A stretch of 64,000 bases of DNA from a phage: the NCBI GenBank assembly GCA_037431425.1, contig GCA_037431425.1_4129.1. The stretch is one strand, 5' to 3'. How positions within the stretch are numbered: position 1 is the first letter of the stretch; the number at the start of each line of letters is the position of its first letter. The position numbers were made by a program, and so were the translations under genes. Shown here one piece after another: positions 1-64,000 of this stretch. The notes under the pieces are model-generated. The model worked only from the letters and a program-made list of their open reading frames with translations, had not been told where the DNA came from and searched no databases.

Positions 1-13
1 ATAAGGAATTCAA

Positions 14-1978
14 ATGGCTAAGAAAGAAAGTGCTGTCCTACAGGAACATGATGTTCAACGACTAAACGATTATCAACATGCTCGTTTACGTACTGAGATG
101 TATCTCGGTTCTCGTTCAGTACATGAAAGTCAAGTACTGATTTTTGGTGAATCAGGATATGAAGTTAAGAATGTAGAATGGGTTCCTGCAATTCTTACTG
201 CTACGCGTGAAATTATTGATAATAGCTTGGATGAATTTAAAAAAGCTGGAACTAAAGAACCTGTTTTGAAAGTTGATTTCAATGAAGAAGAACTATCATT
301 TGAGATTAGTGATAATGGTCGTGGTATTCCAATTGATTATGTTCCAGAGTATCAAAAAAACCTATGTACAATGGTAATGACTGAAACAAAAACTGGTCGT
401 AACTTTGACGATTCCAAACGTGATGAAACTATTGGTCAGAATGGTTTGGGTGGTTCAGTTGCGATGATTGTTAGTTCTAAGGCAGAATTGGAAATTCATC
501 GTCAAGGTCGTCCATATAAAACACAAAGCAGTAATGATGGTTATGATGGGTTTTATAAGTTCAATCAGAAGTTCGAAGAAGGAACTATTATGTTCCCTGA
601 ACTTCATGTACATGAACCTACAATTAGAAAGGTACAAACCGATAAAACTGGTACAACAATTCGTTTTACATTGAGTAAAGAAGTTTTTCCAAATAGAAAA
701 TTACCTACTGAATTACTTTACAGTATTCTTAAAGAAATGGCAGCCGCTAATCCGACTTATAAAATATTTTTGAATGGTAAACGTATTGTCATTAAAGGTA
801 ATACAGAGAAAGCATTGTTCAATGCATCGAAATTAATGCAGTTGCATGTTAAAGATGATTCATTCAATTTTAACAGTACTTTTTATATTGTTCCTAATGC
901 AGTATCTAACATGAACACTAACTTTCATATGCATGGGTTGGTTAACAATGCACCTGCGTTTGATGGTGGTACACATCTTGACACATTTAAAAAATTCTTT
1001 TCTTTGGGTGTAGGAGCAGCTCTAGAGAAAGAATCCAAGAAACGTAGAATGAAACCAAACCGTTCTGACATTGAAGAAGGATTGTTGATTTATAACGTCA
1101 CGACGATGAAAGCACCTTCGTTCAATTCACAGATTAAATCTAAACTAACAAATGAAAATGTAATTCGTCCTATTCAACAAGCAATGAGTTCTGAGTGGTT
1201 TGATGAATTGGTTAAGAAGAATAAAGAGTGGGTTGATGAAATTTTTGAACGCTGTGCAGCCCGTACTAATAAGAAAGATGCTGAAGAAGATCGCCGATTA
1301 GCTAAAAAGCTTCTAAAAGGAAAGGTTGCAAAATTACTTGATAGTACTGGTACTGATCGTTCACAGTGTATTTTATTGATTGCAGAAGGTGACTCTGCTA
1401 TTTCCAACATGGCAAGTGCTCGTATACCAAGTATTCATGGGATTCTACCATTGCGTGGAAAGATTATGAACGTCAGTGGTTCTGAAAAGACTAAAGAATT
1501 AATGGATTCTATGGCATTGCATGACATAATGGCTAGTATCAATTTAGTTCCAGGAGTTAAAGCTGACCGAGCAGACCTGAACTACGGTAAGCTTTATATT
1601 TGTGCAGATGAAGATGAAGATGGTAAGAATATCGGAGCATTAGTATGTAACTTCCTGTTCAAATTCTGGCCTGAATTGTTCCAAGATCCAGAAAATCCAT
1701 TTGTGTACATATTCAAAACTCCATTTATCATTCTAGAGAAAGGTAAGGAAACAAAATACTACTATGGTCATGACGTACATGAATACAATCCTGACGATTG
1801 GAAAGGTTGGAAAGCAACTCGTGCAAAAGGGCTTGGTACGTTAGAAAAATCAAACTTCCGCGACGCATTCACACATAGTGTTGCAGTAGCAATCACTGAT
1901 GATGGACGTCTTGGTGAAACTCTTGATTTGATTTTCAACAAGAAACGTGCAGATGACCGCAAGAACTGGATGGAATAA
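14..1978 (+). CDS. DNA topoisomerase II large subunit (T4 gp39-like; contiguous gp39+gp60-equivalent)
   Basis: 654 aa; GHKL ATPase motifs EIIDNSLDE and DNGRGIP, Toprim-like IAEGDSA; collinear with recalled T4 gp39. Confidence 0.9.
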   Translation: MAKKESAVLQEHDVQRLNDYQHARLRTEMYLGSRSVHESQVLIFGESGYEVKNVEWVPAILTATREIIDNSLDEFKKAGTKEPVLKVDFNEEELSFEISDNGRGIPIDYVPEYQKNLCTMVMTETKTGRNFDDSKRDETIGQNGLGGSVAMIVSSKAELEIHRQGRPYKTQSSNDGYDGFYKFNQKFEEGTIMFPELHVHEPTIRKVQTDKTGTTIRFTLSKEVFPNRKLPTELLYSILKEMAAANPTYKIFLNGKRIVIKGNTEKALFNASKLMQLHVKDDSFNFNSTFYIVPNAVSNMNTNFHMHGLVNNAPAFDGGTHLDTFKKFFSLGVGAALEKESKKRRMKPNRSDIEEGLLIYNVTTMKAPSFNSQIKSKLTNENVIRPIQQAMSSEWFDELVKKNKEWVDEIFERCAARTNKKDAEEDRRLAKKLLKGKVAKLLDSTGTDRSQCILLIAEGDSAISNMASARIPSIHGILPLRGKIMNVSGSEKTKELMDSMALHDIMASINLVPGVKADRADLNYGKLYICADEDEDGKNIGALVCNFLFKFWPELFQDPENPFVYIFKTPFIILEKGKETKYYYGHDVHEYNPDDWKGWKATRAKGLGTLEKSNFRDAFTHSVAVAITDDGRLGETLDLIFNKKRADDRKNWME

Positions 1979-2028
1979 TATAGGCTAATGGGGGACATGG
2001 TGTTCCCCTTTTATAAAGAGACAATGGA

Positions 2029-3441
2029 ATGGCTAAAAGTAAAAAAACAGAAAATCATAATATCGATAACCAAACGCTAACTCTACTAGATTATAACAGT
2101 TCTGATTATGTGAATACCACATCATTAGAGTATTCAATGTACACACTAGATCGTGCAATTCCTGGCATTGACGGTCTAAAGAGTTCACAACGAAAAGCAA
2201 TTTTCACATTATCTAAAATCAGTGGTGAAATTAAAACAGTATCATGTGCTGGTAAAATGATCAGCGATGGCATCTATCTTCATGGTGACACATCTGCATC
2301 AGGAACACTTCAGAACTTAGCATCACCAGTAGCCAATAATTATCCACTAATAGGTAAACGTGGTGGATTTGGTACACAAGTAAACAGCACACCAGCATCT
2401 GCACGTTACACATATGTGAGGAAGAATAAGAGTACTGAGATGCTTGTTTTGCGTGATGTGGATATTATTCCAATGAAAGAGAACTATGACGGGACAACAT
2501 ACGAACCAGTTCATTTCTTGCCTATCATTCCATTATCATTGTTTGGTAATGATAGTATGTCAGTTGGTTATAAGAGCACAATTCTACCACATAAAATTGA
2601 AGATATTATTGATAATTGTATTCGTGCTATTGATAAAAAACCACTAAAAGAAATGACACCATACTATGTGTCATGTGGTGCAAGCGATGTAGTAACCAAG
2701 CTGGATGAAAACAAGTACGAGTTTTATGGTAAAGCACAAGTCATTGATGCAAGTACTGTTAAAGTTACAGGATTACCACCTAATTATGGTATTGAGAAGT
2801 TCATTGAAAAACTCATCAAGATGAGTGATGATGGGGAAATTCGTGATTATGACAATAACAGTACTGATGTAATTGATATTACAATTAAACTTCCACGTGG
2901 AACGTCAGCTAAATGGACAGAGATGGATGTTATTGAGTATTTTGGTATTAACAAAAAAATAACTCAGCATTTAACTGTTCTTGGGGAAAATGGTAAAGTA
3001 AAAGTTTACGATACTACTATGGACTTGATTAAAGACTTTGTGGATTTTCGTTTCAAATATTATATCAAGCGTTATGAAAAGAAACTTGATGATTGTGCCG
3101 CAGAGGTTCGTTATAAAATTCTAATTAAAGAATGTTTCGATAATGATATGATTGCTAAGGTAAAAGGATTTGCCAACCGTGCGGAGATGGTTGAATTCGT
3201 TAAATCATTAAATGTCGAAATTCAAGCAACTGAAGATAATATTCAAAGCATTGTAAACTTCCCTTCATATCGCTGGACACAAGATAATTATCAATCAGTT
3301 CTACAAGATATCCAGGACAATCTAGATTTGATGGATAAGTACAATGAATTACTATCTAACCATGATCTGATTTGGGATATTTATAAATACGAACTTAAAG
3401 AACTGAAAAAGATTGATTTCACACCTAAATCTGATAATTGA
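2029..3441 (+). CDS. DNA topoisomerase II medium subunit (T4 gp52-like, GyrA-type)
   Basis: 470 aa; motifs YSMYTLDRAIPGIDGLK, ASARYTYVR, FLPIIPLSLFGN match recalled gp52/GyrA N-terminal domain. Confidence 0.9.
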   Translation: MAKSKKTENHNIDNQTLTLLDYNSSDYVNTTSLEYSMYTLDRAIPGIDGLKSSQRKAIFTLSKISGEIKTVSCAGKMISDGIYLHGDTSASGTLQNLASPVANNYPLIGKRGGFGTQVNSTPASARYTYVRKNKSTEMLVLRDVDIIPMKENYDGTTYEPVHFLPIIPLSLFGNDSMSVGYKSTILPHKIEDIIDNCIRAIDKKPLKEMTPYYVSCGASDVVTKLDENKYEFYGKAQVIDASTVKVTGLPPNYGIEKFIEKLIKMSDDGEIRDYDNNSTDVIDITIKLPRGTSAKWTEMDVIEYFGINKKITQHLTVLGENGKVKVYDTTMDLIKDFVDFRFKYYIKRYEKKLDDCAAEVRYKILIKECFDNDMIAKVKGFANRAEMVEFVKSLNVEIQATEDNIQSIVNFPSYRWTQDNYQSVLQDIQDNLDLMDKYNELLSNHDLIWDIYKYELKELKKIDFTPKSDN

Positions 3442-3451
3442 TATATTAAAT

Positions 3452-3480
3452 GGAAGACCCATTGGGTCTTCCTTGTCCTT
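3452..3480 (+). terminator. hairpin terminator after topoisomerase genes
   Basis: GGAAGACCC-att-GGGTCTTCC stem-loop followed by T-rich tract. Confidence 0.55.
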
Positions 3481-3482
3481 TA

Positions 3483-3490
3483 TATAAATA
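3483..3490 (+). promoter_or_regulatory. T4-type late promoter-like TATAAATA
   Basis: exact TATAAATA about 40 nt upstream of ATG 3529. Confidence 0.4.
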
Positions 3491-3528
3491 ATCAATAGAT
3501 AATGGTAGCTTGGCTATGGAGAATTACA

Positions 3529-5922
3529 ATGAGAACTTTTACCCCACGTTGGGATATAAAAGCCGATGCTCGATATATACAAGAAGGACAAGACATTCTT
3601 TTGCGTTTGAGTATCAACAAAAATAGCACAACGGATGCTAGTTATGTATTAAATGAAGATGAATACTTAGAGATGATTCTTACAATACAATGCTTGGATA
3701 GTTCAGGTACAGTATTTGAACCAGAATCGCATTATACTTTTTTTGTGGGTAATGATGAAAACAGTTTTATACCCATTTCTGAAGGAACTACTGGAAATAA
3801 ATTTGTAAATGGAAAACATAAATGTAAAATTAGTAAAACACAATTTAACTTATCAGGCAGTTCTAATAGTGAAGATGTATATTTTATAAAAATTCATTGT
3901 AAAAATGACGGGACATACAACAATACCGAAATTATCAATTTTTATTTACAGGCAGTAAATGTGATGTATTTTGGTAATATTTCACCGAGTGGTGAGTTGG
4001 GAACAACTGACGCATCAATAACATATGATAGTCAGGAAGTTTGGGTTACACCTGGTGTAGAGATTGGTGATGATAAAAAACCATACTGTATTGGAGATGT
4101 TGATTATGGTTCTAACAGTACATTATTTGTACAAGGATTTGGTAGAAGACGACCTTTTATATTAGGTACTGACATTACGGATGATATTACACCCCGCGTA
4201 TTTTTCCCAGCTTATAGATTGGTTGATATGGATATATCGGAAGTTCCGCAGAATCACATCACAAATGATTATGCCGTTTTTAAACCAGCCCAAACCGTAT
4301 GGCCTATTTCGGGTATAAACAAAGAAGTTAAAGTTAACATTCAAAACAAAAACGGAAGCACAATTGATACTGGAATGATTTTCAACCCAAATGGTCAATT
4401 ACTTCAAACATTTTTGTACGAATCTGAAGCATGTGACACATATTTTAAGGTTGAGATTGTAGACATTTTAAGTACTTATGTAGATGATAGTGAGAGATTT
4501 GCAATAAATCAACGTTACAAAGCATATCAAATGTGGGTATGCCCAGAAGACATAGACACTATATATTCAATCTCTGATAAACCATTACCAAATCATTTGT
4601 ACCAATTAAAAGATAATGTAGTTTATCCATATGTAATTACTGGTGAGTATGACGATGGTACACTTAAGCCGGTATATGATAGTAGTGATTGGCTAGATTT
4701 AGGTTATTACGATCCAACTCTTGGTGAAAATATCATTGGAATGCAAAAAATATTCAGGGTATTAGTTAATGCAGAAGAAGGGAATAACATAAACTTCATA
4801 ACTGAGAGTGACTTAGGAACCATTCATGTAGGGGAATACTTTGGGAATAGCGTCTATCCTAAGATAGAAACTGATAGTAAAAGTCAGGTTTCTTATATAT
4901 TAGATGGTGGTGATGATATTAGAAAATATGGAATGGACTTAACACCAGATGGTTATCTAGTAGGAACTGCATTTGCTAAAAGTATGGATTTTAGTGCTAA
5001 TGATGATATTAAACTTTCATTTTACGTTAAAGCATTCAGTTCTGACGGTGGTGAGGCAAAAAAATTATTTAATCTTAAAATCGTAAGAGGTTTTGGACAA
5101 AATTATTTAAGTGCACATGTTCTACCATCTGTTTCTTTTGAAAGAGATTGGTTTAAATGTATTAGTACTTCATCATTTACTAACCAATTATTTTTTCGTC
5201 AATCCGATGATAGATATGGTCTTCAAAAAGTACCAAAAATGCTATTGAAAGAAAATTTTCTAAGTCAAACGTACCCATACACTAATCTTTCTGATATTAA
5301 GAAAGTATTACGAAAGAGTATTGTTGATACAAATGGAACCACTATTCCGAATGGTAAATTTAAAATGGTAATGGGTAATTATAAATTGTTATCAGCACTT
5401 GACAATCAAGGAAATTTGCAATATGATTTATTGTACCGTGAAGTTTTACCTGAAGGTTCGTTGGTGTCAGTGTCCAAAAATCCACGTCAGTACACACAAA
5501 TTGACAACGGTCTACTGGGTGAACTGTTCGGCTTACGACAAAACATATTCAAAGCAATTGGTGAAGATACAACCAACTTGATCAAAGATCCTACAGATTT
5601 ACAAAACCGTGGTATGTATGTTGATGCTATACCTAGTGTTAGTGAAGAGATGCTTGATACTGTTCCTAGGTTTATGAATCACCCCTATATTGAAAATAAC
5701 CTACAGAAAAAATTCATGCCTATAATTCCAGTTGCATATTGTCTGCCAGGCAAAGGTGAAGCATTTTTCAACACTTTACTACAGAATAATGAACATGGTA
5801 CAATGGTCGGTCTAGAATTTGAAATTACATCGGTGGAGTTTGGGTATTTTTCACATGAATCAGATAATTATGTACCTGATACATTTGTAATTACATTACC
5901 AAACAATAACATAGGAGTTTAA
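3529..5922 (+). CDS. large hypothetical protein, possibly virion-associated (late-promoter context)
   Basis: 798 aa ORF from ATG 3529 with GGAGA RBS; track ORF starts 3502; Gly/Asn/Tyr-rich, no catalytic motif recognised. Confidence 0.6.
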   Translation: MRTFTPRWDIKADARYIQEGQDILLRLSINKNSTTDASYVLNEDEYLEMILTIQCLDSSGTVFEPESHYTFFVGNDENSFIPISEGTTGNKFVNGKHKCKISKTQFNLSGSSNSEDVYFIKIHCKNDGTYNNTEIINFYLQAVNVMYFGNISPSGELGTTDASITYDSQEVWVTPGVEIGDDKKPYCIGDVDYGSNSTLFVQGFGRRRPFILGTDITDDITPRVFFPAYRLVDMDISEVPQNHITNDYAVFKPAQTVWPISGINKEVKVNIQNKNGSTIDTGMIFNPNGQLLQTFLYESEACDTYFKVEIVDILSTYVDDSERFAINQRYKAYQMWVCPEDIDTIYSISDKPLPNHLYQLKDNVVYPYVITGEYDDGTLKPVYDSSDWLDLGYYDPTLGENIIGMQKIFRVLVNAEEGNNINFITESDLGTIHVGEYFGNSVYPKIETDSKSQVSYILDGGDDIRKYGMDLTPDGYLVGTAFAKSMDFSANDDIKLSFYVKAFSSDGGEAKKLFNLKIVRGFGQNYLSAHVLPSVSFERDWFKCISTSSFTNQLFFRQSDDRYGLQKVPKMLLKENFLSQTYPYTNLSDIKKVLRKSIVDTNGTTIPNGKFKMVMGNYKLLSALDNQGNLQYDLLYREVLPEGSLVSVSKNPRQYTQIDNGLLGELFGLRQNIFKAIGEDTTNLIKDPTDLQNRGMYVDAIPSVSEEMLDTVPRFMNHPYIENNLQKKFMPIIPVAYCLPGKGEAFFNTLLQNNEHGTMVGLEFEITSVEFGYFSHESDNYVPDTFVITLPNNNIGV

Positions 5923-5923
5923 T

Positions 5924-6235
5924 ATGTTTAATCCATTTTTTGACCCGTCTGGGATGACGGATAAAGAATTACAGTTAAAAATCAACGAGCAATCATTACG
6001 TTTGACATCTGCACGTGCGGCTGGTATGAGTGATATGATTATTGGTAATATGCAAATGGTGTTAAATCAATGTTATGCTGAACTAGAACTTCGTCAGGGA
6101 CATAAAGAGAAAAATGTTTATGATGAAGAAGACCCGTGTATCTTCGACATGGACTCGTATCTAACTGACAACGAAGAGGCTCAGAAGAAGAAAAATGAAA
6201 GTACAAGGAAACAGATTTATAAGTCCCAATGGTGA
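5924..6235 (+). CDS. hypothetical protein
   Basis: 103 aa ORF, start immediately after upstream stop. Confidence 0.5.
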   Translation: MFNPFFDPSGMTDKELQLKINEQSLRLTSARAAGMSDMIIGNMQMVLNQCYAELELRQGHKEKNVYDEEDPCIFDMDSYLTDNEEAQKKKNESTRKQIYKSQW

Positions 6236-6713
6236 TGTGAAATGTAATCTTAATGCAGTTGTTTATGCAATCAACTGTGGTGCAGATATCCAGTACTTAC
6301 AATTACAGGAAATCGATGAACCTGAAAGGTTAAAATTCAATGATAACTGTAAAAAATTTGGTTTAGAGCAACGTATGCTGGATTATACCATTGAACATGA
6401 TAAAAATCATGAACTTTGGCGTTATGATCCAGTATATGATAATATAAATCTACGTGACTTTTTTTTACAAAAGTGTACCTCAGATGAAGCACGAACACGT
6501 GTTGAGTATGAGCTTGAATTATATGAATATTATAATATGACAAAACTATTAAGATGTATGATCTGGCTCGTTGATTACATGGAAGAACATGAAATCTTTT
6601 GGGGTCTAGGGCGTGGAAGCTCTGTTGCATCATATTGTTTATACTTGATTGGATTACATATGGTAGATTCATTGAAGTATGACCTTGATGTGAACGAATT
6701 TTTGAAATGGTAG
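6195..6713 (+). CDS. hypothetical protein
   Basis: 172 aa ORF; 5' end overlaps previous ORF, true start uncertain. Confidence 0.45.
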   Translation: MKVQGNRFISPNGDVKCNLNAVVYAINCGADIQYLQLQEIDEPERLKFNDNCKKFGLEQRMLDYTIEHDKNHELWRYDPVYDNINLRDFFLQKCTSDEARTRVEYELELYEYYNMTKLLRCMIWLVDYMEEHEIFWGLGRGSSVASYCLYLIGLHMVDSLKYDLDVNEFLKW

Positions 6714-6777
6714 ATAAACATGTGATATAATGTCTATTGTAGTTATTATATCACACATAAAATAAAAGGATTTTGAT

Positions 6778-7122
6778 ATGTCTAAACATACAACTTATCG
6801 TGGTACAACAATTGACATGGATATGCTCAAGTACCAAAATCAGCACCAAGTAGCATTGGGTAATGCAAATCTAAATGCACGTGGTGATAAAATTGGCTCA
6901 GGTGGAACAATTATCAAAACTCGTGAAGAGTTACTTCAAGAAAAAGAACGTGAAATGCAAATCCCTGATTATATTCCTGAACATCAACTTCATAGTACTG
7001 AACATAGTTCTGAAGAAGTATGGGATGATGAAAGCTTTGAAGTTATGCCCGAAGTAAAAGAAGTTGAGGTTTCTGAAGAAAAGAAAGCTCCACGTCGAGC
7101 AAGAACTAAAGAACAGGAGTGA
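6778..7122 (+). CDS. hypothetical protein (acidic C-terminus)
   Basis: 114 aa ORF preceded by AAGGA RBS. Confidence 0.55.
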   Translation: MSKHTTYRGTTIDMDMLKYQNQHQVALGNANLNARGDKIGSGGTIIKTREELLQEKEREMQIPDYIPEHQLHSTEHSSEEVWDDESFEVMPEVKEVEVSEEKKAPRRARTKEQE

Positions 7123-7457
7123 TGTGTCAAATGACTAATAAAGTAATGACTGCATGTAAAGGTAAAGTTCTAGTAACTGATCTGGAACATGGTGAACGTA
7201 AAACGGCAGGTGGAATCGTTTTAACGAACGATGACGGCAAAATCAGGGGTATTCGTTCTCGCTGGGCAAAAGTCTATTCGGTCGGTGAAGACATTACTGA
7301 TATTAAAGAAGGACAATGGATTTTAATCGACCACGGTCGATGGTCAAGAACTATTGAAGTTGATGGTATTGAATTGAACTTAGTTGATTACCCTGCTGCT
7401 GTTAGTTTAGTATCAGATGAAGATCCAAGAACAAAAATGCTAACCTTTGGACGTTAA
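7122..7457 (+). CDS. GroES-like co-chaperonin (functional analogue of T4 gp31 / CocO)
   Basis: KTAGGIVLT mobile-loop region closely resembles GroES KSAGGIVLT; about 111 aa; start 7122 or 7131. Confidence 0.8.
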   Translation: MCQMTNKVMTACKGKVLVTDLEHGERKTAGGIVLTNDDGKIRGIRSRWAKVYSVGEDITDIKEGQWILIDHGRWSRTIEVDGIELNLVDYPAAVSLVSDEDPRTKMLTFGR

Positions 7458-7473
7458 CAAAAAAATCAATTGA

Positions 7474-7502
7474 AGCTCGGATAGAAATCTGGGCTTTTTA
7501 TT
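7474..7502 (+). terminator. putative intrinsic terminator
   Basis: 7-bp stem with two GU pairs (AGCTCGG/CTGGGCT) followed by TTTTTTAT. Confidence 0.45.
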
Positions 7503-7515
7503 TGGACAAAAAATA

Positions 7516-7785
7516 ATGATAACTGATGATGGTAAATTTAGTTTCAAAGATGTAACATTAGTGTCAAAGAATGGAAGATTCATGTTTGAGGATAGAAAAA
7601 ATACCAAATATGTATATGAAGTTTCACATGATATGTTTAAAGTTTTATTAGTTGCTTCAGCACAAGCTGAAAGAACTGGAATTAAAAATAAGGCAAATTC
7701 TTTTAATTTTTTATTAAATCAACTTGAGATGACAGAAGAACTTTTCACGGCTTTATTATATGATTCAGCCGATTGGATTCTATAA
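7516..7785 (+). CDS. hypothetical protein
   Basis: 89 aa ORF. Confidence 0.45.
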   Translation: MITDDGKFSFKDVTLVSKNGRFMFEDRKNTKYVYEVSHDMFKVLLVASAQAERTGIKNKANSFNFLLNQLEMTEELFTALLYDSADWIL

Positions 7786-7808
7786 CACGTACACAGAAGG
7801 AAATACAC

Positions 7809-8762
7809 ATGACCACACTATGGACTGAAAAATATCGCCCACAAACAATGGAAGATTATGTATCAAAAAATGATGCTCTACGTCAGAAAATGGAAGAATG
7901 GATTAAAACTGGCGACATTCCACATATTGGTTTTTTTGGCCCAGCAGGAACTGGTAAAACATCTGCAATTAAAGTACTTATTAATGGTTTGGTTCAGAAC
8001 GGACACCTCGATCCAAGTGACGTAACCACACTTAATATGTCAGATGAAGGTATTGATGCTGTGCGTGATAAAATCGATGCCGCAGCAAAACTATCATGCT
8101 TTGGTCGATATCGTATTTTTGTTCTTGAAGAAATGGAACAAATGAACCATAAAGCACAAGGTAGCTTGAAGCGTGTTATGGAAGACTATCATGAAAATGC
8201 TCGCTTTATTTTAACAAGTAATGAACCACATAAAATTCAAAAACCTATTATCTCTCGCGTTCAAGTCATTACAATTGAAAAACATGACATGGAACAGTTC
8301 ATGACAAGAATTTATAATATCCTTCTCGCTGAAGGTGTTGATCTGAGTAGTGATGATAGTGTTGAACAAGTTCAAAAGTACATCAATGCTTCATATCCAG
8401 ATTTTCGTAAAACGCTAAACGTATTGCAAAGTTCAGTTGTTGATGGTAAACTAGTCAAACTTGAGGATAGTATTGAAAATTCTGCCGGATATCGCACTGC
8501 AATCATTGATGCGTTGAAGGCAGGAAATATCCGTCAAATGCGAGAGCAAATTGTTCAATCTATTCCTGATGATGAAATGGATGCATTTTTCTCGTACTTG
8601 TACCGAAATGCGGAAATGTTCAGTACTGACGAAATCACACTGATGAAGATTAAAGTTAAAATTCGTGATGCTGTTGTTAAGCAAGCAACTGTATCCGACC
8701 GTGAAATGAATCTTAGTGCATTGTTGTGTGAGATTGATCTAATTTGTTCGGGGAACATGTAA
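7809..8762 (+). CDS. AAA+ ATPase, clamp-loader large subunit-like (RFC / T4 gp44 family)
   Basis: EKYRP, Walker A GPAGTGKT, Walker B FVLEE, FPDFRKT motif as in recalled T4 gp44; ATG 7809 after GAAGGAAA RBS. Confidence 0.65.
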   Translation: MTTLWTEKYRPQTMEDYVSKNDALRQKMEEWIKTGDIPHIGFFGPAGTGKTSAIKVLINGLVQNGHLDPSDVTTLNMSDEGIDAVRDKIDAAAKLSCFGRYRIFVLEEMEQMNHKAQGSLKRVMEDYHENARFILTSNEPHKIQKPIISRVQVITIEKHDMEQFMTRIYNILLAEGVDLSSDDSVEQVQKYINASYPDFRKTLNVLQSSVVDGKLVKLEDSIENSAGYRTAIIDALKAGNIRQMREQIVQSIPDDEMDAFFSYLYRNAEMFSTDEITLMKIKVKIRDAVVKQATVSDREMNLSALLCEIDLICSGNM

Positions 8763-9388
8763 TGAAGCCACGTTGTATTGTTTTTGATTGTGACGAAGTT
8801 CTATTGGACCACATCGGTATGCTTTCAGAGTATGTTAAACAAACTTATAACATAACCCCATCAACACCATATCCAACAGAATATGACCTATCAGATTGGT
8901 TGGGTGTTCCTCAAACTGAAGTTAAAAAAATTCTTGAACGTTTCAATCAACAATCGTATTTGTTTGGATTGTTAAAACCTGTTGAACCAAATACTGTTGA
9001 TATTGTTCAAGAATTACGTGACCGTTTTTATAAAGAAAAGTTTGTGGTTCTGACAAAATGTGGTAAGAAAGGATATGGTGAAGTTTTGCGTAATGTGAAT
9101 CTCATGCGAGAATTTGGTGAAAATTGTTTTGATGAGATCATCATCATTGAAATGGATGAATCAAAGAAAAAGGCATTGGAGGATTTACAAGATAAGTACG
9201 ATGTGAAATTGATGATTGATGATTATATCAACAACATTGAAACAGCATTGGAGCTTGGTATTCCTTCAGTTATGATGGGATGCTCACATAATACTGCATA
9301 CAGGAACAGTAGTGATTTTGAATATATCGAGAACTGGACCGAGCTTAGACTGAAAATTTATTCAGTTCTGGGTAAATATTATAAATAA
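8762..9388 (+). CDS. HAD-superfamily phosphatase (possible 5'-nucleotidase)
   Basis: N-terminal DxDxV motif FDCDEVLLD; start overlaps upstream stop (TAATG). Confidence 0.55.
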   Translation: MKPRCIVFDCDEVLLDHIGMLSEYVKQTYNITPSTPYPTEYDLSDWLGVPQTEVKKILERFNQQSYLFGLLKPVEPNTVDIVQELRDRFYKEKFVVLTKCGKKGYGEVLRNVNLMREFGENCFDEIIIIEMDESKKKALEDLQDKYDVKLMIDDYINNIETALELGIPSVMMGCSHNTAYRNSSDFEYIENWTELRLKIYSVLGKYYK

Positions 9389-9401
9389 TACTTTTTAAAT
9401 T

Positions 9402-9429
9402 AAGGGGTTTGTTTCAAACCCCTTTTGTT
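9402..9429 (+). terminator. intrinsic terminator
   Basis: AAGGGGTTTG...CAAACCCCTT hairpin followed by TTTTGTTG. Confidence 0.7.
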
Positions 9430-9487
9430 GTATTTTAAAAGTAGTAAATAGTATTATATGTGCTAGTTTTTGAGGATAATATAAAAT

Positions 9488-10054
9488 ATGGAAGATTTAG
9501 ATTATACAGATAATGCTATTCAGCAGTTGTATGATAATAGTGGTATGTTAGATATACTTCTTGCTGTTGAGAAATACTTCGATGATAACGATTTATATGC
9601 TTATAAAGGTATTATCGAGGGTGAATTGGTTGAGGGACCAATTGTAAGTAAATATTGGTGTACAGTTACATTTAAATATTATCGTGAAAACTTTCCCGAT
9701 CCTACAGCGTTCTCAATATTGGAGAAACATGGCACTAAAGTATACGTCAAAGCTGATTATGAAATAACACCAATTGAAGAACCAAATCGACAAGCAGATA
9801 TGAAAAGTATTGCAACACAGACTGGTTCTGTGCGTATACCAAAAAATGAACGAATTCCGGTTCTATTGGTTAGAGTTCAAATCCCACGAAATTTAATTAA
9901 TCCAGAAAGTTTTGATGAATATAAACTTATGGCATCTGAATTTAATAGTAACCCAATGAATTCTCCTGAAAATATCGAAGAACCAGTTACTGGGGATGAT
10001 GTTGACTTAGATGTTGATGTAACTGACAATACACAAGAAGGTGGAATGCAATGA
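9488..10054 (+). CDS. hypothetical protein
   Basis: 188 aa ORF; GAGGA RBS. Confidence 0.55.
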   Translation: MEDLDYTDNAIQQLYDNSGMLDILLAVEKYFDDNDLYAYKGIIEGELVEGPIVSKYWCTVTFKYYRENFPDPTAFSILEKHGTKVYVKADYEITPIEEPNRQADMKSIATQTGSVRIPKNERIPVLLVRVQIPRNLINPESFDEYKLMASEFNSNPMNSPENIEEPVTGDDVDLDVDVTDNTQEGGMQ

Positions 10055-10731
10055 AAACGAAATTAAATGAGCAAGGATTACGTCCACAGGTTCTTAAAGA
10101 TTTGATTCATCCTATTATTAGTGTTGATGAATATACTCCTAAAATTGAAGATAGTAATATTGTAATTATGTTTCAGGTTCTGAATAATTTCGATGCTGCA
10201 TATGATTTATCTTCTTTCATCGAAAAATCACCGATTGATGCGATTGACACTGAGGCGGCAGAAACTCCTAATTTGGATGGTCGCTATCAAGTTTATGTGG
10301 AAATGGAACGAAATGCGGAGTTTCCTGAAAAACTTTTACGTTTAATTAAAACTATCGAAAATATTTGTCCTGATCCTGGTTGGAAAATCCAACTATATGG
10401 TGTCAATGATCCAATTGATGTTGATTTCGATGAAATACAACAAAGAATTGACTTAGGTATCCCAAGTTCAATTAGTGAGTTTCTTGACTATGCTGGGGTT
10501 TCTGTGATTAAAGAAGGTAATATGTTGACACTGAAAACTGCATATGGTAAATTGCATTATAGTTCAGGGAGTGGTTTTGTTTCTGAATCATATGTTAAGA
10601 AACTATTAAAAAATGATACACAGTTGGATACATCACGTCTTAGTTCTATATTGGGTGAAAGCTATACAGTACTACGCAGTGGTGATCAATACGTGATTGG
10701 AAGAAATGGGAAATATTTGGTGTTACGATGA
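10051..10731 (+). CDS. hypothetical protein
   Basis: 226 aa; start overlaps upstream stop (ATGA). Confidence 0.55.
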   Translation: MKTKLNEQGLRPQVLKDLIHPIISVDEYTPKIEDSNIVIMFQVLNNFDAAYDLSSFIEKSPIDAIDTEAAETPNLDGRYQVYVEMERNAEFPEKLLRLIKTIENICPDPGWKIQLYGVNDPIDVDFDEIQQRIDLGIPSSISEFLDYAGVSVIKEGNMLTLKTAYGKLHYSSGSGFVSESYVKKLLKNDTQLDTSRLSSILGESYTVLRSGDQYVIGRNGKYLVLR

Positions 10732-11546
10732 GAATTTTAAATATGCTTAAATCTCTTCACGAAACGACGAAATTGGTTCAGGATGAAAAATATCGTCGAA
10801 GTATTACAAAAGATTTAGCATGTCGAATGTATATGCGTAGATTCGAAATTTCTCGAATTGGTAAAAAATGGGATAATATAAATCGTGAAGACATTGACCC
10901 AGATGCTATTTTTAAAGCATACATGGCAAGAAAAGTTTTCATAAATGAAAAAACTTTTTATATAGATAGTGATAGGGTTCTAGAAGATAAATTCACTAAA
11001 GGTTTATGGAATATATGGTGTATTGAAATATTTGGAGAAGTTCTCCCTGAACCACCTGTACCTAAAACGTATAAAGAATTAAAAAATATTTTTGATAATG
11101 AACACATACATTCAAACTTCTCATTATATGACACTGTATCAGAAGCTGTATTTTATGGTGAGTTACATGGTCATAACAAATATTTTGATAGTATGGTTAG
11201 TTTTGATTTGTTTTGTCACTTACCAGGTGTGTCTAGCTGGACCAGTGATCAACACCGAGCTAGTAAGGTTGATAAACGTAAATTCTCTGCTCAAAGATTT
11301 ATGCAAGTTGCAATGAGTATGTATAAACTTGATTATCTTGGTTGTCCAGAACCATATACTCATTTCTGGAAAGAAAAAGCACAAAAATGCTTAAACTATT
11401 GTATAGTTCGTTTGATGGACACATACATTCTTAAGTTTAGGAATGCAACTGTATATGACATGCCAGAACCACCAGAGAATGAAAAGTATCCACCAGTAAA
11501 AACATTTGTATGGTACAGGGATAAAAGTAACAAAAGGATGCACTAA
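10728..11546 (+). CDS. hypothetical protein
   Basis: 272 aa; start overlaps upstream stop. Confidence 0.55.
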   Translation: MRILNMLKSLHETTKLVQDEKYRRSITKDLACRMYMRRFEISRIGKKWDNINREDIDPDAIFKAYMARKVFINEKTFYIDSDRVLEDKFTKGLWNIWCIEIFGEVLPEPPVPKTYKELKNIFDNEHIHSNFSLYDTVSEAVFYGELHGHNKYFDSMVSFDLFCHLPGVSSWTSDQHRASKVDKRKFSAQRFMQVAMSMYKLDYLGCPEPYTHFWKEKAQKCLNYCIVRLMDTYILKFRNATVYDMPEPPENEKYPPVKTFVWYRDKSNKRMH

Positions 11547-11562
11547 TGTGTATCCTTTTTTC
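11535..11562 (+). terminator. intrinsic terminator
   Basis: AGGATGCAC/GTGTATCCT stem followed by TTTTT; stop codon of upstream gene lies in the loop. Confidence 0.65.
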
Positions 11563-11572
11563 GTTTCATGTA

Positions 11573-11601
11573 TTGACATATGGTGTACCAGTATGTATAA
11601 T
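11573..11601 (+). promoter_or_regulatory. sigma70-type promoter (TTGACA-17-TATAAT)
   Basis: exact -35 and -10 hexamers, 17-nt spacer. Confidence 0.7.
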
Positions 11602-11642
11602 ACCCACGTTATTTAAATTTTAATTGATTACGAGGTTTTATA

Positions 11643-12770
11643 ATGAAAGGTAAATATTTTTTTGTTGAAAATGGGAAAGAAGTCGAAATTCAAGAATTCA
11701 ACTATAATTATGTACTGAACTCTTTATTAAAACAATATGACCGTTCATCAAACAAAAAATACATTTACAATGTGATTGTACGCCGTACTTATGATTCGTT
11801 GGGTAATCCATCATTTGATGTGAAATCATTGTCATTGGATGAAATCTATTTTGATAATAGACGCTTAAATGTATTTGATTTAATGAAAGATAAAATTCAT
11901 TTTAGTAATGTTAGAATTGACCCAAACATGCCAGTACCGCCATTGGAGCGTGAGTATCGTGAATGGAAAGAAGGTCGTGCAAAACCGCGTCTGGATTTGG
12001 TAAAAACATCACCCGACGTTCCTGCACCTATTGTTCTTAAGAAAAAACCAATCAACCCAGACGATACCCGAATTAAGGATATTGAATGTGTTGTTGAATT
12101 CCCAGACACTATTGAAAAGAACCCAGTCAAAGTGTTAGATTGGTTTATCAACTTACCAGTTTGTGCACAAGAAATTGGAACTAAGATTCAACAAGTTTCA
12201 GAACGACAACTGGAACTCAGTTCTGCATTACAACAGCATAGTGATTATATCAGAATGCTCATGGATAACTTAACAGTAGCTTTGGAAACCTTGTTCCCAC
12301 TGAAACCGACATTCACCCAGAAATTATTTGGTAAAACAGATATCAAAGTACAACCATCTGATTTACCAAAAGTGATGAAAAAACTCAATGAAGCAGTAAA
12401 GTATGATACCAACAAGTTTAGTGGTTTAAATTCTATGTTTTCTGAAATCAGAAAAGAAGTTAATGAAATCAAAAATGAACTTGAATATGGTAAGTTAGGC
12501 TGTGAATACGCACTATGCAGTGTGGATGATGCATTTGAATATGAATTAACATTAGAACGTATTATGAAAATGAGCATTACCACGTCTATGACAGAAACAA
12601 GTATTATTGCTACAAACAAACAATATCAAGTTGATATGAATCGTATGATTGACATTCAAACTATCACTATTCCTTTGATTATCAATCGTTTACAGTCACA
12701 GGCAGGTAAGGCGGTAGATACAAGTACTGTTGAGATTATTCGCAACCTTGCATATGGCAACAAAGAATAA
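11643..12770 (+). CDS. hypothetical protein
   Basis: 375 aa ORF with RBS. Confidence 0.6.
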   Translation: MKGKYFFVENGKEVEIQEFNYNYVLNSLLKQYDRSSNKKYIYNVIVRRTYDSLGNPSFDVKSLSLDEIYFDNRRLNVFDLMKDKIHFSNVRIDPNMPVPPLEREYREWKEGRAKPRLDLVKTSPDVPAPIVLKKKPINPDDTRIKDIECVVEFPDTIEKNPVKVLDWFINLPVCAQEIGTKIQQVSERQLELSSALQQHSDYIRMLMDNLTVALETLFPLKPTFTQKLFGKTDIKVQPSDLPKVMKKLNEAVKYDTNKFSGLNSMFSEIRKEVNEIKNELEYGKLGCEYALCSVDDAFEYELTLERIMKMSITTSMTETSIIATNKQYQVDMNRMIDIQTITIPLIINRLQSQAGKAVDTSTVEIIRNLAYGNKE

Positions 12771-12777
12771 AAAACAC

Positions 12778-12806
12778 TTGACTTGGATATGTGTTGAACG
12801 TATAAT
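12778..12806 (+). promoter_or_regulatory. sigma70-type promoter (TTGACT-17-TATAAT)
   Basis: near-consensus hexamers, 17-nt spacer. Confidence 0.7.
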
Positions 12807-12854
12807 GTTTATAACTGAGCAGCACATCATATTAACTTAAACGAGGAAATCTCA

Positions 12855-13991
12855 ATGGCAGAGAAAGAAATCAATCCAAAAAAATCGTCAACAGTTACTA
12901 AAAACACAAAACGTTCTTCCAAAACTGCGGCGAAGGGTCACACAATTGATGCAAGTGATATTTTCAACCAAACAACAAAGTCACTCCCAGTACTAAAAGA
13001 TGTAAAGGGTAATACCATGTCACTAACAGTTCAAAACATCAACACTGTTGGTACAACTGCTGGTGCGGCGGTTGGTCGTTTGGCTGATGAAATTATGTCT
13101 AAGGTTAACGTAACCGATGACAATACCGAGTTTGGTAAATCAATCACTACAATTCTCACATTGACCCGTGCGGTTGATATTGATAGTCTTCAGGAAGATA
13201 AATCAATTGTTGGTCGCATTAAGAAATTCTTTGTTAATGCCCAACAGAAAGTCGGCGATCAATACAAAAATAGTAAAGAACAAATTGATGAAATTATGAA
13301 AACTCTACAAACTGGCATCAATCGTCAACATGGAGAGTGTGAGTGGCTTGATAAAGCATATAATGAAAACAAAGAATATTTGTTCGAATTACGTGATACA
13401 TTAGTTGGTTTAGAAGAAGTAACTAAAGCACAAGATGCAGTACTGGCAGAAATGCAAGCAAACAAAGACGTGGACTCTTTTGCTATTCAAGAGCAAAAGA
13501 TGATTTGTGAAGCACTTTCTAAGCAAGAAGACAAGATTCGCCGACTTATCATGATGTGTGAACTGAGTGGTCCACGATTGATGAGTATGAAAAAAGTAAA
13601 CTTAAACACTGTTTCTAAGTTTGAAGATTTGAAATCAGTAGTAATTCCTGCATGGAAATCGCAATTGGCTGAACAGCTAATCTCTGAGCGTCAACGTAAG
13701 GATAATGAATTGGGAAATCTAATTGACAATGAAACAAATCGTTTATTAGAGACTAACTCTAAGATGGTTGCAGCTAATATGCTGGATGCTGCAAAGGCAA
13801 ACAATCGTGGTATTGTGGATATTAAAACCTTGCGTAATGTACATAAAACAATGATTGACAGCATCGAAGCTGTTATTGAAGAAGAGAAAAAAGGTAAAAT
13901 GGAACGTGAACGTGCGAAACAAGAAATTGCACAACTTTCACACGAACTCGAAGACACACTTCGTGAAATTGCAGAAAAAGCTAACAAGTAA
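12855..13991 (+). CDS. hypothetical coiled-coil protein
   Basis: 378 aa, long charged helical segments; GAGGAAA RBS; function not recognised. Confidence 0.6.
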   Translation: MAEKEINPKKSSTVTKNTKRSSKTAAKGHTIDASDIFNQTTKSLPVLKDVKGNTMSLTVQNINTVGTTAGAAVGRLADEIMSKVNVTDDNTEFGKSITTILTLTRAVDIDSLQEDKSIVGRIKKFFVNAQQKVGDQYKNSKEQIDEIMKTLQTGINRQHGECEWLDKAYNENKEYLFELRDTLVGLEEVTKAQDAVLAEMQANKDVDSFAIQEQKMICEALSKQEDKIRRLIMMCELSGPRLMSMKKVNLNTVSKFEDLKSVVIPAWKSQLAEQLISERQRKDNELGNLIDNETNRLLETNSKMVAANMLDAAKANNRGIVDIKTLRNVHKTMIDSIEAVIEEEKKGKMERERAKQEIAQLSHELEDTLREIAEKANK

Positions 13992-13994
13992 TAG

Positions 13995-14023
13995 TTGACA
14001 CATGGGTGCGTTTTCGATATAAT
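13995..14023 (+). promoter_or_regulatory. sigma70-type promoter (TTGACA-17-TATAAT) nested in terminator hairpin
   Basis: consensus hexamers; -10 lies in loop of hairpin 14006-14049. Confidence 0.55.
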
Positions 14024-14049
14024 ATTATTATTGAAAACGCACTCTTTTT
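14006..14049 (+). terminator. hairpin terminator with large loop
   Basis: GTGCGTTTTC...GAAAACGCAC stem followed by TCTTTTT. Confidence 0.5.
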
Positions 14050-14073
14050 AATATACAGATAAGGAACCAATAC

Positions 14074-14763
14074 ATGAAGCGTAGACATATTAGTGTTGAT
14101 ATTGAGTCTCTTGGCACTCCTGAAAATTCAGGATATGATATTATTATTCCAAATTACGCAGCAGTTGTTGTTCCAAATAAACCTGAAAATGATATCAGGA
14201 ATTTTATATATGTTAAGTTGCCATACCAAGCACAAGTTAACGCTGGCCTGAAATCAGATTCAGGTGCAATGGATTTCTGGATGAATACTTGTCAGAAAGA
14301 ATATCCTAATGCATATGCAGAAGTTGCCAGTACTATGACTCTTCGTGCACCAGAATTGTACGGACCTAATGGTAAATCCAAACAAATCTTTACATCTAAT
14401 AGTATTGTCGATTTCTGGAAAGATATCCGTTATGATATCTATGGTAAAGAAGTTGAACATTCAATTTGGGGAAATGGTTGCAATTTCGACTGTAGTATTT
14501 TACAAGCTAATCACTTAAAACTATTGAATGTTGGTGATTTGTGGAAATATGATGCACCAGAAAATGCACGAACATTAAAACGTTTATTGAATGAAGATGC
14601 TCGTGCTGAAATGGATGAGATTGTGTCAGTGCAGTTAGCTAAATTCGTGAAGTATGCAGAACAATGTGGTATTAATGGTTTGGAATTACATCACCCTCTG
14701 TATGATGCAGCACGTGAAGCTATCCAAATCTCCTACTGTCTCAATAAACTTAAACTGGACTAA
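14074..14763 (+). CDS. dexA: DEDDh 3'-5' exonuclease (T4 DexA-like)
   Basis: 229 aa; Exo I motif VDIESLG, Exo II-like WGNGCNFDCSIL, Exo III H-x4-D (HHPLYDA); same order as recalled T4 DexA (227 aa). Confidence 0.75.
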   Translation: MKRRHISVDIESLGTPENSGYDIIIPNYAAVVVPNKPENDIRNFIYVKLPYQAQVNAGLKSDSGAMDFWMNTCQKEYPNAYAEVASTMTLRAPELYGPNGKSKQIFTSNSIVDFWKDIRYDIYGKEVEHSIWGNGCNFDCSILQANHLKLLNVGDLWKYDAPENARTLKRLLNEDARAEMDEIVSVQLAKFVKYAEQCGINGLELHHPLYDAAREAIQISYCLNKLKLD

Positions 14764-14766
14764 TAC

Positions 14767-15861
14767 ATGAATTTTATTATTCTGTTGATTCCTTCACTTA
14801 TCGTTGTATTTGTTATGAAATACATGTATGATAAGCATATCAGTACTAAAGAACTGTTGATTCATATTGGTTGTTGTATAGTTGGGGCTGCTCTTGTGCT
14901 TGGTATCTCATATGCAATCAACTACAGCCAATTGTACGATGTAGAGATTCTAAATGGGCAGGTAACATCCAAATATAATCACAAGGAGTTTTGTACACAA
15001 TCAAGCTCATGTAAGCATTACACGTGGCACGAGAAATGCAGAACTCGTTATGATAGTAAGGGGAAATCCCATCGTGAATGTGAGTCCTATAAGGTATTTG
15101 ATTATTCATACGAAGTTGACTGGTATGTAAAAAGTACTGTAGGGAAGTTTGAGATTGAGCGAGTAAACCGTCAGGGTACAATGACCCCTCCACGCTGGCA
15201 ACAGGTTAACATTGGGGATTATGTTGCCGCAGAAAGTTCTTATATTAACTATCTGTTCGCTGATAAAAACTCATTGTTTAGTCCTGATGAATTACATGAA
15301 ATGTATGATGAGAAATATCTTAGTTCTTTACCAGAATATCCAAGTATTAATGATTATTACATAACACATCATGTTATTAACAAAACAAATTATAATGTAT
15401 ATGGATATGAAGAATATTTACGTAACGTTTTGAAAACTATGGGTTCACGTAAAGAAGTCAATATCTTAGTTATTGTATACAATTATAAAGATAGTGATTT
15501 TGTTGATGCTACCTTAGCAAAGTGGCGTGGTGGTAAGAAGAATGATGTTATTATGTTCTTTGGTATTGATGGTGATGGTAATATTATTAAATTTAACAGT
15601 ACATCATTTGCCCAGGGAATGAAAAATGAAGGATTACATGCAAAGATGCGTATGGACGCATTAAATGAAAAATTAACGATTGACTTACTAGCAATAGAAG
15701 TGCATAATATTGATACACAGTTCGTGAGACTCTCTAATAAAGAGTTTGAGTACTTGTCTATTAAAATGGAACCACGAAAAGATGTTCTCATCGGTGCTTC
15801 TATTTTATTACTAATTATTTCTATTTTTATTGGCCTTTATATGAGGGATAACGAATTATGA
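14767..15861 (+). CDS. membrane protein (N- and C-terminal TM helices, Cys-rich central domain)
   Basis: 364 aa; hydrophobic segments at both ends; translationally coupled to downstream LemA-like gene. Confidence 0.6.
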   Translation: MNFIILLIPSLIVVFVMKYMYDKHISTKELLIHIGCCIVGAALVLGISYAINYSQLYDVEILNGQVTSKYNHKEFCTQSSSCKHYTWHEKCRTRYDSKGKSHRECESYKVFDYSYEVDWYVKSTVGKFEIERVNRQGTMTPPRWQQVNIGDYVAAESSYINYLFADKNSLFSPDELHEMYDEKYLSSLPEYPSINDYYITHHVINKTNYNVYGYEEYLRNVLKTMGSRKEVNILVIVYNYKDSDFVDATLAKWRGGKKNDVIMFFGIDGDGNIIKFNSTSFAQGMKNEGLHAKMRMDALNEKLTIDLLAIEVHNIDTQFVRLSNKEFEYLSIKMEPRKDVLIGASILLLIISIFIGLYMRDNEL

Positions 15862-16412
15862 ATGGTAAAGTTTTTGCATTAATTGGTGTTATTGTTGTAT
15901 TTGGTCTTATGGTAATTGGTTCCATTAGCATGTATGTAGGAACATATGATCGTGCGGTGGAATTTGAAGGTAATATTCAAAAGTATTATGATGCTTCAGA
16001 AAGTCAATTAAGTACTTATACCCTTACAATCCAAGAAAAGGTTCAAGTATCAGATAAGTATAAAGATGCATTGAAAGAAACAATTGAATCGTATTTCAAA
16101 GGACGTGAAGGTGTTGACCAGAAATTTGTAATGTCACAGATTCAACAGCAGGTTCCAAATCTTGATCCTAAAATTTACCAGGAGCTTATGGTAACAATTG
16201 AATCAGGACGTACAAAGTTCAACAATCTTCAAAAAATGAAAATCGACCAATGTACCGAATATTCCAAATTCCGCAAAGGATTCTGGAATTCCAAAATTCT
16301 TGATGTTAACACGTTTCCAAGTGAAAATATTGCACATCTTTGCACGGTAGTATCAGATACCCGCACAAAGAAAGCAATGGATACTGGTATTCAAGAAGTA
16401 ATTAAACTATAA
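15858..16412 (+). CDS. LemA-like membrane protein (tentative)
   Basis: 184 aa; single N-terminal TM then architecture resembling recalled LemA family (Y-x-x-x-V after TM; C-terminal ...Y..F.....FP.EN). Confidence 0.45.
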   Translation: MNGKVFALIGVIVVFGLMVIGSISMYVGTYDRAVEFEGNIQKYYDASESQLSTYTLTIQEKVQVSDKYKDALKETIESYFKGREGVDQKFVMSQIQQQVPNLDPKIYQELMVTIESGRTKFNNLQKMKIDQCTEYSKFRKGFWNSKILDVNTFPSENIAHLCTVVSDTRTKKAMDTGIQEVIKL

Positions 16413-16421
16413 TCTAAATCT

Positions 16422-16447
16422 GGGAGTACAAAATGTACTCCCATTTT
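16422..16447 (+). terminator. intrinsic terminator
   Basis: GGGAGTACA-aaa-TGTACTCCC followed by ATTTT. Confidence 0.7.
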
Positions 16448-16461
16448 CTATAGGGTTTATT

Positions 16462-17034
16462 ATGTTTTTAAAAAATACTTATGAATTAATTAAAATGCTT
16501 CAAAATATGAATTCTGGTGGTCTATTTCCTTATCATTCCGAGGATAAAACACATCGTTTAGTTTTGAAATTGGATGAAACTGGACGTATTGCATCACTAA
16601 GAACGGTTATTCCCAATATGGAGCAAGTAATCACACAATCAACTCCGAAGTCAGGCACTGCTGTTAATACACCACAAACATATAATCCACAGATATATAC
16701 TATTAGTTCTCCACCTATTACACGAGTTGCCTGTATTGTGAATATAAAAGTATCTAAGGACTATCGTGACTTAATATCAGTTGAATGGTCAGAAATAACA
16801 TCATCATTGGGAGCAAATGGGTTTGTAGTAACAAATACAGGTCTAGTACAAAATGTGAAAGAAGGACAGCAGATCATGAGTGCATTGTATATTAGTAATG
16901 GTTGTGTTATCATCAATGGCAAGTTGTATAGAGATACTGAACCTGATGCATTCACTGAAGATTTGGTTGGTGAAAAAGAATACAGCATTCTGGAAATTAT
17001 GAATTTGAAAAAGGTATATGAAAACGGTGTTTAG
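16462..17034 (+). CDS. hypothetical protein
   Basis: 190 aa ORF. Confidence 0.5.
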   Translation: MFLKNTYELIKMLQNMNSGGLFPYHSEDKTHRLVLKLDETGRIASLRTVIPNMEQVITQSTPKSGTAVNTPQTYNPQIYTISSPPITRVACIVNIKVSKDYRDLISVEWSEITSSLGANGFVVTNTGLVQNVKEGQQIMSALYISNGCVIINGKLYRDTEPDAFTEDLVGEKEYSILEIMNLKKVYENGV

Positions 17035-17599
17035 ATTTCATCAAGATGATTTACCATTTATCCAAGAGCTTGAGGAACTGGTAATAAGTACTATGGATGA
17101 AATTAGTACTTGGGATATAACCGTTTTTCGAAATGTATATGATAAAGTGGTGAATTTTAAAAATGTTAATATTGAAGTAAAGCATAATAATTTTTACTTA
17201 ACAAAACAATTCATTCTAACTCGTCCAGGACACAAACCTGTTAAGCGTAATTTGTCATTCGGACACATCATTGGTACTGAAAAGGTATATGATGAATGGG
17301 TTGATTCAATCTATTCGTATACAAAAGAACTTATTCCAGATATTGAGAAAAGATATTATCTAAGTATCACATTAGATGAAAACGGAAATCTTAATGCGTA
17401 TTCAATAAATTCTTCATCAAATGTTCCATTACATTCGGTGACGATTGGTGATAAAAAATTGCTAATAAATTCTGAAACATGGTATAATAGAGAAAATTTC
17501 GCAGCAGAAACATTTCAGTACTCTGTATCAGAACCAAAGACACCTTTTGACTTGGTTTTTGTTAACAATATTATTATACGTTATGGTGTAGGAGTGTAA
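17018..17599 (+). CDS. hypothetical protein
   Basis: 193 aa ORF. Confidence 0.5.
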   Translation: MKTVFRFHQDDLPFIQELEELVISTMDEISTWDITVFRNVYDKVVNFKNVNIEVKHNNFYLTKQFILTRPGHKPVKRNLSFGHIIGTEKVYDEWVDSIYSYTKELIPDIEKRYYLSITLDENGNLNAYSINSSSNVPLHSVTIGDKKLLINSETWYNRENFAAETFQYSVSEPKTPFDLVFVNNIIIRYGVGV

Positions 17600-17601
17600 T
17601 T

Positions 17602-17952
17602 ATGCTAATATATTTAAGTGTACTTGTTGTTTCGTTACTGTTATCACTGGTTATTTTAAAAATTATTGCTATTGTTCGAAGTAAGATTGATTGTTCTGAA
17701 ACTGGTTCAGTTATTGACTTGGTTCTTGATTATCCAAAGCGTTGTGGTGTTATTGTATTAATTGTTCTCCTTATGAATACATACATCGTCAGAGAACATT
17801 TATATAATATGTATGATTGTAGTGTTCGTTCATTTTCACAAGGTGTGGACACTGACTATAGTTGGTATTATAAGAAATGTCGATTTAAAAACCAACACGG
17901 TATTTGGGTTGATTTTGATAAATTACGTGGAACCCCTACTGGAGAAGAATAA
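17602..17952 (+). CDS. small membrane protein
   Basis: 116 aa; two hydrophobic helices. Confidence 0.5.
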   Translation: MLIYLSVLVVSLLLSLVILKIIAIVRSKIDCSETGSVIDLVLDYPKRCGVIVLIVLLMNTYIVREHLYNMYDCSVRSFSQGVDTDYSWYYKKCRFKNQHGIWVDFDKLRGTPTGEE

Positions 17953-17954
17953 TT

Positions 17955-18446
17955 ATGTTTGTCTTCCCTGAAGAGCCATTTAATTTCATTGATCCTACGG
18001 ATGATGGGTATAGACATATTAACATTTATAGTAAAGCCAGAACTAAGCTAGGTAGAGATCTATCTAATTTTTCGTCATATAGCTTCACACTGGAACCATA
18101 TGGGTGGTTTCCATCAGTTGAAACGTTTTACTTTTGGTTTTTAACTGGTCAAAAACACGACGACCTTAGAAAAGTATCTGGTGCAACAGCAAAGGCTGCT
18201 GCTAACAAATATATGCATGATAGAATTATAATGACTGATGATTGTATCTCTATTATTCAAGATGCAATATGTGCTAAGATAATTCAAAACCCAGAGTTAT
18301 CTGAAAGATTAAGAAAAAGCAAATTACCATTCTACCATTACTATGTTTATGGTGGGAAGGTTGTTGATGTATCTGATGAGCATGACTGGTTTGTTAAAAC
18401 ATTCGAAGATATAAGAATTGTTTTAAAGGAGAATCACAATGACTAA
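17955..18446 (+). CDS. hypothetical protein; weak NADAR/YbiA-like resemblance (tentative)
   Basis: 163 aa; LSNFSSYSF...ETFYFWFLTGQK and ...IIQNPELSERL resemble recalled NADAR pattern; unverified. Confidence 0.5.
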   Translation: MFVFPEEPFNFIDPTDDGYRHINIYSKARTKLGRDLSNFSSYSFTLEPYGWFPSVETFYFWFLTGQKHDDLRKVSGATAKAAANKYMHDRIIMTDDCISIIQDAICAKIIQNPELSERLRKSKLPFYHYYVYGGKVVDVSDEHDWFVKTFEDIRIVLKENHND

Positions 18447-18717
18447 ATGTTGGGTATGTTGTAAGCATTTCGATGAAGAATATGATATTTCTTTGGATGT
18501 ATTCCATCAGCAATACATGATATCTTCGGGAAAATATAAACTAGATACCTTCCCAACTCCTAAGTATATGGGGATTTGTCCATTGTGTAATGGGAATGGT
18601 GTATTAGATATTGTTATTGAATTCACAAACACACAAACTACTGATTGTGTTGCTGCGTATATAAGAGATAATCTTGATTTTTTCACTAGGAGATTATATG
18701 AACGAGAAAATATTTAA
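18439..18717 (+). CDS. Cys-rich small protein (putative zinc-binding)
   Basis: 92 aa; CWVCC ... CPLC. Confidence 0.5.
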   Translation: MTKCWVCCKHFDEEYDISLDVFHQQYMISSGKYKLDTFPTPKYMGICPLCNGNGVLDIVIEFTNTQTTDCVAAYIRDNLDFFTRRLYERENI

Positions 18718-18934
18718 TTCATATAATATGGAAGATTTACTAATACCATCCGAGAACAGTACTGTTAAGATGCAAATGTATTGGTTAGTAAAAGATGGTA
18801 AAGTATTTCAACACAAAGTTACAAAAGTATGGCAATGTAACAAAAACAAGTCAATAGTTGATGCACTAGCAACTGCATTTCCTGGTGTGGAGGTTGTATT
18901 TTTACCAGTTGCTTATATTAAGGAAATAAAATGA
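18698..18934 (+). CDS. hypothetical protein
   Basis: ATG 18698 after AGGAG RBS; track ORF 18674. Confidence 0.45.
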   Translation: MNEKIFNSYNMEDLLIPSENSTVKMQMYWLVKDGKVFQHKVTKVWQCNKNKSIVDALATAFPGVEVVFLPVAYIKEIK

Positions 18935-19098
18935 GAAAAGCATGGACAATATTCGTAATACCTATTATAATGTTGTTATTGGTAATCACGGTTCCACAAG
19001 TATACGTTGTTGCTTTGAATGTGGTGGAAATTATTCTTCTTGCAATTCACTGCCTTGTGTGTTATTACTACGTAAAATGGGATGATAAAAAAATATGA
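18931..19098 (+). CDS. small membrane protein (55 aa)
   Basis: not in ORF track (<60 aa); RBS AAGGAAA; overlapping stop/start with both neighbours. Confidence 0.45.
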   Translation: MRKAWTIFVIPIIMLLLVITVPQVYVVALNVVEIILLAIHCLVCYYYVKWDDKKI

Positions 19099-19517
19099 AG
19101 TACTATCGAATTCGAGTTGGAGTAAGCTCTGGTTTTAGTAATTGGGTATATTATGATTTACCTGATAGCTATACCGTAGAAGATGTAATTAACTTATATT
19201 ATGAAGAAGAGACATGGGTACTCAGTACTGAAACACATAGTGTAGTGTGTGAAGAACTATGTGCAGAAGATTACAAGCACTCTGTCCAAGCAATGAAGTA
19301 TTACAGTAACGATGTGAAGATGTTATCTGAAAACATTTTTCCGGTAAAAGAATGGGCAATTTTACTTGCAAATCCTAACAAACCTGTTAGAATTGGTTAT
19401 CCAAACAATCATATGGTTTATCGAATGAATAATAAACGTGAGCTAAGTTATCAGTATGAATACAGTGCTTCTAAGTTTGGAGTTCTACCACAATTTAAAA
19501 AGGCTTATCCAGTATGA
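19095..19517 (+). CDS. hypothetical protein
   Basis: 140 aa ORF. Confidence 0.55.
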   Translation: MKYYRIRVGVSSGFSNWVYYDLPDSYTVEDVINLYYEEETWVLSTETHSVVCEELCAEDYKHSVQAMKYYSNDVKMLSENIFPVKEWAILLANPNKPVRIGYPNNHMVYRMNNKRELSYQYEYSASKFGVLPQFKKAYPV

Positions 19518-19849
19518 ACAATGACAACAAAGAATTTATAGTACGTTGTAGTTGTGGCGATAATACTGAACATTGTGTTCACATTGCACAATTTGACTTG
19601 ACTCAAGAAGATGGAGATGGTAAACTTGGTCAATGTTTGGTGAGTATGCGTTTGAATCCTTTCTTAAAATGGCACAAACGTGTATTGGTTGGATTGAAGT
19701 ATATTTTTGGTGTAAACGATTTTCAATATAAAGAAGCAATGATTGATGTTGACATTCTGAAAGAAGTTGTGTTACAATTAGAAGACACCCGACCCGATGA
19801 GGTAAAGAAAGAAGAAAGAGATAAACGTAGTGATGTGAAGGTTTTATGA
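19514..19849 (+). CDS. hypothetical protein
   Basis: 111 aa; overlapping start/stop. Confidence 0.5.
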   Translation: MNNDNKEFIVRCSCGDNTEHCVHIAQFDLTQEDGDGKLGQCLVSMRLNPFLKWHKRVLVGLKYIFGVNDFQYKEAMIDVDILKEVVLQLEDTRPDEVKKEERDKRSDVKVL

Positions 19850-20040
19850 GTACTGAACTTTATGAAAAAAAGTACTGTACAAATTGCTCAACTGAGTATA
19901 CAATACAAGGTATGTTAATTTGCACAGTATGTAAGTCAAAAGAATCAGCTACATTCATAGTTGATGATAGATTTAGTGATTTAAAACAGTTAAAAGCAAA
20001 CCGCAATCTTCGTATTTTTAGCAATCTAAATAAGGAATAA
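19846..20040 (+). CDS. small zinc-ribbon protein
   Basis: 64 aa; CTNC...CTVC. Confidence 0.5.
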   Translation: MSTELYEKKYCTNCSTEYTIQGMLICTVCKSKESATFIVDDRFSDLKQLKANRNLRIFSNLNKE

Positions 20041-20046
20041 CATTTT

Positions 20047-20475
20047 ATGAATATCGAACAAATCATCAGTAATCATTCTTTCTTCGCTCCAGAAACTGGT
20101 CGTGTAATTGAGAATGTCAAAATCGAAGAACTTATGGTGAATGTTAAATATAAAGAGCCAAATGATGAGATTAGCAGCACTTTTTGTGCACTTCGTGCAC
20201 CATTCCGCAATGAAAAAGCAAAAAAACCAGCATATGTTCTTGCAATTGCTTTAGGGTGTGTTGTTAAACTTGCAGTTGATGAAAATATTATTAATATCAA
20301 AGTCGCCCCTACCAATGACGAAGAAAACATTGATTTGAACTTTGATGGTAATCTCGACGAAGATGTATTTTTTCAACAGTCACTTGTTTATGACTTCCGT
20401 ACCGTGACATATTCACATATTAACTTCGTCAATGAAATGGTTGATATTGTAGCCAAATATGAAGAATCTCTATAA
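20047..20475 (+). CDS. CtFQ-family small protein (C-terminal EExFFQxST-type motif)
   Basis: 142 aa; motif DEDVFFQQSLVYDF. Confidence 0.65.
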   Translation: MNIEQIISNHSFFAPETGRVIENVKIEELMVNVKYKEPNDEISSTFCALRAPFRNEKAKKPAYVLAIALGCVVKLAVDENIINIKVAPTNDEENIDLNFDGNLDEDVFFQQSLVYDFRTVTYSHINFVNEMVDIVAKYEESL

Positions 20476-20486
20476 TTAAATCATAA

Positions 20487-20510
20487 AAGCCTCCATGTTG
20501 GAGGCTTTTC
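20487..20510 (+). terminator. intrinsic terminator
   Basis: AAGCCTCCA-tgt-TGGAGGCTT followed by TTCTC. Confidence 0.65.
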
Positions 20511-20532
20511 TCACATAAGGAAATGAAGAAAT

Positions 20533-21084
20533 ATGATTGAACAAATTAATATTCTCACACAACAAATTACCGACTTTCTTTCAGATAAAGAAGGTTTCAA
20601 AACTGAAGTGAAAATGCACGGAGTTAGTCTTGATGTAATTTCACCAGATGGAAATGTTACAAATTATGATATGTACGAATTGTTTCTTTACACTTTAGCA
20701 GTACGTAAACTAGGAAGTGACATTGAACTAAACATTAACACTGATAGTGATGGAAATAAAATTTTTGCAATCAATACAAGTGCTAAGTATGATGTTAGTG
20801 CAGAAATTAAAAAAATTAACGATAGCTTTGTTGGTTTCACCCATGATTCAATTCAAGGTGTTTTTGTAGGTAAACAAACTTCATCAAGTCAATGCCCATT
20901 TTGTATTATGACTTTATATAAAAATGGTGATTGGATGCGACAAGACTTGGTATATGCTGAAATGTTGTATGCATTTACACATGGTCTAGAAATTGAATTA
21001 GATGATAGTGCTTTTTGCTTTAAGAAAATCCGAAAACTCACAAATGATATTCAAAAGCAACTTAAAGAATTAAATGATAAATAA
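20533..21084 (+). CDS. hypothetical protein
   Basis: 183 aa; RBS AAGGAAA. Confidence 0.55.
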   Translation: MIEQINILTQQITDFLSDKEGFKTEVKMHGVSLDVISPDGNVTNYDMYELFLYTLAVRKLGSDIELNINTDSDGNKIFAINTSAKYDVSAEIKKINDSFVGFTHDSIQGVFVGKQTSSSQCPFCIMTLYKNGDWMRQDLVYAEMLYAFTHGLEIELDDSAFCFKKIRKLTNDIQKQLKELNDK

Positions 21085-21196
21085 ATGTACCAGAAGTGGT
21101 TAACATATCATGTTATTTTCCTCCCTTACATAATAATGATGCGTTATTAGATTTTCATTTTATTATTTCTTTTTTGTACAAAATCATATTAGTACT

Positions 21197-21219
21197 GCCC
21201 CGTATATCGGGGCATTTTA
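21197..21219 (+). terminator. intrinsic terminator
   Basis: GCCCCG-tatat-CGGGGC followed by ATTTTATT. Confidence 0.6.
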
Positions 21220-21241
21220 TTATCTAAAATATGGTGATTTT

Positions 21242-21634
21242 ATGAAAAACATTGGCTCTTCTATACAAAAAGACCTTTCATTTTACCTTAATAAATTCAG
21301 AAGTATAAATGGTAATAAATTTAATAGTATCTATCAGTTCACACATAAAGAATATATTACTATTGATCCCTTTTCAAAAAAACTGATGTATGTTAATGAT
21401 AATAATTATAGTGTTAAATTATCATTCGATATTGTGTTAGATAAATTAACATTTACGGAATACACTACCAATAAAACTTCATTTTTACACAAGTATAATA
21501 GAAAGGTATATAATCATATTTCTAGTTATTTAAATGAAGATTATCACTTTCAACAATCTACAATAGAAAAAGTATTATTCAGTACTGAAGAATTAAAAGA
21601 ATTATATTATTGGTATGAGAAATTTACATCTTGA
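21242..21634 (+). CDS. CtFQ-family small protein
   Basis: 130 aa; motif EDYHFQQSTIEKV. Confidence 0.6.
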   Translation: MKNIGSSIQKDLSFYLNKFRSINGNKFNSIYQFTHKEYITIDPFSKKLMYVNDNNYSVKLSFDIVLDKLTFTEYTTNKTSFLHKYNRKVYNHISSYLNEDYHFQQSTIEKVLFSTEELKELYYWYEKFTS

Positions 21635-21689
21635 CATTATGGTGGTTTCATCTTACAATACAAGATAATGATGCGTTGAGGACAAATTC

Positions 21690-22100
21690 ATGAGTATAGA
21701 TTTACACAATGAACTACAATATTTTTTTGATTTGGATATATCACGTTTGAACAGACATGTCAATCATATATCCAGAACTATATGGTGGTCTGATGAGGCT
21801 GATGAACCAAGGATTCAGATTTGTGATAATTTGTCAGTTTTAAGATTGTATGTTCTTGATACCGAAATGAATATTATGATAACATACGTACCACCCACAA
21901 ACAAACTTCTAATCAACACACTAAACCCAGATACAGTACTGAAAATTTTTGATTTGGATACGATACAGTCAAGCGAAACACTATTCCAACGTTCATTGGT
22001 TGATGATCTAGGGGGTATTTCTTTTGACGATATATTAAAATTGAAGAAGATGTATAATGAATTATTAGAGATTAAAAATACCGTTCTAATGGGGATTTAA
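21690..22100 (+). CDS. CtFQ-family small protein
   Basis: 136 aa; motif SETLFQRSLVDDL. Confidence 0.6.
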   Translation: MSIDLHNELQYFFDLDISRLNRHVNHISRTIWWSDEADEPRIQICDNLSVLRLYVLDTEMNIMITYVPPTNKLLINTLNPDTVLKIFDLDTIQSSETLFQRSLVDDLGGISFDDILKLKKMYNELLEIKNTVLMGI

Positions 22101-22101
22101 T

Positions 22102-22506
22102 ATGGTAAGTTTATTAGATATTGATAATACTAGTCTGGTTCTGGTGAAAAAAGGATTAATTCCAAATTCTAACAAGATTGATTATGCTGTTATTGAAACA
22201 AATATTGGGAATATCTGGTACGACTCTGAAAGAGACATTGTGTTTAGCTGTGTAGATAGTGATCGTTCTGAGTGCTGTAGGGTTGGGCATGACGGACAAT
22301 TTATTTTCGAATTTCGTTTCTGGAAAGATTCCAGATTTCACCAGGAGCATGTTTCAATTACAAATGTAAATTGTAATGAAGAATCATTCTTCATGGAAAG
22401 TACTATTAATGATTTTGGCTCAGTTACTTTTGAGTACTATAAAAAAGTATATAACTTGTACAGAGAAGTAATTCGAATCATAAGAACCTCTGAGGGTCAA
22501 GATTAA
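22102..22506 (+). CDS. CtFQ-family small protein
   Basis: 134 aa; motif EESFFMESTINDF. Confidence 0.6.
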   Translation: MVSLLDIDNTSLVLVKKGLIPNSNKIDYAVIETNIGNIWYDSERDIVFSCVDSDRSECCRVGHDGQFIFEFRFWKDSRFHQEHVSITNVNCNEESFFMESTINDFGSVTFEYYKKVYNLYREVIRIIRTSEGQD

Positions 22507-22507
22507 T

Positions 22508-22885
22508 ATGACTACTACCATATATAATATTTTAGGTAACTTGAATAAAAACATAGATAATGATTTTGTTATAGTTGAAAACACTAAAAATATAATTCAT
22601 CTACCATTGGGTACACCAGATAGGTTAATTTTTAACATATACGCTAACACACTGACATACATACACGATGGTATGGTTATCGTTGTGCTTGATATTAAAG
22701 AAAATACAATACGATATGCATATGACTTTAACGTTTATTGGTCAAGAACTCATTGTATTGATATTGAGGAAGATGAACTTTTTCAATTATCGTTAATTGA
22801 GAAAAATGTAATAGGAGTTACCGAGATTGGTATTGTTAAAAAAGCTTTGGAATATGCAAATAAAAAAATAAATGGCGAACTATGA
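22508..22885 (+). CDS. CtFQ-family small protein
   Basis: 125 aa; motif EDELFQLSLIEKN. Confidence 0.6.
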   Translation: MTTTIYNILGNLNKNIDNDFVIVENTKNIIHLPLGTPDRLIFNIYANTLTYIHDGMVIVVLDIKENTIRYAYDFNVYWSRTHCIDIEEDELFQLSLIEKNVIGVTEIGIVKKALEYANKKINGEL

Positions 22886-23346
22886 TGAACATTGAGGAAA
22901 TAAAAAATCATTTTGAAATTGCATTGTCTTGTGATTTTGATAGTTGTTATGTTACTGAACCAGAAGATATAATTAGAATTTCCACATCGTTTTCAGAAGA
23001 ATACAATATACTCATTGAGAAATCATATGACAGAACCGAACTCTCATTTTACAATAAGGATTTACGAACAACATCATTTATATTATTATATAACACAACA
23101 TCGGATATAATAGAGATTATAACAAGTAAAACAGGTAAAACAAGTAAAGATGTACATTATGAGACTATACCAAATGTAAGTTATTGTTCAACAGAAGAAG
23201 GATACTTCCAGGAATCACTTATTAAAAATTTATCAGTTAGCTATTCTGATTTAAGCATTATAGTCAATTATGTGGAAAAGTTAAATGATTTCGTTCTATC
23301 GATGTTTGATATCACTGAGCAAAAACCAAAGGAAATCAAATGTTAA
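22882..23346 (+). CDS. CtFQ-family small protein
   Basis: 154 aa; motif EEGYFQESLIKNL. Confidence 0.6.
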   Translation: MMNIEEIKNHFEIALSCDFDSCYVTEPEDIIRISTSFSEEYNILIEKSYDRTELSFYNKDLRTTSFILLYNTTSDIIEIITSKTGKTSKDVHYETIPNVSYCSTEEGYFQESLIKNLSVSYSDLSIIVNYVEKLNDFVLSMFDITEQKPKEIKC

Positions 23347-23795
23347 ATCCTGGACATTTTTTTCATTTACTGGACATTACACCTATACCCGATTTAATCA
23401 GCGAGACTAATCATTATCGTGATATTGGAATTGTATCAATGGAATATGATTCACCTGACTTTAAATGTTACGTAACATACGATCAGGTGGCTTATGAGTC
23501 AGAGCCTGCGATTAAAAAACCATCATATATTTTTGTGTTCATATATAATGATTATAGTGGTGATGTACTGAATGATGTTCATATTGACACATTTGAAATA
23601 TGTGGTAATATTATATCAGATGATTCAGCATCCACATTTGATTTGGAATTAAACAGTACTGAAGAGTCACTTTTTCAGTTGAGTACTATATGTGATACTA
23701 TATTAACTCTAGATGACATTGAGAAATTTAAAGAACAGCTTGACGCAGTTCGTGAGATGTTCTATAATCATTATCCAGAAGTAGAGTTCAATTAA
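23340..23795 (+). CDS. CtFQ-family small protein
   Basis: 151 aa; motif EESLFQLSTICDT; KKPSYIFVF segment shared with 20047 member (KKPAYVLAI). Confidence 0.6.
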   Translation: MLNPGHFFHLLDITPIPDLISETNHYRDIGIVSMEYDSPDFKCYVTYDQVAYESEPAIKKPSYIFVFIYNDYSGDVLNDVHIDTFEICGNIISDDSASTFDLELNSTEESLFQLSTICDTILTLDDIEKFKEQLDAVREMFYNHYPEVEFN

Positions 23796-23809
23796 CTAAA
23801 GGTAATAAG

Positions 23810-24070
23810 ATGACTAAAGTAGTTCGTAAACGCCACATGATGAATATGGATGAATTTCGTACATTTGACAAATATCGTACTATGTTTCGTATGCTGTCAC
23901 AGGGTCGCCCAATCGTCATTGTAACAGAGAATTACATGTCACCTGAGATTATGTTTGGTAATTACGAAAAGGTCTTCATGTTGTACGTGAAGCGTGGATT
24001 GCTTACAATCAAGACATTAGCTGAAGCAACTGATGATGATATGGATGGAGATAATACCTTTACCATGTGA
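23810..24070 (+). CDS. hypothetical protein
   Basis: 86 aa ORF. Confidence 0.5.
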   Translation: MTKVVRKRHMMNMDEFRTFDKYRTMFRMLSQGRPIVIVTENYMSPEIMFGNYEKVFMLYVKRGLLTIKTLAEATDDDMDGDNTFTM

Positions 24071-24148
24071 GGAAATATATGTCTGAAAAACCAAAAGAAC
24101 CTTTAGATCGTGATGATGATTTTTATGACGAACGATATGGAGATGATA

Positions 24149-24400
24149 ATGAGTGAACATAGTGCGGTGCTTAAAAAGATTTTAAAGGAAATTGATGGTG
24201 AGTTTAATGTCACAGAAGAAGAATATCAGCATTGGAAGAAAGATTTCGAACAACTAACCGAGTATGATAAAGTGTTCAATATGATTGGCGTAATTAGCCA
24301 GTACTTACTTGGTGGAGGACGTGCAAGTGCTTCAATTCTGGCATCTGCAATCATCTGTACATCACGATGGTGTGATGAAAAAAGTTTGGAAGATTTCTAA
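24149..24400 (+). CDS. hypothetical protein
   Basis: ATG 24149 after GGAG RBS; track ORF from 24110 is Met-rich and probably over-extended. Confidence 0.45.
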   Translation: MSEHSAVLKKILKEIDGEFNVTEEEYQHWKKDFEQLTEYDKVFNMIGVISQYLLGGGRASASILASAIICTSRWCDEKSLEDF

Positions 24401-24452
24401 ATAAGATGCTATAATATATCAGAGTTCCTTAACAATATAAAAAGGATTTTAT

Positions 24453-26333
24453 ATGAAACCTATCCGAGTACTATCTCTTTTTAATGGGATGAGTGTAGGA
24501 TACATGGCATTAAAAGATGCTGGTATCCCTGTTGAAAAATATTATTCATCCGAAATTGACAAATTTGCTATAGCTGAATCCCAAGCTAACTTCCCCGATA
24601 TCATCCAATTGGGTGATGTAACTAGATGGAGAGAATGGGATATTGAATGGGATAAGATAGATCTACTGATGGGTGGTTTTCCATGCTTCCCAGCAGGAAC
24701 TATGATAATGACAAATAAAGGTCATAAAGATATAAAAGATATAAAAATTGGTGATATGGTTCTTACACACACTGGACAGTACCAAAAAGTATTGAGTACT
24801 GGTGTTAAAAAGGCTCCCACTCGTATTATTACAGGTCAAGGTCACCTTCCAATTGAATGTACCGATAATCATCCATTTTGGAGTAGGGAACGTCTAGCCA
24901 ATAAATGGAATAATCAACACCGAAGATATGATTCTGTGTTTTCTGAACCGCAATGGGTAAATGCTATAGATCTTACTAAACAAAGTTATATTTGTAATGT
25001 TAAAAATATTACACATAATACAGTAAGTGATAAAGATGAAAAATATTGGTATTTTGTTGGTCGTTTTATGGGTGATGGATGTGCTAGTGTATCTAATAAC
25101 AAATACAGTATTACTATTGTAGATTCATTAGATAAAGTTGATGAATTGAAAAAATGTTTTGATGATTTTGGATACAAATACACATTAGCTATTAAAGATA
25201 ATCATGTAAGATGTGATATATATAGCAAAAAGCTTTATGATGAATTAATATGTATTGGGCATAAATCACAAAACAAATGTTTACCACCTGAAATATTCAA
25301 TGAAACTATCAATAACAAAGAAGCATTTATTAAAGGATACATGGATGCAGATGGTTGTGAGGATAAACACAATAAAAAATACAAATTTACCACCACAAGT
25401 TATAAAATAGTTCTTGGTATGCAACAGTTAATCTTAGATACTTATCAACGTCATTGTACTATTAGTCAAACTGTTCCAAAAACAAAAAAATATATAAAAA
25501 ATAAGTTGGTTAATCAGCTTCCGTATTGGAATGTTCATTTTAGCTATAATAAAATTAAAAGAGATGATGTAATATATGATGAAATTTATATATGGAATCG
25601 TGGTGTAAAAAGTAATGTACCAACCGGAGAATGGAAAACCGTTTACAATATTGAAGTTGCAGTAGATAACACATATACAGCGAACAATATTGTAGTTCAT
25701 AACTGCCAAGCGTGGTCAGTTGCAGGTAAACAGGGTGGAATAAATGATCCTCGTGGTATGTTATTCCATACAATGGTTGATATTTACCAGCACATAAAAA
25801 GTCTCAATCCAGACTTGAAAGTACTGTTCGAGAATGTTAAAATGAAAGAAGATTTCAAGCAATACATTAATAGTGTTCTTGAGATGACACCAGTACTGAT
25901 AAATTCCCAGCATTATACGCCTCACTTCAGGCAGAGATATTACTGGTACAGTACTGATAAACTTTTTATACCACCTGCATTATCAAATGCACCTAAACTT
26001 CAAGATATTATTGAAGATGGTTGGTACACTGACAGAACCGCTTCGTACTGTATAGATGCTAACTATTTTAAGGGTGGGGATTGTAACCAGTACTTTAATA
26101 AATCAAGAAGACAAATTGTTTTCAAAGAACCTGATATCGATAGGGATTTCCTTCTTGAACATGGTAAGCGAAATGTGGACTATCGTCATTTAACAGTGCA
26201 AGAGTGTTGCATGTTGCAAGGAATTGATGTAAACTACTTCAAAGTTAGTAGTTCAACACAAGCATACAAAATGCTTGGGAATGGATGGACTATGCCAGTT
26301 ATATCACACTTACTACGAGATATATTCTTTTGA
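24453..26333 (+). CDS. DNA (cytosine-5)-methyltransferase precursor containing an intein
   Basis: 626 aa; motif I SLFNGMSVG; motif IV GGFP|CQAWSVAG split by 340-aa insertion; ENV motif (LFENV) in C-extein; extein about 286 aa. Confidence 0.8.
   Translation: MKPIRVLSLFNGMSVGYMALKDAGIPVEKYYSSEIDKFAIAESQANFPDIIQLGDVTRWREWDIEWDKIDLLMGGFPCFPAGTMIMTNKGHKDIKDIKIGDMVLTHTGQYQKVLSTGVKKAPTRIITGQGHLPIECTDNHPFWSRERLANKWNNQHRRYDSVFSEPQWVNAIDLTKQSYICNVKNITHNTVSDKDEKYWYFVGRFMGDGCASVSNNKYSITIVDSLDKVDELKKCFDDFGYKYTLAIKDNHVRCDIYSKKLYDELICIGHKSQNKCLPPEIFNETINNKEAFIKGYMDADGCEDKHNKKYKFTTTSYKIVLGMQQLILDTYQRHCTISQTVPKTKKYIKNKLVNQLPYWNVHFSYNKIKRDDVIYDEIYIWNRGVKSNVPTGEWKTVYNIEVAVDNTYTANNIVVHNCQAWSVAGKQGGINDPRGMLFHTMVDIYQHIKSLNPDLKVLFENVKMKEDFKQYINSVLEMTPVLINSQHYTPHFRQRYYWYSTDKLFIPPALSNAPKLQDIIEDGWYTDRTASYCIDANYFKGGDCNQYFNKSRRQIVFKEPDIDRDFLLEHGKRNVDYRHLTVQECCMLQGIDVNYFKVSSSTQAYKMLGNGWTMPVISHLLRDIFF
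24684..25703 (+). mobile_element. intein with LAGLIDADG homing-endonuclease domain
   Basis: starts CFPAGTMIMT (block A), TDNHPFW (block B TxxH), two LAGLIDADG-like motifs (FVGRFMGDGCAS, FIKGYMDADGCE), ends VVHN followed by Cys +1. Confidence 0.8.
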
Positions 26334-26815
26334 ACATAAACAAACACCAAACTTATATAAAACGTGCAGAAAGTTTCAAACGGCTGGCTGTAAAATCTGA
26401 ATTAGAATTTAATTTGTATTATCCTAATATTGGTGATGAGGTATTTTATTGCTCACATTCAAAGAATGGAACTTTACTTAAATCGGGTAAAGGAACTATT
26501 GTTGATATGACCGCAAATTTCAGAGGTAAACTTAATGTAATGTACAAAGTGCAAGATTCAAGTACTGAGTGTATTCATGAAGTGATGCATAACATACCTG
26601 CATATCCAAAAGATTTTGTTCAGCTAATATCTCGAAGGGAGAAACCTATGTTCTATTGTGGTTACGACAAATTAACCAAACAAATTATTCCTAATACTAT
26701 GGGAAAATTTAAAAGTGATGTAAAATCTGAATTAGAAAAGAAATTTGGTACATCATGGGAAACTGAAAACGAGTTTATCGAAATTCGTTTAATTGAAGTT
26801 ACTATTATTGATTAA
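26285..26815 (+). CDS. hypothetical protein
   Basis: 176 aa ORF; 5' end overlaps methyltransferase gene, true start unclear. Confidence 0.45.
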   Translation: MDYASYITLTTRYILLNINKHQTYIKRAESFKRLAVKSELEFNLYYPNIGDEVFYCSHSKNGTLLKSGKGTIVDMTANFRGKLNVMYKVQDSSTECIHEVMHNIPAYPKDFVQLISRREKPMFYCGYDKLTKQIIPNTMGKFKSDVKSELEKKFGTSWETENEFIEIRLIEVTIID

Positions 26816-26821
26816 TTATAA

Positions 26822-26846
26822 ATCCACGCAATGCGTGGATTTTTTC
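26822..26846 (+). terminator. intrinsic terminator
   Basis: ATCCACG-caatg-CGTGGAT followed by TTTTTC. Confidence 0.7.
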
Positions 26847-26858
26847 ATAGGTGTATAT

Positions 26859-27374
26859 ATGTCAATTCATTATGTTAAAATTATTAACAATATTCTTGAT
26901 TCTTGGGAAGATGTCATTATTGGCAAAAAGAAGCCTTTTCCAGTTCATGCACTAACTGGAAGACTACAATTCAGAATGTCAAACAAAACTGAAACGTTTA
27001 ATAATCATGATATTTGTATTACATTAAAAACACCTGTTAGTATTGTAATTAAAAAAAATAAAGATGATGAATTGTCATTATCTATTGGTCGTGATAAAAT
27101 TATTTTAAGTAATTTGTCTGAAGAAGAATTCTTTCAAAGAAGTACTATCATCGACATGAAAGATTTCACATATGAATCATTAGTAGAACTCAATACACGC
27201 TTTGATGATATTCAGGAACGATTGCGACCAATCCTTCGTAGAGAAGAAGAAGCCTGGATTGAAAGTATGAATAAGATGCAAGAAATGTTAAAAGAAAATA
27301 TTAACAATCTGGGTAAAGCCACAATGGAAATTGGTAAAACTTTAAAACTCAACTTTTCAAAGGATCGTAAATGA
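26859..27374 (+). CDS. CtFQ-family small protein
   Basis: motif EEEFFQRSTIIDM; ATG 26859 chosen because track start 26793 overlaps the terminator. Confidence 0.6.
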   Translation: MSIHYVKIINNILDSWEDVIIGKKKPFPVHALTGRLQFRMSNKTETFNNHDICITLKTPVSIVIKKNKDDELSLSIGRDKIILSNLSEEEFFQRSTIIDMKDFTYESLVELNTRFDDIQERLRPILRREEEAWIESMNKMQEMLKENINNLGKATMEIGKTLKLNFSKDRK

Positions 27375-27823
27375 AAATCGATGAACTGATTTATATTTTA
27401 GGTAACTTGCACAAAATATTGTTACATCGTAACGAGATGAATAAACTAGGATATAATATAACTAATATAAATGAAACATCATTTAAATATAATTCAATCA
27501 CTGGTGTAAATTATAATATTGTGTATTGTCATGAAACTGACCCAGACTGCTATCAACTTACGTTATACTTTTATCCAACAAACCCTGCCATTGTTCAAGA
27601 CATATCATCAATATCACTTGACCCAGATGGTGAAATGAGTATAGAATATAGCTATGATTCTAAAAAAGAATGTTACGTTGAAGATATGAAAAATATGTTT
27701 AACGATGCATATGTGTTCCAGCTAAGTACTGTACATGATGTTGGAAGTACTAATGGGCAATTTTGGAATACATGCTATTATCATATGATTGGAATTTGTA
27801 AATTACTAAAAGGCGATGATTAA
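27371..27823 (+). CDS. CtFQ-family small protein
   Basis: 150 aa; motif NDAYVFQLSTVHDV. Confidence 0.55.
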   Translation: MKIDELIYILGNLHKILLHRNEMNKLGYNITNINETSFKYNSITGVNYNIVYCHETDPDCYQLTLYFYPTNPAIVQDISSISLDPDGEMSIEYSYDSKKECYVEDMKNMFNDAYVFQLSTVHDVGSTNGQFWNTCYYHMIGICKLLKGDD

Positions 27824-28206
27824 TGAAATACAGCATTGAAGTACATTACACTACTGGTGATACTGAAAATCAATATAACATAGTTAAGACCGTTGATATT
27901 CAATGGGATACTAAAGAGGAAGCAGTTGCTGCTTTACAGTGCTTAAAAGAGCATTGGGTGTTTTATATGAAGCAAGATAATTGCTATACAAAAGAACACG
28001 AAACTATCGTTAAAAATGCTAAACAAAAAGAGTGGTTTGACCCAATTTCACCAGAATATTCATTTTTGGTTAAAGTTGGAGGCGTGACAGTTCCCTTACG
28101 AACACCGTGGAACGGCTACTTTGAAACTCTTCATAATGCACGAGTTGTCGCAGTTGACAATCCTGAACAAATCGATTTTGATTCATTGGACTGGAAAAAA
28201 TTATGA
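27823..28206 (+). CDS. hypothetical protein
   Basis: 127 aa ORF. Confidence 0.55.
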   Translation: MKYSIEVHYTTGDTENQYNIVKTVDIQWDTKEEAVAALQCLKEHWVFYMKQDNCYTKEHETIVKNAKQKEWFDPISPEYSFLVKVGGVTVPLRTPWNGYFETLHNARVVAVDNPEQIDFDSLDWKKL

Positions 28207-28646
28207 CAGTACTGCACAGATTGAAGAAGGTTAAGCATCCAGTTGTATATGAGGACTGGAAACGACAAAAGTTACTGGGTGATTTTTATTACCCAAAATC
28301 TAAAGTTCTTGCGAATTCAAGATGTACATATATCAAACATAACGATAAAGATACAGTATTTGTTGAAATGGGGTTCAATCCATCAAATACAATGTTCAGT
28401 ACTAACCAAACATTTTACAAATTTCATATCAAAAAAGATGTATTTTCTATTAAAATTATAAAACATTTAGTTGAAGATCTGGTATACAGTGAAGAAAGAG
28501 TTCCTTTATCATTAGTGGATATTCCTTATAATAATTTAGAGGAAATGTACTTCCAACAGTTGACAGTACAAGAAAACTTTGGTATGATAGGACTTCAAGA
28601 GTTAGAGATGATTAAGCAAATTCGTGATATCTACTTTAAGGAGTAA
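28203..28646 (+). CDS. CtFQ-family small protein
   Basis: 147 aa; motif LEEMYFQQLTVQEN. Confidence 0.55.
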   Translation: MTVLHRLKKVKHPVVYEDWKRQKLLGDFYYPKSKVLANSRCTYIKHNDKDTVFVEMGFNPSNTMFSTNQTFYKFHIKKDVFSIKIIKHLVEDLVYSEERVPLSLVDIPYNNLEEMYFQQLTVQENFGMIGLQELEMIKQIRDIYFKE

Positions 28647-28648
28647 CT

Positions 28649-28792
28649 ATGCCAGTACGTAACAGTACTTCACGCTTTACGCTTCAACAGAAAGCAGATC
28701 TTTTGAATATGGCAAATAAAGATTCTAATTATTACTATCTAGTACTCGGTGGTTCAGTTGAAAAGATTGACCTACGTGAGTGTGTGAAATAA
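28649..28792 (+). CDS. small hypothetical protein (47 aa)
   Basis: not in track; ATG 3 nt after upstream stop. Confidence 0.35.
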   Translation: MPVRNSTSRFTLQQKADLLNMANKDSNYYYLVLGGSVEKIDLRECVK

Positions 28793-28805
28793 CAAAGGGG
28801 ATAAA

Positions 28806-28976
28806 ATGAGCCTACGTGAATCATGGGAACAATTTAAAGAAGAGATTGGTTATCGTGGTGTTAAGATTGAACAAATCAATCGAACCGAAAGTATCAAAGC
28901 AAGTTCTAATGGTACTACATATGATCGTTATGATGAAAAGTATGGTTTACATTCTAAATCAAAGGATACTGAGTAA
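28806..28976 (+). CDS. small hypothetical protein (56 aa)
   Basis: not in track; RBS AAGGGGA. Confidence 0.4.
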   Translation: MSLRESWEQFKEEIGYRGVKIEQINRTESIKASSNGTTYDRYDEKYGLHSKSKDTE

Positions 28977-29119
28977 TGGTGTATATTAATATTTTTACTG
29001 GTATTATGCGTAAGTTTGTTAATGGTATTGGATATGTATCCAATGATAATGGTAGTACATGGGTAAAAAATAATACGCCCGAATCTTTAGTGAAAAATCT
29101 TCCGTATTATAAAGCTTGA
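28976..29119 (+). CDS. small hypothetical protein (47 aa)
   Basis: not in track; start overlaps upstream stop (TAATG). Confidence 0.35.
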   Translation: MVYINIFTGIMRKFVNGIGYVSNDNGSTWVKNNTPESLVKNLPYYKA

Positions 29120-29144
29120 CCCCTGAAAATGGAGTATGTATAAT
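29116..29144 (+). promoter_or_regulatory. sigma70-type promoter (TTGACC-17-TATAAT)
   Basis: near-consensus hexamers upstream of 29177 gene. Confidence 0.65.
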
Positions 29145-29176
29145 ACTCCTATATTAATTAAATGAGGATATACGAA

Positions 29177-29749
29177 ATGGCTGGTGTTGATAAAATTTGT
29201 GAATTCAGTGGTGATTATGAAGGTTACGAAATGTACAAGTCCAAGCGTAATCACATTCAAGTACTATCAAAATATCGAAAACATTTTCGTGGACATAAAG
29301 CAACATTGTATGTTTTTGAGAATGGATATTCTGAAGTTTTCACAAGTGGTGGGTACAGTACAGCTAACATGGCACATATCAACCCAAACCCAACTGAAGA
29401 TGATTGGAATAGTGGTAATGCTTTTCGTATTTCAATTTTGAATAAAATGAATCGATACGACCGTTATTGTACATTCTTTGAAAATATTTCAGAATACAAG
29501 CAAGCATTAAAGAAATATAATCAACGCTTACTAATGAATTATGATTACATTCTTCATGTACCTACTGTTCCAGGTCAGGTTAATGGTCTGTACACGAACA
29601 GTACACACGATTTAACTGCGGTGAAGCGTCGTCTTAAACGTATGTTGGGTCATGGAAAACTAACTATCAAGATTATGCGTAATGAATCTATGTATAACTT
29701 TTTAAATGTTCTTCATTACACATTAAAGGATAAAAATGGAAGCGATTAA
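29177..29749 (+). CDS. hypothetical protein
   Basis: ATG 29177 after GAGGA RBS; track start 29162. Confidence 0.55.
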   Translation: MAGVDKICEFSGDYEGYEMYKSKRNHIQVLSKYRKHFRGHKATLYVFENGYSEVFTSGGYSTANMAHINPNPTEDDWNSGNAFRISILNKMNRYDRYCTFFENISEYKQALKKYNQRLLMNYDYILHVPTVPGQVNGLYTNSTHDLTAVKRRLKRMLGHGKLTIKIMRNESMYNFLNVLHYTLKDKNGSD

Positions 29750-29933
29750 GTTTATTTTTGAGGTACTTATTGCATTCATCGTATGTACGATATCTATTGC
29801 TATTTCTTTAATCCCAGTCATCATTTACCAAGTCTATGGTGGCACAGACCAAACAATTGATATGCTTCTTCGTTGTTTTGGTTTCTGTATATGGTTGATT
29901 ATGTTTATGTATTATATGCATATTGAGGACTGA
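29736..29933 (+). CDS. small membrane protein
   Basis: 65 aa, two hydrophobic segments. Confidence 0.5.
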   Translation: MEAIKFIFEVLIAFIVCTISIAISLIPVIIYQVYGGTDQTIDMLLRCFGFCIWLIMFMYYMHIED

Positions 29934-29935
29934 TT

Positions 29936-30766
29936 ATGTCATTGGAAAAATTAATCATTTCCGAATTCCGAAAGTACATCATGGATTGTGATAGAGATAT
30001 CCAGCGTAAATTCAATGAGTATCTTGACAAATATCCATATTTGATGTTTAATCCATTTGAAACTCAAACCGATGTCAAACTTGGATTTTACATTGGGTTT
30101 ACTCAACGAATTCTACAACAATATGAGATGAAACAAGCAGAGGTTTGGGTAGAAACTGATTCGAATGAGACGAATGTTTTTTACCTGTACTCTTATTATG
30201 CGGAAATTGTTAGTTCAATGACACTAGAAGGGTATCTATTCGTCAAAACATCTGATATTGAAAAAATATACATAGAACCTGTATCTTTGGATATGGTTGC
30301 CCAGCTTCCAACTATCCAGCAAATGGATGCGAATGAATTAACATATTCAGTATTTGAGTACCTTAATAGAGATGATTTAACTCAAGAAATTGAGAATATG
30401 GTTGCATCATATACTTCAACTCTTATATCTAATGGTTCACTTAGAATAGAACTGATTTACGACGATACTAGTACTAATGCAGTACGAGGTACTCGAATTG
30501 GAAAAGTTACTATACGTGTTGTCCACAATGATGTAGTACTTGGTTATATTTCGAAACGTGGTCATGACTTGTGTATGATTAACGCATATGTTATTGACCG
30601 AAAAGAATGGAACGATTTAATGCAAAAAATCGTAGACGGAAGTGGAATTCGTGATATAATGAGTAATGAAACAGTGATAATTAATCCTGATATTGACTGT
30701 GATGTATATTTTCCAGTTCCTGGATTTACACTACGTAATTTTGGTAAATTAAAGGATACAAAATGA
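29936..30766 (+). CDS. hypothetical protein
   Basis: 276 aa ORF. Confidence 0.6.
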   Translation: MSLEKLIISEFRKYIMDCDRDIQRKFNEYLDKYPYLMFNPFETQTDVKLGFYIGFTQRILQQYEMKQAEVWVETDSNETNVFYLYSYYAEIVSSMTLEGYLFVKTSDIEKIYIEPVSLDMVAQLPTIQQMDANELTYSVFEYLNRDDLTQEIENMVASYTSTLISNGSLRIELIYDDTSTNAVRGTRIGKVTIRVVHNDVVLGYISKRGHDLCMINAYVIDRKEWNDLMQKIVDGSGIRDIMSNETVIINPDIDCDVYFPVPGFTLRNFGKLKDTK

Positions 30767-31053
30767 AAATTTTAGAAGTTTTACTTGAAAAAGATGCATC
30801 TGGTACTCTTTATGTTGGTAATGATTTCAGTCCTGATCCAATTGATATGATGCAGCGTATTCAATCACTGACCCAATCAATTTCAGTTAAACAACCTTTC
30901 CTAAAAGAATTGGAAATTCATTGCGATAAAGACATGGAGCAGCATGATAATGTTATTTCTGATATCAAAAATCTGTTGACAAAGAACGGATATGTGGAGT
31001 ATAATCCTCCTATCGTAATCGTTATCCCTGGCTTCATGAGAGGAACATTGTAA
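30763..31053 (+). CDS. hypothetical protein
   Basis: 96 aa; overlapping start/stop. Confidence 0.5.
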   Translation: MKILEVLLEKDASGTLYVGNDFSPDPIDMMQRIQSLTQSISVKQPFLKELEIHCDKDMEQHDNVISDIKNLLTKNGYVEYNPPIVIVIPGFMRGTL

Positions 31054-31322
31054 TGACGAAAGAAGAAATGAAATCTCGCTTAAGCGAACTGAAGAAAGAA
31101 CGCAAACTAGTCCGTTTGGACTGGGACATTCTTAACAAAAAAGATGAGCAATCATATGCTAATTGGAGTTCTGATAAAGTTCGCAATGAACGTAGTAAAG
31201 AAGACAACAAACAGTTTATGGCACTGTCCAAGCGTTTATCTGCATTAAATAGTGAAATTACAGGTCTACAGAAAGAAATTATTTCGATTTTACGAGATGA
31301 GATTAAATCACTATATGAATAA
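31053..31322 (+). CDS. hypothetical coiled-coil protein
   Basis: 89 aa, charged helical. Confidence 0.5.
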   Translation: MTKEEMKSRLSELKKERKLVRLDWDILNKKDEQSYANWSSDKVRNERSKEDNKQFMALSKRLSALNSEITGLQKEIISILRDEIKSLYE

Positions 31323-31611
31323 ACATGAAGTATTAGTATTAGATAATAAATTCTATGTACCAAATAATGATAGTACTGAAACATATTATCTAATTAATAA
31401 AATTATGACTGAAACTAATACTTGTTGTCGTCAAATCCCAGGAAAATATGAGTTCAGTCAGTCTATTGGCTATTATCGTTATAATCCATTGGAATCATTT
31501 ACAATTGACGTGTTGAAAGTTATTGACATTCTTGTACAGAATGGGTATAATGAAAAACATGTAAATAACTCAGAATTACCAGTTTCAAAAATCGTTATTT
31601 CTAATAATTAG
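31315..31611 (+). CDS. hypothetical protein
   Basis: ATG 31315 overlapping upstream stop; track start 31252. Confidence 0.45.
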   Translation: MNKHEVLVLDNKFYVPNNDSTETYYLINKIMTETNTCCRQIPGKYEFSQSIGYYRYNPLESFTIDVLKVIDILVQNGYNEKHVNNSELPVSKIVISNN

Positions 31612-31613
31612 AG

Positions 31614-31642
31614 TTGGATAATAACAGATGATGTGATATAAT
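31614..31642 (+). promoter_or_regulatory. sigma70-type promoter (TTGGAT-17-TATAAT)
   Basis: -35-like and exact -10, 17-nt spacer. Confidence 0.5.
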
Positions 31643-31724
31643 GTTTTTATCGGCAGATGTTAAAATGCAAACCATTCCTCAATGATGAGGGTTTTTCATT
31701 AAAAAGAAATAAAAGGGTATTAAA

Positions 31725-31934
31725 ATGGCTAAAGAAATTCACGCACAAGTACTAGATATCACCGACTTCGACCGCACTGTGAACTACATTCAATTCCAGA
31801 TTCATCAAGCTGAAGAAGCTCTTGCTGCATTCCATGGTACTGGTGCAAGGCCAATCCGTTTTGCTCACCTAGTTGCATGGAAGAAAAGTCTACAAGAAGA
31901 ACTGTCTGAAATGCGTAAAGCAAATCGTAAGTAA
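31725..31934 (+). CDS. hypothetical protein
   Basis: 69 aa; RBS AAAGGG. Confidence 0.5.
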   Translation: MAKEIHAQVLDITDFDRTVNYIQFQIHQAEEALAAFHGTGARPIRFAHLVAWKKSLQEELSEMRKANRK

Positions 31935-31943
31935 TCTGTTTTC

Positions 31944-31970
31944 GCCCCATCAATTCTGGTGGGGCATTTT
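31944..31970 (+). terminator. intrinsic terminator
   Basis: GCCCCA...TGGGGC hairpin followed by ATTTT. Confidence 0.6.
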
Positions 31971-31997
31971 AATCACATAAATCAAGAGGATTAACAC

Positions 31998-32504
31998 ATG
32001 AGTATCGAGTATTGGTTTTTGTTTGTGTGTATTGGAACACTTGCATTAATTACAATTGGATTAATTTTTAATACAATGATTACTGGAAGTAAGTACTTTA
32101 AAACATTCCAGCTTTTAATGTCAGCTATGCCATATAGTGCAGAAGCCGAAAAAACAATTTCTCTAATTTTAGATAAGTTCGATGCAAATCTGTTAGTTGC
32201 GAAAATTTCGGATTGTGATACAAATATGGTATTTTATTCTACCGTCGATGAATCAGGTTCAAAATATGACAAATGTACATCTCCTATAGTTGCTGAAATT
32301 TTTATTGGTTCAAAATATTATGCTTACGGGTATGTAAGAAAATATTATTCCGAAGCAAAAGCTGAGTTGACGAAGAAACGCCCATCGGTAAAAACATTAA
32401 AACGTATCATTGCGTTGGAAAATAAACTTCGTGGAGAAATTAATACAAATGAACCACCATCAGTAATTAAATCAAAAAATAATATTGTCGTGGAGTTAGA
32501 ATGA
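31998..32504 (+). CDS. membrane-anchored hypothetical protein
   Basis: 168 aa; N-terminal TM; RBS AAGAGGA. Confidence 0.55.
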   Translation: MSIEYWFLFVCIGTLALITIGLIFNTMITGSKYFKTFQLLMSAMPYSAEAEKTISLILDKFDANLLVAKISDCDTNMVFYSTVDESGSKYDKCTSPIVAEIFIGSKYYAYGYVRKYYSEAKAELTKKRPSVKTLKRIIALENKLRGEINTNEPPSVIKSKNNIVVELE

Positions 32505-32505
32505 G

Positions 32506-32793
32506 ATGCAGCCTGAAAAATCAAAACAGATCCTTATTGATGTACAAGCTAAATTATTAGATGTTATGAAAATCATCGATGAGTTACCACAGGGTTATAA
32601 GTTCAAAGTTCGTGAGATGTTATCGTGTGCCGAAACTGTTGTTTCTATGTATGATGATGTGCAGAACGGAGTTATTCCTGATATTTTAAACGATGATGTA
32701 AATAATACCGAAGTGGAAGAGACGATCTCAGAAACAGAAAATGTATCTAATAAAAAAGTACTTGATATTAGTGGTATAAAAATTAATATCTAA
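32506..32793 (+). CDS. hypothetical protein
   Basis: 95 aa. Confidence 0.5.
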   Translation: MQPEKSKQILIDVQAKLLDVMKIIDELPQGYKFKVREMLSCAETVVSMYDDVQNGVIPDILNDDVNNTEVEETISETENVSNKKVLDISGIKINI

Positions 32794-32881
32794 AATATTC
32801 AATAAGAGAATTAATGAGTTATTAAATAGTTAGAGATCAAAACACATACATTCGCAGTTACGTCAAAAATCACTTTATATT

Positions 32882-32908
32882 ACCCAGTACTAGTACTGGG
32901 TATTTTTA
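32882..32908 (+). terminator. intrinsic terminator built on palindrome CCCAGTACTAGTACTGGG
   Basis: perfect inverted repeat followed by TATTTTTAT. Confidence 0.65.
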
Positions 32909-32920
32909 TAAGGATATAAA

Positions 32921-33313
32921 ATGACTAAATCTGAACTATATGAAATGATAGATTTCATTTATGAAATGGTACAGGATGAAAAACACATCAATACTATTGG
33001 ATCAGGTCCAAGACAAATTGGTAACCAAATGACATATTCTTTGTCCTTATGGTTACACCAACAATTCAATGTTGATTGTTTGTATTTCCGTCCTGATATT
33101 GGTGCATATTATTTTGTCAATTATGATGCACTAATGAAACAAAGCAAGCGACCAGTTGATGAATCATTTGTTACATACCCATTTTACCTTGCTGAATCAG
33201 AGGAAGATGAATTTCAAAAAGAAACCGTTTTAAGCAAAGGCGAAATTTGTATCCCTTACGCACTTAAAGATAAAATGATTTACATCACAGAAGTTATGAA
33301 AACATGCTGGTAA
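32921..33313 (+). CDS. hypothetical protein, possible divergent CtFQ-family member
   Basis: 130 aa; weak motif EEDEFQKETVLSKG. Confidence 0.5.
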   Translation: MTKSELYEMIDFIYEMVQDEKHINTIGSGPRQIGNQMTYSLSLWLHQQFNVDCLYFRPDIGAYYFVNYDALMKQSKRPVDESFVTYPFYLAESEEDEFQKETVLSKGEICIPYALKDKMIYITEVMKTCW

Positions 33314-33360
33314 GTGCAATGAAACTCAGATATAATACTATGACTTACTAAGGAGAACAT

Positions 33361-33930
33361 ATGAACTTTATTAAATTCAACACATCTGAGTCAGAAGCAT
33401 ACTTTAATACAAATAATAAATTTAATATTATTCTTAAAGACGGAACGGTTGTTATCGGAGTATCATTGCTTTCATTTGATGGCGAAAAACTCGAAACTGT
33501 TTATAAATTCACCAATCTTGATGGTGATTATTGGGATACATCAGATGTATCTAAAATTTGCACACATTATGTATTTGAATCTATTGAAGTTGGTGATGGC
33601 TGGGCATTGACCTGCAATGGTAATAAAGTATTTTCTGGTAACATATTTGGGGTAATTTCCAGTAAAGAAATAGTAGACCATCATCTTCATGTTCTCAATA
33701 ATAACGCCAACACTTATACACCTGATAATATCAAAATTCACGATATTGTAACATATATTGATTATAATGGTTTCAGACATAAAGCAATTGTAACTGAAAT
33801 TAAAAAACCAAAAAATTATTTCGATCACGGTTTGATTGAAGTATATATGGTAGGTGGCGAAAAACAATACTTTGAACATTTCACTTATACTGGTTGGGAT
33901 AGATTCCTAACCGTTATTGAGGAATACTAA
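33361..33930 (+). CDS. hypothetical protein
   Basis: 189 aa; RBS AAGGAGAA. Confidence 0.6.
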   Translation: MNFIKFNTSESEAYFNTNNKFNIILKDGTVVIGVSLLSFDGEKLETVYKFTNLDGDYWDTSDVSKICTHYVFESIEVGDGWALTCNGNKVFSGNIFGVISSKEIVDHHLHVLNNNANTYTPDNIKIHDIVTYIDYNGFRHKAIVTEIKKPKNYFDHGLIEVYMVGGEKQYFEHFTYTGWDRFLTVIEEY

Positions 33931-33931
33931 C

Positions 33932-34420
33932 ATGCCGATTCGTGGTGTACCAGACCCAATACGTGAAATTCTTAAGCACATTCGCATTGAAACACTAGAA
34001 GTTAACATGCGTCGTTATAATATATATTACTTTAAAACTTCCGAAATGAGTTCTGTACAGATTGTCATTGGTACATCTATTAAGATTACTCGTGTACTTG
34101 ATGGCAGTACTGACTTTGTTGAATACAACGTACTTACTAATAAAGTAACACATACATATAAATGGAGTGGATATAAAACTATTAAATATGAGTTTGACTT
34201 AGCTAGAACCGAAGAAGAACGATTCATGTTGAGTACTATAAATCCAGAAAACTATCCTGACATTGATACATTTTTGCTAATTTTAAAATTGTATAATAAA
34301 GCAAATGAGAAAGCTAAAGAGTACAATAGAATCATGTATGAACGCAAAAAAGAACGTGTACAAAAAAGTTATGATCTGTATGATAACCCATACGTGAAAT
34401 ATAGTAAGGGAAAGAAATGA
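33932..34420 (+). CDS. CtFQ-family small protein
   Basis: motif EEERFMLSTINPEN; ATG 33932 just after upstream stop. Confidence 0.55.
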   Translation: MPIRGVPDPIREILKHIRIETLEVNMRRYNIYYFKTSEMSSVQIVIGTSIKITRVLDGSTDFVEYNVLTNKVTHTYKWSGYKTIKYEFDLARTEEERFMLSTINPENYPDIDTFLLILKLYNKANEKAKEYNRIMYERKKERVQKSYDLYDNPYVKYSKGKK

Positions 34421-34821
34421 ATAATGAAGTTCAAATTATCATTACTCCACCTATACAAAGTCTGGATGTAACCATTAGTGATTTTTTGGAAAAATACTAT
34501 GAATGGTTTAATGAAGATTCAGTCATTTATAACCATTCATTACCTGATGGTTTCGTTGAGCTTATTGAATTAAATGCCAAATCACTATACTTCTGTGTTG
34601 AATACAATGATTATATGACAGATGAAGCATATCGTTTTCGTTGTACATTGTATCCTAACCATTTTTCCATTGGTTATAAAGACTATCAGTACTGCACCAC
34701 AAACTATAGTGTAGAGGAAGAATTTCAGTACAATTTACTTTATCCTGATTTAGATTATACGATTGCAGTACTGTTGACTAAAATCATGGATTTTTATAAA
34801 GATAAATATAATGCAGCCTAA
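34417..34821 (+). CDS. CtFQ-family small protein
   Basis: 134 aa; motif EEEFQYNLLYPDL. Confidence 0.5.
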   Translation: MNNEVQIIITPPIQSLDVTISDFLEKYYEWFNEDSVIYNHSLPDGFVELIELNAKSLYFCVEYNDYMTDEAYRFRCTLYPNHFSIGYKDYQYCTTNYSVEEEFQYNLLYPDLDYTIAVLLTKIMDFYKDKYNAA

Positions 34822-34996
34822 GACATTCGATGAGTGGTATCAAATACATTACAATATAAATGCAGCAGATATATACTATTTTAAGCTTGAATTGTATATA
34901 TCATTGCGTGACCCAGTTGAGTACTATAACAACATTATCAATTGTGATGATTTTGGTACATATTTTAGTATTGCAGTTATGGATAAAATAAGATGA
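34811..34996 (+). CDS. hypothetical protein
   Basis: 61 aa. Confidence 0.45.
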   Translation: MQPKTFDEWYQIHYNINAADIYYFKLELYISLRDPVEYYNNIINCDDFGTYFSIAVMDKIR

Positions 34997-35163
34997 CACA
35001 CAAAGAATGGTTAGATGAACTAAAGTTCAAACATGATCATTTTGGCCTTGGTATACGCCAGAGTCATTATGATGTGTTAAAAGATAAACAACTTTTCAAA
35101 TCATTAGTACTTGATGAGGATAGTAATCACTGGTACATCTATGAGCTTGCGGTTAGAGATTAG
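34993..35163 (+). CDS. MTHEEW-family small protein (56 aa)
   Basis: not in track; MTHKEWLDELKFKH... N-terminus homologous to tandem small ORFs at 36249-36735. Confidence 0.45.
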   Translation: MTHKEWLDELKFKHDHFGLGIRQSHYDVLKDKQLFKSLVLDEDSNHWYIYELAVRD

Positions 35164-35173
35164 AAGATATAGT

Positions 35174-35466
<293 letters not shown>

Positions 35467-35473
35467 TTTTTCA

Positions 35474-35501
35474 TTGACAACCTCAGTATATTTGCTATAA
35501 T
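35474..35501 (+). promoter_or_regulatory. sigma70-type promoter (TTGACA-16-TATAAT)
   Basis: consensus hexamers upstream of 35536 gene. Confidence 0.65.
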
Positions 35502-35535
35502 CACTTCAGATGAATAAATCCACGAGGTATCCAAA

Positions 35536-35736
35536 ATGACAAAAGCAGAACTTGTTGCATTATTGGAATCATACCCTGATGATGCATGTATTGAAATTGT
35601 ACATACTACACGACATTTTGACATTGAAGATGTAGTACGTTATAATGATAAAGGTGTACTAATCATGGAACTGTGTATTGGTGAAGTGAAAACTGTACCT
35701 GAATCAGAAAAACGTAAAAAAATTAATCAGGAGTAA
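35536..35736 (+). CDS. hypothetical protein
   Basis: 66 aa. Confidence 0.5.
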   Translation: MTKAELVALLESYPDDACIEIVHTTRHFDIEDVVRYNDKGVLIMELCIGEVKTVPESEKRKKINQE

Positions 35737-35740
35737 TATT

Positions 35741-36013
35741 ATGCATTTTGAAAAATTCAACACAAGTCGTGACACACGCATTGATGCTCTTTATGAAACC
35801 CAAGACTCAATTAGTATTCGTACACGTAGTGGTGATGTATATCATGACTGTACTATTGGTTGGGAACAGGGAAGAACACGTAGTGCAGAATTCGATAACT
35901 ATCGCTTCTACCAAGGGGACATCACAATCTGGCCTGAAGACGTAGAAGATATTGCAATTGAAGATGAACATAAAGATGAATTTATCAAATTTAATCCCGA
36001 AACCGAATCATAA
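35741..36013 (+). CDS. hypothetical protein
   Basis: 90 aa; RBS AGGAG. Confidence 0.55.
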   Translation: MHFEKFNTSRDTRIDALYETQDSISIRTRSGDVYHDCTIGWEQGRTRSAEFDNYRFYQGDITIWPEDVEDIAIEDEHKDEFIKFNPETES

Positions 36014-36027
36014 ATAACGGGACAACA

Positions 36028-36143
<116 letters not shown>

Positions 36144-36150
36144 CAAAAGA

Positions 36151-36224
36151 CGGGGTATAGCACAATTGGATAGTGCAAGAGAATTCTAATCTCTAGGTTG
36201 GGGGTTCAAGTCCCTCTACCTCGG
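36151..36224 (+). tRNA. tRNA-Arg (anticodon UCU)
   Basis: manual fold: acceptor CGGGGTA/TACCTCG, anticodon stem AGAGA/TCTCT, loop ATTCTAA, T-loop TTCAAGT. Confidence 0.75.
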
Positions 36225-36248
36225 CCTACTTCAATTAAAGGTTAAACC

Positions 36249-36413
36249 ATGACGCATGAAGAATGGATGAATGACATTAATTTTAGATATGCAGGTATCG
36301 GTAACTGGAGAAAGTATCATTGGGAAATCATATCAGACCCAGCAGAATACGATAAACTTATGAATCATGAAGTGTATCCGTGGTTCTTTATTGAAATAAT
36401 GGTACGATTATGA
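36249..36413 (+). CDS. MTHEEW-family small protein (54 aa), tandem copy 1
   Basis: not in track; MTHEEWMNDINFRYAGIG... Confidence 0.45.
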   Translation: MTHEEWMNDINFRYAGIGNWRKYHWEIISDPAEYDKLMNHEVYPWFFIEIMVRL

Positions 36414-36570
36414 CACATGAAGAATGGATGAATGACATTAATTTTAGATATTCGGGTATCGGTAAATGGCTAAAGTATCATTGGGAATTCATTTCAGAGC
36501 CACATCTGTATGATAAACTTATCAACGATTCTGCATATAAAATGTACTTAATTGAACTACTGGTACGAAC

Positions 36571-36574
<4 letters not shown>
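36410..36574 (+). CDS. MTHEEW-family small protein (54 aa), tandem copy 2
   Basis: MTHEEWMNDINFRYSGIG...; start overlaps upstream stop. Confidence 0.45.
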
Positions 36575-36743
<169 letters not shown>

Positions 36744-36747
36744 AATC

Positions 36748-37188
<441 letters not shown>

Positions 37189-37216
37189 GTATCTTAACAA
37201 CAGAAGGTATATTGAA

Positions 37217-37456
37217 ATGGGTAAGTATTTTGTGAGTTATAGTTATAATGTATCACGAAAGATTCCACGCGGTGACGGAATGGGATGGTCTTATGATGCA
37301 TATACTTTAAATGAGTCATGTATCATCGAATTACAAGAAAAAGACCTTGACATTTTAAAAATCAAACAATATATTCTTGATGTTGAATTGGCACATCGTA
37401 CTGATACCTATCCAGATGTAAACAACATCAGCATCTTAGTACTAACCAAAGTATAA
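37217..37456 (+). CDS. hypothetical protein
   Basis: ATG 37217 after AGAAGG RBS; track start 37187. Confidence 0.5.
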   Translation: MGKYFVSYSYNVSRKIPRGDGMGWSYDAYTLNESCIIELQEKDLDILKIKQYILDVELAHRTDTYPDVNNISILVLTKV

Positions 37457-37526
37457 GATAAAAAGAACTTTACTAAATAATTCCACTGGAGATTAATATG
37501 TTTAAAGATGAACGTCCAGATTTGTA

Positions 37527-37565
<39 letters not shown>

Positions 37566-37571
37566 GAATTC

Positions 37572-37925
37572 CACAATCAGACGTATATGGTGTAAGTTAC
37601 GTCGATGCTATCCAGAACAAGATCTCTGGTACTCTAGGAAGTGGTGAATGTTAACCTAGACGGGTTTGATAATTGGACGATAGGCAATTATTACTTGACT
37701 AGCAGGTTGAAACTAGAGGTGACAGTCCTTCACCAAACTGGAAAGCCGGATGGACTTTTATTTAAAAGGGTAAGGCGTGGAAATATGTTTACTGTAGTTG
37801 CTTTTAGTAGCCTGTACGCCCCACGTCAAGGTAGTCGAAAGGCAAGTTAAAACGGGTGGTTATAAAGCTGAATTAACAGCGGCGTTTAAAAGCGTCACCA
37901 TCCATTTTTTTAATTAAAGTTGGCT
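37572..37925 (+). ncRNA. candidate structured noncoding RNA (unclassified)
   Basis: noticeably more GC-rich than flanks; only a poor 69-codon ORF; directly downstream of consensus promoter; inside tRNA cluster. Confidence 0.3.
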
Positions 37926-37927
37926 AT

Positions 37928-38295
<368 letters not shown>

Positions 38296-38305
<10 letters not shown>

Positions 38306-38324
38306 TATTCAGTACTGATATAAT
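38296..38324 (+). promoter_or_regulatory. sigma70-type promoter (TGGACA-17-TATAAT) for tRNA-Ser
   Basis: -10 ends 6 nt before tRNA 5' end; spacer contains TTCAGTACTG. Confidence 0.55.
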
Positions 38325-38330
38325 TAATTT

Positions 38331-38417
<87 letters not shown>

Positions 38418-38429
38418 TAAATTGTTCCA

Positions 38430-38516
<87 letters not shown>

Positions 38517-38566
38517 CTGATATTGTTATTATATGAGTTCTAACGATAATGAAACACTAGGAACAT

Positions 38567-38737
<171 letters not shown>

Positions 38738-38761
38738 ACGAAATTACAATAGGAAATTAAA

Positions 38762-38947
38762 ATGCAACTTTTAATTCTTTCAATATTGTATATTATTATA
38801 ATGGTTCCGATATCAATACGTTTAATTACAGTTGAACGATTTTTATCGAAACATGGAAATAGATCTATGATATTTGTACCAATCGGGTTGATATTGTTTG
38901 GTATATTTTCATTTATAATGGGAATTAACGCTACATTCATTTCATAG
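38762..38947 (+). CDS. small membrane protein
   Basis: 61 aa, two hydrophobic helices; RBS AGGAAA. Confidence 0.5.
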   Translation: MQLLILSILYIIIMVPISIRLITVERFLSKHGNRSMIFVPIGLILFGIFSFIMGINATFIS

Positions 38948-38956
38948 GAAACAAAT

Positions 38957-39214
<258 letters not shown>

Positions 39215-39316
39215 ATAAAAAGAACGAAAAGTAGACGGTCGTATTCAGTACTGAATCACCAGGGGAGGTTGTGATTCCCGATTCAGTAGCTTAAAAGCAG
39301 ACCCGTATGTGCCTAA

Positions 39317-39369
<53 letters not shown>

Positions 39370-39370
39370 T

Positions 39371-39416
<46 letters not shown>

Positions 39417-39417
39417 T

Positions 39418-39551
<134 letters not shown>

Positions 39552-39553
39552 TA

Positions 39554-39737
<184 letters not shown>

Positions 39738-39817
39738 TAAATAATACAGTAAGATGGCCTCCCCTCCATATCATGAGAGTATAGAGACTTGTTGGTTATC
39801 TTACTTTTAAACAAACT

Positions 39818-39891
39818 GCCTCAATAGCAAAATTGGTAATGCACACGTTTTGTAAGCGTGAGATTTTTCCGTTCGAGTCGGAATTGGGGCA
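39818..39891 (+). tRNA. tRNA-Thr (anticodon UGU)
   Basis: manual fold: acceptor GCCTCAA/TTGGGGC (one GU), anticodon stem CACGT/GCGTG, loop TTTGTAA, T-arm TTCCG-TTCGAGT-CGGAA; variable loop 6 nt (slightly atypical). Confidence 0.65.
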
Positions 39892-39908
39892 CAAAATAAA
39901 GGCACACT

Positions 39909-40325
39909 ATGACATACAATATTGTTAAAATGGTGAACTATGTATTAAAAAACAACTCATGGTCACTGCATGATGTACAATTAGAAGATATTGGTGAAGT
40001 TAGAGTATTTTGCTATGATGACGATTTGAACGAAACCACTGATTTGAGTAAATGTTTTAATATTTTTCTTGGTTATGAAATCAATAATCATTTTTATTCA
40101 TTTGATGTGTATTTTGAACGAGTTAAAATCAGAATTGCTAATGTAAATAGTGATTATTATGACACTAGAATTGAATTGAATTTTGATGATATAGATACTG
40201 AAGAAAAATTCTTTCAGTACTGTCTCGTAAACGATCTAAATGGATTGACATTTGAGGACATTAAAGCTATACTTAAAGTTCAAAGATTGATACCAGAAGA
40301 GGTTCTAAATCCCTTTAATGACTAG
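39909..40325 (+). CDS. CtFQ-family small protein
   Basis: 138 aa; motif EEKFFQYCLVNDL. Confidence 0.6.
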   Translation: MTYNIVKMVNYVLKNNSWSLHDVQLEDIGEVRVFCYDDDLNETTDLSKCFNIFLGYEINNHFYSFDVYFERVKIRIANVNSDYYDTRIELNFDDIDTEEKFFQYCLVNDLNGLTFEDIKAILKVQRLIPEEVLNPFND

Positions 40326-40683
40326 TTTAATAACTCGTATAATGCAAGATGTTCGTAAGAATCTTTATACTGGTAATTTTGATGATCCTAACATAAAAAT
40401 ATTATGTTATGATGGATTCACACTGGTACATCCATCAGAATCTAATAATATATACATAGCATATACTTCTCCTAATCTTTTGTATCAATTTGATTTATAT
40501 AGTACATTAGCGAAAGTAATCTTAGATGTTTCAAAGGAGCCAATTTTTATAGCAGTACGTGATATTGAGTACACAGAAGAATCATTATTCCAGTACTCAA
40601 CGATAAATGACATTGGTGGGTTGACATTGGATGAGGTTAATGCTATAATAGCAGTCTCACGTTTGATTGATACTCACAATTAG
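40318..40683 (+). CDS. CtFQ-family small protein
   Basis: 121 aa; motif EESLFQYSTINDI. Confidence 0.6.
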   Translation: MTSLITRIMQDVRKNLYTGNFDDPNIKILCYDGFTLVHPSESNNIYIAYTSPNLLYQFDLYSTLAKVILDVSKEPIFIAVRDIEYTEESLFQYSTINDIGGLTLDEVNAIIAVSRLIDTHN

Positions 40684-40692
40684 GAGATTCAT

Positions 40693-40884
40693 ATGTTCTG
40701 GAATTTATTATGCTTGTTTGGTCGTACATTAGTTCTTGCAATTATTCATACACCTGGCATTCGTAATTATGTTTCTTATGAATTTAAGAAAAATTATCAC
40801 AACAATACTGAAGATCGTGCAACTAAGATGTGCAAAGACTTCAATGTAGATGTTCCACCATTCAAGAAGTACGAGGATGAATAA
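40693..40884 (+). CDS. hypothetical protein
   Basis: 63 aa; RBS AGGAG. Confidence 0.5.
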   Translation: MFWNLLCLFGRTLVLAIIHTPGIRNYVSYEFKKNYHNNTEDRATKMCKDFNVDVPPFKKYEDE

Positions 40885-41168
40885 TGGAATTTATTGTTGC
40901 ACCTGATGAACTAAAAACATTCACGTTCCGAGACAATAACAATTATCCTTATACAAATCATTCATTGAATTCATTACATGTTATTTCAATCATTGCATCT
41001 GAATACAGAGACAATCCATGTATTGATTTTAAAACCACTGATGGTGAATATACATGGGTGATCCCAAAAGATAAATATAGTTATCAAGGGGCAGTAGAAA
41101 TTCGCGACTCGATTCTACAGCAAATTGAAGATGGACATACTCATCCTAAACTAAACATTCAGTACTGA
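40884..41168 (+). CDS. hypothetical protein
   Basis: 94 aa; RBS GAGGA; overlapping stop/start. Confidence 0.55.
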   Translation: MEFIVAPDELKTFTFRDNNNYPYTNHSLNSLHVISIIASEYRDNPCIDFKTTDGEYTWVIPKDKYSYQGAVEIRDSILQQIEDGHTHPKLNIQY

Positions 41169-41285
41169 AATCGCTTATCAGAATAACTTCTAATAATAAT
41201 TATTTTTCTCTACTATCTAACAGTATTTTACAAGAATTCTGTATTTTTGAAGTTGATTTTTGAACTTCTTATATGTTATACTTAC

Positions 41286-41315
41286 GGCTGATTCAATTAT
41301 GAATCAGCCTTTTTT
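41286..41315 (+). terminator. intrinsic terminator
   Basis: GGCTGATTCA-atta-TGAATCAGCC followed by TTTTTT. Confidence 0.75.
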
Positions 41316-41333
41316 CTTATGAGGATTAATATA

Positions 41334-41750
41334 ATGAACAGAGAAGTTATTAGTTTAATGGATGAGTATATAAACCAAACGCATCGTTTGATATTTTTAA
41401 ATGAATTCGAGTCCAGAACAACGTATCATTCTGGAGAATATGAGATAACGACTGGATCATTTCTGAACGGATATATGGAGTTTTTTGAACAAAGCGATAA
41501 TGTTTTTATTTCCATATCTGAAAAACATGGTGATGGTTGTGTTATTGATGTATGGCCCAATAAAGTAGAGATTGATACTTCACACAAAATTGTAATTGAT
41601 GTAGACGAATCATTATATGATTTAACTGAAGATATGTATATGCAGCTAAATTTTGTATATGACCTAACTAATATAAGTTATTGTAATTTAAGTAAATTAT
41701 TTTATATTTGTGGTGTATTACATAATAATACACAACAAAATAAAGGATAA
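41334..41750 (+). CDS. CtFQ-family small protein (divergent)
   Basis: motif EDMYMQLNFVYDL; ATG 41334 after GAGGA RBS. Confidence 0.5.
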   Translation: MNREVISLMDEYINQTHRLIFLNEFESRTTYHSGEYEITTGSFLNGYMEFFEQSDNVFISISEKHGDGCVIDVWPNKVEIDTSHKIVIDVDESLYDLTEDMYMQLNFVYDLTNISYCNLSKLFYICGVLHNNTQQNKG

Positions 41751-41758
41751 ACATTTAA

Positions 41759-42163
41759 ATGTTGAAAATTCCACAACAGGCATTATCTATACTAATTGAA
41801 AATGGTGTAATATTTTCTGAAGGATGTAGTTCATTCTATACATGTGATGTGGACCAGTACACATTTGAATACCGTTCATTTAAAAATACATTGAGTGTTT
41901 CGTGTGAAGCTTCTGACAACATTGTACTTGTTGTTTCTTTCTATGGTGTACCAAAATTCTTCATTGATATATATTATGATTCTTTTAAGATACAAACATA
42001 CGACCATTTTCTTGGTGAAGTGCTCTTGCAAATGCCAATTGAACATGTTACTATAAATGAAGATATGTTCTTTCAGCTATCTACGGTATATGATATGTGT
42101 GGTTTGACATTTGACAACATTAATGGTATTTTTGAAATTGCCAGAACCCTACGAGGAAGATGA
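41759..42163 (+). CDS. CtFQ-family small protein
   Basis: 134 aa; motif NEDMFFQLSTVYDM. Confidence 0.6.
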   Translation: MLKIPQQALSILIENGVIFSEGCSSFYTCDVDQYTFEYRSFKNTLSVSCEASDNIVLVVSFYGVPKFFIDIYYDSFKIQTYDHFLGEVLLQMPIEHVTINEDMFFQLSTVYDMCGLTFDNINGIFEIARTLRGR

Positions 42164-42164
42164 T

Positions 42165-42572
42165 ATGGTCAAAATTTTAAGTGACAATACAGTTGATATT
42201 GTTATTGATGTACTTGAAAACAGTAATACATTTGAGAAGAAACACAGTACTGTATACTTCGGTAAAGATTGTTGGCTGAACTATACATCTGATAGTTCAT
42301 TTATAATTCATGTTGAAAAGGGTGATATTGGATTAACGATACATGCTTCCTATAATAAAACAATCACTGTTATTGCCAACAAGCCAAGTTCTTCTGATTT
42401 CTGGGATATTATTGATGATTGTGATCATTTCATGTCAACATTCTATAAAACAGAAGAAGAACATTTCATGGATAGTACTGTTCGAGAATTACAAATTCCA
42501 TTTAAATTAATGAAAGCGGCAAGGGATTTTATTTCAAAATACAAAAAAACAGGAGTATGTGATGCAATTTAA
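42165..42572 (+). CDS. CtFQ-family small protein
   Basis: motif EEEHFMDSTVREL; ATG 42165 directly after upstream stop. Confidence 0.55.
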   Translation: MVKILSDNTVDIVIDVLENSNTFEKKHSTVYFGKDCWLNYTSDSSFIIHVEKGDIGLTIHASYNKTITVIANKPSSSDFWDIIDDCDHFMSTFYKTEEEHFMDSTVRELQIPFKLMKAARDFISKYKKTGVCDAI

Positions 42573-43023
42573 TGGTAATGTTTCTAAAGTTGCTTTAGTA
42601 TTTGAAAATTGTGAGTGTGTGTATATTGATGTAAAGGATGTTTTATGGATGCATATTGGTGATGAGAAGACACTTTGTAGTCGTTTTTCGAATGGACTGA
42701 CAATTAGTACTGGTATTGGTGAGTTTGGAATTGCGTTACGTAGTAATACTCCAGCGGATTTTATGGACAATACCACACTGTTGGAACGTTTAAAAATGCG
42801 TGACGTTACACATGTTTATCTATATGATAATCAAGACGTAGAACGTCATTATGTTGTTGAATGGGCTGATTATAACATGAATGGGCAATATTCCGTAAAC
42901 CAGCGTGTACAAATTACACCAGGTGGTAATATTGTATTTGTTAGTACAACAGGTAAATTAATCAACGTAGATGATAAAAATATCGATCTATTTACGTCAT
43001 ACGATAGTTATAATTTGAGGTGA
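42562..43023 (+). CDS. hypothetical protein
   Basis: 153 aa from ATG 42562; RBS AGGAG. Confidence 0.55.
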   Translation: MQFNGNVSKVALVFENCECVYIDVKDVLWMHIGDEKTLCSRFSNGLTISTGIGEFGIALRSNTPADFMDNTTLLERLKMRDVTHVYLYDNQDVERHYVVEWADYNMNGQYSVNQRVQITPGGNIVFVSTTGKLINVDDKNIDLFTSYDSYNLR

Positions 43024-43027
43024 TATT

Positions 43028-43390
43028 ATGAACTTGTGGATATTTACACTTATTTGTTGTATTACTATTGTACTTTGTCGTCTAATTCATGTATACTCAT
43101 ATCATAAAGCGTTACGTATTGAGCAAGAGACTTACTTAAAAAAACAGCCACCGAAGAAGTTACCATCACCGTATGGGTTGAAACGTGAAATGCACTCCAA
43201 AAGCAAAGAGTGGGGATATGCAATCACAAAAAATGGGTATATTTACACAGCGAGTAATGGTTATTTTCAAATTCACCACAAATTAGAGGTAGCAGTTAAG
43301 ATTTTGTGGGAAATGGAGGATATTGGTGGTTATGAGCGTACTAAGTTTGAATACATATCAGATGATCCAGGAACTTCGCGAGAAACATGA
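43028..43390 (+). CDS. membrane-anchored hypothetical protein
   Basis: 120 aa; N-terminal TM. Confidence 0.55.
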   Translation: MNLWIFTLICCITIVLCRLIHVYSYHKALRIEQETYLKKQPPKKLPSPYGLKREMHSKSKEWGYAITKNGYIYTASNGYFQIHHKLEVAVKILWEMEDIGGYERTKFEYISDDPGTSRET

Positions 43391-43424
43391 TATAATTATC
43401 GATGTTGAGAAGAAGGAAGTTGTT

Positions 43425-43535
43425 ATGAAAAAGCAAGAATATCGCATATTAGATAACTTCCGTCTAAAATCATTTATAATGAAGTTCTGTACAGATGAAC
43501 ATCTTACTGGACGAGCAATACGTAAGGAGTTGTAA
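43425..43535 (+). CDS. small hypothetical protein
   Basis: ATG 43425 after GAAGGAAG RBS; alternative start 43362. Confidence 0.35.
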   Translation: MKKQEYRILDNFRLKSFIMKFCTDEHLTGRAIRKEL

Positions 43536-43536
43536 A

Positions 43537-43878
43537 ATGAACTTAAGTTCAACAATTCAGTTTTTGAGCAATAACTTTGATAGGATCATATCTCGCGGTG
43601 GGATGATTGTACATCCAGATACAGACGAAATGTATATCATTGGATTTGATAAAAATTCTTATGATCAAGTGCTTGTAATTTCAAAGTTAGAAAGTTATAA
43701 TGAAGTCGTTCAGTTTTGTTGTACCGAATTTGGTATATACATTAAAGATGCTGAAACAAATACGATTTCACATTATTTTTATCACACACTGATGGGTACT
43801 AAAGACTTCGGATTAAAGTTTGATGATTTAGTACAATGTCATTATATGTTTAAAACCTTCCCTGTTAGTGGACACTAA
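43537..43878 (+). CDS. hypothetical protein
   Basis: ATG 43537 after AAGGAG RBS; track start 43495. Confidence 0.55.
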   Translation: MNLSSTIQFLSNNFDRIISRGGMIVHPDTDEMYIIGFDKNSYDQVLVISKLESYNEVVQFCCTEFGIYIKDAETNTISHYFYHTLMGTKDFGLKFDDLVQCHYMFKTFPVSGH

Positions 43879-43892
43879 GGAGTGTATCAAAT

Positions 43893-44678
43893 ATGAACAA
43901 CATTTTCTTCAAAACTATTTCTTTCAAAAAAGAATCTTACTCATATTCCTATGTTGATGGTAATGTGCTTAATATTGTTCTGAATGGGGTAGATGTTCCT
44001 GTGAAATTCGACTCACATGAAGAAGCAGTCGATGGGGCAAAAGAATTGAATTCAATTCTCAATGGTGAAGATAGTCAAAAACAAAAGGTAAAATCCGATT
44101 TAGATGCACTTTTGGAAAAAATCAAAAGTGGTGAAGTTCTTGAAATTTTAGAAAACTGTAATGAAAAACTACGTAAAGTAGTCAATGATGTTCATGACCA
44201 GATTCAAGAAAAAGCACTAGACCAAGCCTTTAAACATGTATCTAAAAAAGCTGAATCACGTATTGATAATATGGTCAAAAACATTGATGATGTACTTTCA
44301 CATCTCTTTACCAAAGAATACGAATGTAACACAGACGAGCCAGTTACTGAATCTAAAAAAGAAAAACGCAACTTTGGTTCAAGTGATGATGTATTTGGTT
44401 TTTCTAATGTACGAACAAGTGCAGATGAACCAAAGGAAATCAGTGAGATGCTCATTGGTGACATGACAACAAAACAACTTCGTAATGAAATTGACAAGTT
44501 TGTTACTACATCTATCAAATCTGAACGTGCACAAAATATGTTCAAAAGTATCAGTGCTAATTTTGGTACTGAAGCCACCGAACAAGCACTAAATGCATTT
44601 AAAGAATTGATTTATAATGTTGCCATTCGCAATCCAGAAAAAACACTCGAAGAAGTCCTACGAGAAAATTTCAAATAA
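43893..44678 (+). CDS. hypothetical coiled-coil protein
   Basis: 261 aa; RBS AAGGAG. Confidence 0.6.
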   Translation: MNNIFFKTISFKKESYSYSYVDGNVLNIVLNGVDVPVKFDSHEEAVDGAKELNSILNGEDSQKQKVKSDLDALLEKIKSGEVLEILENCNEKLRKVVNDVHDQIQEKALDQAFKHVSKKAESRIDNMVKNIDDVLSHLFTKEYECNTDEPVTESKKEKRNFGSSDDVFGFSNVRTSADEPKEISEMLIGDMTTKQLRNEIDKFVTTSIKSERAQNMFKSISANFGTEATEQALNAFKELIYNVAIRNPEKTLEEVLRENFK

Positions 44679-44690
44679 TTAGATAAAAGT

Positions 44691-44720
44691 AAAGCCACTA
44701 CTTTCGTAGTGGCTTTTTTA
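44691..44720. terminator. bidirectional intrinsic terminator between convergent genes
   Basis: AAAGCCACTAC-tttc-GTAGTGGCTTT with T-runs on both sides. Confidence 0.7.
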
Positions 44721-45875
44721 TTATGCGTTATAACCAACAATAACGACAGTACAATCAATTGGATTTACTACTTTAACAGTTACGTTATCATCTTCATCAA
44801 ACTGTATTTCGCTATGAACTACCTGTTTGGTTGAAGAATACAATTGAACTTGTGGTAATACTTTACCATGTTCAGTAACTGGAATAGATAGTGAATACAT
44901 AGAGTCTTCATCTTCTACCCAATCACTCTCCACATATTCCTTATGGAATGGGGTGGTGTGTAGTGTTTTGCCCATAATACGCAAAGACACAGGCGAATTA
45001 TCGCTTTGGTTCACTGTAATATCACCTTTATCATCAACAGACATATCAACACCTATTTGGTGTAAATCATCGCTATATGCTTGGAGAACTAATTTATTAC
45101 CACGTTTATGAACATCATATGGTACGACCGCAGAAAAAACTCCATCACCTGATGGTTGGAATTGCGTCAATTGAACCGGAGTAACATAATCAACATCCTC
45201 GCCGTGTTCTTGAACATCAAATTCAACAACTTTAGTGTTATAATATGGGGAAGTTAATGTGGCAGTACCTTTGCCTTTTTGTTGAATAGCATCTACTTGA
45301 ATCGTAAACTCATCATCAACAATTTGTTTAGTGACGTATTCTTTCCCTTCTGGTAATACAAATTTAATTTCCATGCCATTGGTATCAATTTCAGAACCAG
45401 CATTGAATAGTTTACCACTAATTGATTTATCACCAACAAATACTGGTGAAATAATAATATTATCAATATCCCTATCAATAATACTACATTCTGGGGTATA
45501 CATATTATAAAGAGATTTTGAATTTCCTAAAATAGTTTTGTGTAGTAGGAATTTATAAACAAATCCAGTATCTGCCTCTTGCTGCTCATTAGTGTGTCCA
45601 CGAACAAAGAAACTGTTTCTATTAATTTCACTTAATAGTTCATCATTAGATTTACTATAATTTAGCAGATAACCTTTATTATCTTTAGTTGTTAGTTGGA
45701 CTTTACGGTAAATTATATTAGTTCTTGGGTCAACCAAATCATATAATTTGTGACTTCTCTGACGATAGATTCTAATATTTTTAAGTTTAGTTCCGTCATT
45801 AAGTATCGCTCCATCAACGACATAACCACATTCGCCAAACTTGTATCTACCTGCTGACGCTATAGACCTTGACAT
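44721..45875 (-). CDS. hypothetical protein (only confident minus-strand gene)
   Basis: 384 aa ORF; protein-like composition; flanked by terminator and AT-rich divergent promoter region. Confidence 0.65.
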   Translation of the reverse strand: MSRSIASAGRYKFGECGYVVDGAILNDGTKLKNIRIYRQRSHKLYDLVDPRTNIIYRKVQLTTKDNKGYLLNYSKSNDELLSEINRNSFFVRGHTNEQQEADTGFVYKFLLHKTILGNSKSLYNMYTPECSIIDRDIDNIIISPVFVGDKSISGKLFNAGSEIDTNGMEIKFVLPEGKEYVTKQIVDDEFTIQVDAIQQKGKGTATLTSPYYNTKVVEFDVQEHGEDVDYVTPVQLTQFQPSGDGVFSAVVPYDVHKRGNKLVLQAYSDDLHQIGVDMSVDDKGDITVNQSDNSPVSLRIMGKTLHTTPFHKEYVESDWVEDEDSMYSLSIPVTEHGKVLPQVQLYSSTKQVVHSEIQFDEDDNVTVKVVNPIDCTVVIVGYNA

Positions 45876-45933
45876 TTATCCTTCCTTTGTTATAATTATT
45901 ATAACATATTTATTGTATAGATTAAAAAAATGA

Positions 45934-45962
45934 TTGACACGTGTAAGAAAAACTGATACTAT
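45934..45962 (+). promoter_or_regulatory. putative sigma70-type promoter (TTGACA-17-TACTAT)
   Basis: exact -35, weak -10. Confidence 0.35.
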
Positions 45963-45992
45963 AACATTTAATTATTAAGTGAGGATTTTTGT

Positions 45993-46577
45993 ATGAATGT
46001 TATTGAAGATAGATTAGTACTGAAAAATGGAAAAATGACTGTTAAGTTATATAAAGACGAAGCTGATTCATTCATGGCAAAAGCTATTGAAAAATCAGAA
46101 CGATATAAATTATTAGCACCTGCTAGTAAATCACCGTATGGTTTTAATCATGCCCATAGTCATTTTGTAGGAATGGTTTGTGAACATGCATCTTTAGTTC
46201 TTTTTAATGAAATTGAAAATAATACTGGTATTAAACTTAATATTGATCCTGCATTTCAAAATGATGCACGCGATGGGGAGTGTGATATTAAGGTAAACAA
46301 CCTTCGTATAGAAGTAAAAGGTATTAAGTATAAATCATGGACCGACTTTGGACCGTGTGTCAGCACTCGACAGTTGAAAAATATCCAAAAAAAAGCTGAC
46401 GTAATACTATGGGTATTGTATAATGAGAAAAAACAAGAGTTCACGTTTGAGGGTTTCAACTATGTGAAAGATATTAGTTCTATCCCAGTTGTGCTCACGG
46501 GTGTCCCAGGGCGACCAATGATTGAAAATCATCCAGTACTGAGTATTATCAAACCACTTCAGGAGTTACCGTTATGA
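45993..46577 (+). CDS. hypothetical protein, possible PD-(D/E)xK nuclease fold
   Basis: 194 aa; D...ECDIKV...EVKG arrangement; RBS GTGAGGA; tentative. Confidence 0.55.
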   Translation: MNVIEDRLVLKNGKMTVKLYKDEADSFMAKAIEKSERYKLLAPASKSPYGFNHAHSHFVGMVCEHASLVLFNEIENNTGIKLNIDPAFQNDARDGECDIKVNNLRIEVKGIKYKSWTDFGPCVSTRQLKNIQKKADVILWVLYNEKKQEFTFEGFNYVKDISSIPVVLTGVPGRPMIENHPVLSIIKPLQELPL

Positions 46578-46801
46578 TTACAGCCACTGTATACCAAGAT
46601 ATCAATGAAGAGTTTAATTCCAAAATTGCATTTTTACAATTCCCAGTTATCCCACCAGTTGGGGCAACATTAAATCTAACCATTTGTGGGTTTGAAAAAT
46701 ATTACGAAATTCTAGATATTGAGTACTGTGCTGATGTGTATTCATGTAATAGTGAATTTGCCATTCCGGTATCAATCGATATTATCGTTAAAGAGGTTTA
46801 A
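46574..46801 (+). CDS. hypothetical protein
   Basis: 75 aa; overlapping start/stop. Confidence 0.5.
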   Translation: MITATVYQDINEEFNSKIAFLQFPVIPPVGATLNLTICGFEKYYEILDIEYCADVYSCNSEFAIPVSIDIIVKEV

Positions 46802-46804
46802 AAT

Positions 46805-47260
46805 ATGTTTAAAAATTTTATTGTTATTGTAGCAGTACTGTTTGGTGCATCATGTTTTATTACACCAGTACATGCAGAAGAACAACGTCAAACTATTAAA
46901 ACTATTGGTACTGGTAAAACACCACCTAAACGTACTGCGGAAGAATACATGCCGGAAATCCGTGAGCGTTATCGCCAGACATACAGGGAAAAACATGCAA
47001 ATGACAAACCAATCAAAAAGCACAAATGGGAAGTAGTTAAATCCCCTTCATTTTGTGCTGGTTATGCGAAGGTAAAGGTTGAACAACACAACAACCAGTA
47101 CTATAAGGATATGTATTACTTCTATGACTCCAGAATTTCTGACACTGATTTGATGGCAGGGAAGGTTGATAAAGAAGAATTTCTTCAAGGTTATGATATG
47201 ATGGACGATGCTAAGATCATGGAGTGTGTAGATGTGTATGAAAAATATAGAGGGTTCTAA
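46805..47260 (+). CDS. secreted protein (signal peptide)
   Basis: 151 aa; hydrophobic N-terminus with VHA-EE cleavage-like site. Confidence 0.55.
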   Translation: MFKNFIVIVAVLFGASCFITPVHAEEQRQTIKTIGTGKTPPKRTAEEYMPEIRERYRQTYREKHANDKPIKKHKWEVVKSPSFCAGYAKVKVEQHNNQYYKDMYYFYDSRISDTDLMAGKVDKEEFLQGYDMMDDAKIMECVDVYEKYRGF

Positions 47261-47721
47261 TGATACTACTAGTATTATTATCAAGCCCGTTTGCTTATTT
47301 TATTCTGTATAATATTTTTAGTAATGCTCATCATTTTAAATACGCACAAACAATTGCAAAACATGAAGGATGGTGGCATTTTTTTCCAGCACTACTGTGT
47401 TCATATATGTTCAATGAACGCTATTTTATTTTTCCAGAATATACAAAGTACTATTATGATACTAAAATAAATGGCATAATTGAGTACTGTCTACGTAATT
47501 ATCTGAACAATACAGATAATGTTAAAGTGAATTTATTAAATGGAAATTCACCAAGAATAGTCTTTACATCTTACATAGAAGACCCCATTTACTTATATCT
47601 ATATGATTATAGTATTTCGGTTCGTTGTTCTATGCGTAGTAGTTGTGAGTACTTTATCTTACTACCTACACAAATAAGATTAATAGAAAAATACTTGAAA
47701 TTGATTGACAAAAAAGATTAG
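47260..47721 (+). CDS. membrane-anchored hypothetical protein
   Basis: 153 aa; N-terminal hydrophobic segment. Confidence 0.5.
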   Translation: MILLVLLSSPFAYFILYNIFSNAHHFKYAQTIAKHEGWWHFFPALLCSYMFNERYFIFPEYTKYYYDTKINGIIEYCLRNYLNNTDNVKVNLLNGNSPRIVFTSYIEDPIYLYLYDYSISVRCSMRSSCEYFILLPTQIRLIEKYLKLIDKKD

Positions 47722-47765
47722 TAGGGTTATAATCATAAGACTAACCGACAAAAGAGGAACTGAAA

Positions 47766-48224
47766 ATGGACGTATTGGCTACCAATTTCAAACGTAACAC
47801 AGAAGAGCGTGAAGGATACCTTAGTATTAGCGATGTAGTTGATGATAACTTCAAACAATACATTTTTAATAGTGCGATTAAGTTAAAATGCACAAAGGAT
47901 GCACCAGACCGTAGTTTTACTAAATGGATTGCATATTGGGAAGATTCACCAATTGCAATTGAAATGACAGTTATTACAACAGTTCTGGAAACGGGATATA
48001 TCAAAGCTATTGTAGTTGATAAGAAAGTCAGATCTCTTGATGAAATTAACCCATATCCAGCCCGAAATTCTAAAGTTTTTGGGTTTTTGGTTGAAGGTAA
48101 GTTTATGATTGAAAAAGATGCAAAAGAATATGTAATTAATATGCTACAAACACCAACCGAGAAAAAAAAGGTCGTTGACCAGAATGCTATTGATTCCATC
48201 AAGAAAGCATGGGGACTTAAGTAA
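47766..48224 (+). CDS. hypothetical protein
   Basis: 152 aa; RBS AAGAGGAA; preferred over low-complexity antisense ORF 47741-48202. Confidence 0.6.
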   Translation: MDVLATNFKRNTEEREGYLSISDVVDDNFKQYIFNSAIKLKCTKDAPDRSFTKWIAYWEDSPIAIEMTVITTVLETGYIKAIVVDKKVRSLDEINPYPARNSKVFGFLVEGKFMIEKDAKEYVINMLQTPTEKKKVVDQNAIDSIKKAWGLK

Positions 48225-48225
48225 C

Positions 48226-48648
48226 ATGTTCACACTAAGTAATACAAAATATCTTTTTCTTATTAGTATTATTGGTTGGGTTATGGCTCCAGTGCTTAAT
48301 GCACTGGGGATTCCAGAGGAACACAAACTTGTCAATATTTCAGGTTTAATCCAAGCTATTTCGTGGTATTCATTAATCATATTTTTTGTGTGTATTAACA
48401 CATTTGCACGCGAGTATCGACGCTTACTTTATTTTAAAGTTTTCGGAACCACATACTATAGTTTTCTTTATACATTTATTTTAGTTCCATGTGTAGTATA
48501 TGCCTTTGTTTTTGATTACTATACATATATGTGGGTGTGTAGTACAATGTTTGTTATGTTAGAATATACAAGAACTATTCAAAACTCATATGCAGAAGAG
48601 TTTCATGATCAAGAAGTCAAACGCAAATTAACGGAGCTAAACAAATGA
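48226..48648 (+). CDS. integral membrane protein
   Basis: multiple TM helices; ATG 48226 right after upstream stop (track start 48175). Confidence 0.55.
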   Translation: MFTLSNTKYLFLISIIGWVMAPVLNALGIPEEHKLVNISGLIQAISWYSLIIFFVCINTFAREYRRLLYFKVFGTTYYSFLYTFILVPCVVYAFVFDYYTYMWVCSTMFVMLEYTRTIQNSYAEEFHDQEVKRKLTELNK

Positions 48649-49070
48649 GAGTATATAATAAAATTTGTATTTTTGTATTTTTAGTTTGTGCGTTCAATTC
48701 CTTTGGCTACTACTGCAACGAAAACAATATTTCATATGGATTAAATCCTTTGTGGTTTTCAATTTCAAATGTAGCTCAAACTGGTATTGCTATTATGTCT
48801 GCCCTTATGTTCTTTCCAATAGTTACGATGGATACTGATTATGAAAGGCTTGGATTTATCCGTGATACTGGTGACGAACCTTACAGTAGATTGATTGTGT
48901 TGTATCCATTTATTGTTATATTAGGTACTAATATCCAACTTGGGTCTTTATCTAATAGTCTTACTTCAGCAGTCATTACCATCTTTGCATTCATATTTTT
49001 TATGGTACACAAATCAGTACTTAAATGGCACATCACTCAATTGGCAGAGAAGGGTACAGAAATCAGTTGA
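48645..49070 (+). CDS. integral membrane protein
   Basis: 141 aa, about 4 TM helices. Confidence 0.55.
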   Translation: MRVYNKICIFVFLVCAFNSFGYYCNENNISYGLNPLWFSISNVAQTGIAIMSALMFFPIVTMDTDYERLGFIRDTGDEPYSRLIVLYPFIVILGTNIQLGSLSNSLTSAVITIFAFIFFMVHKSVLKWHITQLAEKGTEIS

Positions 49071-49129
49071 CGTGATGTATCGAGTCATATATAATTATTA
49101 CATCAAAACGATCAAATGGTAAGGAACTT

Positions 49130-49381
49130 ATGAACATTGATAAGGTCAAAGAACTTAGTGCAGCACTAATTAAGAACGAAGAAGTATGTGAAGAACTTCG
49201 CAGTACTATCAAAGTGGAGTATGCACGTCTTCAAGCTATGCTTCAGGAGTCAGAATGGGTTGTAACGAAATCTATCGAATCCATCTATAAGGATATCGAA
49301 TCTCTTTTTAACAAGAAAAGTAAAATCGAATCTGATTCATATAACAAACGCAAAGAATTAAATTCAGTACTTGGAATCTAA
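49130..49381 (+). CDS. hypothetical protein
   Basis: 83 aa; RBS AAGGAA. Confidence 0.5.
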   Translation: MNIDKVKELSAALIKNEEVCEELRSTIKVEYARLQAMLQESEWVVTKSIESIYKDIESLFNKKSKIESDSYNKRKELNSVLGI

Positions 49382-49458
49382 AAAAAAGTATTTGACATAA
49401 AACAAAATATGGAGTACAGTGTGCTCCATATTTAATTATAAGATAAAAGGAAACCGTT

Positions 49459-49728
49459 ATGAAATCTATTCTCGTTGCAGTTAACCAGATTGCTTCTCCA
49501 TCTTTCAACTTCAAACAAGCTGTTGCTGATAAATTGAAGAAAATCTGCCCCAACGCTGAATTAACGTTCTGTGTGTTTGATTCTGAAAAAGTATCAACGG
49601 TTGATCTAAACTATATCATCAACGACATTAAAAGCATTTCAGGCGAAAGTAATTTAAACTTACTAAATGAGATTGCTGATGATTATGATCATACACTAGT
49701 AATTTCGGAGAAATATTCAATCAAATGA
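49459..49728 (+). CDS. hypothetical protein
   Basis: 89 aa; RBS AAGGAAA. Confidence 0.55.
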   Translation: MKSILVAVNQIASPSFNFKQAVADKLKKICPNAELTFCVFDSEKVSTVDLNYIINDIKSISGESNLNLLNEIADDYDHTLVISEKYSIK

Positions 49729-50144
49729 TTAGATTACTTCAGTACTTAATCATTAAATTTTTTGGCTGTCATACAATTGAAGGAAAAGCTACACTTGCAC
49801 ATAAAATTTTTGTAGCATTGTGTACAGGTGATTATGACGTATTGAATAAGTACTGTAAATCTCAAGCATGTATTGATATAATGGCACTTCGTATCTATGA
49901 GTGTCAATTCAATAGATATAATTTTTACCAGTACAGATATGATAAACAAGAATTTGATAGTTTTGGAATGTTAAAAAATTTATGCAACAATAAAAAGAAT
50001 ATGCATATATCTGAATTTATTGCTTTGTATTTTTATTTAAAAAGTTCATTGTTCATGAACACGAGTCAACTTTTTGATACTAGATTTAATGCATTCAAAG
50101 GTGAAGAATTTTACATATATAATAAATTCTTAGATAAGGTTTAA
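49725..50144 (+). CDS. hypothetical protein
   Basis: 139 aa. Confidence 0.5.
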   Translation: MIRLLQYLIIKFFGCHTIEGKATLAHKIFVALCTGDYDVLNKYCKSQACIDIMALRIYECQFNRYNFYQYRYDKQEFDSFGMLKNLCNNKKNMHISEFIALYFYLKSSLFMNTSQLFDTRFNAFKGEEFYIYNKFLDKV

Positions 50145-50145
50145 T

Positions 50146-50643
50146 ATGACAACAGTTTACATTGATAAACGATTAAATTTATTGATTACTGATTCTAGAG
50201 TTACATTAACCATACCACGAAACTTATTTGGTATTTTCCCACTAAAACCAAAATATCAATATGAAGTTGTTAATCAAAAAACTTTATATGTACATGACCG
50301 TTTATTCAGTGCTAGTGGGACAATAAGTGAAATTGATAAAGTACTGAATTGGTTAATTAACAAAGAACCTGTTATACCGCACAAAAAACTAGGTTGTCAT
50401 TGTGTTCTACTATCCAAAGATTATATCATTCACATGAATATATCTAATGGTAAGTTCACTAAGAAACTTCAATATCTTCATGAAGACTATACATTCTTTA
50501 TGGGAAGTGGTGGAGAGTATATGGTAGATGCAGCAATACATGAAGACACTACGACTTTATGTAATAAAGTTTTTAGTACATTCATGGACGTTCATAACCA
50601 TGATTCTTTTACAGATAGTAATATTAATGTGTATAAATTTTAA
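50146..50643 (+). CDS. hypothetical protein
   Basis: 165 aa. Confidence 0.55.
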   Translation: MTTVYIDKRLNLLITDSRVTLTIPRNLFGIFPLKPKYQYEVVNQKTLYVHDRLFSASGTISEIDKVLNWLINKEPVIPHKKLGCHCVLLSKDYIIHMNISNGKFTKKLQYLHEDYTFFMGSGGEYMVDAAIHEDTTTLCNKVFSTFMDVHNHDSFTDSNINVYKF

Positions 50644-50664
50644 TTTCGTCAATAGGAGAAGTAG

Positions 50665-51630
50665 GTGAAAAAACTTGATTTGAATACAATTGCAGATGAA
50701 GTTCTGGATGAATGCTTTGGTAATGAAGAAGTGAATACGCTGGATGCGTTAGAACCAGTTCAAGAAAAAGATAACATTGACGAGAAAAATAATGGTAATT
50801 TCAAGTTTAATATTAGTCTTAAGCGACCAGCAAATGTAACAAATGAAGATATTATTCGTGATATTCAAGCAGGTATTAACGTAAAGAAAAATACTGAACT
50901 ATTAGTTCGTTATAATTACGGTTTGATTATTGATGTTGCAAGTAAATGCACGTGTTATATTCCATTTGAAGATAAGATTTCATATGGCATTGAGGGATTC
51001 ATGCGAGCATTAAAAACATTTGACCTTAGTAAGAATGTAAAGTTCGCTACGTATGCATCGTCAAGTATCTATATGACTGTATACAATGAAAGCTCAGATG
51101 CTAATCATCTGGTCCACTTCCCTCGTTACATGAGTGTTAATAAGATACAAGTGAAACGCTTCTGTCATAATTATGAGCGTCAGCATGGTTGTCGTCCTAC
51201 ACCTGAAATTATTTCTGAAGAGACTGGTATTGAAATCCAGCACGTTAAGAATTGTTTATTATTCCAAAGTGAATATACTTCACTGGATGCACCATTGGAT
51301 GGTGTTTCTGATGGGACGATGAGTGATATTCTGCATTCATCTGAAGGTGATTATAATCTTAATGTTGACAGTATTCGTGCACCGTTGCGTTATACCATCA
51401 ACGAACTAACTAATGAGTTGAGTGCTAAGGAATGTGAGATTATTCAACGTGTTCATGGATTAGGTGAATTTAATCCTGAAACACTACGTGAAATTGCTGA
51501 TAGTGGTTTTATTGATGACAATGGTAAGTGTGTAAAATCCAGATCTTCGGTTCATCGTAAATACAGTGATGCTCTTAAGAAACTCAAGAAATTAGTGCTC
51601 GCTAAAGGGTACGAATACGAAGATTTCTAA
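50665..51630 (+). CDS. RNA polymerase sigma factor, sigma-70 family (regions 2 and 4)
   Basis: 321 aa; GTG start after AGGAGAAG RBS; region 2-like FMRALKTFD...KFATYASSSI and region 4 HTH-like LREIADSGF...SRSSVHRKYSDALKKLKKL. Confidence 0.6.
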   Translation: MKKLDLNTIADEVLDECFGNEEVNTLDALEPVQEKDNIDEKNNGNFKFNISLKRPANVTNEDIIRDIQAGINVKKNTELLVRYNYGLIIDVASKCTCYIPFEDKISYGIEGFMRALKTFDLSKNVKFATYASSSIYMTVYNESSDANHLVHFPRYMSVNKIQVKRFCHNYERQHGCRPTPEIISEETGIEIQHVKNCLLFQSEYTSLDAPLDGVSDGTMSDILHSSEGDYNLNVDSIRAPLRYTINELTNELSAKECEIIQRVHGLGEFNPETLREIADSGFIDDNGKCVKSRSSVHRKYSDALKKLKKLVLAKGYEYEDF

Positions 51631-51636
51631 ATTGTA

Positions 51637-51663
51637 AAGGTTGGCATATGCCAACCTTTTTTA
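51637..51663 (+). terminator. intrinsic terminator
   Basis: AAGGTTGGCAT/ATGCCAACCTT palindrome followed by TTTTTT. Confidence 0.8.
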
Positions 51664-51947
51664 TTGGGACACAGAATAAATATATGATATAATAATTATG
51701 TACAATCCTGTTGAATGCAGAAATGCATATAAATTAGAACCTGATCCTATCGAAAACGTAGATGGCAGATGAGCAGTTCAGCAGTGCGATGAGCAGAAGA
51801 AACCCGTCAGAAGTGGGCATAGTTTGAACCCCTCACGGCAATGCGGCTCAATAAAGAACTCCGATAAGCATACAGAGAGTTCCTAGATAGACATATAAGG
51901 AATCACACCTTACCAGATTTGCTAAGGGAGTCTTGAAATAAGACAGC

Positions 51948-52253
51948 TTGAGCTTTGATTGTATAGAGTTTCAAGTGAGTGCTGGGATGAAAAGACCAGT
52001 GACCGTTGCATATGACCGTGATAGGGAGAAACAGAGCAACCCGCTTCCGTTTGTGATTGATCATTTTAACAATATAGATCCGTCCAAAATTCACGATACA
52101 ATAATATCCGATGCCATCAGCGTCAAGAAGAGACTTAATTGTCTCTTTTTTATTACTTTCATTCCCCTGTGGGGGGATGAAATAGTCCTCAACAAATCCC
52201 GTCAAGTATTAAAAGTCCTAGACAGTTATGAAACATTCGCGTATAATACGTAG
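51948..52253 (+). CDS. questionable ORF in compositionally atypical region
   Basis: 101 aa ORF almost fully overlapped by a 100-aa antisense ORF; region more GC-rich than surroundings. Confidence 0.3.
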   Translation: MSFDCIEFQVSAGMKRPVTVAYDRDREKQSNPLPFVIDHFNNIDPSKIHDTIISDAISVKKRLNCLFFITFIPLWGDEIVLNKSRQVLKVLDSYETFAYNT

Positions 52254-52311
52254 TATTAGAAGCGAACAGACATCTCGAAGAGATGGATGATTAACTATTA
52301 AGGAATATCCA

Positions 52312-52521
52312 ATGAATTCAATCATATTTTTAGTAGTAGCTTTCTCTGTTAATTCCGGTGTACAAATAACCCCAATGAATTCCATGAATCAATGTATAGC
52401 AGTTCGTGATAGTACATACGAACAAGTAAACAAAAATATTAGAATGACAGTTAGTAAAGAACAAATGTGGTGTTACAATAGTAATACTAACGCAAAGCTT
52501 ATTGTAGGACAAACTCAATGA
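52312..52521 (+). CDS. small secreted/membrane protein
   Basis: 69 aa; hydrophobic N-terminus; RBS AAGGAA. Confidence 0.5.
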   Translation: MNSIIFLVVAFSVNSGVQITPMNSMNQCIAVRDSTYEQVNKNIRMTVSKEQMWCYNSNTNAKLIVGQTQ

Positions 52522-52748
52522 GTTATGGTGTTCGTTTTGAGATTCGCTCTATTGTTATTAATGATGATAAGAAAGCATCGTTAGATAGTGATATACGTGA
52601 AATTTATCTATCATGTATCCGTGCAAAATCTGAAGCAGATGCATTAGCACAAATGTATAGTTTTAACTTTTCAAACGGATTTAATTTGGAACGAGTTATT
52701 GAAGTGAAAAAAGTACTTATAGGTTGTAGCATAGAAGGAATCATGTAA
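52518..52748 (+). CDS. hypothetical protein
   Basis: 76 aa. Confidence 0.5.
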   Translation: MSYGVRFEIRSIVINDDKKASLDSDIREIYLSCIRAKSEADALAQMYSFNFSNGFNLERVIEVKKVLIGCSIEGIM

Positions 52749-52749
52749 A

Positions 52750-53538
52750 ATGTGCACTATAGATGAACTGATTCGACGGAATTCAAAATATTACAAACCA
52801 TCAGAAATTGTAGATAACATTACTAAATCAGAGTTCGGACCAAATACACGAAAACTAATTCATGTAATGTTACGTGATGGCTTTAAATGTGATTGTTGTG
52901 GTGAATCCAATGTGGTATTCACTTTACATAAGCACAGTACTAAAGAACGTTATAAATTCAGACCTTATGTACTTAAAGGGAAACGCCTTGTACGCATGAC
53001 GTTAGACCATAATGTACTGGACTGTCTTCAGGGCGGTAATGATAAAGAAAACATGACTGCACTGTGTGAGGATTGCAATGCATTACGCCAGCATAAATTT
53101 GCTGAGTACAGCGAGTTTAAGTTCTGGTATCATAATGCAGATCGTTCTATTGAACCTGACGTTAACTACTGCTTTATCGAGTACATTAAGAATGCAAAAG
53201 ATACATACATTCTTAAATCTATGGAACCAATTACCGTGTTTCCAATGAACCTATACACTACATTAAAGAATAGTTTTATGGTAGGTGATATTGATGCATT
53301 CAAGTATTTTGACAAAGGTGCAAAACATTTTGAAGTTCAATGTCTTAGTACTGCACTATGTGAACTTATTAAAATTTACATAAAAGATTATTTGGGTATT
53401 GACAATGTACGCGTACCAGAGTATACTTTTTCTATTGATTTCGATTGTGAATCAATCAAAGAGTTTGGGATTCTTTTCAATAAACAAATAGAACTTGCAA
53501 TTCAAAACGAAATCAAGTACTATAATACTAACATTTAA
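52750..53538 (+). CDS. HNH endonuclease (putative free-standing homing endonuclease)
   Basis: 262 aa; Cys pairs CDCCG / CEDCN flanking LDHNVLDCLQGGN (H-N-H core). Confidence 0.7.
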   Translation: MCTIDELIRRNSKYYKPSEIVDNITKSEFGPNTRKLIHVMLRDGFKCDCCGESNVVFTLHKHSTKERYKFRPYVLKGKRLVRMTLDHNVLDCLQGGNDKENMTALCEDCNALRQHKFAEYSEFKFWYHNADRSIEPDVNYCFIEYIKNAKDTYILKSMEPITVFPMNLYTTLKNSFMVGDIDAFKYFDKGAKHFEVQCLSTALCELIKIYIKDYLGIDNVRVPEYTFSIDFDCESIKEFGILFNKQIELAIQNEIKYYNTNI

Positions 53539-53553
53539 TCAGAGGAAATTATT

Positions 53554-53736
53554 ATGCAAATCATCATTCTTATCGTAGGTATCATTCTTGGTGTATATGG
53601 TCACTCCTGGATGAACGAGAAGTTCCCTAATACCCGTCCTGAGTATTGCAGTACGAATGTATACCAGAATGGTGAGAAACCAAAGGAAAGTATTGGTAAA
53701 AAGCTGGACAAAGTACTTGACGTTATCAACGAATAA
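53554..53736 (+). CDS. small membrane protein
   Basis: 60 aa; N-terminal TM; RBS GAGGAAA. Confidence 0.5.
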   Translation: MQIIILIVGIILGVYGHSWMNEKFPNTRPEYCSTNVYQNGEKPKESIGKKLDKVLDVINE

Positions 53737-53745
53737 GGGTAAAGT

Positions 53746-53946
53746 ATGTTTAAATCAAATACAAATGTTGGTAAGAAGGTTAAATTACTTGAGGATGTAT
53801 CCACCTTGAGTGGAATTTTCCCAAGAGGTCACATCATGACTATTATTGCAGAAACATCCCGTGGGTGGGATTTGGAAGATGCTGATGGTAATCGCATCCT
53901 TGAGGCTGGATTCTATGGTCATCGTGAATATAAAATCATTGATTAA
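53746..53946 (+). CDS. hypothetical protein
   Basis: 66 aa. Confidence 0.5.
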   Translation: MFKSNTNVGKKVKLLEDVSTLSGIFPRGHIMTIIAETSRGWDLEDADGNRILEAGFYGHREYKIID

Positions 53947-53955
53947 GGATGTAAC

Positions 53956-54039
53956 ATGACTTTAGAGATTGTCTTTGGTATTGTTAGCTTAGTCGTCTGT
54001 GTGGGTTGGTTTGGGTATCTGATGATTTTTGGTGATTAA
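53956..54039 (+). CDS. small hydrophobic peptide (27 aa)
   Basis: not in track; RBS AAGGA; single TM. Confidence 0.35.
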   Translation: MTLEIVFGIVSLVVCVGWFGYLMIFGD

Positions 54040-54042
54040 TAC

Positions 54043-54070
54043 TTGACATAAGATATCAGTACTGTATAAT
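54043..54070 (+). promoter_or_regulatory. sigma70-type promoter (TTGACA-16-TATAAT)
   Basis: TTGACATAAGATATCAGTACTGTATAAT; spacer contains CAGTACTG. Confidence 0.7.
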
Positions 54071-54163
54071 GTTTATATCAAAGGGAATGCAGTGAAAGGA
54101 AAGACAGCATAATCGTACTCGTCACTGTGTTCCTTTACTTTTAAATTAAATGAGGAATTAACT

Positions 54164-54472
54164 ATGTTTCAAACTAACACTCAAGGTTTTGTAATCATTG
54201 ATTTGAATCAAAACAGCGGTAATTGGATGAAACCTACTGACGCATGTATGCAGTTTGATTTCTTAGGTTACAGAATTAGTGTAAGCACTGGTGCTTCTGT
54301 ACTGAGGGGTGGTTGTATTGTTGAACATCTGGTAACTGATCCAGAAGGTCGTGAGTATGAAATCGCAGGTTCAGTACAAGATGCCATTATGTTTGTATGT
54401 CAGCGTGAAATGAATGGTTCGAATTCAAATGCACTGACTCATGCTCTTTCTCAAGAAGTGGAGATTCGTTAA
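54164..54472 (+). CDS. hypothetical protein
   Basis: 102 aa; RBS GAGGAA. Confidence 0.55.
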   Translation: MFQTNTQGFVIIDLNQNSGNWMKPTDACMQFDFLGYRISVSTGASVLRGGCIVEHLVTDPEGREYEIAGSVQDAIMFVCQREMNGSNSNALTHALSQEVEIR

Positions 54473-54723
54473 TGAAATACATTGTAGCAGTACTCGTCGC
54501 ATTTTTACTCACTGCATGTGATGCTTCAACCAAAGAACGCACAAGTGATTTTATTCTCCCGACTGAATTAAAAGAAGCCGGATGTAAGATTTATCGTATG
54601 CAAAAGGACGGTGCTGATGTAACCTTGTATACAGTTTATTGCCCTAATGCAAATACCAGTACTGGATACACTAGCGGTAAAACACGAGTCAATACTTCAG
54701 TGATTAATGGAGTACAACAATGA
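54472..54723 (+). CDS. small lipoprotein
   Basis: 83 aa; signal peptide with lipobox LLTAC. Confidence 0.55.
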   Translation: MKYIVAVLVAFLLTACDASTKERTSDFILPTELKEAGCKIYRMQKDGADVTLYTVYCPNANTSTGYTSGKTRVNTSVINGVQQ

Positions 54724-55088
54724 GCCTTGATACAACCCGTGCAACAGATTTATTAACTCGTCTGAATGATGAAGAATATCTTGCTGAAATAAAGTACAAG
54801 CTTGACAAACTGGTTCGAAGTGCTGAAGTAATTGAAGTTGAAGGTCACTTACCAATGGATCAATTCCATACGTTCAACGAAGAGATGGTTTATTATCCTA
54901 ATGAAATTTGGATTGAGTGGCAACATTGGACTGGTAAAACACTACGTATTGAAGGGTATTGTGTGAAGTATGAACGTGATCCTGGTTATGTGACAAAAAC
55001 TTTGTCAATTTGGTGTACAAAAACACATGAACTCGTTGAGGTGAATTTGAATTATATGAATGGCTTCCGTTGGGGTGATGTTAAATGA
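54720..55088 (+). CDS. hypothetical protein
   Basis: 122 aa. Confidence 0.55.
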   Translation: MSLDTTRATDLLTRLNDEEYLAEIKYKLDKLVRSAEVIEVEGHLPMDQFHTFNEEMVYYPNEIWIEWQHWTGKTLRIEGYCVKYERDPGYVTKTLSIWCTKTHELVEVNLNYMNGFRWGDVK

Positions 55089-55360
55089 TTAAAAAACTCT
55101 TGACGGTGTTCTTTGTATTCAGTACAATGTTTCTTACAGCATGTAACGATGACGGCAGGTTAAGTGCAAAAGACTTAGCTCGATTAGATTGTGCATACAC
55201 AGGTAAGTCTTTTATTAACGAGTATGAGGTATGCACACAATCAGGTCGTATCTGTGGTGGTTGGGAGAAACGTCAGGAGCGATTGTATGTATATGAATGT
55301 CCTGGACAACTCAACAAAGTACTAAGCACACAAAAACTTGTTTATGATAAGGTTGAATAA
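55085..55360 (+). CDS. small lipoprotein
   Basis: 91 aa; signal peptide with lipobox FLTAC. Confidence 0.55.
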   Translation: MIKKLLTVFFVFSTMFLTACNDDGRLSAKDLARLDCAYTGKSFINEYEVCTQSGRICGGWEKRQERLYVYECPGQLNKVLSTQKLVYDKVE

Positions 55361-55575
55361 TGACTACTAATGAAATGATGCAGGTTATTTGGGATAAAGG
55401 TTGTGATATTAAAATCACTAGTACTGATGTTCGTGTATTCAAAACTGAATACCTGGAGTACTTGGACCTTGATACTTATAATAATATTGTATCAATTGAA
55501 CATAAAGGTGCAGTACTTGAAACTATTGATGTGGTTCTGAAGAAAGCAACAGACCTATTAGGTGCGTCAGTGTGA
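55360..55575 (+). CDS. hypothetical protein
   Basis: 71 aa. Confidence 0.5.
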   Translation: MTTNEMMQVIWDKGCDIKITSTDVRVFKTEYLEYLDLDTYNNIVSIEHKGAVLETIDVVLKKATDLLGASV

Positions 55576-55718
55576 ATAATAAAGAGTGGGAAGAATACCG
55601 AAAAAAATGCCGAGAGTTTGATAAAGAACTAACTGGTACTATTAATGCAGTAATGGGTGTATCTGTTTTTATTGCAGTTGTGTCATTATTTGCTGTTATT
55701 ATTAATAAATTTTTATAG
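55572..55718 (+). CDS. small membrane protein (48 aa, GTG start)
   Basis: not in track; C-terminal TM; alternative start codon, weak. Confidence 0.3.
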   Translation: MNNKEWEEYRKKCREFDKELTGTINAVMGVSVFIAVVSLFAVIINKFL

Positions 55719-55726
55719 GAACTCCC

Positions 55727-55924
55727 ATGTTTACTTTATATCTCGCAGTGGTTCTTACTAATGGTGAAATCACTCGTACTATTGGTGAAGGTGTATATAA
55801 AACGCCTGAGCAATGTTACTCTGCTACACATTGGCCTCGTGATAGTGATGATACTCGTACCGAATTTAAATGCATGAAAGTAAAAGGTGATTTTGTTAAC
55901 CTTAAAGTTATTGAGGATAAATGA
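55727..55924 (+). CDS. hypothetical protein
   Basis: 65 aa. Confidence 0.5.
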   Translation: MFTLYLAVVLTNGEITRTIGEGVYKTPEQCYSATHWPRDSDDTRTEFKCMKVKGDFVNLKVIEDK

Positions 55925-56439
55925 TGAATATTAATGAGTTGTTAATATTATTGTTTAATCGTGGAAATGATGTAAGACGTACTATCTATCAAGACAAAAT
56001 ACACATTGAAACTGATAAATGTTATGGTAAAACAACTCATGAGATTTTAAAACCGAACGGTAAACGATATGCCGACGTATGTTTTCATGAAAGAAGTGAT
56101 GGTAGTGACATAATCAGTACTGATATTGTGTTTTATGCTAGATCATCGGCAGAATCGTATGAAATCGAACTTGTATATTGCCCTAGTTCAAAAGCACACA
56201 ATAAGCGTCAGATATTGTATGATGTTTATTCACCACCAGGTGTAGCTGAACATTTTGTTATCGATTACAGTACTGAAGAAAGTGTGTTTCAACAGAGTTT
56301 GATTCATAACTTCCAGTTGAACGATCCAAATGTACCAAAGATGTTCAAACTACTCGATGTAATTGATGTTGATTTTGAATTTGTTATGTGCATCAGAACT
56401 TCTTTAATCGATGAATTTATGGAATTACTTAATATATGA
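55921..56439 (+). CDS. CtFQ-family small protein
   Basis: 172 aa; motif EESVFQQSLIHNF. Confidence 0.6.
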   Translation: MMNINELLILLFNRGNDVRRTIYQDKIHIETDKCYGKTTHEILKPNGKRYADVCFHERSDGSDIISTDIVFYARSSAESYEIELVYCPSSKAHNKRQILYDVYSPPGVAEHFVIDYSTEESVFQQSLIHNFQLNDPNVPKMFKLLDVIDVDFEFVMCIRTSLIDEFMELLNI

Positions 56440-56657
56440 ATCGTTACTACATTGTTTATGAGCATGTATCTGAGTTTAATAATATACGTGGATATAAGAA
56501 AGAAGTTCAGAAGATTGATGTATTTGTACATGCTTTTAATCCTACTCATGCACTAATGAAACTGTTTGATGAAGTAACTAAGTACAACACACCAAAAACA
56601 CAACGCTATGTTGGAACTGTACATAGTGTAATGCTTACTGAATATGATGGAGAATGA
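56436..56657 (+). CDS. hypothetical protein
   Basis: 73 aa. Confidence 0.5.
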   Translation: MNRYYIVYEHVSEFNNIRGYKKEVQKIDVFVHAFNPTHALMKLFDEVTKYNTPKTQRYVGTVHSVMLTEYDGE

Positions 56658-56660
56658 CAA

Positions 56661-56879
56661 ATGAATTTATATCTTGTTGAAGGGTCAGTGCAAGTGTGCA
56701 CCGTAGATGGTGAAGGTTATCGCTTTTCACATGTAGAAGATTTTAAGTACGTTGTACATGCGGAAGGTCAGTATGACGCAGAAATTCAGGTTAAAGAATC
56801 ATTCCGTAATAAGAATGCCATTGGAAAATTCAAATACCAGAACTTACAATTCATTGTATGGCCCAGCATTAATGACTAA
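56661..56879 (+). CDS. hypothetical protein
   Basis: 72 aa. Confidence 0.5.
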   Translation: MNLYLVEGSVQVCTVDGEGYRFSHVEDFKYVVHAEGQYDAEIQVKESFRNKNAIGKFKYQNLQFIVWPSIND

Positions 56880-57087
56880 GATGTGGTGGTGTCATGGTGT
56901 CTACAATGTCTATGAATATGGTAGATTCAAAATGAGCAGTACATATGCCAGACGTGTAAATGCGAAAAACCAAGTTGATGCTGCTTGTGAGATTGTAGAG
57001 TGGTATGCAGAGTTCAATGCAATTGAATATATGTACGAAATAGTCACAATAAATGTTGTACAAATTGACACTTCTTTGATACAATAA
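56872..57087 (+). CDS. hypothetical protein
   Basis: 71 aa from ATG 56872 overlapping upstream stop; track ORF 56752 over-extended. Confidence 0.45.
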   Translation: MTKMWWCHGVYNVYEYGRFKMSSTYARRVNAKNQVDAACEIVEWYAEFNAIEYMYEIVTINVVQIDTSLIQ

Positions 57088-57118
57088 CTTTATCAAAACA
57101 ACTTCATCTGAGGATTTT

Positions 57119-57781
57119 ATGTTAGTAAATCTCAACTTTATCACTTCTCCTGATTGGGCATTGCGTGGTGTTTCTTTGAACTTTAAAGAAACTCATTTTG
57201 AACACATTGGTGATTGTACTTTAGTTAATGCTACATTTGATCCACATCATCCTTTTTGGGCTAAAATTCACGATCCAAATGTAAACAATAGTACATCAGT
57301 CATGACTATTGTTCAAACGAAACATCCTGGTATTCTTGCAGGCTACCGTCCTGAACATGCAATTGAACACTTCACTGATTACGATGTGGTTGATGAATAT
57401 CCAATGATCCATAAAGATGGAAGTTTATACACATCTGAAGACGTTCGTGCTATCTTTAATAGTACTGATGATATTCTACCAAGTGGACGAGCACGTCCTA
57501 AGTCTTATCTTATGCATTCATCTTATGGTGTAGCAGACACACTTGAGCAGATTATGAAGAAGTTCAAGAACCTAATTGAAGGTCCAGAAGAAATTGTTTT
57601 ATGCTATCATCCAGTACTGAAATCTGACCAACCAGAGAGTGGTGGGTGGCGTTGGCATAAGAATGGTGAGTACATCGGAACTAAGCGTAGTAAAGAACGC
57701 TTTGAGTACTTGTATGATGAGCCAGATGTTGATGTTGTTTTGTGTTATAATTTTCTTAAGGTGAAAAAGAAATGTATCTAG
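57119..57781 (+). CDS. hypothetical protein
   Basis: 220 aa; RBS GAGGA. Confidence 0.6.
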   Translation: MLVNLNFITSPDWALRGVSLNFKETHFEHIGDCTLVNATFDPHHPFWAKIHDPNVNNSTSVMTIVQTKHPGILAGYRPEHAIEHFTDYDVVDEYPMIHKDGSLYTSEDVRAIFNSTDDILPSGRARPKSYLMHSSYGVADTLEQIMKKFKNLIEGPEEIVLCYHPVLKSDQPESGGWRWHKNGEYIGTKRSKERFEYLYDEPDVDVVLCYNFLKVKKKCI

Positions 57782-58014
57782 TATTGAATTTTGTAGTTGT
57801 GTTTTTGTTTATGTTATATCCTACACTTGTAGCATTAGCCACTAAACGAACATGGACACACATTATTACTGTTTTCTTTCTTAACGTTGTTCTTGTATTT
57901 GTGTCTATTATTATTCCAATAAGCTTTACATATACTGACATTGTATTTGTATTACTCTTTGTGTTCAGTTATCTTATGCTCATTGATGAAAATAATATTG
58001 ACAAACGTTCTTAG
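57772..58014 (+). CDS. small integral membrane protein
   Basis: 80 aa, 2-3 TM. Confidence 0.5.
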   Translation: MYLVLNFVVVFLFMLYPTLVALATKRTWTHIITVFFLNVVLVFVSIIIPISFTYTDIVFVLLFVFSYLMLIDENNIDKRS

Positions 58015-58068
58015 AACTGTATAATAGTTACTGTAGTTTAAAAACACTTTATTTTGAGGATATGAAAT

Positions 58069-58389
58069 ATGTTATCAGTATTGTTTTCGATTCCATCCCT
58101 AGTTCTGATTTGGCTTATTGTTTACGAATTCTTTATCACTGATGTTAATGATAAAAAAGAGTTTGTACAGTTGTTTCTGCTAGATTCACCGATTGTCCGA
58201 ATTTATTATACTATCGTTTGTGTTTCAGTACTTGTATGGATTGTGAGTTTTATTTTTCCATTGGGATCATTAGTATATACATTGAATTTTATGGAAAATG
58301 TAGTGGCTATTCTATGGCTAATTGCAGCATGGTATGCAGGTAATGTTAGTATTTGGATTGATATTTTAAAATCTAAATTCACAAAATAA
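58069..58389 (+). CDS. integral membrane protein
   Basis: 106 aa, about 3 TM; RBS GAGGA. Confidence 0.55.
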   Translation: MLSVLFSIPSLVLIWLIVYEFFITDVNDKKEFVQLFLLDSPIVRIYYTIVCVSVLVWIVSFIFPLGSLVYTLNFMENVVAILWLIAAWYAGNVSIWIDILKSKFTK

Positions 58390-58472
58390 TATTTAATAGT
58401 AAAAAAATACCCCTATGATATTAAATACTTGTATACTATATGTACAAATGTATTTTTCTATAGGGGTTTGTT

Positions 58473-58832
58473 ATGGGTAGATATATAAAATTAATAGCAT
58501 TTGCTTGCTTATTATTTTCATGTTTTAGTTATGGTTCGTCATCTGTAACACAATGTCGTAGTTCGAATGGAACTATATATTCATTGACAAACGATCCGAA
58601 TAATGGTAAAAACATTGTTATCAATGGTGTAACTTATCGTGTTAAAGCTCAGAGTACCATCGGTAATAAAAAGATAACGACTTATGTAAATGATTCTGGA
58701 ACAATTGCGAATGTTATATTAATCGTTAACCCAATAACAGGTAATGGTGATATCTATATTGTGATTTATTTGGATACAGCATTACAACGAGAACTAAATT
58801 TGGATGAATTAAATCTGCACTGCAAAATATAG
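58473..58832 (+). CDS. secreted protein (signal peptide)
   Basis: 119 aa; hydrophobic N-terminus. Confidence 0.55.
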   Translation: MGRYIKLIAFACLLFSCFSYGSSSVTQCRSSNGTIYSLTNDPNNGKNIVINGVTYRVKAQSTIGNKKITTYVNDSGTIANVILIVNPITGNGDIYIVIYLDTALQRELNLDELNLHCKI

Positions 58833-58842
58833 GATATAATAT

Positions 58843-59220
58843 ATGCTCAATTCTATTGTGATTTGGTTTTTAAGTATTCCAATTATTTTATCTTTTGTAA
58901 TTTCTATTTGTATGATTTTATATTTTATTTTTGCTGGGGTGTATTTTATTTTTACAAACAAAGATATTTTTATTTCTAAACTTGATTCTATATTTGCTTG
59001 TGAGTCGTTAGCTTATAATTTGTGGATAATTTGTTCTTGTATCATGGGTATGGCATTCCTACTACACGAATTTAATGTCATTGATGATAATGTTGTATAT
59101 ATTAGTACTGGGTTAGCATTATATCCAGCTACATGGTACTTGATTTATGTTGTCGATATATGGTATAGTACTTACAAAGAATACCAGTGTAAAAAGTCAT
59201 CAAAAGTTGAGAGGAAATGA
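58843..59220 (+). CDS. integral membrane protein
   Basis: 125 aa, about 4 TM. Confidence 0.55.
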   Translation: MLNSIVIWFLSIPIILSFVISICMILYFIFAGVYFIFTNKDIFISKLDSIFACESLAYNLWIICSCIMGMAFLLHEFNVIDDNVVYISTGLALYPATWYLIYVVDIWYSTYKEYQCKKSSKVERK

Positions 59221-59573
59221 TTATGAAAATTATCTTGTTTTTTGTATCTATGTTAGTTTGTGGTTTAGTGTCAGCAGAACCGTTGGAAGGTGTTGTTTGT
59301 ACAGATGGAAATACCAAACACACATATCAAGGTGATAGCTATGACCGCGATATCGTTTATATTGATGGTCAACAATACAGCTTTGTTAAAGAACATACCA
59401 TTGGTGACATTAGTTTTACTGAGTTCGCGAAAGATGAGAATCCGAAGGAATTGGCATTTATTGAAGTTGATTTGTATGAAGACAGTAATGGCTCTCAATA
59501 TGCTAAACTTGTATTGATGCGTCGTGGTGCAAAAGAAACAAGTTTTGGTGGTTTATGTAAATACAAGGACTAA
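59217..59573 (+). CDS. secreted protein (signal peptide)
   Basis: 118 aa; signal peptide ...GLVSA-EP. Confidence 0.55.
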   Translation: MIMKIILFFVSMLVCGLVSAEPLEGVVCTDGNTKHTYQGDSYDRDIVYIDGQQYSFVKEHTIGDISFTEFAKDENPKELAFIEVDLYEDSNGSQYAKLVLMRRGAKETSFGGLCKYKD

Positions 59574-59578
59574 ATTTT

Positions 59579-59770
59579 ATGTTGATTTATCAATGTGACG
59601 GTATTCGTGTTCTACAACATCCTTATCTTCAAATCTTTCATGTTCAGATGTTTATGGAAGGTGATAATCCGAGAACTTATGAACGCACATATGATTATTT
59701 CACGGTCAAAGAGTGCGACAACATCGATGAAGTACGACGATTAGTACATGAACTCCAAAACAAAGGTTGA
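59579..59770 (+). CDS. hypothetical protein
   Basis: 63 aa; stop codon inside terminator stem. Confidence 0.5.
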   Translation: MLIYQCDGIRVLQHPYLQIFHVQMFMEGDNPRTYERTYDYFTVKECDNIDEVRRLVHELQNKG

Positions 59771-59790
59771 CTTCGGTCAGCCTTTTTTGT
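59762..59790 (+). terminator. intrinsic terminator with UUCG tetraloop (copy 1 of 3)
   Basis: AAAGGTTGAC-TTCG-GTCAGCCTTTTTTGTT. Confidence 0.85.
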
Positions 59791-59824
59791 TATAATTATT
59801 TTATATTCTAATGGAGTTTAAATT

Positions 59825-60265
59825 ATGTTAGTATATCGTTTTGAACTTAAATTTAGTTACATTGAACCTGATTTGAAACCAGCAACAAATGTTGGTCCAT
59901 TTGCACGGTATTCTTCAAAATATAGTACTAAAAATGGTTTTGACCGTTTGTATATGTCTACGCCTACGCAGTTCCAACCTGAACCAACTGATGATGGGAT
60001 CTATTCAATCAAATATGGATGGGCATTTGGCTGTCAAAGTTTGAATGATTTGTTTCGGTTCTTTACTATGGACTTGGGTAAATTACATCGTGCTGGGTTT
60101 GCTATTTCCGTATATGACGTACCTGATAATCACGTTGATATTGGACGAAACCAGGTTCAGTTCCATTATAGGAGTGCAACTTTGGTTCGTATTATGTCTA
60201 TTAAGGAAGCAAAGGATGAGTACCGCCATAGTAAAAGAATAATACATGAGGCTGTATATGGATAA
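59825..60265 (+). CDS. hypothetical protein
   Basis: 146 aa; RBS AATGGAG. Confidence 0.55.
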   Translation: MLVYRFELKFSYIEPDLKPATNVGPFARYSSKYSTKNGFDRLYMSTPTQFQPEPTDDGIYSIKYGWAFGCQSLNDLFRFFTMDLGKLHRAGFAISVYDVPDNHVDIGRNQVQFHYRSATLVRIMSIKEAKDEYRHSKRIIHEAVYG

Positions 60266-60602
60266 GACTCAAATAGAATTAAAAAAATTTGTATCGTTCT
60301 ATCTACCAAATGATCCACGTAATTCACAAAAAGATTTTGAATATTATAATATCCTAAGTAAACAGTTAATGAGAAAGTTTCAACAGTGTTTAAGTATATT
60401 CAATACTGATGGTAGACGTAGATACCGAATCATTTCAATGAATGATGAAAACGCAAACTACTTTGATTATGATGTTGTTTTTAGAGCATATAATGATGAC
60501 CGAATTAAATTAAATTATGATCAAATAATATTTGATCTAAGTGCTATATCTGTTATAATTACTCACATCGCCGAGATTAATGGTTTTAAAGAGTGGTATT
60601 GA
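60258..60602 (+). CDS. hypothetical protein
   Basis: ATG 60258 after GAGG RBS; track start 60246. Confidence 0.5.
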   Translation: MDKTQIELKKFVSFYLPNDPRNSQKDFEYYNILSKQLMRKFQQCLSIFNTDGRRRYRIISMNDENANYFDYDVVFRAYNDDRIKLNYDQIIFDLSAISVIITHIAEINGFKEWY

Positions 60603-60616
60603 ATAGAGGACAATAT

Positions 60617-60883
60617 ATGAAGCTTAAATTGCAATATAATGGATTTACTTTACGTAATGATACTGAGTTTGTCAATCGTTCACCTGGTGCTGAACTTTTT
60701 TTGCGAGAGATGAACATTCCTTTCATCATCACTACTGTAGGAGATCGTGAAGTTTTACAATACGCAGAGCATCCTATTATTGATGTTCCTTGGTACTCTG
60801 AACATATGTACATGGATATGGCACGTCGCTACAACTGTAAGTTCATAGTAGAAGGTGATAAAATTACAGTACAATTTAAATGA
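60617..60883 (+). CDS. hypothetical protein
   Basis: ATG 60617 after AGAGGA RBS; track start 60593. Confidence 0.5.
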   Translation: MKLKLQYNGFTLRNDTEFVNRSPGAELFLREMNIPFIITTVGDREVLQYAEHPIIDVPWYSEHMYMDMARRYNCKFIVEGDKITVQFK

Positions 60884-60952
60884 TGTGAATTGAAATGATC
60901 ATTTAAGCATCATTGTAAATGTAGAAATGGTGTACATGAAGTATAATATAAA

Positions 60953-60983
60953 AAGGGAAATCATATATGGTTTCCCCTTTTTC
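60953..60983 (+). terminator. putative intrinsic terminator
   Basis: GGGAAA...TTTCCC hairpin followed by CTTTTTC. Confidence 0.5.
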
Positions 60984-61024
60984 TTATTACGTACAATTAA
61001 GGACATATATTAATTGAGGAAATT

Positions 61025-61597
61025 ATGAATCGTAAAGGTCGTTTTAAGGTATCAAAGAAGAACAAAAGTTCTAGATTTAAGCCTATAGTTTTAACCGTTA
61101 AAGCCAAAGCGGAATTAACTGCACTTAGTAAAAAGATCATTTCATCTAAGATTAAAGTATCATACGTAAATTCGGTAAAATATCGAAAGGTTAAACCACA
61201 AGACCTACTCATTTCACTTATATTTGAACGTAATGATTTTGAGATATCAGTGGATGATTATAGAGCCTATAATGCTGGTTTCATTAATGTTACTTGTACT
61301 ACAGAACTAACTGAATTAGAACATTTGTCATGTATAGTAAATCTCGATAAAGGTGTAGTGAAATACCACTTTGTACATTTTACTAATATTAATGATGGAA
61401 AGGGTGTACAATCCAGAACTATAGTACCTACATGTGATGTGACTAAATTATCAAAGCTCAATGACGAAGAATATTTTCAAGAAAGTACTGTAACTGAATA
61501 TATAGATGAAATTATAGCAACTTACAAAGAATGTATATGGGTTTTAAATGCAATGAAGCCTAAATTATGTTTGATGAATATTGTACGTGATTTATGA
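61025..61597 (+). CDS. CtFQ-family small protein
   Basis: 190 aa; motif DEEYFQESTVTEY; RBS GAGGAAA. Confidence 0.6.
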   Translation: MNRKGRFKVSKKNKSSRFKPIVLTVKAKAELTALSKKIISSKIKVSYVNSVKYRKVKPQDLLISLIFERNDFEISVDDYRAYNAGFINVTCTTELTELEHLSCIVNLDKGVVKYHFVHFTNINDGKGVQSRTIVPTCDVTKLSKLNDEEYFQESTVTEYIDEIIATYKECIWVLNAMKPKLCLMNIVRDL

Positions 61598-61610
61598 ATA
61601 AGGAATTGAA

Positions 61611-62054
61611 ATGTGTTGGGTAAATGTAAACAGTATTGAGCTTAATGAAAAAGATATTTTTGCATTTGTAAATTTAACAAATAATACAGTTCTAAAAGGT
61701 CGATTGTTCAGTTCCAGCACTGGTGAAAAATGGATTTCATTGATGAATGATTGTGGTGAGATTTATAATGTGATGTCGTTACCACAATGGGTCTATAGTA
61801 ACACTGCGGATGATGTTCTTGCAGCAGTTATGCGTGAGTTTGAAAAACTTCCCGGTGGTGATATCAAAAACAAAGTTTTTAATGCCGAGCGTAAAAATTA
61901 TACAGCACAGCAATTAGAATCACTCGCTATTGCTGCATATCAAGCTGCTATTAAGAAGCCAGAATGTGTTATTCTTAAGTATATTCCAGACTTAAAACTC
62001 ACATTGGAAGATATGGATGCATTCATTTTTACATCTGAACTTGAACAGTACTGA
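61611..62054 (+). CDS. hypothetical protein
   Basis: 147 aa; RBS AAGGAA. Confidence 0.55.
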   Translation: MCWVNVNSIELNEKDIFAFVNLTNNTVLKGRLFSSSTGEKWISLMNDCGEIYNVMSLPQWVYSNTADDVLAAVMREFEKLPGGDIKNKVFNAERKNYTAQQLESLAIAAYQAAIKKPECVILKYIPDLKLTLEDMDAFIFTSELEQY

Positions 62055-62124
62055 TTTAACTTTGGGACAAACCTTCCTATAATGATATAATTTTTTTGTC
62101 AGTTTATTTAAATGACATATGAAA

Positions 62125-62132
62125 TATAAATA
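62125..62132 (+). promoter_or_regulatory. T4-type late promoter-like TATAAATA
   Basis: exact TATAAATA 36 nt upstream of ATG 62168. Confidence 0.4.
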
Positions 62133-62167
62133 TTATTGTAAAGTTTATCTCTTATAGGAGTTATAAA

Positions 62168-62551
62168 ATGGTTGATAAATGGAATAAGAAAGAACCATCT
62201 CATGATGTGGATATTTCTGACCTAGATAATGAACATAAACACAAGTACCTAGATTCACTAGGACTACTAAAGCCGGACCAAAGTATTGCACATGATCGTC
62301 CTTCACGTGAAAAAGCATTCAGTCTGGAATCTCTAGGTCATGAGCTAAATCGTGTGTTTGAAGAACACCCAATCTATGTACGTGATATTATTGAGAAACT
62401 TAAAGTAACTCCTAAAGAGCACTTTAAAGCAACTGTACACTCTGCATTCAATGCATTACATGAAGCACTTAAGAAAACTCACAACCTTCGTAAGATTCAT
62501 GATGATATTGTAAATGCAATTGAAAGTGAAAAGCATAAGTTCAAAAAGTAA
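62168..62551 (+). CDS. hypothetical basic protein, paralogue of N-terminal region of 62616 protein
   Basis: 127 aa; shared YLDSLGLLKPDQ / YVNSLGLLNATQ and IEKLKVTPKEHFKATVHSAFNAL / VKELQSVPKEELKVKAQAVLDAM segments; RBS TAGGAG. Confidence 0.6.
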   Translation: MVDKWNKKEPSHDVDISDLDNEHKHKYLDSLGLLKPDQSIAHDRPSREKAFSLESLGHELNRVFEEHPIYVRDIIEKLKVTPKEHFKATVHSAFNALHEALKKTHNLRKIHDDIVNAIESEKHKFKK

Positions 62552-62552
62552 T

Positions 62553-62582
62553 AGAAAGGGTTGACTTCGGTCAGCCTTTTTT
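62553..62582 (+). terminator. intrinsic terminator with UUCG tetraloop (copy 2 of 3)
   Basis: GGTTGAC-TTCG-GTCAGCC followed by TTTTTTT. Confidence 0.85.
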
Positions 62583-62589
62583 TATATAC

Positions 62590-62597
62590 TATAAATA
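62590..62597 (+). promoter_or_regulatory. T4-type late promoter-like TATAAATA
   Basis: exact TATAAATA 19 nt upstream of ATG 62616. Confidence 0.4.
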
Positions 62598-62615
62598 TAA
62601 TCATAGAGAAAAAAC

Positions 62616-63887
62616 ATGAAATCTATGGAGAGAAATCAAATGCCAAGTAATTTTACTGATAAAAATGGTGGTAACATGGCAGGTCACTCGGATAAATGGA
62701 GTGAACGCAACCGCCGCCCAAATAGTTACCAAGCAGGCCAAGGTTCCCGTGGCTCCAGAAACCAAGGAACGGGACTTGCTGGCAAGGCAAACGCAGAAGC
62801 AGGTGAAGTTAAGAGTACTGAGAACATGACTGAGCTAGAAAAGCTACGTTATGTTAATTCATTAGGACTTCTTAATGCTACACAAAAACAACGTCTAGCT
62901 GATATGGAACGCGAAGAAAAAGAAAAAACAACTACTAAAGAAGAATCAAAACAGGAAGCACCGAAGCCGTCTAACCCTGTCAAAGAACTGTCTGATAAGT
63001 TAGGTAAGATCTTTGCAAATAAACCCCAACTTATTCAAGGTATTGTCAAAGAATTACAATCTGTACCTAAAGAAGAATTAAAAGTCAAAGCACAAGCTGT
63101 TCTGGATGCAATGAAAGGAAATACCAGTACTGAACCAACTGAAGTGTTCAGTACTATTATGCGTGCACTGGAAGGTAAACAACAAGGTGAAGAACGTGGT
63201 GATGAAGTAAGTCTTGAACGTATTCTTAAAACATTTGATAGTATTGGGAAAGAAGATCGTGTTAATGCACAACAGGTTAAAAATGTTCTAGCAAAATTGG
63301 AAAACCGTCTAGAAGGTAAAGATGATAAGATTAAATTGGTATCTGATGTAGTTGACAATGCACTTAAATCTTATGTACAAGGTGAAAAGAGTCGTTTTGT
63401 GACCGCGATGGATGCAGCATTCAATACTATGAAAAAGTACGAAGCTGACCATGGTGAGAAGGTTACACCTGATGGTTATCTGATGCGTGATGATGAAGAA
63501 GGTGCAGTAGAACAGAATGATGTTCATTCTGACGAAGATATTGATGACATGGAAGCTGAACTGTCACAAGATCGCCAAATGACTGAAAAATCACACAACG
63601 AACTAAAGAAATTAATGCAGTGGGTCGCTGATGTTGGAGAAAAAGCGGGTGCTGATAAGAAAAGTATAAACCGAAATCTTAGTTGGATTAAAGATAAAGT
63701 AGGTAACAACGCTCGCAAACTACAAAAAGCATGGACTGATGTAGTGAATGGTGCAGTAGATATTGACGTTGAATCTGGTGAAGCATATGATTATGCATTG
63801 ACTACACTTGATGATTCTTTTCGTGACTACGAAAAAGGAAACGTGACTCCTTGGGAAAAGGACATAATGAGCAAATACGGCAAATGA
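62616..63887 (+). CDS. hypothetical highly charged protein (possible late/virion internal protein)
   Basis: 423 aa, K/E/D-rich; N-terminal region paralogous to 62168 product. Confidence 0.6.
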   Translation: MKSMERNQMPSNFTDKNGGNMAGHSDKWSERNRRPNSYQAGQGSRGSRNQGTGLAGKANAEAGEVKSTENMTELEKLRYVNSLGLLNATQKQRLADMEREEKEKTTTKEESKQEAPKPSNPVKELSDKLGKIFANKPQLIQGIVKELQSVPKEELKVKAQAVLDAMKGNTSTEPTEVFSTIMRALEGKQQGEERGDEVSLERILKTFDSIGKEDRVNAQQVKNVLAKLENRLEGKDDKIKLVSDVVDNALKSYVQGEKSRFVTAMDAAFNTMKKYEADHGEKVTPDGYLMRDDEEGAVEQNDVHSDEDIDDMEAELSQDRQMTEKSHNELKKLMQWVADVGEKAGADKKSINRNLSWIKDKVGNNARKLQKAWTDVVNGAVDIDVESGEAYDYALTTLDDSFRDYEKGNVTPWEKDIMSKYGK

Positions 63888-63892
63888 TAACA

Positions 63893-63922
63893 AAAAGGTT
63901 GACTTCGGTCAGCCTTTTTTGT
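63893..63922 (+). terminator. intrinsic terminator with UUCG tetraloop (copy 3 of 3)
   Basis: AAAAAGGTTGAC-TTCG-GTCAGCCTTTTTTGTT. Confidence 0.85.
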
Positions 63923-64000
63923 TATGATAGTGCTATCCACTATTGAGGCCAGAGAGATGACAAAGCAAGAAATATTCAAAACTTTAATTGACATATTACG

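What the first reader, a model, noticed from the sequence alone, without database searches (positions are those of the whole stretch)
50665..51630. Phage-encoded sigma-70-family sigma factor, distinct from T4 gp55
The 321-aa protein has region 2-like (FMRALKTFD...KFATYASSSIYM) and region 4 HTH-like (TLREIADSGF...SRSSVHRKYSDALKKLKK) segments typical of sigma-70-family proteins, unlike the small T4-type late sigma gp55 as I recall it. It has its own GTG start, strong RBS and a strong terminator, suggesting that this phage redirects host RNA polymerase with a bona fide sigma-70 paralogue whose promoter specificity is unknown.
Basis: partly seen in the sequence, partly recalled or inferred. Interest (0 to 1): 0.6.

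Follow-up and report, generated by a model that had tools for sequence, protein, structure and literature searches.

The report
Jumbo-phage RpoD-like sigma factor gene
This is the already-annotated sigma-70-family sigma factor gene of a 121Q/PBECO4-like jumbo coliphage; it probably redirects the host RNA polymerase to a phage-specific class of "middle" promoters, but nobody has tested that.

Summary
Window 50665-51630 (+) is a 321-aa GTG-start ORF with an AGGAGA ribosome-binding site and a strong terminator. It matches Sigma70_r2 and Sigma70_r3 above Pfam cut-offs, aligns without gaps to E. coli sigma70 residues 373-576, and models as sigma domains 2, 3 and 4.

It is not new. The window is an Asteriusvirus (98.8% identical to phage ph0011). 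[quoted passage not shown] The phage also carries a separate gp55-like late sigma, outside the window.

What I add:
- The protein has lost most sigma70 base-reading residues: the W433/W434 dyad, Q437, T440, H455, E458, E585, R588 and Q589.
- It carries a clade-wide insertion of about 9 residues, modelled as a beta-hairpin, in the region 4.2 helix-turn-helix.
- The genome holds a promoter class, G[AG]GACA-N16-TGnTATAAT, upstream of replication genes, tRNAs and the gp55-like gene.
- The -35 half of that class changes between genera together with the sigma recognition helix, while TTGACA-type early promoters stay constant.

My inference is a cascade: host sigma70, then this sigma, then gp55-like sigma. 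It is untested.

The parts
47705..47733 (+). Host-type (class A) promoter TTGACA-N17-TATAAT, 12/12. It is the nearest perfect consensus promoter upstream of the operon that ends with the sigma gene.
   Evidence: No + strand terminator was found between it and 51636.
49067..49095 (+). Host-type promoter TTGACG-N17-TATAAT (11/12), internal to the same operon.
50654..50659 (+). Ribosome-binding site AGGAGA, 5 nt before the GTG start.
   Evidence: Read directly from the sequence.
50665..51630 (+). Sigma-70-family sigma factor gene: 321 aa plus stop, GTG start.
   Evidence: 99.7% identical to ph0011 WAE77363.1 'RNA polymerase sigma factor'.
50665..50829 (+). N-terminal acidic segment (aa 1-55). It carries the clade-conserved motif MKKLDLNxIxxEVLDECF, is predicted disordered, and has unknown function. 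A role like sigma70 region 1.1 is my speculation.
   Evidence: Alignment A1; pLDDT below 50 for residues 1-51. By my count from the sequence, residues 1-50 hold 13 D/E and 5 K/R.
50842..51105 (+). Sigma domain 2 (aa 60-147; regions 1.2(part)-2.4). It keeps N383, D403, F419, F427, T429 and Y430 (sigma70 numbering). It replaces W433/W434 with S/S, R436 with Y, Q437 with M, T440 with Y and R441 with N.
   Evidence: Pfam r2; hhalign register; alignment A1; helices in the AF2 model.
51124..51261 (+). Sigma domain 3 (aa 154-199). The extended -10 readers H455 and E458 are replaced by Y155 and V158.
   Evidence: Pfam r3 3.5e-10.
51385..51606 (+). Sigma domain 4 (aa 241-314).
   Evidence: AF2 pLDDT about 85-89. 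Domain-only model pLDDT 84.8, pTM 0.75. The best structural matches are all sigma region 4: 6fi7, 6omf (TM 0.71, rmsd 1.7 A) and 1ku7.
51505..51540 (+). Insertion of about 9 extra residues within aa 281-292 (GFIDDNGKCVKS), in the turn of the region 4.2 helix-turn-helix. It is modelled as a beta-hairpin and is conserved across the clade as G-x-x-D-x-x-G-K-x-x-x-S.
   Evidence: Cellular sigmas stop aligning at about residue 278-281.
51541..51567 (+). Start of the recognition helix, R293 S S V H R K Y S301, which aligns to sigma70 R584 E R I R Q I E A592. R584 is kept; E585 becomes S, R588 becomes H and Q589 becomes R.
   Evidence: The register was placed by hand on the flanking conserved xALxKL motif and the AF2 helix.
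51636..51659 (+). Intrinsic terminator that closes the operon.
51666..51693 (+). Class C promoter GGGACA-N16-(TGa)TATAAT immediately after the terminator; a candidate target of this sigma. The arrangement sigma gene, then a class C promoter of the genus's own type about 30 nt past its stop, is the same in TH47 and RaK2.
36019..36046 (+). Class C promoter GGGACA-N16-(TGa)TATAAT, ending 11 nt before tRNA-Ser (36057).
62064..62091 (+). Class C promoter GGGACA-N16-(TGa)TATAAT.

Best explanation
The gene encodes a divergent sigma-70-family sigma factor with domains 2, 3 and 4 and an acidic N-terminal tail. Shown here: its identity, its domain structure, and its position as the last gene of an operon served by consensus host-type promoters (TTGACA-N17-TATAAT). 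Inferred: it is made early by host sigma70 holoenzyme, binds host core RNA polymerase, and directs it to a phage-specific 'middle' promoter class, G[AG]GACA-N16-TGnTATAAT. The remodelled region 4.2 would read the altered upstream half of the -35 hexamer (GRG instead of TTG). In that region R584 is kept, E585/R588/Q589 become S/H/R, and a beta-hairpin is inserted in the HTH turn. The retained pockets for the flipped bases (Y430, F419, N383 and others) would still read TATAAT. Class C promoters sit in front of replication and nucleotide-metabolism genes, the tRNA cluster and the gp55-like late sigma gene. The result would be a three-step cascade: host sigma70, then this sigma, then gp55-like sigma acting on T4-like ATAAATA late promoters. 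In this cascade the sigma would do the job that MotA/AsiA do in T4.
For: Identity.

Early context: 33 near-consensus sigma70 promoters on the + strand of the window against 1 on the - strand, with 47705 and 49067 upstream of the gene. Class A promoters also lie upstream of the sigma gene in TH47 and CBB.

Specificity residues are changed, so unchanged sigma70 specificity is unlikely.

Class C is real:
- The strict pattern occurs 13 times on the + strand of the ph0011 genome, 0 on the - strand, and 0.1 in shuffles.
- It is tied to the spacing: 16 hits at N16 and about 0 at N12-15 or N19-22.
- An unbiased hexamer count recovers GGGACA.
- 18 of 19 members have G at -14.

Location: class C lies upstream of nrdD, the gp55-like sigma gene, the DNA polymerase operon, FEN, gp32, primase, an exonuclease, gyrB and tRNAs.

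Covariation: orthologous promoters read GRGACA in ph0011 and in TH47 (same recognition helix, different spacers), TGAAC[AG] in a RaK2-like genome (23 on +, 2 on -), and TGAAAC in CBB (PMC5259590). The recognition helix differs at the DNA-contacting positions: R-S-S-V-H-R, R-G-T-L-H-Y and K-A-T-L-S-R. TTGACA-type promoters are the same in both genomes compared.

A gp55 homologue exists to read the late promoters. phmmer found no MotA or AsiA homologue.
Against: There is no transcript, start-site or biochemical data for any Rak2-like coliphage, so every promoter here is an in-silico call.

Class C has a perfect sigma70-type extended -10 (TGnTATAAT). Host sigma70 can use such promoters without a -35 element. 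This sigma lacks H455 and E458, which read TG in sigma70, and the W433/W434 melting dyad.

An unidentified phage DNA-binding activator would covary between genera just as well. The MotA/AsiA search used single sequences only.

The recognition-helix register rests on a hand alignment and an AF2 model.

In the RaK2-like genome the promoter before the gp55-like gene matches the genus motif only 5/6 and lacks G at -14.

Binding to E. coli core polymerase is assumed. Region 2.2 is only partly conserved: D403 is kept, while Q406, E407 and N409 are not.
Confidence: 0.55

Rival explanations
1. Class C promoters are read by host sigma70 through its regions 2 and 3 (TGnTATAAT), helped by an unidentified phage activator or co-activator that binds the genus-specific hexamer, as in T4 MotA/AsiA sigma appropriation. 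The phage sigma then serves some other promoter set, or host genes.
For: Class C carries an obligatory canonical extended -10 and a perfect TATAAT, which is exactly what sigma70 reads. The phage sigma lacks H455, E458, Q437 and T440. From my own knowledge of T4: its middle promoters likewise combine a host -10, often with TGn, and a phage-specific upstream box.
Against: phmmer found no AsiA or MotA homologue. The hexamer sits at the canonical -35 position (16-17 nt from the -10 element) and keeps the AC(A) half that R584 contacts, unlike the MotA box at -30. This reading leaves the conserved, early-expressed sigma without a promoter class, because classes A and D are otherwise accounted for.
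Confidence: 0.2
2. The protein is a functional replacement or booster for host sigma70. It reads the same TTGACA/TATAAT promoters, which are very abundant in this genome, and keeps phage early transcription going after host sigma70 is inhibited or outcompeted.
For: The best sequence matches are RpoD and RpoS. The ph0011 genome has 106 near-consensus sigma70 promoters on the + strand. R584, Y430 and the flipped-base pocket residues are retained.
Against: E585, R588, Q589, Q437, T440, H455, E458, W433 and W434 are all replaced, and the HTH turn carries an insertion of about 9 residues. The recognition helix varies between genera while class A promoters and host sigma70 do not.
Confidence: 0.12
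3. The protein acts mainly as a competitor or decoy. It occupies core RNA polymerase, or binds a host factor through its conserved acidic N-terminus, to shut off host transcription or reprogram host genes, without directing a phage promoter class.
For: The W433/W434 melting dyad is lost. A conserved N-terminal motif of unknown function is present. Some phage sigmas are dispensable and act on host programmes (PMC9429907).
Against: All DNA-binding domains are maintained with high model confidence across a clade that has diverged to about 27-30% identity. A matching orphan promoter class exists.
Confidence: 0.08

Closest known systems
RpoD-like sigma factor of Rak2-like / 'group 2' jumbo phages (121Q gp167, PBECO4, phAPEC6, Sharanji WNN14470.1, CBB_513, RaK2 ORF244; PHROG 351)
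   Same: It is this protein. Identity is 99.7% to ph0011, 83% to 121Q/PBECO4, 43% to RaK2 and 34-36% to CBB/GAP32, over the full length including the N-terminal motif and the HTH insertion. It sits in the same place, among small early genes.
   Different: Nothing material. None of these proteins has been characterised experimentally. The literature says only that they 'likely' recruit host RNAP (PMC7824862, PMC11895373, PMC13282480).
E. coli sigma70 / sigmaS (group 1/2 sigma factors)
   Same: Regions 2.1 to 4.2 (first helix) align without gaps (sigma70 373-576). The fold of domains 2, 3 and 4 matches. N383, D403, F419, F427, T429, Y430, P453 and R584 are kept.
   Different: There is no region 1.1 or non-conserved region, and a different acidic N-terminus instead. 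W433, W434, R436, Q437, T440, R441, H455, E458, E585, R588 and Q589 are replaced. The HTH turn has an insertion of about 9 residues. The protein scores far below the NCBIfam RpoD and RpoS cut-offs and below the Pfam r4 cut-off.
T4 MotA/AsiA middle-promoter system (sigma appropriation)
   Same: The proposed role is the same: an early phage product switches host RNAP to middle promoters that keep a host-like -10 (often TGn) but carry a phage-specific upstream element, and these promoters drive replication genes and the late-sigma gene. This comparison rests on my own knowledge of T4.
   Different: T4 remodels host sigma70 and adds no new sigma. Here a complete sigma is encoded and no MotA or AsiA homologue was found. 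The element lies at -35 rather than at -30.
Bacillus phage SPO1 gp28, then gp33/gp34 (phage sigma cascade)
   Same: The logic is the same: host sigma first, then an early-encoded phage sigma for middle genes, then a late sigma (PMC9429907, PMC13401047).
   Different: From my own knowledge, SPO1 sigmas are small and highly divergent and use -35 and -10 elements unlike the host's. Here the -10 stays host-like, and the late sigma is of the T4 gp55 type.
T4 gp55 late sigma
   Same: Both are phage-encoded specificity factors for host RNAP.
   Different: They are unrelated in sequence (E=0.78 on this protein). gp55 is a minimal domain-2-only factor. The phage has its own gp55 homologue elsewhere, at ph0011 193825-194664.

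Membership tests
Sigma-70 family | Region 2 (core binding and -10 recognition) matches the family model. | tested here: met
   PF04542 scores 25.7 bits against a cut-off of 24. All 28 clade members match. Invariant N383, D403, F427 and P453 equivalents, and nearly invariant T429 and Y430 equivalents, are present.
Sigma-70 family | Region 3 matches the family model. | tested here: met
   PF04539 scores 40.3 bits against a cut-off of 25.3. 23 of 28 clade members match.
Sigma-70 family | Region 4 (helix-turn-helix for -35 recognition) matches by sequence. | tested here: not met
   PF04545 scores 16.5 bits, below the 24.1 cut-off, and only profile positions 4-28 of 50 align. Only 10 of 28 clade members match at E<0.01. 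The cause is an insertion in the HTH turn.
Sigma-70 family | Region 4 fold is present. | tested here: met
   The domain-only AF2 model has pLDDT 84.8 and pTM 0.75. All top Foldseek hits are sigma region 4, for example 6omf_F with TM 0.71 and rmsd 1.7 A. E-values are weak (0.04-0.5) because the domain is small.
Sigma-70 family | Binds core RNA polymerase and confers promoter-specific initiation. | not testable with these tools
   Needs a pull-down and in vitro transcription.
Group 1/2 (RpoD/RpoS-type) sigma | Conserved base-reading residues: W433/W434, Q437/T440, H455/E458, R584/E585/R588/Q589. | tested here: not met
   Only R584 is kept, along with Y430. The others read S, S, M, Y, Y, V, S, H and R.
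Group 1/2 (RpoD/RpoS-type) sigma | Reaches the NCBIfam RpoD or RpoS model cut-offs. | tested here: not met
   RpoD_Cterm scores 85 bits against 354; rpoS_proteo scores 70 against 379.
Rak2-like jumbo-phage sigma clade (PHROG 351) | Full-length similarity, including the N-terminal MKKLDLN..EVLDECF motif and the GxxDxxGKxxxS insertion. | tested here: met
   phrog_351 3e-53. 16 clusters (50% identity) score below 1e-30, and a score gap from 1e-28 (last clade member) to 2.8e-20 (first cellular sigma) separates the clade. Alignment A1.
T4 gp55 late sigma family | Similarity to the gp55 profile. | tested here: not met
   The gp55 HMM gives E=0.78 on this protein. The same HMM gives 1.7e-11 on another ORF of the ph0011 genome, which also matches phrog_12791 and phrog_234.

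The most novel reading that the evidence does not exclude
This clade of jumbo-phage sigmas uses a remodelled region 4.2 (a beta-hairpin in the HTH turn and altered recognition-helix residues) to read a genus-specific -35 hexamer: GRGACA in Asteriusvirus, TGAACA in RaK2-like phages and TGAAAC in CBB. The hexamer works together with a host-like extended -10. The sigma thereby forms the middle step of a three-sigma cascade (host sigma70, then the RpoD-like sigma, then the gp55-like sigma) and replaces the MotA/AsiA mechanism of T4. The sigma and its promoters would have co-evolved across genera, which gives a natural system for studying how -35 specificity is rewritten.
Probability: 0.5. Interest if true: 0.55.

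Novelty: already known. Interest (0 to 1): 0.3.

Why it matters
The gene itself is ordinary for this phage group and is already annotated. What remains open is how Rak2-like jumbo phages, which lack their own RNA polymerase, time their roughly 600 genes. The comparison done here turns the literature's statement that the sigma 'likely recruits host RNAP' into a concrete prediction: this sigma reads G[AG]GACA-N16-TGnTATAAT promoters, including the one before the late-sigma gene. Swapping recognition helices between genera should then swap -35 preference. If that holds, it gives a natural series of -35 specificity variants on one scaffold, which would be useful for orthogonal transcription parts. 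It would also explain middle-gene control in a phage group used for therapy.

Tried and rejected
- The published CBB/GAP32 -35 motif TGAAACG is not enriched in this window (8 found, 8.4 expected) and never pairs with TATAAT. The Asteriusvirus equivalent turned out to be GRGACA.
- The generic promoter scanner showed no overall enrichment around the gene at its loose threshold (54 found, 62.7 expected). Only the strict matches and the strand asymmetry were informative.
- T4 gp55 by tblastn found nothing in ph0011.
- My first gp55 HMM search was a false negative, because my greedy ORF set had dropped the real gene. Rerunning on all stop-to-stop ORFs found it.
- PHROG scans of 20 proteins in the replication module did not find gp55. 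A synteny clue from the Atu_ph07 paper (the gene lies next to gp46/gp47) did.
- phmmer with T4 AsiA and MotA gave no hits. This was a single-sequence search, so distant analogues are not excluded.
- Rfam found nothing meaningful in the 0.7 kb downstream of the gene.
- I considered that the RpoD-like sigma might read the late ATAAATA promoters. I rejected this because a gp55 homologue is present.
- I considered the Asteriusvirus 'class B' promoters (TACTTGCA-N16-GTATAAT) as targets. This seems less likely: they lose the C that R584 contacts and look like a recently duplicated cassette array at ph0011 5-24 kb.
- TATAAATA is not enriched in the window as a whole (6 found, 12.8 expected).

Full report
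**1. Observation**

Window 50665-51630 (+) is a 321-aa ORF that starts with GTG. AGGAGA lies 5 nt upstream, at 50654-50659. A terminator with a 10-bp stem and a T-run follows at 51636-51659. The start is supported by the N-terminal motif MKKLDLNxIxxEVLDECF, which is conserved in 28 homologues. The gene lies 21 nt after the previous ORF. No + strand terminator was found between the consensus promoters at 47705 (TTGACA-N17-TATAAT, 12/12) and 49067 (11/12) and the terminator at 51636. So it is the last gene of an operon driven by host-type promoters.

**2. Identity of the protein**

- Pfam: Sigma70_r3 3.5e-10 and Sigma70_r2 1e-5, both above their curated cut-offs. Sigma70_r4 reaches only 16.5 bits against 24.1 and covers only the first half of the model.
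- PHROG_351 'RNA polymerase sigma factor': 3e-53.
- NCBIfam: the best models are RpoD_Cterm and RpoS, but they score far below their cut-offs.
- Solved structures by sequence: RpoD, SigA, SigB and RpoS at 1e-16 to 1e-11, always ending at query residue 278-281.
- A profile of the phage clade aligns to E. coli sigma70 residues 373-576 with 99.5% probability and essentially no gaps.
- The full-length AF2 model (mean pLDDT 73.5) has helical domains at 60-147, 154-199 and 241-314, a disordered segment at 1-51, and a low-confidence linker at 200-240.
- Foldseek's top 50 PDB hits are all sigmaS, sigmaA or sigma70.
- The C-terminal 86 residues modelled alone (pLDDT 84.8, pTM 0.75) match only sigma region 4 structures, for example 6omf at TM 0.71 and rmsd 1.7 A.

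The sigma identity is secure.

**3. Source and prior knowledge**

The window is 98.8% identical to Escherichia phage ph0011 (Asteriusvirus, the 121Q/PBECO4 group), with some indels. The protein is 99.7% identical to ph0011 WAE77363.1, annotated 'RNA polymerase sigma factor'. It is 83% identical to the 121Q, PBECO4 and phAPEC6 proteins, 57-71% to other coliphage lineages, 43% to RaK2, 34-36% to GAP32, CBB and BF, and 30% to XaC1. Nearly all of these are annotated as sigma factors. An identical sequence is in NCBI nr. An exhaustive HMMER scan finds a compact clade: 16 clusters (at 50% identity) score below 1e-30, the last clade members reach 1e-28, and the cellular sigmas start at 2.8e-20.

The literature already covers this protein:
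- Iyer et al. 2021 make phage sigmas, a minimal gp55 type and an RpoD-like type, a defining trait of group 2 jumbo phages (PMC7824862).
- Buttimer et al. 2017 placed CBB_513 in the presumed early region (PMC5259590).
- The Sharanji and phAPEC6 papers mention it (PMC11895373, PMC7247149).

I found no experimental work on it. The finding is therefore already known as an annotation.

**4. Relation to gp55**

- ph0011 193825-194664 (279 aa, annotated 'hypothetical protein') matches phrog_12791 'sigma factor for late transcription' at 5e-154 and phrog_234 at 3e-17.
- It matches a T4-family gp55 HMM at 1.7e-11.
- It matches cyanophage gp55 by tblastn at about 1e-8.
- It lies next to gp47 and gp46 homologues, as in T4.
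- T4-like ATAAATA motifs are the most enriched 7-mer upstream of ph0011 genes and precede structural genes.

Late transcription is therefore accounted for without the RpoD-like sigma.

**5. Unusual features of the protein**

In the register, the family keeps N383, D403, F419, F427, T429, Y430 and P453 (sigma70 numbering). In this phage the following are replaced: W433/W434 by S/S, R436 by Y, Q437 by M, T440 by Y, R441 by N, H455 by Y and E458 by V.

In region 4.2 the first HTH helix (TLREIAD) aligns. An insertion of about 9 extra residues follows (the segment GFIDDNGKCVKS, aa 281-292, in place of sigma70's short turn), modelled as a beta-hairpin. The recognition helix then reads R293-S-S-V-H-R-K-Y, where sigma70 has R584-E-R-I-R-Q-I-E.

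From established sigma70 work, cited from my own knowledge:
- R584 reads the C of TTGACA.
- E585, R588 and Q589 read the TTG half.
- Q437 and T440 read position -12.
- H455 and E458 read the TG of the extended -10.
- W433 wedges the upstream fork of the bubble.
- Y430 takes the flipped A at -11.

So the pockets for the flipped -10 bases and the 'ACA' contact are kept, and most other base readers are changed.

**6. Promoter classes**

I assembled the full ph0011 genome.

- **Class A:** TTGACA-N16-18-TATAAT. At 11/12 or better there are 106 on the + strand and 8 on the - strand. In the window the count is 33 against 1.
- **Class B:** about 20 cassette-like copies of aaaaaGTACTTGCA-N16-GTATAAT-gttttACATCA at ph0011 5-24 kb.
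- **Class D:** the late ATAAATA motif.
- **Class C:** G[AG]GACA-N16-TGnTATAAT.
  - The strict pattern occurs 13 times on the + strand, 0 on the - strand and 0.1 in dinucleotide shuffles.
  - There are 16 hits at spacer 16 and about 0 at spacers 12-15 and 19-22.
  - An unbiased hexamer count recovers it.
  - 18 of 19 members have G at -14.
  - It lies upstream of nrdD, the gp55-like sigma gene (GGGACA-N16-TATAAT at 193740), the DNA polymerase operon, FEN/RNase H, gp32, primase, an exonuclease and gyrB.
  - In the window it lies at 36019-36046 (11 nt before tRNA-Ser), at 51666-51693 (right after the sigma terminator) and at 62064-62091.

**7. Comparative test**

- In a RaK2-like genome (OU509535.1; its sigma is 43% identical), orthologous positions carry TGAAC[AG]-N16/17-TGaTATAAT. 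There are 23 on the + strand and 2 on the - strand, and only at those spacings. They lie before the DNA polymerase operon, FEN, gp32 (two sites), the helicase/primase genes, the exonuclease, the clamp-loader region and the tRNA region.
- In CBB the same positions carry TGAAAC-N17-TG[ag]TATAAT, at 8 sites in 50 kb. This agrees with the published TGAAACG motif, which was also reported before the CBB gp55-like gene (PMC5259590).
- In TH47 (sigma 57% identical, with the same R-S-S-x-H-R-K-Y helix), 7 orthologous sites keep GRGACA-N16 although their spacers differ.

Aligned on the invariant AC, the upstream triplet and the helix positions equivalent to sigma70 R584-E585-R586-I587-R588-Q589 are:

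| Sigma | Upstream triplet | Helix positions 584-589 |
|---|---|---|
| sigma70 | TTG | R-E-R-I-R-Q |
| Asteriusvirus | GRG | R-S-S-V-H-R |
| RaK2 | TGA | R-G-T-L-H-Y |
| CBB | GAA | K-A-T-L-S-R |

(Helix residues.) Class A promoters, including their spacer motif, are the same in ph0011 and the RaK2-like genome.

The arrangement 'sigma gene, then a class C promoter of the genus's own type about 30 nt past its stop' is shared by the window, TH47 and RaK2. Class A promoters precede the sigma gene in the window, TH47 and CBB.

**8. Interpretation**

Shown:
- It is a sigma-70-family protein with altered specificity determinants, sited in an early-type operon.
- A distinct, spacing-locked promoter class sits in front of middle-type genes and the late-sigma gene.
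- The -35 half of that class covaries between genera with the sigma's recognition helix.

Inferred:
- The sigma binds host core polymerase and reads class C, giving a cascade from sigma70 to this sigma to the gp55-like sigma.
- This would be the functional counterpart of T4 MotA/AsiA, for which phmmer found no homologue.

Main weakness: class C has a textbook sigma70 extended -10, and this sigma lacks the residues that sigma70 uses for TG. Host sigma70 plus an unknown activator therefore remains a real rival. There are no start-site data. In the RaK2-like genome the promoter before the gp55-like gene matches the genus motif only 5/6.

**9. Verdict**

The feature is already known and annotated, so interest is modest. 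The open and now sharply testable question is the sigma's promoter specificity.

Noticed in passing
window, whole length (e.g. 37551, 38310, 54057; 12-bp form TTCAGTACTGAA at 21578, 35345, 39244, 41158): The 8-bp palindrome CAGTACTG occurs 31 times in the window against 0.66 expected. AGTACT occurs 127 times. It often lies in the spacer just upstream of the -10 of early-type promoters, and the same spacer motif is present in the RaK2-like genome. It could be an operator for a dimeric regulator or another DNA-binding or modification target.
   Followed up: partly
window 51702-52214 (within the unannotated stretch 51631-52311): A repeat of about 0.5 kb downstream of the sigma gene has four copies in the ph0011 genome: near 314.8 kb, 198.6 kb (94% identical), 116.4 kb (77%) and 61.2 kb (partial). 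Each copy lies directly behind a class C promoter. Rfam finds nothing, and the one annotated ORF in a copy (ph0011 198818-199108) has no PHROG match. UE-S1 annotates it only as 'repeat_region'. It could be a non-coding RNA or a small-gene cassette.
   Followed up: partly
ph0011 193825-194664 (outside the window): The gp55-type late sigma factor of this phage is annotated only as 'hypothetical protein' in ph0011 and several relatives. It lies next to gp47 and gp46 homologues, as in T4.
   Followed up: yes
window, + strand throughout (e.g. 11573, 13995, 30976, 31523, 35474, 35618, 39495, 40621, 45869, 47705, 54043, 57998): The density and strand bias of consensus sigma70 promoters are extreme: 33 sites at 11/12 or better on the + strand against 1 on the - strand, 12 of them perfect (12/12). 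Several lie inside ORFs.
   Followed up: partly
ph0011 about 5-24 kb (outside the window): An array of about 20 near-identical cassettes. Each has an A-rich upstream element, TACTTGCA-N16-GTATAAT, a conserved start region gttttACATCA, a G/C stem-loop and a tiny ORF. It looks like a recently amplified early-gene family.
   Followed up: partly
window 36057-39892: A cluster of six tRNA genes: Ser-tga, Arg-tct, Ser-gct, Met-cat, Asn-gtt and Thr-tgt. Small ORFs and an HNH endonuclease lie among them. The first tRNA starts 11 nt after a class C promoter.
   Followed up: partly
window 3483-3490, 9380-9387, 62125-62132, 62590-62597: T4-late-like TATAAATA motifs sit in intergenic gaps, two of them before genes annotated as structural. 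The motif is not enriched in the window as a whole (6 found, 12.8 expected).
   Followed up: partly
ph0011 213490-213792 (outside the window): A 100-aa protein just upstream of the DNA polymerase gene matches PHROG 639 'transcriptional regulator' (1.5e-7). A class C promoter precedes it in ph0011, the RaK2-like genome and CBB. It may be another transcription factor, perhaps gp33-like.
   Followed up: no

What the first reader, a model, noticed from the sequence alone, without database searches (positions are those of the whole stretch)
51690..52260. Compositionally atypical GC-richer island with overlapping ORFs on both strands
Between the sigma-factor terminator and the next gene cluster, the sequence is visibly more GC-rich, contains the short direct repeat GATGAGCAG twice, and supports about 100-codon ORFs on both strands (51948-52253 +, 51903-52205 -), which is typical of noncoding or recently acquired DNA rather than a native phage gene. 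It could be a structured RNA, a gene remnant, or a horizontally acquired fragment.
Basis: seen in the sequence. Interest (0 to 1): 0.45.

Follow-up and report, generated by a model that had tools for sequence, protein, structure and literature searches.

The report
New large structured phage RNA gene
The GC-rich "island" is not junk or a dead gene. It is a gene for a roughly 500-base, intricately folded non-coding RNA of a family I could not find described anywhere, kept in 4-5 copies by every RaK2-like jumbo phage and in one copy by a group of enterobacterial prophages.

Summary
Window 51700-52207 is the most GC-rich 508-nt stretch of the 64-kb window (0.419 vs 0.331). It holds GATGAGCAG twice and about 100-codon ORFs on both strands.

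Neither ORF is a gene. They have no Pfam or PHROG match, no open frame is conserved among homologues, and ph0011's GenBank record leaves the gap empty.

The region is a free-standing RNA gene on the + strand. It has an extended -10 promoter (TGATATAAT, 51685-51693), a core of about 430 nt, a terminator-like hairpin (52125-52156) and a conserved 3' module reaching about 52206.

The family occurs 4-5 times in each of about 72 RaK2-like jumbo phages. It also occurs once, between integrase and CI repressor, in enterobacterial prophages.

On an alignment made without reference to structure (42 copies), 72 proposed pairs are 96% paired (shuffles 82%, slid controls about 42%). Forty pairs carry compensatory changes, and three of the 15 helices are pseudoknotted. 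With 76 copies the figures are 95% and 47 pairs.

Rfam 15 gives no match for three divergent members at E up to 10, and ten literature searches found no description. Function is unknown. My best guess is a trans-acting RNA machine or scaffold made early by host polymerase, analogous to ROOL and GOLLD.

The parts
51636..51665 (+). Intrinsic terminator of the upstream sigma-factor gene. It marks the 5' boundary of the intergenic gap and is not part of the RNA.
   Evidence: 10-bp stem plus a T run. The weak STnc390/STnc430 Rfam hits here only reflect a terminator shape.
51664..51693 (+). Promoter of the RNA gene. The -35-like element is TTGGGACA and the extended -10 is TGATATAAT (51685-51693). 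The predicted start is near 51700.
   Evidence: Promoter scan scores 10/12 with TG. A -10 TAYAMT motif is present in 75 of 76 copies, 59 of them with the TG extension. The -35 TGAAACG/TGrGACA type matches the 'divergent RpoD-like' promoter class described for CBB and GAP32 (PMC5259590). The start site is inferred, not measured.
51711..51732 (+). Leader hairpin (UGCA-GAAA-UGCA core). It varies in sequence and length but is present at this site in the copies.
   Evidence: Alignments show a hairpin with a different sequence at the same place in each paralogue type. It is part of the MFE fold.
51741..51768 (+). Long bulged hairpin capped by the conserved 9-nt loop GAAAAYGUA (51752-51760). The outer pairs are CUG/CAG and the inner pairs run 51746-51 with 51761-65.
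   Evidence: Four of the five inner pairs show compensatory changes (helix 1). The outer 3 bp covary as CUG/CAG, CUA/UAG, CCG/CGG and CCA/UGG.
51769..51850 (+). 5' domain. It holds the invariant AUGAG linker, helix 51773-75/51785-87, helix 51790-94/51846-50 and helix 51804-07/51835-38 enclosing a small GGG/CCC hairpin with the conserved loop CAUAGUUUGNA.
   Evidence: Searches give 98-100% pairing with 2-4 pair types. In three copies the inner hairpin is replaced by CCG-UUCG-CGG.
51841..51894 (+). Pseudoknotted 3-bp helix AUG (51841-43) with CAU (51892-94). It spans hairpin 51856-61/51877-82.
   Evidence: The pairs read AUG/CAU, ACA/UGU and AUA/UAU. Hairpin 51856-82 has compensatory changes in 6 of 6 pairs (helix 6).
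51896..51944 (+). Hairpin 51896-99/51909-12, the near-invariant single strand UAAGGGAG (51923-30), and a variable peripheral hairpin (here GUCUU/AAGAC, 51930-44).
   Evidence: AAGGGA is invariant in the 42-copy alignment. Pair counts are (helix 7). In other copies the peripheral site carries a long hairpin with the module UACAAUAUAGAUCCGUCCAAAAUU.
51947..52101 (+). Central pseudoknotted domain. It contains hairpin 51947-56/51965-75 and pseudoknot PK1, in which loop bases 51959-64 pair with 52096-52101. It also contains hairpin 51980-85/51996-52001, PK2 (52005-09 with 52036-40), helix 52017-21/52091-95, hairpin 52024-28/52044-48 and peripheral hairpin 52051-53/52085-87.
   Evidence: PK1 is paired in 42/42 and 76/76 sequences, and all 6 pairs covary. 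PK2 is 100% paired (CG:28, UA:14). Helices 11-13 are 97-100% paired with 3 covarying pairs each.
52110..52126 (+). Small hairpin GAUG/CGUC (52110-13 with 52121-24) and the first copy of the motif CGUCAA (52121-26).
   Evidence: 88% paired, with one-sided changes only (helix 14). C-N-U-C-A is invariant.
52125..52156 (+). Terminator-like hairpin AAGAGAC-UUAAUU-GUCUCUU plus U6. It is present in about half of the copies.
   Evidence: Terminator scan. The stems covary. About half of the copies lack it, which joins the core directly to the 3' module (reading of the alignment).
52158..52206 (+). Conserved 3' module. It consists of hairpin UUCAUUCCCC-UGU-GGGGGGAUGAA (52158-81) and the tail GUCCUCAACAAAUCCCGUCAAG, which carries the second CGUCAA (52200-05).
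   Evidence: GGGGGAU is invariant and GGGGGAUGAA nearly so, and the tail is nearly invariant across jumbo phages and prophages. The hairpin is 91% paired but shows only one-sided (C/U) changes, so the pairing is plausible but not proven (helix 15).
52240..52272 (+). Possible extra 3' hairpin (UUCGC-GUAUAAUAC-GUA-GUAUUAGAA-GCGAA). It overlaps a promoter-like site (52219-52247) for the next genes. Whether it belongs to the RNA is uncertain.
   Evidence: 33 of 74 copies (0 of 74 upstream controls) carry a hairpin with an apical AACG(N)AGUGA within 300 nt downstream. In RaK2 and prophage L083 it is a long terminator-like hairpin. The window copy does not match the strict motif; the hairpin here is my own reading of the sequence. 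The promoter scan is.
51948..52253 (+). 101-codon ORF. It is spurious.
   Evidence: No Pfam or PHROG family matches at E up to 1. No open frame is conserved at the same aligned position, strand or frame in 42 copies.
51903..52205 (-). 100-codon ORF on the opposite strand. It is spurious.
   Evidence: Only sub-threshold noise hits, and it is not conserved. The minus strand folds no better than shuffles (z = -1.6).

Best explanation
Window 51700 to about 52206 (+ strand) is a free-standing gene for a large, complex-folded non-coding RNA. The RNA is about 460 nt if it ends at the internal terminator and about 510 nt with the conserved 3' module. It may reach about 570 nt.

Shown here:
- It belongs to a family with 4-5 diverged copies in each RaK2-like jumbo phage examined. 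This phage is essentially Escherichia phage ph0011, an Asteriusvirus with 4 copies.
- The family also has one copy, between integrase and CI repressor, in a group of enterobacterial prophages.
- Each copy has its own extended -10 promoter.
- The sequence evolves under constraint to keep at least 15 helices, three of them pseudoknotted, on the + strand.
- It encodes no conserved protein.
- It matches no Rfam 15 family.

Inferred:
- Host sigma-70 RNA polymerase transcribes it early or constitutively.
- In copies such as this one, the internal terminator lets part of the transcripts stop at about 52156 while the rest read through into the conserved 3' module.

Best guess at mechanism, about 55-60% given that it is an RNA gene: the folded RNA acts in trans as an abundant RNA machine or scaffold. 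It would bind, sequester or process a conserved host or phage component during takeover or phage-host conflict. This would resemble the phage-borne ornate RNAs ROOL and GOLLD, possibly as a homo-oligomer. The paralogue-specific pseudoknot sequences would then keep each paralogue folding or assembling with itself.

The probability that it is a functional structured RNA gene is about 0.93. The confidence given for this explanation is for the whole statement, including trans action.
For: Family and copy number. blastn finds the element in 70-73 phage records, all RaK2-like jumbo phages, at 4-5 places per record. There are four co-oriented copies in the fully fetched TH47 genome. Fifty-eight further copies were confirmed by nhmmer in metagenomes and bacterial genomes.

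Prophage context. The layout is integrase, then the RNA, then a convergent CI-like repressor. The flanking ORFs have no jumbo-phage homology.

Structure.
- RNAalifold on an alignment made without reference to structure predicts 56 pairs, 30 with compensatory changes.
- For 72 curated pairs, 96.1% of cells are paired, against 81.7% in shuffles (0 of 500 reach it) and 39-44% in slid controls. Forty pairs carry double changes (shuffle mean 29.7; slid 9-17), in 443 cells against 119.
- With 76 copies, 95.3% are paired, with 47 such pairs and 827 cells.
- PK1 is paired in every sequence, with 2-3 pair types at all six pairs.

Strand. The fold z-score is -4.2 on the + strand and -1.6 on the - strand. 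Many G-U pairs would be A-C mismatches on the other strand.

Promoter. It is present in 75 of 76 copies and is of the class described in PMC5259590.

Not coding.

Not a known family. Rfam at gathering threshold on the whole window, and at E up to 10 on three divergent members, returns only noise. ARAGORN finds no tRNA or tmRNA here.

Ancient paralogues. Copies differ by 17-27% within a genome but by about 7% between orthologues of different genera.
Against: - No transcript has been observed. The start, the ends and the abundance are all predictions.
- I found no RNA-seq data for any RaK2-like phage other than PA5oct, and its four lncRNAs are not homologous.
- Trans action, binding partners, catalysis and oligomerisation are untested guesses.
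- The most conserved 3' module lies after a good terminator in this copy. Its hairpin shows no compensatory change (helices 14-15), so that part could act at the DNA level or as a protein site.
- Related sequences inflate covariation counts. The slid controls and the spread over many helices argue against artefact, but no phylogeny-aware test (R-scape) was run.
- One copy (TH47 146k) lacks the promoter.
Confidence: 0.6

Rival explanations
1. It is a cis-acting replication origin primed by its own transcript, in the manner of ColE1 RNA II or T4 oriF/oriG. A promoter would drive a structured RNA that forms a persistent R-loop, perhaps through the invariant G6 run, and primes DNA synthesis. Several dispersed copies would serve a 350-kb genome.
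For: There are four to five dispersed, co-oriented copies per jumbo genome. Each has a promoter. The length of about 500 nt is like RNA II, and the GGGGGG run is invariant. T4-like phages are known to use several origins with promoter-primed R-loops (established knowledge). The promoter class is the one found mostly before DNA-synthesis genes in CBB.
Against: A primer RNA would not be expected to need the intricate, pseudoknotted and strongly covarying fold. In the prophages the element sits between int and cI, facing cI, which is not where lambdoid or P2-like origins lie. It also occurs in a small E. coli island next to ffs. No flanking AT-rich unwinding element or iterons were noticed. T4 origins are not sequence paralogues of each other.
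Confidence: 0.07
2. It is a cis-regulatory 5' leader for the downstream genes, such as a riboswitch, an attenuator or a processive antitermination RNA like HK022 put. The internal terminator would be the regulated step.
For: About half of the copies carry a terminator between the core and the 3' module. The same motif CGUCAR occurs on both sides of the terminator, which could allow alternative pairings with GAYG. In jumbo phages three of the four TH47 copies are co-oriented with the genes downstream.
Against: Downstream genes differ between paralogous loci. In the prophages the RNA converges on the 3' end of cI, so there is no gene to regulate. The other half of the copies have no terminator. 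The size and complexity exceed those of known leaders. No Rfam riboswitch matches.
Confidence: 0.06
3. It is an RNA decoy against host immunity, an RNA anti-CRISPR of the solitary-repeat kind. The 3' hairpin UUCCCC-loop-GGGGGGAUGAAA would mimic a type I-E CRISPR repeat and trap Cas6e or Cascade subunits.
For: The hairpin plus the following AUGAAA loosely resembles the E. coli I-E repeat GUUCCCCGCGCCAGCGGGGAUAAACCG (recalled from memory, not tested). Two homologues give a weak CRISPR-DR37 match on this hairpin (E = 2 and 7.5). The element occurs in both lytic and temperate phages of hosts that carry I-E systems, and it has strong promoters.
Against: The Rfam hits are far below threshold (16-18 bits against 40), lie on the opposite strand, and are absent for the window copy. 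The stem is shorter and the handle matches at only about 4 of 8 positions. A decoy would not need a conserved pseudoknotted core of about 430 nt.
Confidence: 0.04
4. It is a degenerate remnant or recently acquired foreign fragment with no function of its own, or one of the two 100-codon ORFs is a real gene.
For: The composition is atypical. Several GenBank records annotate short hypothetical proteins over homologous copies. The window copy is a mosaic of paralogue types.
Against: Conservation is 66-90% across genera, with about 130 invariant or nearly invariant positions. Substitutions are compensatory rather than third-codon-position changes. No ORF is conserved in position or frame and no protein family matches. 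The promoter is conserved.
Confidence: 0.02

Closest known systems
ROOL RNA (Rfam RF03087) and GOLLD RNA (Rfam RF01998), large 'ornate' RNAs of phages and prophages
   Same: Both are free-standing RNA genes of about 500-800 nt carried by phages and prophages, with many helices and several pseudoknots, no known protein partner and unknown function (PMC12286853). The present RNA shares the size class, the ecological niche (lytic phage plus prophage), the pseudoknotted complexity and interchangeable peripheral hairpins.
   Different: There is no sequence or structure match to either covariance model at E up to 10 in three divergent members. The hosts are Enterobacterales, whereas the GOLLD/ROOL names and examples point to Lactobacillales, rumen and lake or marine samples. 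It is not next to the tRNA cluster, which lies about 12 kb away. It is multi-copy per genome, with ancient paralogue types. Oligomerisation is untested.
ColE1 RNA II and T4 oriF/oriG origin transcripts
   Same: A promoter drives a structured transcript of about 500 nt that contains a G run, and T4-type genomes have several such sites.
   Different: The RNA has pseudoknots and deep covariation. It occurs in prophage int-cI regions and in a small island. No antisense RNA I-like partner was found, and no Rfam match.
PA5oct lncRNAs ncRNA001-004 (RNA-seq-defined, PMC7318152)
   Same: They are unannotated, ORF-free transcripts of 236-619 nt in a distant relative of the RaK2-like clade. Two of them make up about 1-5% of phage reads at each sampled time point.
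   Different: nhmmer in max-sensitivity mode finds no homology to any of the four. They are an analogue at best.
RNA anti-CRISPRs (solitary CRISPR-repeat units in phages)
   Same: They are phage-borne, promoter-driven and contain a G/C hairpin followed by a handle-like A-rich sequence.
   Different: Only a small 3' part resembles a repeat, and only weakly. The bulk of the RNA has no counterpart.

Membership tests
ROOL (RF03087) / GOLLD (RF01998) | A match to the family covariance model (sequence plus consensus structure). | tested here: not met
   cmscan found nothing on the element at gathering threshold on the whole window. At E up to 10 with permissive filters it returned only unrelated noise for the window copy, a prophage copy and the RaK2 copy.
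ROOL / GOLLD | A phage or prophage location, often beside tRNA islands. | tested here: inconclusive
   The phage and prophage location is met. The nearest tRNAs in the window are at 36-40 kb, about 12 kb away. The other copies were not checked for tRNA neighbours.
ROOL / GOLLD | Homo-oligomeric RNA-only assembly. | not testable with these tools
   This needs SEC-MALS, native gels or cryo-EM.
Group I intron (RF00028) | A conserved P3-P9 core with a G-binding site, inserted in a host gene whose exons are joined by splicing. | tested here: not met
   There is no Rfam match. The element is intergenic with its own promoter and has no split flanking ORF.
RNase P RNA / tmRNA / 6S RNA | A match to the respective Rfam models. 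For tmRNA, also a tRNA-like domain and a tag reading frame. | tested here: not met
   No Rfam match. ARAGORN finds only six tRNAs elsewhere and no tmRNA.
Protein-coding gene (either ORF) | An open frame conserved among homologues, a protein-family match and a codon-position substitution pattern. | tested here: not met
   Open stretches differ in strand, frame and position among 42 copies. No Pfam or PHROG family reaches its threshold. Substitutions are paired across helices.
Solitary CRISPR repeat / RNA anti-CRISPR | Close sequence and hairpin match to a CRISPR repeat family of the host. | tested here: inconclusive
   Only sub-threshold CRISPR-DR37 hits (16.5 and 18.4 bits against a gathering score of 40) in two homologues, on the minus strand, and none in the window copy. 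No host repeat was compared directly.
Transcript-primed replication origin (ColE1 / T4 oriF type) | A persistent RNA-DNA hybrid at a DNA unwinding element, with initiation mapped at the site. | not testable with these tools
   Only indirect arguments are available (copy number, promoter, G run against the prophage position).
Sigma-70 type promoter plus intrinsic terminator (an independent transcription unit) | -10/-35 hexamers at the correct spacing, and a G+C hairpin followed by a U run. | tested here: met
   Promoter 51664-51693 scores 10/12 with the TG extension, and the terminator-like site is 52125-52150 plus a T run. The -10 is conserved in 75 of 76 copies. Use in vivo was not tested.

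The most novel reading that the evidence does not exclude
This would be a new class of large catalytic or self-assembling RNA used in phage-host conflict. The RNA would fold into a pseudoknotted core. Like ROOL and GOLLD, it would form RNA-only homo-oligomers, or act as a ribozyme or as a decoy for a conserved host machine. The paralogue-specific PK1 sequences would act as 'address codes' that keep the 4-5 paralogues of one jumbo phage from mis-assembling. The same device would serve temperate phages from the int-cI moron position.
Probability: 0.25. Interest if true: 0.9.

Novelty: categorically new. Interest (0 to 1): 0.8.

Why it matters
Complex-folded RNAs longer than about 400 nt with several pseudoknots are rare. 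Almost all those with known function are ribozymes, ribonucleoprotein cores or striking RNA-only assemblies. Each new class (OLE, GOLLD, ROOL, HEARO, raiA) has opened a line of work.

This one sits in well-studied, culturable systems: E. coli, Salmonella, Klebsiella, Erwinia, Serratia and Yersinia jumbo phages, several of them proposed for therapy or biocontrol. Genetics, RNA-seq, pull-downs and cryo-EM are therefore immediately feasible, unlike for most metagenome-derived RNAs.

Two features point to a general and dosage-sensitive role in infection. The family is present in both lytic jumbo phages (4-5 ancient paralogues) and temperate prophages (one copy beside the immunity repressor).

There is also a practical consequence. 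Several GenBank records annotate short 'hypothetical proteins' over these loci, and those calls should be removed.

The wider category, ornate phage RNAs of unknown function, has precedents. What is new is the family itself, not the idea that phages carry such RNAs.

Tried and rejected
- Rfam at gathering threshold on the whole window, and at E up to 10 on the region and on two divergent homologues, gave only terminator-shaped or random noise.
- ARAGORN found no tRNA or tmRNA in the region.
- Pfam and PHROGs on both ORFs returned nothing above threshold.
- A search for further copies inside the 64-kb window by blastn and nhmmer found only this one.
- The PA5oct RNA-seq lncRNAs 001-004 were tested as possible homologues, which would have given expression evidence. 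None matched.
- A proposed helix CUGAU/GUYAG (51741-45 with 51806-10) was rejected. Pairing is poor (21-22 of 39 sequences at two of its pairs), and the partner is absent in copies with the UUCG replacement.
- RNAalifold's 52005-07/52014-16 helix was replaced by the better supported PK2.
- A closing helix between the 5' leader UGUUGA and the 3' UCAACA was considered. It shows no covariation on reading the alignment.
- UAAGGGAG as a Shine-Dalgarno site for a short ORF was rejected because no start codon or frame is conserved.
- The loose pattern used for the genome and metagenome scans gave mostly chance hits and had to be filtered with nhmmer.
- E. coli complete genomes hold only 2 partial, unannotated matches among 5,426 genomes.
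- Ten literature searches found no description of the family. One further search failed on syntax.
- A terminator count by regex was unreliable because CTTCA matched the motif. I counted the alignment by eye instead.
- No covariance model was built, because the RNA exceeds the size the tool can calibrate.
Full report
**1. What the window is**

The region matches Escherichia phage ph0011 (Asteriusvirus, 348 kb) at 99.3% identity. Window position 51601 corresponds to ph0011 position 314702. In ph0011's GenBank record the stretch between the sigma-factor gene and the next small ORF is unannotated.

**2. Checking the observation**

- GC rises to 0.41-0.435 across 51700-52200, against about 0.29-0.35 in most flanking 200-nt windows.
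- The stretch 51700-52207 (GC 0.419) is the single most GC-rich 508-nt stretch of the 64-kb window, whose mean is 0.331.
- GATGAGCAG occurs only at 51768 and 51788, with 0.19 occurrences expected.
- The sigma-factor terminator is at 51636-51659. A promoter-like site with an extended -10 lies at 51664-51693, and a terminator-like hairpin at 52125-52150.

**3. It is not a protein gene**

- Neither ORF matches a Pfam or PHROG family above noise.
- Across 42 homologous copies, open stretches lie on different strands, in different frames and at different positions.
- Indels between copies are not multiples of three. Substitutions come in pairs across helices.

**4. It is a multi-copy, widely conserved element**

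blastn against 50,697 phage records finds it in 70-73 records. All are RaK2-like jumbo phages: Asteriusvirus, Mimasvirus (GAP32, CBB), Alcyoneusvirus (RaK2, K64-1), Yersinia fHe-Yen9, Serratia BF, and Erwinia, Xanthomonas XaC1/XbC2 and Salmonella 7t3/Munch phages. Each record holds 4-5 places.

I fetched the whole unannotated TH47 genome. It holds four copies, all on the same strand, at 49.4, 146.0, 261.9 and 345.5 kb. Only one copy lies inside the window.

In RaK2 one copy also sits directly after the sigma-factor gene, where an ORF245 'hypothetical protein' is annotated over the core. UE-S1 annotates part of another copy as 'repeat_region'.

Two pattern scans of IMG/VR gave further copies. 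One loose scan each of GTDB genomes and JGI metagenomes, filtered with nhmmer, gave 58 confirmed matches.

**5. An unexpected second habitat**

Full-length copies occur in bacterial assemblies of Enterobacterales. These are Silvania hatchlandensis H19S6, Serratia sp. 2723, Enterobacteriaceae bacterium RIT714, and Buttiauxella and Enterobacteriaceae MAGs.

- Their flanking ORFs have no similarity to the jumbo phage.
- Pfam shows the layout: an integrase (tyrosine type, or a large serine recombinase), then the RNA, then a convergent CI-like repressor with HTH_3 plus Peptidase_S24.
- A conserved cro-side gene set follows. These are therefore temperate prophages with one copy in the int-cI region.
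- The element's GC (0.36-0.39) is equal to or below that of these loci (0.39-0.51).
- In E. coli complete genomes only 2 of 5,426 carry a partial copy. It lies in an unannotated 1.4-kb gap of an island next to ffs that has a truncated integrase.
- No isolated temperate phage in GenBank has it.

**6. Anatomy**

Alignments show the following order.

- A promoter: a -35-like TGAAACG or TGrGACA and an extended -10 TGnTATAAT. The -10 is present in 75 of 76 copies, 59 of them with TG.
- A variable leader hairpin.
- A conserved core of about 430 nt.
- The motif CGUCAR.
- In about half of the copies, including this one, a terminator hairpin plus a U run.
- A nearly invariant 3' module (UUCAUUCCCC-loop-GGGGGGAUGAAA .. 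CCUCAACAAAUCYCGUCAR).

Copies without the terminator join the core directly to the 3' module, so that module belongs to the RNA.

In 33 of 74 copies (0 of 74 upstream controls) a further hairpin with an apical AACG(N)AGUGA follows within 300 nt. In RaK2 and one prophage it looks like the real terminator.

The promoter type is the 'divergent RpoD-like' class reported for CBB and GAP32, which has -35 TGAAACG (PMC5259590).

A module UACAAUAUAGAUCCGUCCAAAAUU occurs 0, 1 or 2 times, at either of two peripheral hairpin sites. Large structured RNAs behave this way when peripheral elements are interchangeable.

**7. Structure**

- RNAalifold on the MAFFT alignment of 42 distinct copies, made without reference to structure, predicts 56 pairs, 30 of them with compensatory changes.
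- I curated 72 pairs in 15 helices, three of them pseudoknotted, and counted them on the same alignment:

| Measure | Observed | 500 shuffles | Slid controls |
|---|---|---|---|
| Cells paired | 96.1% | 81.7% (0 of 500 reach it) | 39-44% |
| Pairs with changes on both sides | 40 | 29.7 | 9-17 |
| Cells with such changes | 443 | 119 | 16-69 |
| Covariation score | 0.447 | 0.183 | 0.06-0.10 |

- With 76 copies, including prophage and metagenome members, the same pairs give 95.3% paired, 47 covarying pairs and 827 cells. The shuffle maxima are 80.8%, 42 and 261.
- PK1 joins hairpin-loop bases 51959-64 to 52096-52101. It is paired in every sequence, and all six pairs covary (AUUGUAU/AUACAAU, GUCGAAU/AUUCGAC, UCAUAU/AUAUGA, ACUGUAU/AUACAGU).
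- PK2 (52005-09 with 52036-40) switches from GUUGC/GCAAC to GUUGU/ACAAC in 14 sequences.
- A 3-bp pseudoknot joins 51841-43 to 51892-94.
- An extra outer helix, CUG/CAG, covaries around the first hairpin.
- In three copies an internal hairpin is replaced by a CCG-UUCG-CGG tetraloop hairpin.
- The + strand folds far better than shuffles (z = -4.23). The - strand does not (z = -1.61). Frequent G-U pairs fix the strand.
- Weak points: the small hairpin 52110-24 and the 3' G-hairpin show only one-sided changes. No phylogeny-aware test was run.

**8. Evolution of the copies**

Clustering groups orthologous copies from different genera together. Divergence is about 7% between orthologues, for example CBB_a and GAP32_a. 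Paralogues within one genome differ by 17-27%.

The paralogue types are therefore old and kept separately, each with its own PK1 sequence.

The window copy is a mosaic. Its 5' third resembles the copy that lies next to endonuclease VII in UE-S1 and TH47. The rest resembles TH47's sigma-locus copy. This explains why the best blast place in UE-S1 was a different locus. The TH47 sigma-locus copy lacks the promoter.

**9. Comparison with known families**

- Rfam 15 (4,227 families) gives no match on the element at gathering threshold.
- At E up to 10 it gives only noise for the window copy, a prophage copy and the RaK2 copy.
- ARAGORN finds nothing here.
- PGAP and Bakta annotations are empty at these loci.
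- Ten full-text searches found no description.
- The closest analogues by kind are ROOL and GOLLD. These are large pseudoknotted RNAs of phages and prophages with unknown function that form RNA-only cages (PMC12286853). Membership was tested and not met.
- PA5oct, a distant relative, expresses four ORF-free lncRNAs, two of them at about 1-5% of phage reads (PMC7318152). They are not homologous.

**10. How it most likely works**

Shown: this is an independent, conserved transcription unit encoding a pseudoknotted RNA.

Inferred: host sigma-70 polymerase makes it early or constitutively. The promoter class fits this, as does the moron-like position in prophages facing cI. The internal terminator gives short and read-through forms.

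Guess: it acts in trans as an abundant RNA machine or scaffold on a conserved host or phage target. Three observations argue for this:
- About 130 positions are invariant or nearly so across lytic and temperate phages.
- Many of these lie in loops and junctions (GAAAAYGUA, AUGAG, GGCAAUGYGGC, GAUAG twice, UAAGGGAG, GACCGUUGC, CAACCCGC).
- Jumbo phages keep several copies, which suggests dosage matters.

Rivals:
- A transcript-primed origin (7%).
- A cis leader or antiterminator (6%).
- A CRISPR-repeat decoy based on the 3' hairpin (4%). The only support is two sub-threshold CRISPR-DR37 hits and a resemblance recalled from memory.
- A remnant or a real ORF (2%).
- The rest of the probability is 'functional RNA of some other kind'.

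**11. Verdict**

The finding is real.

The thing found is a well-supported new family of large structured phage RNA with unknown function. It is of high interest because it is complex, widespread, multi-copy and sits in tractable model hosts.

Noticed in passing
window 36057-39892: A cluster of six tRNA genes (Ser-tga, Arg-tct, Ser-gct, Met-cat, Asn-gtt, Thr-tgt), about 12 kb upstream of the RNA gene. ROOL and GOLLD often sit near tRNA islands. I did not check whether any of the other three copies of this RNA lies next to tRNAs.
   Followed up: no
window 52750-53538: A 262-aa ORF annotated as an HNH endonuclease in ph0011 lies about 550 nt downstream of the RNA gene. It could be a homing endonuclease. 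It is not a conserved neighbour of the other copies.
   Followed up: partly
window 52158-52181; L125 6800-6837; L010 1614-1653: The invariant 3' hairpin UUCCCC-loop-GGGGGGAUGAAA loosely resembles a type I-E CRISPR repeat. It gives sub-threshold CRISPR-DR37 hits in two homologues (E = 2 and 7.5, minus strand) but none in the window copy.
   Followed up: partly
window 52121-52126 and 52200-52205: The motif CGUCAA occurs on both sides of the terminator and 3' hairpin. It changes in parallel in other copies (CGUCAG with CGUCAG; CUUCAA with CUUCAA in RaK2). This hints at two equivalent binding or processing sites, or alternative pairing with GAYG at 52110-13.
   Followed up: partly
window 52219-52272; loci L083, L010, L069 and others downstream of the element: A further hairpin with an apical AACG(N)AGUGA, inside a GAAUU...AAUUC stem, follows 33 of 74 copies and none of 74 upstream controls. 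The motif is not enriched elsewhere in the TH47 genome. In the window the corresponding hairpin overlaps a promoter-like TAGACA-17-TATAAT site.
   Followed up: partly
L069, L083, L103, L125, L130, L142, L151 (bacterial genome contigs): A family of enterobacterial prophages with interchangeable integrases (tyrosine or large serine) but a conserved RNA-cI-cro-like module. In L083 the prophage end lies next to a TPP riboswitch and thiM, and in L125 next to sRNA STnc450.
   Followed up: partly
L282 (E. coli LR-29-1, NZ_AP027515.1 3472142-3486515): A partial copy of the RNA lies in a 1.4-kb unannotated gap of an island inserted beside ffs. The island holds a truncated integrase, an IS3, and DUF4326, DUF488 and dual-OB-domain genes.
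   Followed up: no
GenBank records of RaK2, 7t3, SHEFM2K, JP4, fHe-Yen9-04 and others at the homologous loci: Short 'hypothetical protein' CDSs (for example RaK2 ORF245 and 7t3_0445-0447) are annotated over copies of the RNA. They are probably false gene calls.
   Followed up: partly
TH47 (MT446416.1) 146028-146544: The TH47 copy that is syntenic with the window's copy lacks the TGnTATAAT promoter present in 75 of 76 copies. The sigma-factor 3' region upstream is also diverged between TH47 and the window.
   Followed up: no

What the first reader, a model, noticed from the sequence alone, without database searches (positions are those of the whole stretch)
52750..53538. Free-standing HNH endonuclease
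Clear HNH core (LDHNVLDCLQGGN) flanked by Cys pairs. Together with the intein-borne LAGLIDADG enzyme this indicates active homing-endonuclease traffic; the target could be a neighbouring gene in related phages.
Basis: partly seen in the sequence, partly recalled or inferred. Interest (0 to 1): 0.35.

Follow-up and report, generated by a model that had tools for sequence, protein, structure and literature searches.

The report
Resident HNH endonuclease gene, jumbo coliphage
The ORF is a real, intact HNH-type DNA-cutting enzyme gene already annotated in near-identical giant E. coli phages. It is an old, mostly fixed resident of this locus that a few relatives lack in whole or in part, so it is an ordinary finding with some comparative detail added.

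Summary
The ORF at 52750-53538 (+) encodes a 262-aa protein with an intact zinc-ribbon HNH core: C47/C50, D86-H87, N101, C106/C109, N110. These residues are invariant across a 22-member family alignment.

The window is an Asteriusvirus (121Q/PBECO4-like jumbo coliphage). The gene is the ortholog of 121Q gp170 and is 98.5% identical to the ph0011 "HNH endonuclease". Pfam HNH is sub-threshold for this protein, but PHROG HNH families hit strongly.

"Active homing traffic" is only partly supported:
- The gene sits at the same place, downstream of the phage sigma-factor gene, in 29 of 34 Asteriusvirus genomes.
- It is under purifying selection (dN/dS about 0.1).
- Distant homologs lie downstream of the sigma gene in other Rak2-like genera.

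There is, however, a real presence/absence polymorphism:
- Four phages (JNE01, Turkey5, ECO103 4-12-1, EC22.5-2) have orf76+HNH replaced by a ~75-bp promoter-like spacer.
- Phage A4 has a precise in-frame loss of the nuclease module, leaving an 87-aa C-terminal ORF.
- The C-terminal ~105 aa is a sharply bounded cassette with two ancient alleles.

No function has been tested. The most likely role is a free-standing, early-expressed DNA endonuclease acting in phage-phage competition or homing.

The parts
52750..53538 (+). HNH endonuclease gene (262 aa). Ortholog of 121Q gp170, ph0011 WAE77366.1 and fEgEco12 g522.
   Evidence: ORF list; 98.5% aa identity to ph0011, 94.6% to 121Q; annotations; phrog_35175 E 8e-181.
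52750..52884 (+). N-terminal helical region (aa 1-45), basic (pI 9.0). Candidate DNA-contact region.
   Evidence: AF2 helices H4-10, H17-21, H31-43; pI. Role is inferred.
52885..53109 (+). Zinc-ribbon HNH (beta-beta-alpha-metal) catalytic core, aa 46-120: C47/C50, D86-H87, N101, C106/C109, N110.
   Evidence: Invariant columns in the 22-sequence alignment; Pfam HNH/HNH_5 stretch aa 83-122; strands and helix in the model; weak PDB fold hits to Gme HNH 4h9d, McrA and Cas9 HNH.
53110..53220 (+). Conserved linker (aa 121-157) with the family motifs FAEYxEFKxWY and NYCxI(D/E)F.
   Evidence: Alignment A4: A118, F123, K124, N139 invariant; F117, Y120, E122, Y127 nearly invariant.
53221..53545 (+). Exchangeable C-terminal cassette (aa 158-262 plus stop). 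About 35% nt divergence from the fEgEco12-type allele, with sharp boundaries on both sides. Predicted helices; acidic in this phage (pI 4.8 for aa 181-262).
   Evidence: Differences per 30 nt jump from <=4 to 7-19 at 53221 and fall to 0-2 after 53551; dS 1.40 vs 0.20 for the nuclease core; two allele classes among 32 records; helices H166-177, H184-193, H196-214, H236-258 at pLDDT about 87-97; pI.
52759..53289 (+). 531-bp segment (aa 4-180, the nuclease module) that is precisely and in-frame absent from phage A4. A4 keeps an 87-aa ORF made of the first 3 codons plus the C-terminal module. Junctions carry the microhomology ATAGATG / ATTGATG.
   Evidence: dN/dS of the A4 ORF vs the fEgEco12 C-terminus is 0.14.
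52509..53534 (+). About 1.03-kb segment (orf76 + HNH) absent from JNE01, Turkey5, ECO103 4-12-1 and EC22.5-2. There it is replaced by a ~75-bp spacer with TTGACA-N17-TATAAT (JNE01) or TTGACA-N17-TATACT (EC22.5-2).
52518..52748 (+). orf76 (76 aa, phrog_28392, unknown function). Its stop is 1 nt before the HNH start codon. Co-absent with HNH in the empty alleles, but not linked to HNH in the metagenomic relative L013.
52312..52521 (+). orf69, the left flank. Its 3' end differs systematically between HNH-bearing and HNH-less alleles. Candidate location of a target or immunity polymorphism.
   Evidence: Junction sequences. The target role is inferred only.
53554..53736 (+). orf60, the right flank. 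Adjacent to HNH also in the 58%-identical relative L013.
52219..52247 (+). Sigma-70-like promoter (TAGACA-17-TATAAT, 11/12) ahead of the orf69-orf76-HNH-orf60-orf66 run. Suggests early, host-RNA-polymerase transcription.
   Evidence: Consensus scan; 93-94% nt conservation of 52200-52300 in 121Q, fEgEco12 and A4. Function not shown; the overall promoter count is not above shuffles.
52125..52150 (+). Terminator-like hairpin plus T-run upstream of that promoter. Would delimit the transcription unit on the left.

Best explanation
The ORF is the Asteriusvirus copy (121Q gp170 ortholog) of a 260-340-aa HNH endonuclease family apparently confined to Rak2-like jumbo phages.

How it most likely works:
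- The protein is a zinc-ribbon beta-beta-alpha-metal nuclease. By homology, H87 acts as general base, D86 and N110 hold the divalent metal, N101 braces the hairpin, and C47/C50/C106/C109 bind structural zinc.
- It is probably transcribed early with orf69 and orf76 from a sigma-70-like promoter.
- It probably nicks or cuts DNA at semi-specific sites.
- Its most likely biological role is that of a long-resident free-standing homing/exclusion endonuclease. In mixed infections it would act on relatives that carry the HNH-less allele near the orf69/orf60 junction, favouring inheritance of its own locus.
- It is dispensable for lytic growth.
- The C-terminal ~105 aa is a separately evolving module of unknown role (specificity or partner binding). 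It exists as two ancient alleles and survives alone in phage A4.

Shown: gene, motifs, family, synteny, selection, locus polymorphism, mosaic structure.
Inferred: catalysis, early expression, target, competitive role.
For: - Intact ORF and motifs; invariant catalytic and zinc residues across 22 homologs down to 22% identity.
- PHROG HNH hits at 8e-181 and 3e-30; Pfam HNH/HNH_5 in 15-18 of 22 family members.
- AF2 model at pLDDT 84.5 with the beta-beta-alpha core; BFVD fold matches to phage HNH endonucleases.
- Purifying selection: dN/dS 0.10 overall, 0.03-0.11 in the core.
- Free-standing position in a run of small co-directional genes, with a promoter-like site at 52219-52247.
- Four isolated phages lack orf76+HNH and A4 lacks the nuclease module, so the gene is dispensable and polymorphic.
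- The empty-site sequence (3' end of orf69 plus spacer) is about 90% identical between JNE01 and EC22.5-2, including a roughly 65-nt identical run. The two loci are otherwise 78% identical and carry different sigma-factor alleles, so occupied and empty states both circulate across backgrounds.
- The nuclease core is 93-99% identical between clades whose local average is 85%, with no synonymous change in codons 61-90. The 58%-identical relative shows about 50% synonymous change there, so this is recent shared ancestry, not nucleotide-level constraint.
- The CBB homolog was described, from annotation only, as a free-standing homing endonuclease (PMC5259590).
Against: - No cleavage, target site or homing has been tested for any family member.
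- Distribution is near-fixed (29 of 34), not sporadic.
- The position is syntenic in a 58%-identical relative, and the homolog is broadly downstream of the sigma gene in other genera. This fits vertical inheritance with occasional loss as well as it fits homing.
- Long-term purifying selection at fixation is more typical of a gene useful to the phage than of a purely selfish element.
- Mosaic identity of 64-99% per 500 bp is normal for this genome region, so the high identity of the core is not exceptional.
- The C-terminal module of this phage is acidic (pI 4.8), which does not suggest a DNA-binding specificity domain.
- This protein's own Pfam HNH score is below the gathering threshold.
Confidence: 0.5

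Rival explanations
1. Domesticated accessory nuclease. The enzyme has been kept because it benefits the phage directly, for example early degradation or nicking of host or foreign DNA, or processing of recombination/replication intermediates. It is no longer mobile, and the HNH-less alleles are simple deletions.
For: - Near-fixation at one locus, dN/dS about 0.1, and catalytic residues invariant down to 22% identity.
- Synteny with orf60 in a 58%-identical relative, and homologs always downstream of the sigma-factor gene on the same strand in Munch-like, Mimasvirus and Eneladusvirus phages.
- Position in an apparently early operon.
- The A4 event is clearly a deletion with microhomology at the junction.
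Against: - Five viable isolates do without the nuclease.
- Rak2, K64-1 and Muenster have the sigma gene and an orf66-like sequence but no detectable homolog.
- The empty allele is shared by two divergent backgrounds, which needs recombinational spread rather than one recent deletion.
- No self-protection system (such as a linked modification gene) is evident at this locus. Linkage to a Dam-like methyltransferase is seen only in GAP32.
Confidence: 0.3
2. Packaging-associated HNH. The protein assists the large terminase in genome-end cleavage, like HK97 gp74. This was suggested for HNH genes of Eneladusvirus phages in PMC7760394.
For: - The best PDB fold hit is the small zinc-ribbon HNH nickase Gme HNH (4h9d), a class often found next to terminases, but the match is weak (E 0.19).
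- Literature suggestion.
Against: - No terminase or portal gene in the syntenic 50 kb. The neighbours are a sigma factor and small hypothetical genes.
- The protein is 262 aa with extra modules, not about 100-130 aa.
- Viable phages lack it.
Confidence: 0.03
3. The functional unit under selection is the C-terminal module, as a regulator, partner-binding domain or nuclease-neutralising (immunity-like) domain. The HNH part would be a cargo that can be lost. The two C-terminal alleles would be two specificities.
For: - A4 keeps the C-terminal module as an intact, in-frame 87-aa ORF with dN/dS 0.14 against the fEgEco12 allele.
- The cassette has sharp recombination boundaries and two ancient alleles.
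- The module is a confident, compact helical unit and is acidic in this phage.
Against: - One in three random deletions is in frame, and the low dN/dS may largely predate the deletion.
- Only one such stand-alone copy exists in 5.8 billion proteins.
- The module aligns along the whole family, so it is an ancestral part of the enzyme.
- Four phages lack it altogether.
- No fold or profile match gives it a function.
Confidence: 0.1

Closest known systems
Annotated orthologs: Escherichia phage 121Q gp170 (AIT14060.1), ph0011 WAE77366.1, PBECO4 YP_009150667.1, fEgEco12 g522; PHROG phrog_35175
   Same: Same gene at the same locus; 77-98.5% aa identity; full-length profile match at E 8e-181.
   Different: Nothing of substance. 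These entries are annotation only and no experiment exists. Many records call it "hypothetical protein".
Wider jumbo-phage HNH family (phrog_25420): GAP32_520, CBB gp444 (called a free-standing homing endonuclease in PMC5259590), Yersinia fHe-Yen9-04 g517, Munch_499
   Same: Same N-terminal region, zinc-ribbon HNH core, FAEYxEFKxWY and NYCxIDF linker motifs, and an alignable helical C-terminal region. All lie downstream of the phage sigma-factor gene on the same strand.
   Different: - 22-42% identity only.
- 280-340 aa, with an extra basic C-terminal tail that the Asteriusvirus protein lacks.
- Overall basic (pI 9-9.7) versus 6.7 here.
- Different immediate neighbours, 5-16 kb from the sigma gene.
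Pfam HNH (PF01844) / HNH_5 (PF14279); zinc-ribbon HNH nickases such as Gme HNH (PDB 4H9D); McrA and Cas9/IscB HNH domains
   Same: The D-H ... N ... N motif on a beta-beta-alpha-metal core with two CxxC pairs; fold-level and motif-level resemblance.
   Different: - This protein is below the Pfam gathering scores.
- PDB fold matches are weak (best E 0.19).
- No solved structure is detectable by sequence.
- The last metal ligand is Asn, not His.
Free-standing HNH homing endonucleases of T-even and SPO1-like phages (MobE, I-TevIII, I-HmuI). Comparison from general knowledge, not tested here.
   Same: Stand-alone ORF between conserved genes; N-terminal nuclease plus a separate C-terminal module; presence/absence among relatives with colinear flanks; dispensable.
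   Different: - No detectable sequence relationship was found here.
- Distribution is near-fixed rather than sporadic.
- No cleavage or homing data.
- The C-terminal module here is acidic and has no recognisable DNA-binding motif.
Terminase-associated HNH proteins (HK97 gp74 type; Kala et al. 2014, as cited in PMC7760394)
   Same: HNH fold of phage origin.
   Different: Not next to terminase or portal genes, twice the size, and absent from viable relatives.

Membership tests
HNH (beta-beta-alpha-metal) nuclease superfamily | Asp-His (general base) at the end of the first strand of the hairpin | tested here: met
   D86-H87, invariant in 22 of 22 aligned family members; lies at the end of strand E79-87 in the model.
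HNH (beta-beta-alpha-metal) nuclease superfamily | Central Asn and a final His/Asn metal ligand in the helix | tested here: met
   N101 and N110 invariant; N110 follows C109 at the start of helix H107-113. This is the H-N-N variant.
HNH (beta-beta-alpha-metal) nuclease superfamily | Profile match to Pfam HNH at or above the gathering score | tested here: not met
   PF01844 scores 15.7 bits vs cutoff 21.4 and PF14279 scores 15.6 vs 27.5, E about 0.016. Indirect support: 15 and 18 of 22 homologs match at E <= 0.01, and PHROG HNH families match at 3e-30 to 8e-181.
HNH (beta-beta-alpha-metal) nuclease superfamily | Metal-dependent nuclease activity | not testable with these tools
   Needs purified protein.
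Zinc-ribbon (Cys4) HNH subclass | Two CxxC pairs flanking the catalytic hairpin | tested here: met
   C47-x2-C50 and C106-x2-C109, all invariant.
Free-standing homing endonuclease gene | Own ORF in an intergenic position, not in an intron or intein | tested here: met
   ORF map and flanks. In HNH-less relatives orf69 and orf60 are separated by only a ~75-bp spacer.
Free-standing homing endonuclease gene | Sporadic presence/absence among close relatives with colinear flanks | tested here: inconclusive
   Present in 29 genomes, wholly absent in 4 and nuclease-less in 1 of 34. The empty allele occurs in two backgrounds. But the gene is syntenic in more distant relatives, so loss is as likely as gain.
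Free-standing homing endonuclease gene | Cleaves the endonuclease-less allele near the insertion point and is copied into it | not testable with these tools
   Needs an in vitro cleavage assay and phage crosses.
Free-standing homing endonuclease gene | Signs of horizontal spread (the gene is more similar between lineages than its flanks) | tested here: inconclusive
   Nuclease core is 93-99% identical vs an 85% regional mean; dS is 0.20 vs 0.56-2.2 for the upstream genes but 0.02-0.36 for the downstream genes. The region is generally mosaic.
Terminase-associated (packaging) HNH | Adjacent to terminase/portal genes; small (~100-130 aa) protein | tested here: not met
   No terminase in the window's large ORFs or in the syntenic 50 kb of fEgEco12. 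The protein is 262 aa.
Known anti-phage defence nucleases (PADLOC) | Profile match to a defence-system component | tested here: not met
   Only a 0.033 E-value match to a type II REase model outside the HNH core.
Acyl carrier protein-like C-terminal domain | PP-binding profile match and a conserved phosphopantetheine-attachment serine | tested here: not met
   PDB 2qnw matches only at E 0.2. No Pfam match for aa 161-262 or for A4_184 at E <= 1. S235 is not conserved in the wider family.

The most novel reading that the evidence does not exclude
The locus is a two-part competition system. The C-terminal ~105-aa cassette would be an independently functional module, either a specificity/partner-binding unit or an immunity-like neutraliser of the nuclease. 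It has two ancient alleles and is retained alone in phage A4. Occupied, nuclease-less and empty alleles would then be maintained in Asteriusvirus populations by nuclease-mediated exclusion between co-infecting jumbo phages.
Probability: 0.1. Interest if true: 0.5.

Novelty: already known. Interest (0 to 1): 0.22.

Why it matters
As a gene call it adds nothing new. Near-identical proteins are already deposited as "HNH endonuclease" in 121Q, PBECO4, ph0011 and others.

What the comparison adds is a concrete test bed for whether such long-resident HNH genes in giant phages are selfish, competitive or useful:
- Natural HNH-plus, nuclease-deleted and empty alleles exist in otherwise colinear, culturable coliphages (for example Turkey3 vs Turkey5, and A4).
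- The candidate target region is narrowed to the orf69/orf60 junction.

The family has no solved structure and no biochemistry.

Tried and rejected
- ACP-like C-terminal domain. The lead was PDB 2qnw at E 0.2, with a D..ES motif resembling the ACP serine. Rejected: no Pfam PP-binding match, the serine is not conserved in the family, and the model has three long helices rather than an ACP bundle.
- P0023, a 971-aa protein with 14 matches to aa 174-213. It is a low-complexity repeat protein and the match is spurious.
- The first structure prediction, with 4 sequences, was too poor to use (pLDDT 56). It was replaced by the 22-sequence run.
- Foldseek against PDB with the whole model gave only weak HNH hits and nothing for the C-terminal module.
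- Profile search of PDB sequences gave no meaningful hit.
- "Decaying" copies as evidence of a homing cycle. The CMSTMSU frameshifts are 1-bp homopolymer deletions in an UNVERIFIED record with many fragmented ORFs. SD-1_S14 has a 31-bp deletion, but in a short, probably incomplete assembly. Not used as evidence.
- The fEgEco12 paper (PMC13070987) lists two HNH endonucleases (Gp520, Gp570) and the sigma factor (Gp519) as absent from Ecwhy_1. If one of those is this gene, the absence is an artefact, because the Ecwhy_1 record is linearised inside the HNH gene (H61, H97) and also carries the sigma gene.
- The IMG/VR scan returned only 121Q itself. The C-terminal-module profile search of 5.8 billion proteins returned only A4_184.
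- PADLOC and NCBIfam gave no family membership. The only hits were weak similarity of the HNH core to the IscB model and a marginal type II REase match outside the core.
- Rfam and tRNA scans of 51000-54500 found nothing relevant.
- Nucleotide-level constraint on the catalytic core, suggested by zero synonymous changes in codons 61-90 within the genus. Rejected because the 58%-identical relative shows about half of identical-aa codons changed there.
Full report
**What is there**

The quoted motif LDHNVLDCLQGGN is aa 85-97. CDCC (C47, C49, C50) lies upstream and CEDCN (C106, C109, N110) downstream.

The window is a jumbo coliphage of the genus Asteriusvirus. The stretch 51500-55000 is 98.4% identical to Escherichia phage ph0011 and about 91% identical to 121Q, PBECO4, phAPEC6 and others. 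The ORF is the ortholog of 121Q gp170, ph0011 WAE77366.1 and fEgEco12 g522, all deposited as "HNH endonuclease". The exact protein sequence is also on record as a hypothetical protein in an "Escherichia coli" assembly contig of 126 kb.

**Is it an HNH nuclease?**

- Pfam HNH and HNH_5 match aa 83-122, but below their gathering scores (E about 0.016).
- PHROG HNH families match at 8e-181 (full length), 3e-30 (aa 15-181) and 5e-12.
- An exhaustive HMMER search of 1.84 billion representatives found 139 relatives at E <= 1e-3 and 28 at <= 1e-10. Most of the close ones are 280-340 aa.
- In a 22-sequence alignment reaching 22% identity, C47, C50, T84, D86, H87, L90, G95, N101, C106, C109, N110, R113, A118, F123, K124 and N139 are invariant.
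- 15-18 of those 22 proteins match Pfam HNH/HNH_5 at E <= 0.01.
- AlphaFold2 with this alignment gives mean pLDDT 84.5. The model has N-terminal helices (aa 4-43), a three-strand-plus-helix HNH core (E55-61, E68-76, E79-87, E102-106, H107-113), linker helices, and a confident C-terminal helical unit (H184-193, H196-214, H236-258).
- Foldseek matches in BFVD are phage HNH endonucleases.
- In PDB only weak HNH matches appear: Gme HNH 4h9d at E 0.19, McrA, and Cas9 HNH. No solved relative is detectable by sequence.

The catalytic assignment (H87 base; D86/N110 metal; N101 structural; Cys4 zinc) is by homology, not by test.

**Context**

The gene lies in a run of small co-directional genes 1.1 kb downstream of a phage sigma-70-family gene (50665-51630). 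The orf76 stop codon is 1 nt before the HNH start codon, and orf69 and orf76 overlap by ATGA.

A terminator-like hairpin (52125-52150) is followed by TAGACA-17-TATAAT (52219-52247) ahead of orf69. This suggests an early transcription unit orf69-orf76-HNH-orf60-orf66, with a perfect TTGACA-16-TATAAT at 54043 starting the next unit. These are consensus matches only.

No terminase or portal gene is nearby, and there is no match to a defence system.

**Distribution**

tblastn finds one full-length copy at the same locus in 29 distinct Asteriusvirus phages:
- 21 records at 93-98.5% aa identity.
- 9 records at 75-77%.
- Ecwhy_1, whose record is linearised inside the gene.

More distant Rak2-like phages carry 28-42%-identical homologs that match aa 10-184. 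These are Munch/7t3, GAP32, CBB, Serratia BF, Yersinia fHe-Yen9-04 and the Erwinia phages. In each of them the homolog is on the same strand as, and downstream of, the sigma-factor gene:

| Group | Distance downstream of the sigma gene |
|---|---|
| Asteriusvirus | 1.1 kb |
| Munch/7t3 | 5.3 kb |
| Eneladusvirus and Mimasvirus | 9-16 kb |

Rak2, K64-1 and Muenster have the sigma gene but no detectable homolog.

A metagenomic relative (P0003, 58% identity) has the order sigma ... orf69 ... HNH-orf60 ... orf102, the same order as in the window. Munch has an orf91-like gene 1.4 kb downstream of its homolog. This is the pattern of an old resident.

**Selection and mosaicism**

- Against 121Q, dN/dS is 0.10. 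For the nuclease core (aa 1-120) it is 0.03-0.11 in three comparisons.
- Against the fEgEco12 clade the gene is a mosaic: aa 1-120 has dS 0.20, aa 121-180 has dS 1.06, and aa 181-262 has dS 1.40 with dN 0.42.
- Differences per 30 nt jump from <=4 to 7-19 at 53221 (aa 158) and fall back to 0-2 right after the stop codon. The C-terminal ~105 aa is therefore a sharply bounded cassette.
- The cassette exists as two ancient alleles: type I in 21 records and type II in 10 records plus A4, with about 47% aa identity between the types.
- Regional identity between the window and fEgEco12 averages 85% and ranges from 64 to 99% per 500 bp, so mosaicism as such is normal here.
- Codons 61-90 show no synonymous change within the genus, but about half of the identical-aa codons differ in the 58%-identical relative. 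This indicates recent shared ancestry of the core rather than nucleotide-level constraint.

**Locus polymorphism**

1. Phage A4.
- At the syntenic site A4 has an 87-aa ORF consisting of the first three codons plus the type II C-terminal module. The 531 bp encoding aa 4-180 are missing in frame.
- The junctions carry ATAGATG / ATTGATG-type microhomology, so this is a deletion.
- The remaining ORF shows dN/dS 0.14 against fEgEco12.
- It is the only stand-alone copy of the module found in the 5.8-billion-protein collection.

2. JNE01, Turkey5, ECO103 4-12-1 and EC22.5-2.
- These four lack both orf76 and HNH. orf69 and orf60 are separated by a ~75-bp spacer carrying TTGACA-N17-TATAAT or TTGACA-N17-TATACT.
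- JNE01 carries a sigma allele 57.7% identical to the window's, similar in divergence to the fEgEco12-clade allele (57.8%). EC22.5-2 carries one 82.9% identical, like the 121Q group.
- The two loci are 78% identical overall, yet the 3' end of orf69 plus the spacer is about 90% identical, with a roughly 65-nt identical run.
- So both the occupied and the empty state circulate across backgrounds. The orf69 3' end also differs systematically between the two states.

All five nuclease-less phages were isolated on E. coli hosts, so the gene is dispensable.

**Interpretation**

The data establish an intact, selected, free-standing zinc-ribbon HNH endonuclease gene of a jumbo-phage-specific family. 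They do not show recent insertion or "active traffic".

The cross-background presence/absence polymorphism, the dispensability, and the high similarity of the nuclease core are compatible with a long-resident homing/exclusion endonuclease. Its target would lie near the orf69/orf60 junction of empty alleles. I rate this the most likely role (about 0.5).

The main rival is a domesticated accessory nuclease with occasional loss (about 0.3). It is favoured by the near-fixation, the deep synteny and the persistent purifying selection.

A packaging role is very unlikely, given the context, the protein size and the dispensability.

The role of the C-terminal cassette is unknown:
- It is acidic in this phage (pI 4.8), whereas the C-terminal 100 aa of the distant family members examined are basic, pI 9.4-10.2.
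- It has no profile or fold match.
- An early ACP-like hint was rejected.
- An independent function (partner binding or immunity-like) is not excluded, but the evidence is thin.

**Comparison with the known, and verdict**

The gene is already annotated in near-identical phages. The CBB homolog was called a free-standing homing endonuclease on annotation grounds (PMC5259590), and HNH genes of Eneladusvirus were guessed to act in packaging (PMC7760394). No family member has been studied experimentally in the literature searched.

As a finding it is ordinary. The useful by-product is a set of natural alleles that makes the homing question directly testable.

Noticed in passing
window 51631-52311: A 681-bp gap between the sigma-factor gene and orf69. 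It holds a terminator-like hairpin (51636-51659), a promoter-like site with an extended -10 (51664-51693), about 430 nt with no annotated gene in relatives, and a second terminator-like hairpin (52125-52150). RNA folding of 51700-52155 gives z = -3.2; there is no Rfam family. Possibly a non-coding RNA or a degraded gene. The 51900-52200 part is poorly conserved within the genus, while 52200-52300 is 93-94% conserved.
   Followed up: partly
window 24453-26333: A 626-aa DNA methyltransferase ORF whose middle part matches PHROG families annotated as ribonucleotide reductase and helicase, which fits an intein insert. The fEgEco12 ortholog (g455) is only 286 aa, and window ~24700-25800 has no counterpart in fEgEco12.
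   Followed up: partly
L012 (JNE01) 7836-7917; L014 (EC22.5-2) about 2852-2931; window 54043-54070, 37149-37193, 36747-36784: Near-perfect sigma-70 consensus promoters (TTGACA-N16/17-TATAAT) sit in short spacers between small genes, and similar copies recur within the window. One such spacer replaces orf76+HNH in the empty alleles. These promoter spacers may be recombination points.
   Followed up: partly
window 50665-51630 (sigma-factor gene): The phage sigma-70-family gene is highly polymorphic within the genus. Alleles are 99.7%, 83%, 71% and 58% aa identical to the window's, with dS up to 2.2. This is far more divergent than the genes a few kb downstream, which are 94-98% identical.
   Followed up: no
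whole window / protein cluster of the HNH gene: The exact protein is recorded as EMR6006036.1 in an "Escherichia coli" assembly (126-kb contig). Many 335-357 kb contigs labelled E. coli carry cluster members. Complete Asteriusvirus genomes are therefore common inside bacterial isolate assemblies, through carrier state or contamination.
   Followed up: no
L011 (Salmonella phage SD-1_S14) about 956-986 of the gene region; L010 (CMSTMSU): SD-1_S14 has a 31-bp deletion that frameshifts the HNH gene after aa 122. CMSTMSU has two 1-bp homopolymer deletions. The latter look like sequencing errors in an UNVERIFIED record; the former may be real or an assembly artefact.
   Followed up: partly
window 50146-50643: The 165-aa ORF just upstream of the sigma-factor gene has a weak HslV-family peptidase match (phrog_1040, E 9e-5) and is annotated as an HslV subunit in fEgEco12.
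   Followed up: no
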